NCBI GenBank assembly: GCA_048938295.1
Contig: JBHLMI010000050.1
Span: 1-8,203 of the forward strand
Source of the DNA: Promethearchaeota archaeon
GTDB taxonomy: Archaea; Asgardarchaeota; Hermodarchaeia; Hermodarchaeales; Hermodarchaeaceae
DNA: 8,203 bases
Direction: 5' to 3'
The position numbers and the translations under genes were made by a program. Shown in pieces: positions 1 to 8,203 of this stretch. The first letter of the stretch is position 1. Each line of letters opens with the position of its first letter. Under the pieces are notes generated by a model. It did no database searches and had not been told where the DNA came from. It worked only from the letters and a program-made list of their open reading frames with translations.

Positions 1-357
1 ACCACCTTCACCATCAAAGGCGGACGCGGCGTCGGCGTCCTCGAAGCCCCCCGCGGCCTCCTCATCCACGACTACACTGCAAACGCGAATGGAATACTCA
101 CGAACGTCAACCTCATCGTCAGCACCGTCGGCAACAACCCCAGCATGGACCAAGGCGTCCAACACCTCGCCCAACGTCATATAAAGAATGGTCGAATTAA
201 TCAACAAATCATCAATAGTATCGAGATGGTCGTCCGCTGTTTCGACCCATGTTTATCCTGTGCCGTTCATGCGGTGAATGGTCACATGGCCATGCGGATC
301 AAAGTGCTGAATCATCTCGGTGAAACCACGCAAGTGATCCAGAATTTCGATAAGTAG
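1..357 (+). CDS. mvhA: [NiFe]-hydrogenase large subunit, group 3c (MvhA/VhuA-like), 3' part only; gene begins upstream of the window
   Basis: Frame +1 is open from base 1: TTFTIKGGRGVGVLEAPRGLLIHDYTANANGILTNVNLIVSTVGNNPSMDQGVQHLAQRHIKNGRINQQIINSIEMVVRCFDPCLSCAVHAVNGHMAMRIKVLNHLGETTQVIQNFDK*. It has the EAPRG motif, the L2 metal-binding motif DPCLSCAVH (244-270) and a C-terminal extension after the His. The NNPxM..G.Q..AQ..IK and EMV.R..DPCLSC.H pattern matches MvhA as I recall it. The supplied 145..357 ORF is only the distal part. Confidence 0.9.
   Translation, partial: TTFTIKGGRGVGVLEAPRGLLIHDYTANANGILTNVNLIVSTVGNNPSMDQGVQHLAQRHIKNGRINQQIINSIEMVVRCFDPCLSCAVHAVNGHMAMRIKVLNHLGETTQVIQNFDK
271..324 (+). 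repeat. Copy 1 of a diverged 54-nt direct repeat, encoding the start of the hydrogenase C-terminal extension (AVNGHMAMRIKVLNHLGE)
   Basis: gcggtgaatggtcacatggccatgcggatcaaagtgctgaatcatctcggtgaa aligns without gaps to 2465-2518 at 42/54 nt (hand alignment). Confidence 0.85.
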
Positions 358-361
358 CTGC

Positions 362-2272
362 TTATTTGTTGGCTTGCGTCGCAAGCCAGTTCTTCACCTT
401 TTTTCGTTTTGGGTTGGATGAGGGTAAAGCGATTTGTGCCCACCGTAGAGCGTCTGATTCTTCGAGTGTGTACATTTCCCATATCATCGATGTGCGATTG
501 TTTTGCTGTTGATGAATTTCTTTGGGCGTTTTATGCATGTTTATGCCCAGACTGGCGGTTAGTGCAAATTCATCTTCTAGAAGTCGACAGAGGTTCTCTT
601 CGATGATTTTACGAAGGTGTCTTGCTGCCAATTTAGTTTGTGGGTCCTTGGAATTCTCAAGGGCTTTGACTTTTCCATAAACGAGGATGGTTTCTTCTCG
701 TGGTGGTTCATCACGGATTTGCTGGACACGTTTTTCACCGTGAAATTTGATAAATTGATGGATTTCCGGGGGAATTTTTGATTTGAAGTCATAATTTTCA
801 GCTTTTGGTCCTGCATCTAGAACTTTGGCACGTTTAATTCCGAATTTTGCTCTTCCGTGTGTATCAAAATAGCCATCTTCGGGAATTACTTCTGACAGGT
901 AAGCACATCTGACCTTTTCCGAACCTTTTCGAACCAATTCTGGTAATCTGAAATTGGGGCTTAGATGCTTGTCGCCTGCAGGTACGCCATATTGTTCGAG
1001 AAGCCTTCCAATCGTTACTGGCATGTTCAGGCGATGGGCACTAGGAATTTTATCCTCAGTAATGTAGACATCCCCAAAGGCTTTCATCAGGTTCTTTACA
1101 TAAGCGCGTCGCTCAGCATCCTTTTCGATATATGTAAAATACTTCTTTTCATGGTGGATGTGTCCATCGCTCAAGGCAAGCCCCAAAAGACGTGAAATAA
1201 CTGTAACACGCTCTTCACCCTCCAGAAAAATTGGATTTTGAATACCTCCAACATCAAATCCATGTGCATCGCGTCCGAGGCGTGTGATGAAGAGTTGGAT
1301 ATCTTTGAACTCGCGTCCTGTGGTGTCGAGAAGTAGTTGGAGGGTTTCTCCAGTGAGGTAGAGGCGATGTTTGCAATAATCACCTAGATGTGATTTGCTA
1401 TGAGATAATTCACCTTTATGATCGGTGAGTTGGAGGGTGAGGCGGCTGAGTCCGATTGTGGTGGTGTTGAGGTGGCGTTTGGCGTCGTTGATGAGGAGGG
1501 ATTTGAGGTCGGTTGTGTCGAAGTAGAAGTATTCGTGTTTGAGGAGGGTGAGCCAGGCTTCTGGTTTAGTACGGTGGTGGTAGAGGTAGAGGGTGTGGTT
1601 GAAGATGCCGATTCGTATTCTTGTGTGGGGTTGATGGGTAAGGTTGATGTGTTGGTTGAGGACGTTTTCGACTTCTTCGTGGTGGTGTTCGAGGGATTTG
1701 GCGATGGTGCGGGTCCAGCGGGGTCCGGATTCGTGGTAGGGTTTGAGGTCGGCGATGAGGAGGCGTTTGAATTCGATCTTGTGATATATGGTTTCGATTG
1801 CTGCTGCGAGGGCTTCGGGTGTGTGGGGTTGGTCTTTGAGGTGGCGGACGGATTTGTAGATGATGCTTGAATCAATGCGGTAGGTGTGGTGTTGTTGGGG
1901 GAGTGTGGTTTCGTGCTCGAAGCGTGCTTTTTCATGGGTGATGAGGGATTCGAGAAGGCGAGGAATGTGTTCGTCACGGAGCCAATAGCTGACGACAATG
2001 TGGCTGATACCAAGGGTGTTGGCAAGTTTGTAGGTGCTGGTAGATGGGAGGGTGTGAGTGTGTTGGGCGTGTTTGAGGAGGAGGTAGCATTGGGCGTGCC
2101 AGTAGTGTTTGGGGAAGGAGGGGCGGTCGCGGAAGTAGGGGTGACGCTCTAGAAGAATGTTTAGTTGTTCAATGGTGGTTATGGTTAGGAGATTGGTCAT
2201 TGGTAGTTTGTCAGTGTTAGGTGTTGAATTTGGGTTGAAGAACTCCACAATTTGGTGTCGAATTTGGTTCAT
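362..2272 (-). CDS. Free-standing double-motif LAGLIDADG (DOD-type) homing-endonuclease-like protein with N-terminal HTH, 636 aa
   Basis: Motif 1 SRLLGLALSDGHI (~1157-1195) and motif 2 AYLSEVIPEDGYF (866-904), the latter preceded by LPELVRKGSEKVR as in intein DOD block E. Block-H-like LLEDEFALTASLGI, YGVPAGDK loop, and HTH-like STYKLANTLGISHIVVSYWLR near the N-terminus. No Hint/intein termini or flanking extein are visible; ATG directly follows an in-frame TAA. Confidence 0.85.
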   Translation of the reverse strand: MNQIRHQIVEFFNPNSTPNTDKLPMTNLLTITTIEQLNILLERHPYFRDRPSFPKHYWHAQCYLLLKHAQHTHTLPSTSTYKLANTLGISHIVVSYWLRDEHIPRLLESLITHEKARFEHETTLPQQHHTYRIDSSIIYKSVRHLKDQPHTPEALAAAIETIYHKIEFKRLLIADLKPYHESGPRWTRTIAKSLEHHHEEVENVLNQHINLTHQPHTRIRIGIFNHTLYLYHHRTKPEAWLTLLKHEYFYFDTTDLKSLLINDAKRHLNTTTIGLSRLTLQLTDHKGELSHSKSHLGDYCKHRLYLTGETLQLLLDTTGREFKDIQLFITRLGRDAHGFDVGGIQNPIFLEGEERVTVISRLLGLALSDGHIHHEKKYFTYIEKDAERRAYVKNLMKAFGDVYITEDKIPSAHRLNMPVTIGRLLEQYGVPAGDKHLSPNFRLPELVRKGSEKVRCAYLSEVIPEDGYFDTHGRAKFGIKRAKVLDAGPKAENYDFKSKIPPEIHQFIKFHGEKRVQQIRDEPPREETILVYGKVKALENSKDPQTKLAARHLRKIIEENLCRLLEDEFALTASLGINMHKTPKEIHQQQNNRTSMIWEMYTLEESDALRWAQIALPSSNPKRKKVKNWLATQANK

Positions 2273-2299
2273 TTATATGCGTTATGGTTTGGAGGCATG

Positions 2300-2416
2300 T
2301 TATGGGGTGTTGAAAAGGAGTATCATGAAGATGAGGACGTTGATGATGGACCCAATGGCGACTACAAGAACGAGGAACACTTTTTCAGCAGTGGACAGAT
2401 TCTCAAGTGGCATCAT
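2300..2416 (-). CDS. Small single-pass membrane peptide, 38 aa (MMPLENLSTAEKVFLVLVVAIGSIINVLIFMILLFNTP)
   Basis: Translated by hand; below the ORF-track cutoff. One ~23-residue hydrophobic run (VFLVLVVAIGSIINVLIFMILLF), in-frame TAG just upstream, AGGT SD-like motif before ATG, stop 27 nt ahead of the LAGLIDADG start on the same strand. Confidence 0.5.
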   Translation of the reverse strand: MMPLENLSTAEKVFLVLVVAIGSIINVLIFMILLFNTP

Positions 2417-2446
2417 GTTGACCTAGTGAATTGGCAACTAAATACT

Positions 2447-2518
2447 TGCTTGTCTGTGTTGTACGAGGCGAATGGTCACATTGCGGTGCGGGTGAAGGTG
2501 TTCAATCATCTGGGTGAG
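2447..2518 (+). pseudogene. Relic second copy of the hydrogenase large-subunit 3' end (decayed L2 motif plus C-terminal extension)
   Basis: 2465-2518 reads EANGHIAVRVKVFNHLGE versus AVNGHMAMRIKVLNHLGE at 271-324. Just upstream, tgcttgtctgtgttgtac resembles tgtttatcctgtgccgttcat (CLSCAVH) with 3 nt lost. No upstream hydrogenase sequence accompanies it. Confidence 0.75.
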
Positions 2519-2567
2519 AATATATCAAAATATTCCGCATATCGCAGGACGGGGAGGCATTATAGAG

Positions 2568-2577
2568 TATATAAAAA
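2568..2577. promoter_or_regulatory. Candidate archaeal TATA box in the divergent intergenic region
   Basis: TATATAAAAA on +, reading TTTTTATATA on -, between the divergent 2416(-) and 2652(+) starts. Direction cannot be assigned. Confidence 0.35.
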
Positions 2578-2641
2578 GCTGCTCCTCTAGATATCCCTTA
2601 ACGCATTAATTTGCTAGAGTCGTTATGTCACCTTTCAGGGC

Positions 2642-2648
2642 GGGGTGA
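2642..2648 (+). promoter_or_regulatory. Shine-Dalgarno site GGGGTGA
   Basis: Ends 3 nt before the GTG at 2652, supporting that start. Confidence 0.6.
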
Positions 2649-2651
2649 GCT

Positions 2652-3638
2652 GTGAAGAAGTTGGAATCCACGTTGAATGCAGACCCTTTACAGTGGCTGT
2701 TGGAAAAGGAGAATCCCTCAGTACGGTGGAGGTGCCTTCAGGATTTATTGAATATGCCTGGGGATCACCCTGACGTTGTAACGGCACGGGCAGCCATTCA
2801 GAAGAGTTTCATCGTCAGGGAATTGCTCCGGCACGAGGCGGATGGAAGGTGGCCGACGCAGAATAGGGGGTTATGGGCCGAAACGGGGCCAATCTTTTCA
2901 CTCCTATTGTTAGGTGAGCTAGGCGCGGCTCGAAACGATGCGGTTACCCGAACCCTTGACTGCCTCCATAGATACTATCAACGGGATTCCGGATTGATTA
3001 CTTATCATCCTGTGGAGCGCACAAGGAGCTATGATACGCAGCCAACCTTTGCCTGGTGTATCACCGCCGTCGTTTTACGCGCGGCTTTATTACTCGATTG
3101 TGCCAATCATCCCCTTGTTGCGCAGGCATTGGCGTTTCTGGAGGAGTACCATCAGGACAAGGGTGGTTGGTATTGTTCGGTCTATTCGGCGGATCCAAAG
3201 AAGGTGCACCCCCCCAACTGCTATATGGGGACTATCAAAGCTCTGAGCGCGCTCAGTTTAATCCCTGCACGAAGACGCTCCAAACGGCAACGTGCCATCA
3301 TCAAACAAGAAGTGGAAACCTGCCTAGCGAATCGGGTGTACTTGTATCGCGTCGATAAGAAAGGGCAACCCAAGGCACGCCAAGCGTGGACGAAATTTTC
3401 CTTCCCGCGCTATTGGCGCAGTGATGCATTGGAAGCCACCGACATTCTCACTAGCCTTGGTGTTCGGGATCCTCGATTAACCGACAGCCTCCAGCTCATC
3501 AAGAGCAAGCGACGGCCTAATGGCCGGTGGCTTCTCGACTTTTCTGAAACCAAACGTGCTCTCATCCAATTAGAAGAGGAGAAGCAACCGAGTAAATGGG
3601 TGACATTGTGTGCTCTCAGAACCTTATCGAGAGTTTGA
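2652..3638 (+). CDS. Prenyltransferase/squalene-cyclase-like (alpha/alpha)-barrel repeat protein of unknown function, 328 aa
   Basis: N-terminal DPLQWLLEKENPSVRW, QW-like repeats (HEADGRW, YQRDSG, HQDKGGW, KRRPNGRW), FSFPRYWRSDALE and C-terminal QPSKWVTLCALRTL match a widespread uncharacterised family I recognise. No DXDD cyclase motif seen. GTG start with SD. Confidence 0.75.
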   Translation: MKKLESTLNADPLQWLLEKENPSVRWRCLQDLLNMPGDHPDVVTARAAIQKSFIVRELLRHEADGRWPTQNRGLWAETGPIFSLLLLGELGAARNDAVTRTLDCLHRYYQRDSGLITYHPVERTRSYDTQPTFAWCITAVVLRAALLLDCANHPLVAQALAFLEEYHQDKGGWYCSVYSADPKKVHPPNCYMGTIKALSALSLIPARRRSKRQRAIIKQEVETCLANRVYLYRVDKKGQPKARQAWTKFSFPRYWRSDALEATDILTSLGVRDPRLTDSLQLIKSKRRPNGRWLLDFSETKRALIQLEEEKQPSKWVTLCALRTLSRV

Positions 3639-3657
3639 AGGATCCCATCCTCTGCGA

Positions 3658-4410
3658 TCAGCTGCTTGGAGACTGGCTGGCAATAAGCTGTTCTATCACC
3701 TGACTATGTTCACGTTCATGTTCAACAAAACGGCGTAACACTTTGCGGAGGGTCCAGCGTTCCTGAGGGTGGCGGGTGTGTTTGGCTCGTGTAAAAGTAC
3801 GAGGAACGCCTTGTGAAAAAGCTTTGTTAAGAACATGGAACGCACAGTGGCGAACCGCTGCGAGATGGGTGAGGATAGTTTTCTCTTCGCGGTGGGGTTG
3901 AGTGTGATGGAGTAGCTGTTCGTATTCGCGTTGAAGGGCAGAACCCAATCGGGAGATGTACCATTCTTCTGCATTCGCAATATGTCGGAGGGTCTCATTT
4001 ATTGTCCATTTCGTGGGCATCAAACGGGCCTCTCGCATTGCCTCTGATACTGGCTGTACCAAGGCAAGTAAGTCCTCTCGATTCCACTCCATCAGATGAA
4101 GAAACTGGCTGAACTCAACCAGAGAAAGAGACGCCAGGTCTGAGGAAAAGAGGGCAACAGCGCCTCCGGTCTCACCGAGTTCGGGAATCTCATTGGTTTC
4201 CTCAACAACTTGAAACTCCTTAGTTTTGATTGAAGAGTGTTGTCCTTTCCGCTGAAGAAATGCGAGATGTTGGGCAATCGCTTGAGTGAGTTCGTTCAGG
4301 ACGATTTCGCGAGTTGGTCCGCGGGTAAAACAACCCGGTAATTCGATGACATGGGCATACCACCAGCGTTCTCCATGTTCAAGATTCACCGACCATACTT
4401 GCGCACTCAT
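3658..4410 (-). CDS. HicB-like N-terminal domain fused to a DinB/YfiT-family four-helix metal-binding domain, 250 aa
   Basis: N-terminus WYAHVIELPGCFTRGPTREIVLNELTQAI fits the HicB partial RNase H fold pattern. C-terminus has WTINETLRHIANAEEWY and WTLRKVLRRFVEHEREH, giving the DinB His + HxxxH triad. Confidence 0.8.
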   Translation of the reverse strand: MSAQVWSVNLEHGERWWYAHVIELPGCFTRGPTREIVLNELTQAIAQHLAFLQRKGQHSSIKTKEFQVVEETNEIPELGETGGAVALFSSDLASLSLVEFSQFLHLMEWNREDLLALVQPVSEAMREARLMPTKWTINETLRHIANAEEWYISRLGSALQREYEQLLHHTQPHREEKTILTHLAAVRHCAFHVLNKAFSQGVPRTFTRAKHTRHPQERWTLRKVLRRFVEHEREHSQVIEQLIASQSPSS

Positions 4411-4563
4411 TCCATGCCATCACTTCTTTTCCTGTTATTTGTGAGTAGTTTTATGTTGGAATGTGTAACCTTGAGTTTTTTGTTTTTTAAGGCTGCGTGC
4501 GCGGAGACGTTCTAGTGGCTAGTGAGGTGGTGGTGTGTGGCGGATTGTTGCTAGGAAGTGAGG

Positions 4564-4610
4564 TCAGCGGAAAGGCTGAGGGTGCCGCCTGCTGTGGCGT
4601 AGGCAGCACC
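4564..4610. other. Two adjacent predicted stem-loops in the divergent intergenic region
   Basis: tcagc-ggaaag-gctga (4564-4579) and ggtgc-c-gcctgc-tgtggc-gtaggc-a-gcacc (4581-4610; 11 bp including one G-U, one mismatch). Paired by eye; no known RNA family recognised. Confidence 0.4.
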
Positions 4611-4659
4611 GATCTCTTGAAGTGGGGTCTAAAAACAGCTAGCTAAAAACCTCTGTCTA

Positions 4660-4665
4660 TTTATA
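4660..4665 (+). promoter_or_regulatory. Candidate TATA box (TTTATA) for the surface-protein gene
   Basis: Ends 27 nt before ATG 4693, spacing consistent with an archaeal leaderless or short-leader transcript. Confidence 0.5.
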
Positions 4666-4692
4666 GAAAGATGTTCCATAAGCGGGGTTAGG

Positions 4693-7600
4693 ATGGTTTC
4701 AATGCCGGTTCGAAGTAGTTGGGTTAAATCTACGTGGTTAGTGGTATTTCTGGTTCTTGTGTTAGGTGGTCCGTTTCTTGTGTATTCGGGGCCGCCTTTG
4801 GAAACGATGGGTGTCGGGCTACCTTCTGAGGTGGTTCCTTCGCCTTCTCAACCTATTTCTGCTGAAGACTCGGTGCGACAAGGTGGTGGAGGGGTGTCAG
4901 TTGTTGCTCCAGCTCCTTCGATTCCCGTGTTTGACGGTGATGGTGCCAATCTCACGGCGACACCTTATATCGAGCAACAAGGTTCGGCTTATGTCACAAC
5001 GGGAGTTTGGGGTGACTCTCCATATGTAAAGGTTGACACGAATAACGATACGATTACCAGCGCACAACCTTCTGAGGGAACCATTGGACATATGGCCTGT
5101 TCGATTGACAATGTTTACGGGTATAATGAACATATAGGGCTGGTTCCCAATGGGGATTTCGAGGTCTGGCCTTTCAGCGACATTTTCCCATATGGTGGTG
5201 ATTGGGACACACAAGTAGCAGGTTCTAATGATCCCTTCTGCGAGTTCCTCTGGATTCCTCCAGCTGTTACGCCTGGGGTTCTGGTTATGCAAGTCCAACC
5301 CAATTACTTGAATGTGTTACCGCGTACGTGTGTCGGTGAAATGAGTGTCACTGCACACACTAACGTTTATCTCAACCCCGGAGATTATGTGCGAGCGTTC
5401 CTTCATTTCGAAGTTGATGTCCTTATTACAGTGTTACCGTTCACCCATACAGACGATACTCATATTCGAGTCTATATGGATGACGATATTGTGTGGTCAC
5501 ACTCATATGGTCAAAGAACGGTGGATCCTCTCGAGTATCCGGGTGGTCGGACATGGGATTACAGTTATTATGTCTACGCTGATGTCACAGACCAAATTGG
5601 TTCCGGTGGTACATATGAAATTAAACTCTACTTGATATCTGATACAGTACTTTCAACCCCATCATTTAGTTTTGTTCAAGTAATGTGGCAGGATGTGAAA
5701 CTTTTTGTTACGGAACAAGTTCCTGCCCCTCCCACTGATGTGTATATCGAGGATTTGGATACGAATGAAAGATTCTATTTCGATTCTCAAGGGTTTGCAG
5801 AGCTTTATACGACAGCTACAATGTGGGAGTTCGGACCGCACCCCCACTATTATTTTGATGCTAACTGGACGGTGTCCGCAACTCTAAACGAATTAAAGAA
5901 TATGACGACACGGTTTTCGACGACCGTTGATGCATTAGATGTCATCTGGGATGTGACTTCTCCGCCTGCCATTACGACAATCGAACCTGGATGGGTATAC
6001 TCGCGATATGAGGCTGCTATCCCCTTAGATTGGAACTACAATCAAAGTGAAGCAGGGATAGGGGGTCATTGGAAGGAGACCTTCCATATCTTGAGCTCCT
6101 ATACGGCTGGGTGGCATCAATTCCTCGAACCAAATACTGCGGTTGACAGCATCAATGTTATGTTGCAGAATTACACGATGATTATCCGAAGTCCATGCGT
6201 TCATTTCATGCAGGGCGAGCAGTATGCGGTTAACGTTTCCGGGATCATGGGAAGCTATTATTTGGACGTATACAATCCAATCGCCTACCATGAGAGTGGA
6301 AATGGTTGGATATCTGAGCACGATATGTGGACTAATAATAACACCGGTCAGGTATTTTCGCTTTCTCCCAATGCACCTTTAGGGAATTACATGGTTGTGG
6401 TCAAATGTCTTGGTCCTACTCCGCTGAACCAAGTTGGCTACTCTTCAGCGATATTCACTGTATCTGAGTACCATATAGCTAGCTTTCAATCCGAAATTAC
6501 TTCCGAAGGCAATGTAATAGTGTCAGGGCAACTGGGTTCTGCTGACTCTGGTGATTATACTGTTTATTGTGTTCGAGCAGTGTTGCAAAGCCCCGCAATG
6601 GATGGGCGCTTTGACGAAGTCATTGGAGATATGCGTCTACAGGATTGGTATCAAACCGATTGTCTGATATCAGTAACAGGAGAGCCCATCGATATTCACT
6701 TCACGGTGAACAATACCGGGGTTCACAAAGAAAACGTAGCTGTTACCCTTCGCTTTCTCAGTTTGGGAAGTCGTTCCTATTTGCTCTTTGAGAAGACCGC
6801 TCTTGTTTCAGTGTGGGAAACCAATCAGCTCCAGGAATTCAACTGGCCCAATTTATGGATAGGCCCGGTAGGAAACAATACTATGATGCGGCGAGGCTTC
6901 TATTTCATGGAGCTGGAAATTAACGGAAATCGCCTGGGCTTGCATCGCGGTGCAATTGGGTCTTATCTTGCCGTTACAGATTCGCCTTCCATGATTGGTC
7001 GGGTTCCAAATTACCGTTCAATTCCTGTTAGCTATCCTGATTTTACCACAGAATTTGTACGGTTCTATGGTGAACTTGCGATGCCTGTTACCAATTATTT
7101 CCTTGTAACAGTGACAGATGTGAATCATATAACCGCTGATAGTGTTCCTGTGAGTAGCGAAATCTTGAAGCTGCATACGAGTCTGCATCAACCCTACCTT
7201 GTTGACCATTCTTACGGCAATTACACCAGTATACATCCGAATGGGTCTCTTACTGCTGAGGCATGGATGTGGAGCGAATCTCCTTGGCTAACCGATTATA
7301 ACTTTTCAAATCATGAGTACTCACTAGATTATTACGTCAACTGGAGTACCGAGTTTGAATACTGGGGTTCTGCCCCCATCAACAACTGGGCTACACCTCG
7401 TGATCGTGATTTTCATGGAATAAGTCGCCTAATGATCACCGATTCTAGTGGTCATCCTCCCGGCTCTTATCCGCTTCTCATCAGATACCAAGGCGACACG
7501 TTTACTCATGCCTGTAATATTACGGGCACAGTTGAATACGCCTTTACAACCATTTCACCACCGGTCTCTGGCCCAGGGACGAATGCAGGTTTTGGTGGAC

Positions 7601-7989
7601 AAGGAATACTAATGGCCCGTTTGTGGGGCTGGACCTGTGTGATGGACGTTACATGGACTTATCCCAATCTAAGGCCAATTCCTGGGAAAGAATTAATCTT
7701 TGCCATCTTCACGGGTGTCAATTGGCAAGTTGTTGGCGTGGGCGTTACGGATTCTGATGGATGGGCACGAATACCTTATTCCGCAAGCTTTGTTATAGGC
7801 ACTCATCAAGTTCAAGTGATTTTCGAAGGCTCTGGTTTTCTTGCGGGATCGTTAGGTGTGTACAATATTACAATTGCTCCAAGTGTTCTTTTTGTGGGGA
7901 TTATTGCGCCTATTATCATTGTTCCAGTTGTGATCTCTGCTCTTGTCATTCGAAAAATCCGGAAAGGGCGCGTAGAGGGAGGTGAATGA
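4693..7989 (+). CDS. Large secreted, C-terminally membrane-anchored beta-sandwich/Ig-like cell-surface glycoprotein, 1098 aa
   Basis: N-terminal signal-like hydrophobic segment (WLVVFLVLVLGGPFLV). CBM-like LVPNGDFE motif. Ig-like strand patterns (APLGNYMVVVK, PPGSYPLLIRY, GVTDSDGWARIPY...GTHQVQVIFEG). About 16 N-x-S/T sequons by hand count. C-terminal TM helix (VLFVGIIAPIIIVPVVISALVI) followed by the basic tail RKIRKGR. Confidence 0.88.
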   Translation: MVSMPVRSSWVKSTWLVVFLVLVLGGPFLVYSGPPLETMGVGLPSEVVPSPSQPISAEDSVRQGGGGVSVVAPAPSIPVFDGDGANLTATPYIEQQGSAYVTTGVWGDSPYVKVDTNNDTITSAQPSEGTIGHMACSIDNVYGYNEHIGLVPNGDFEVWPFSDIFPYGGDWDTQVAGSNDPFCEFLWIPPAVTPGVLVMQVQPNYLNVLPRTCVGEMSVTAHTNVYLNPGDYVRAFLHFEVDVLITVLPFTHTDDTHIRVYMDDDIVWSHSYGQRTVDPLEYPGGRTWDYSYYVYADVTDQIGSGGTYEIKLYLISDTVLSTPSFSFVQVMWQDVKLFVTEQVPAPPTDVYIEDLDTNERFYFDSQGFAELYTTATMWEFGPHPHYYFDANWTVSATLNELKNMTTRFSTTVDALDVIWDVTSPPAITTIEPGWVYSRYEAAIPLDWNYNQSEAGIGGHWKETFHILSSYTAGWHQFLEPNTAVDSINVMLQNYTMIIRSPCVHFMQGEQYAVNVSGIMGSYYLDVYNPIAYHESGNGWISEHDMWTNNNTGQVFSLSPNAPLGNYMVVVKCLGPTPLNQVGYSSAIFTVSEYHIASFQSEITSEGNVIVSGQLGSADSGDYTVYCVRAVLQSPAMDGRFDEVIGDMRLQDWYQTDCLISVTGEPIDIHFTVNNTGVHKENVAVTLRFLSLGSRSYLLFEKTALVSVWETNQLQEFNWPNLWIGPVGNNTMMRRGFYFMELEINGNRLGLHRGAIGSYLAVTDSPSMIGRVPNYRSIPVSYPDFTTEFVRFYGELAMPVTNYFLVTVTDVNHITADSVPVSSEILKLHTSLHQPYLVDHSYGNYTSIHPNGSLTAEAWMWSESPWLTDYNFSNHEYSLDYYVNWSTEFEYWGSAPINNWATPRDRDFHGISRLMITDSSGHPPGSYPLLIRYQGDTFTHACNITGTVEYAFTTISPPVSGPGTNAGFGGQGILMARLWGWTCVMDVTWTYPNLRPIPGKELIFAIFTGVNWQVVGVGVTDSDGWARIPYSASFVIGTHQVQVIFEGSGFLAGSLGVYNITIAPSVLFVGIIAPIIIVPVVISALVIRKIRKGRVEGGE

Positions 7990-8054
7990 TGCAGGAAAAT
8001 GCGAAAATGAAATCATCGCGAGAAGAATTAGTAAATGAATTCTTGGAGGTATGA
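7986..8054 (+). CDS. Possible 22-aa bridging mini-ORF (MMQENAKMKSSREELVNEFLEV)
   Basis: Perfect GGAGGTGA SD at 7978-7985 inside the last codons of the upstream gene, ATGA/TGATG start-stop overlap, and its own last codons carry the SD (GGAGGT 8045-8050) of the next gene. Confidence 0.4.
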   Translation: MMQENAKMKSSREELVNEFLEV

Positions 8055-8057
8055 ATT

Positions 8058-8203
8058 ATGGCTCGAAAATCCGTTCTGTTCCTAACGGGAATTGGACTGC
8101 TATTCCTACTGGTCCCCACAGTCGCAGCAGATGGGTACTGGTTCCCAATGGTATTGAATGGCACTCTTAATGCTCCGCTTTTCAGTCTTCAATACTATCA
8201 CAA
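8058..8203 (+). CDS. Secreted protein, 5' part only (runs off the window)
   Basis: MARKSVLFLTGIGLLFLLVPTVAADGYWFPMVLNGTLNAPLFSLQYYH...: basic n-region, hydrophobic h-region, VAA|D signal peptidase site, NGT sequon, SD GGAGGT 7 nt upstream. Absent from the ORF track because it has no stop in the window. Confidence 0.8.
   Translation, partial: MARKSVLFLTGIGLLFLLVPTVAADGYWFPMVLNGTLNAPLFSLQYYH

Follow-up and report, generated by a model that had tools for sequence, protein, structure and literature searches.

A predicted homing endonuclease and copied hydrogenase gene ends in an Asgard archaeon

How does part of the 3′ end of a [NiFe]-hydrogenase gene come to stand twice in an archaeal chromosome, once in place and once on the far side of a free-standing gene that reads toward it? 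The question is raised by a contig from a Promethearchaeota archaeon, here called the window, which is 8.2 kb long (8,203 nucleotides) and which begins within the hydrogenase gene mvhA. We consider it likely, with a probability of roughly 70%, that the window represents the most recent layer laid down by homing endonucleases that swap gene ends at mvhA. The features on which this reading is built are collected in the table.

Table. Features of the mvhA 3′ region, in positions of the window
Feature	Positions	Strand	Basis
L2 motif codons DPCLSCAVH; putative target and junction region of tail-replacing elements	244-270	+	translation
Repeat unit copy 1: functional tail (tail 1) with ~35 nt of conserved sequence past the stop	247-393	+	nhmmer
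Free-standing gene for the predicted endonuclease, 636-aa open frame	362-2272	-	ORF list
Predicted two-motif LAGLIDADG nuclease domain, residues ~345-636	362-1240	-	AlphaFold2, Foldseek
Palindrome with 9-bp arms, past the mvhA stop and at the Trp629 codon, one of the last in the endonuclease gene	370-388		sequence check
N-terminal region of ~320 residues with helix-turn-helix-like modules	1241-2200	-	model
TATA-like box (2273-2279) and right end of the conserved endonuclease unit	2273-2290	-	five-locus alignment
38-aa hydrophobic small ORF between the endonuclease unit and tail 2	2300-2416	-	translation, tblastn
Tail 2, decaying mvhA-tail relic	2443-2554	+	nhmmer, register alignment, translation

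The mvhA gene end and its second copy

The window opens with the last 118 codons of mvhA and a TAG stop (positions 1-357, plus strand; Pfam NiFeSe_Hases, E 3.6e-10). The gene codes for the large subunit of a group-3c-type [NiFe] hydrogenase. Its remaining part lies on contig C51, which overlaps the window contig by 77 nt, and joining C51 and C37 yields a 473-aa mvhA located downstream of hdrA-mvhD-mvhG. The L2 motif DPCLSCAVH contains cysteines that bind the Ni-Fe center and the histidine after which the maturation protease cuts. The functional tail of mvhA in the window is a 28-aa C-terminal extension that ends at the stop codon at 355-357, and an alignment reveals conservation of the sequence that follows the stop after mvhA tails. 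The last ~60 codons of mvhA, both in the window and in the related locus L003, lack the extreme bias for C-ending codons that characterizes codons ~200-400. A break in composition at about position 181 was considered as a co-conversion boundary and set aside as not decisive, because weaker bias is also seen elsewhere in the gene body and there is no step in identity to L003.

Positions 271-324 match positions 2465-2518 in a gapless alignment (42/54 nt, 12/18 aa), in which the differences fall 3/2/7 on codon positions one to three and four codons carry only synonymous changes. These values reproduce those of the original prediction, and a repeat search recovers the same pair as 51 nt at 80% identity with a spacing of 2194. 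When a profile of four true mvhA tails was run with nhmmer against the 2.5-Mb genome, two significant matches were found, at 232-356 (E 3e-36) and 2443-2538 (E 1.8e-10). With only these two tail matches genome-wide, the repeat is not due to chance. Copy 1 was also matched at 248-382 (E 5e-35), and a profile of 34 tails matched the second copy at 2448-2554 (E 6e-17). Thus, the match first described as 54 nt is real, but the homology is longer. It already starts at the P/C codons of DPCLSC, upstream of the His codon and with a 3-nt deletion, and it extends beyond the HLGE codons, where it is decayed and out of frame.

The two copies had been read as two different hydrogenase alleles. However, tail 2 is no intact allele but a decaying relic that keeps C-L-S (with the 3-nt deletion) and an intact core at 2465-2518, and that diverges and loses its reading frame after the HLGE codons. 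Over the 54-nt core, which is too short to show which tail naive alleles resemble, tail 2 is 56-81% identical to other tails, including values of 76-81% to several tails, tail 1 among them, and tail 1 reaches up to 87%. The small ORF that precedes tail 2 appears to code for a membrane protein, and it has a match in genome G095 beside relic L059#3 (tblastn, 59% identity, E 1.7e-10).

We give almost no credence to the notion that the repeat is simply the remnant of a local tandem duplication, or a chimera that assembly created at the end of a contig. It is true that the whole contig begins in mvhA and is joined to its neighbor by nothing longer than the 77-nt overlap, and that in other MAGs, too, contigs repeatedly break in this region. 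However, the same architecture is repeated in independent NCBI, JGI, ENA and Logan assemblies, and tail relics differ from one another by 20-40% and have distinct flanks.

A predicted LAGLIDADG endonuclease tied to gene ends

The gene between the two tails is convergent with mvhA, with stop codons 4 nt apart, and is present in a single copy in the genome. Its true start is probably Met25 at position 2200, which would give a protein of 612 aa, given that several homologues begin at this position and that residues 1-26 are modeled with pLDDT <50. Compared with the copy in L003, differences are distributed 154/103/290 over the three codon positions, a pattern by which the gene is judged to be under purifying selection.

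The original prediction called the product a LAGLIDADG protein, and the modeled fold bears this out, although Pfam searches with the whole ORF and its halves return nothing above threshold (best, LAGLIDADG_3 at E 0.13 and 13 bits versus a cut-off of 22.5). The AlphaFold2 model (pLDDT 89, pTM 0.82) contains two half-domains with the alpha-beta-beta-alpha-beta-beta-alpha order of this fold. When it was compared with the PDB by Foldseek, the top 50 matches were almost all LAGLIDADG enzymes, including PI-SceI (E 4.9e-6), I-Tsp061I and I-DmoI (TM 0.63-0.71, target TM), and WhiA was also matched (E 5.8e-4). Motif 1 reads LLGLALSDGH, with Asp369 encoded at 1166-1168, and motif 2 reads YLSEVIPEDGY, with Glu465/Asp466 at 875-880. 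An acidic residue ends each LAGLIDADG helix, in that helix 352-367 of the model is followed by SDG and helix 452-465 ends in PEDG. Among 17 aligned homologues, D369 and E465 are invariant and D466 is D or E.

The N-terminal region is also modeled with high scores (pLDDT 91) and has weak matches to P22_Cro and DUF7239. No fold was assigned to these 320 residues, because the best structural matches, to XRE-type HTH proteins, reach Z values of only 4.0-4.5. The coding strand of this region has an extreme excess of C over G, with a GC skew of -0.56 versus a genome mean of -0.01. We predict that the 612-636-aa ORF codes for a free-standing LAGLIDADG homing endonuclease that carries an N-terminal HTH-type DNA-binding extension and belongs to a lineage specific for the mvhA 3′ end.

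The TATA-like box upstream of this gene may serve as its promoter. Homology between the window and loci L002, L003, L004 and L063 stops ~10 nt past this box, and in L004 and L063 a relic that begins at the (A)VH codons directly follows the conserved unit. In the window, the five-locus alignment reveals no relic adjoining the putative promoter, and therefore the displaced tail of this endonuclease copy is missing. The original prediction had assigned that role to tail 2, an assignment that the comparison does not support. Tail 2 is probably an older relic, because the small ORF separates it from the endonuclease gene, because the pair of ORF and relic sits deep in the array of G095, and because the relic beside the promoter in homologous loci is a different one.

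We found 28 full-length homologues of the endonuclease. The original prediction had proposed a search for LAGLIDADG relatives in the same context beside mvhA, and that context indeed recurs: wherever the contig is long enough, all homologues with 58% identity or more (the window copy, L002, L003, L004 and L063) are convergent with mvhA, as is a homologue of 41% identity, L062. A sister clade at ~42% identity is convergent with the gene for a group-4 [NiFe] large subunit (L005, L006, L008, six same-genus genomes and four metagenome contigs), and the tree contains a separate endonuclease clade for each host gene. Inspection of 6-kb flanks revealed that the family member of L096 flanks a duplicated MTHFR tail and that the member of L007 flanks a displaced uvrB 5′ fragment. 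Around homologues of ~30% identity, no flanking duplications were found within ±1.5 kb. The 6-kb flanks of L070 and L072 contain two short direct repeats to which no gene was assigned.

At mvhA, the endonuclease gene is intact in five loci, absent in G101, G099, G106 and G108, and truncated in G095, where a copy lacking its 5′ part follows the true tail. Only remnants are found in G094, cassette 3 of L003 and cassette 5 of L059, and none of the five same-genus genomes with an assembled downstream region has an intact copy at this gene. Such presence/absence polymorphism at one conserved site, together with degenerate copies, is characteristic of a homing cycle.

These observations also bear on whether the protein could instead be a domesticated WhiA-like regulator of hydrogenase expression, with the tail copies having arisen through unrelated duplication and decay. 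WhiA likewise combines a LAGLIDADG scaffold with an HTH and is among the structural matches, and the gene is conserved beside hydrogenase genes under purifying selection. However, WhiA lacks the LAGLIDADG catalytic acids, whereas both are kept in 17/17 aligned members of the present family, whose HTH is N-terminal. The gene is patchy, in that the corresponding site of same-genus genomes has no copy, a truncated one or only pseudogene remnants. In addition, its copy number varies between genomes, and other members adjoin MTHFR and uvrB with duplicated gene ends. We therefore regard a regulator as very unlikely.

Tail arrays and how they might arise

At nine other loci (L002-L004, L063 and five same-genus genomes), mvhA is followed by 1-6 co-oriented tail relics, whereas G108 has none. 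The tail repeats are ~140 nt long and 60-90% identical. Most of the relics have their start in the DPCLSC codons; those of 10 loci start either within the P-C-L codons or at A-V-H beside the endonuclease unit. The order seen in the window, namely tail 1 (271-357), endonuclease ORF (362-2272) and relic (2443-2554), is the same in L002-L004 and L063. Intact cargo genes lie between relics in both orientations and, as in the endonuclease gene, most of their differences fall on third codon positions. The same cassettes occupy different array positions across genomes, with two found in opposite order. Several cassettes that lack the endonuclease gene carry remnants of its C-terminal part directly 3′ of their tails, and sequence related to the 370-388 palindrome also lies 3′ of tails in such cassettes, as judged from alignment and translated remnants. 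Arrays also occur at the group-4 gene, where they consist of copies of that gene's tail and the junction falls at the equivalent position of the motif; a search of the group-4 array in the window genome found no endonuclease remnants at E < 0.1.

A homing endonuclease that swaps gene ends could produce these patterns as follows. The enzyme, which might still be active today, would cut naive mvhA alleles in the DNA encoding the invariant metal-ligand motif DPCxxCxxH. Repair would then insert a unit with three parts, namely a new tail that consists mostly of the cleavable C-terminal extension, ~35 nt of adjoining 3′ flank, and the endonuclease gene, convergent and under a promoter of its own. 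The hydrogenase would be left intact and the old tail shifted downstream. Repeated invasions, loss of endonuclease genes and recombination between homologous tails would eventually generate arrays of relics with cargo between them. The mvhA array of the window would be a short example, comprising functional tail 1, an intact endonuclease gene, the small ORF for a membrane protein and, as the only older relic, tail 2.

The core of the original prediction, an endonuclease that arrives at the L2 codons with a replacement tail, fits the mvhA-convergent homologues, the relic starts and the tail-adjacent remnants. Its further proposal that the new tail is recoded and so immune to cleavage is unsupported. 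The intact mvhA beside the endonuclease gene still contains the target-like DPCLSCAVH sequence, and tails linked to an endonuclease and tails free of one exhibit no consistent difference around it that would account for immunity. Relatives that have several tails but no LAGLIDADG gene had been named in advance as grounds for rejecting the model. They do exist, and the model nevertheless stands because the remnants indicate that the gene was lost after invasion. However, simple homing leaves unexplained how intact non-endonuclease genes arrived in many cassettes.

This cargo is a reason to ask whether the tail repeats instead serve as attachment sites in an integron-like or Campbell-type cassette system that depends on a different enzyme or simply on homologous recombination, with the LAGLIDADG gene as cargo or as a mere stimulator of recombination. 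Most cassettes carry non-endonuclease genes in both orientations, they are shared at differing positions and orders, and arrays persist in genomes that have no intact endonuclease at the locus. In addition, an imperfect inverted repeat of 18 pairs is conserved in the tail, with 79% paired versus 34-44% in slid controls. Its covariation, however, is no higher than that of shuffles (204/500), and RNAalifold predicts no consensus structure for the tails. The annotations of the called array genes name no recombinase family, although many cassette ORFs have no Pfam match. Moreover, endonuclease remnants lie exactly at the tail-proximal end of several gene-less cassettes, and the unrelated group 3c and group 4 tails share only the junction position and the endonuclease family. 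On balance, we view such a cassette system as rather unlikely.

We also make a broader proposal, only tentatively and at somewhat below even odds. The HTH-LAGLIDADG endonucleases of Asgard archaea would form a family not described before and would be general gene-end swappers, with clade-specific members acting at the 3′ ends of mvhA, the group-4 hydrogenase gene and MTHFR and at the 5′ end of uvrB. Its repeated invasions would have built a homology-anchored, integron-like platform for gene capture at hydrogenase genes, where stacked tails act as portable recombination sites for the gain, reordering and exchange of cargo between genomes, and where the disposable maturation peptide provides a safe harbor.

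Relation to known mobile elements

The closest precedent for a gene-end swapper of this kind is the mORF elements of fungal mitochondria, which carry a foreign gene C-terminus and are known from atp6 of Allomyces macrogynus and from atp6, atp9, cox2 and nad3 of Glomus (PMC3630166). Their order is host gene body, inserted C-terminus, LAGLIDADG (or GIY-YIG) ORF and displaced native C-terminus, and they are thought to home by cutting ORF-less alleles (PMC3630166). The order of components is common to mORFs and the window. In contrast, mORFs reside in an organelle rather than an archaeal chromosome, and their endonuclease lies on the host strand, often in phase, whereas here the gene stands free on the opposite strand and is preceded by a TATA-like box of its own. 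The archaeal system further differs in the ~320-aa HTH-type N-terminal extension, in a target that would be the metal-ligand/maturation motif of a [NiFe] hydrogenase, in serial invasions that appear to have left up to six relics with non-endonuclease cargo, and in one relative that seems to replace a 5′ end (uvrB).

Other mobile elements share individual features. The Seg and Mob proteins of phage T4 are free-standing homing endonucleases that support intronless homing through break repair and co-conversion of flanking markers. Their genes likewise adjoin a conserved target gene rather than residing within it, but they belong to the GIY-YIG and HNH families and are not known to carry a duplicated replacement gene end or to build relic arrays. 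Integrative elements that target tRNA 3′ ends restore the gene from their own copy and leave repeats of tRNA fragments. As in the present arrays, a replacement 3′ end keeps the gene functional and displaced partial copies, which may stack in tandem, mark old insertions. These elements rely on tyrosine or serine recombinases and on short cores of identity, whereas the mvhA arrays have ~140-nt repeats and a LAGLIDADG nuclease, and no recombinase was seen among their called genes. Integrons resemble the arrays in being a one-sided series of co-oriented repeats with one gene or a few genes between them, and in having cassettes that are shared and reordered among genomes. However, integrons rely on IntI and attC sites, whereas no IntI was reported among the called genes here, the repeats are copies of a host-gene tail and cassette genes occur in both orientations. 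In addition, attC sites conserve structure but not sequence, and the inverted repeat of the mvhA tail is conserved as sequence.

A literature search for hydrogenases and homing endonucleases in Asgard archaea returned nothing relevant, and to our knowledge homing endonucleases that carry a replacement gene end are known essentially from fungal mitochondria. The present family would extend the same strategy to Asgard archaeal chromosomes, through proteins that no domain library names and that appear to aim at the best-conserved codons of [NiFe]-hydrogenase genes. Hydrogen-syntrophy ideas on the origin of eukaryotes give these hydrogenases a central place. The family also suggests that a cleavable maturation peptide can offer a selfish nuclease a landing site where it does no harm, and that nuclease-seeded gene capture and horizontal exchange of cassettes may need no integrase. 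The family would provide new meganucleases with long sites, whose natural target region is indicated by the junctions. Finally, gene-end swapping would account for the recurrent contig breaks and for the odd 'orphan tails' found behind hydrogenase genes in MAGs.

A second hydrogenase tail behind mvhA

The source genome is a 2.5-Mb, 66-contig MAG, and the window comprises all 8,203 nt of contig C37. The start of C37 and the end of contig C51 share 77 identical nt. When joined, C51 and C37 encode a 473-aa [NiFe] hydrogenase large subunit, preceded by hdrC/hdrB, three 2-oxoacid oxidoreductase genes (POR and TPP_enzyme_C occupy that place in the homologous JGI locus, L002), hdrA, mvhD and mvhG. 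Judged by gene context, it is an MvhA-type (group 3c) enzyme. The closest homologues of the window proteins carry the depositor names Hermodarchaeia, Thorarchaeota or Promethearchaeota, which places the source among the Asgard archaea.

The original prediction reported that part of the mvhA tail recurs beyond a LAGLIDADG gene, and every count was reproduced: 42 of 54 nt match, differences at codon positions 1/2/3 number 3/2/7, 12 of 18 residues are identical and four codons differ synonymously. Genome-wide, a profile built from four true mvhA tails matched significantly at two places only, the functional tail (E 3e-36) and the second copy, tail 2 (E 1.8e-10); a 34-tail profile scores the latter at E 6e-17. 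Upstream, similarity reaches beyond the His codon to the P/C codons of DPCLSC and includes a 3-nt deletion; downstream, it extends past HLGE, though decayed and frame-shifted.

Tail 2 exemplifies a general array pattern behind mvhA. Displaced tail copies (relics) lie downstream of mvhA, invariably on its strand, at loci with endonuclease homologues (five in L002, four in L003, three each in L004 and L063) and in related genomes (three in G106, four in G101, two in G099, six in G095, one in G094). A naive locus is present in G108, from the sister genus, where one tail is followed by housekeeping genes. Most relics start within the P-C-L codons of DPCLSC and end at the stop codon plus ~35 nt.

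Contigs of several independent MAGs also break within the last ~120 mvhA codons (the contig ends of G094, G099, G101, G102 and G109, and the window's first 77 nt), probably because repeated tails or strain variation confuse assemblers at this site. An assembly artefact as the origin of the tail repeat itself is given low weight.

The original prediction took tail 2 to be the tail displaced by the window's own endonuclease copy. This identification is probably wrong, because no relic adjoins the putative endonuclease promoter, which is followed by a 38-aa hydrophobic ORF and then tail 2, and because this ORF-relic pair recurs far inside the array of G095 (59% identity for the ORF, E 1.7e-10). 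These sequence comparisons make it most likely that tail 2 is an older relic and that this endonuclease copy's own displaced tail has been lost. The ORF may encode a genuine small membrane protein and belong to an old cassette.

Locations of the features discussed
Feature	Location	Strand	Remarks
mvhA segment for comparison	window 1-180		
Last ~60 mvhA codons	window 181-357		
Tail repeat, first copy	window 271-324		
Tail repeat, second copy	window 2465-2518		
Tail 2 profile match	window 2443-2538		
Inverted repeat	window 298-351		imperfect, 18 pairs
Palindrome	window 370-388		9-bp arms, 13 nt past mvhA stop
Endonuclease frame	window 362-2272	minus	636 codons
Skewed N-terminal half	window 1260-2340	minus	
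Hydrophobic ORF	window 2300-2416	minus	38 aa
DinB-superfamily protein	window 3658-4410	minus	250 aa
Large window protein	window 4693-7989		1,098 aa
Distant family member	L032 1-3276		
Distant family member	L023 1414-4614		
Direct repeats	L070 5537-5623 / 2778-2864		
Direct repeats	L072 7916-7990 / 796-870		

C-ending codons are used near-exclusively in the mvhA body (20-26 of 30 between codons ~200 and 400; skew -0.32, GC 0.56), and codon usage in the last ~60 codons is ordinary (skew +0.04, GC 0.44). The same contrast appears in L002 and L003. This break may be a trace of repeated 3'-end replacement, although the body also contains other stretches with weaker bias. The tail coding sequence includes an inverted repeat kept in true tails and relics, with 79% of cells paired versus 34-44% in slid controls; its covariation was not above that of shuffles. 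It may serve as a protein site or as an mRNA 3' hairpin, or be coincidental. A palindrome lies within the final codons of the endonuclease gene, and related sequence trails many tails that have no such gene.

The endonuclease family and its neighbors

The endonuclease gene is single copy in the source genome, and Pfam gave no match above threshold for its frame. In a model predicted from an alignment with 16 homologues (pLDDT 89, pTM 0.82), the C-terminal ~290 residues resemble LAGLIDADG enzymes by structure search (PI-SceI, E 4.9e-6; I-Tsp061I; I-DmoI, target TM 0.63-0.71). The LAGLIDADG helices terminate in SDG (D369) and PEDG (E465/D466), and D369 and E465 are invariant among 17 aligned sequences. 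The N-terminal ~320 residues are confidently modeled (pLDDT 91), with only weak structural matches, to XRE-type HTH domains (Z <= 4.5). We assign little weight to a domesticated WhiA-like regulator. Translation probably starts at Met25 (window 2200), because several homologues begin there, the first 26 residues show disorder and the first ATG directly adjoins a TATA-like box.

The coding-strand GC skew of the N-terminal half is -0.56, and only 0.08% of the genome's long ORFs fall below -0.4. The skew is common to the L002-L006 homologues (-0.54 to -0.61), is absent from the uvrB-type member L007, and creates long spurious ORFs in other frames.

Close homologues share the mvhA-adjacent context, which the original prediction had proposed as a check. 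All those of 58-71% identity with enough contig (L002, L003, L004, L063) lie tail-to-tail with mvhA, as does a 41%-identity homologue (L062). A ~42%-identity sister clade is tail-to-tail with a 401-aa group-4 [NiFe] large subunit in three database contigs, six same-genus genomes and four metagenome contigs, and a maximum-likelihood tree strongly supports the mvhA- and group-4-associated proteins as separate sister clades. Group-4 tail relics start at the equivalent motif position, (C)FSC. On contig C2, the group-4 locus of the source genome itself bears an array of them, in which a search found no endonuclease remnants.

More distant members are not beside hydrogenases, and two sit between duplicated gene ends: a remnant flanked by MTHFR and by a second copy of MTHFR's last 74 residues at 69% identity (L096), and an intact member between uvrB and a displaced ~100-residue uvrB 5' fragment (L007). 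The family was found in 65 of 400 genomes of the phylum, nearly confined to two families and often multi-copy. Two distant members from the second archaeal family (L032, L023) have 1,000-1,100 aa with several extra HTH domains before the LAGLIDADG part, and are not inteins. Short direct repeats, matched to no host gene, flank two further ~30%-identity members, in L070 and L072.

A proposed invading unit and tail replacement

Following several tails that lack an endonuclease gene, the opposite strand encodes the family's conserved C-terminus (…PSSNPKRKKVxDWL…). Such remnants directly follow relic 2 of L003, relic 4 of both L059 and L056, and the true tails of G094 and G106; for three of these, tblastn gives a significant match (E 3e-5 to 8e-6). 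The G095 true tail is followed by a 5'-truncated endonuclease copy. Little weight is given to the rival in which some other recombinase, or simple homologous recombination, made the arrays.

In L004 and L063, the conserved unit stops ~10 nt beyond the TATA-like box and directly adjoins a relic whose first codons are (A)VH. The unit thus extends from the L2 codons across the new tail and the 3' flank as far as the endonuclease promoter. The relic next to the promoter is variably truncated, as in L003 and L002, which suggests that the right-hand junction is not set by homology or erodes fast.

We propose that the nuclease would cut L2-coding DNA in naive alleles, that repair off an invaded allele would copy the new tail, flank and endonuclease gene, and that the old tail would be displaced. 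The putative target codons rank among the most conserved in the hydrogenase gene. The swapped part would be mainly the C-terminal extension, which is removed after the His during [NiFe] hydrogenase maturation, so replacement would be cheap for the host. A recoded, cleavage-immune tail had also been envisaged; no consistent recoding was seen, and the invaded allele retains DPCLSCAVH coding.

The nearest precedent is the mORFs of fungal mitochondria: they bring in a foreign C-terminus for atp6, atp9, cox2 or nad3, and the native C-terminus stays behind downstream (PMC3630166). In contrast, the Asgard element is chromosomal and archaeal, targets a hydrogenase, forms serial arrays with cargo, and has an antisense, free-standing endonuclease gene with an HTH extension; its family also includes a 5'-end-replacing relative. 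Our search of the available literature found no account of such gene-end-swapping endonucleases in Asgard archaea.

Cassettes between the tails

Intact genes occupy the DNA between relics; among them are genes for an Arf-like GTPase, an acetyltransferase and membrane proteins, and a four-gene set (flavin reductase-methyltransferase-ArsR-nitroreductase). This set forms the third cassette of L003, the first of G094 and the fifth of G101, and its order relative to the GTPase cassette is reversed between L003 and G101. Differences between cargo genes fall mainly on third codon positions. This distribution appears to require more than differential loss, and agrees with recurrent acquisition of units from other genomes, for which the tails would provide the homology.

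The large window protein has signal-like N-terminal and membrane-anchor-like C-terminal segments and no Pfam hit. Its homologue comes after the last relic in L004, and it marks the conserved distal flank of the array. In another window protein, a DinB-superfamily domain accompanies a weak UPF0150-like (HicB-type) N-terminus.
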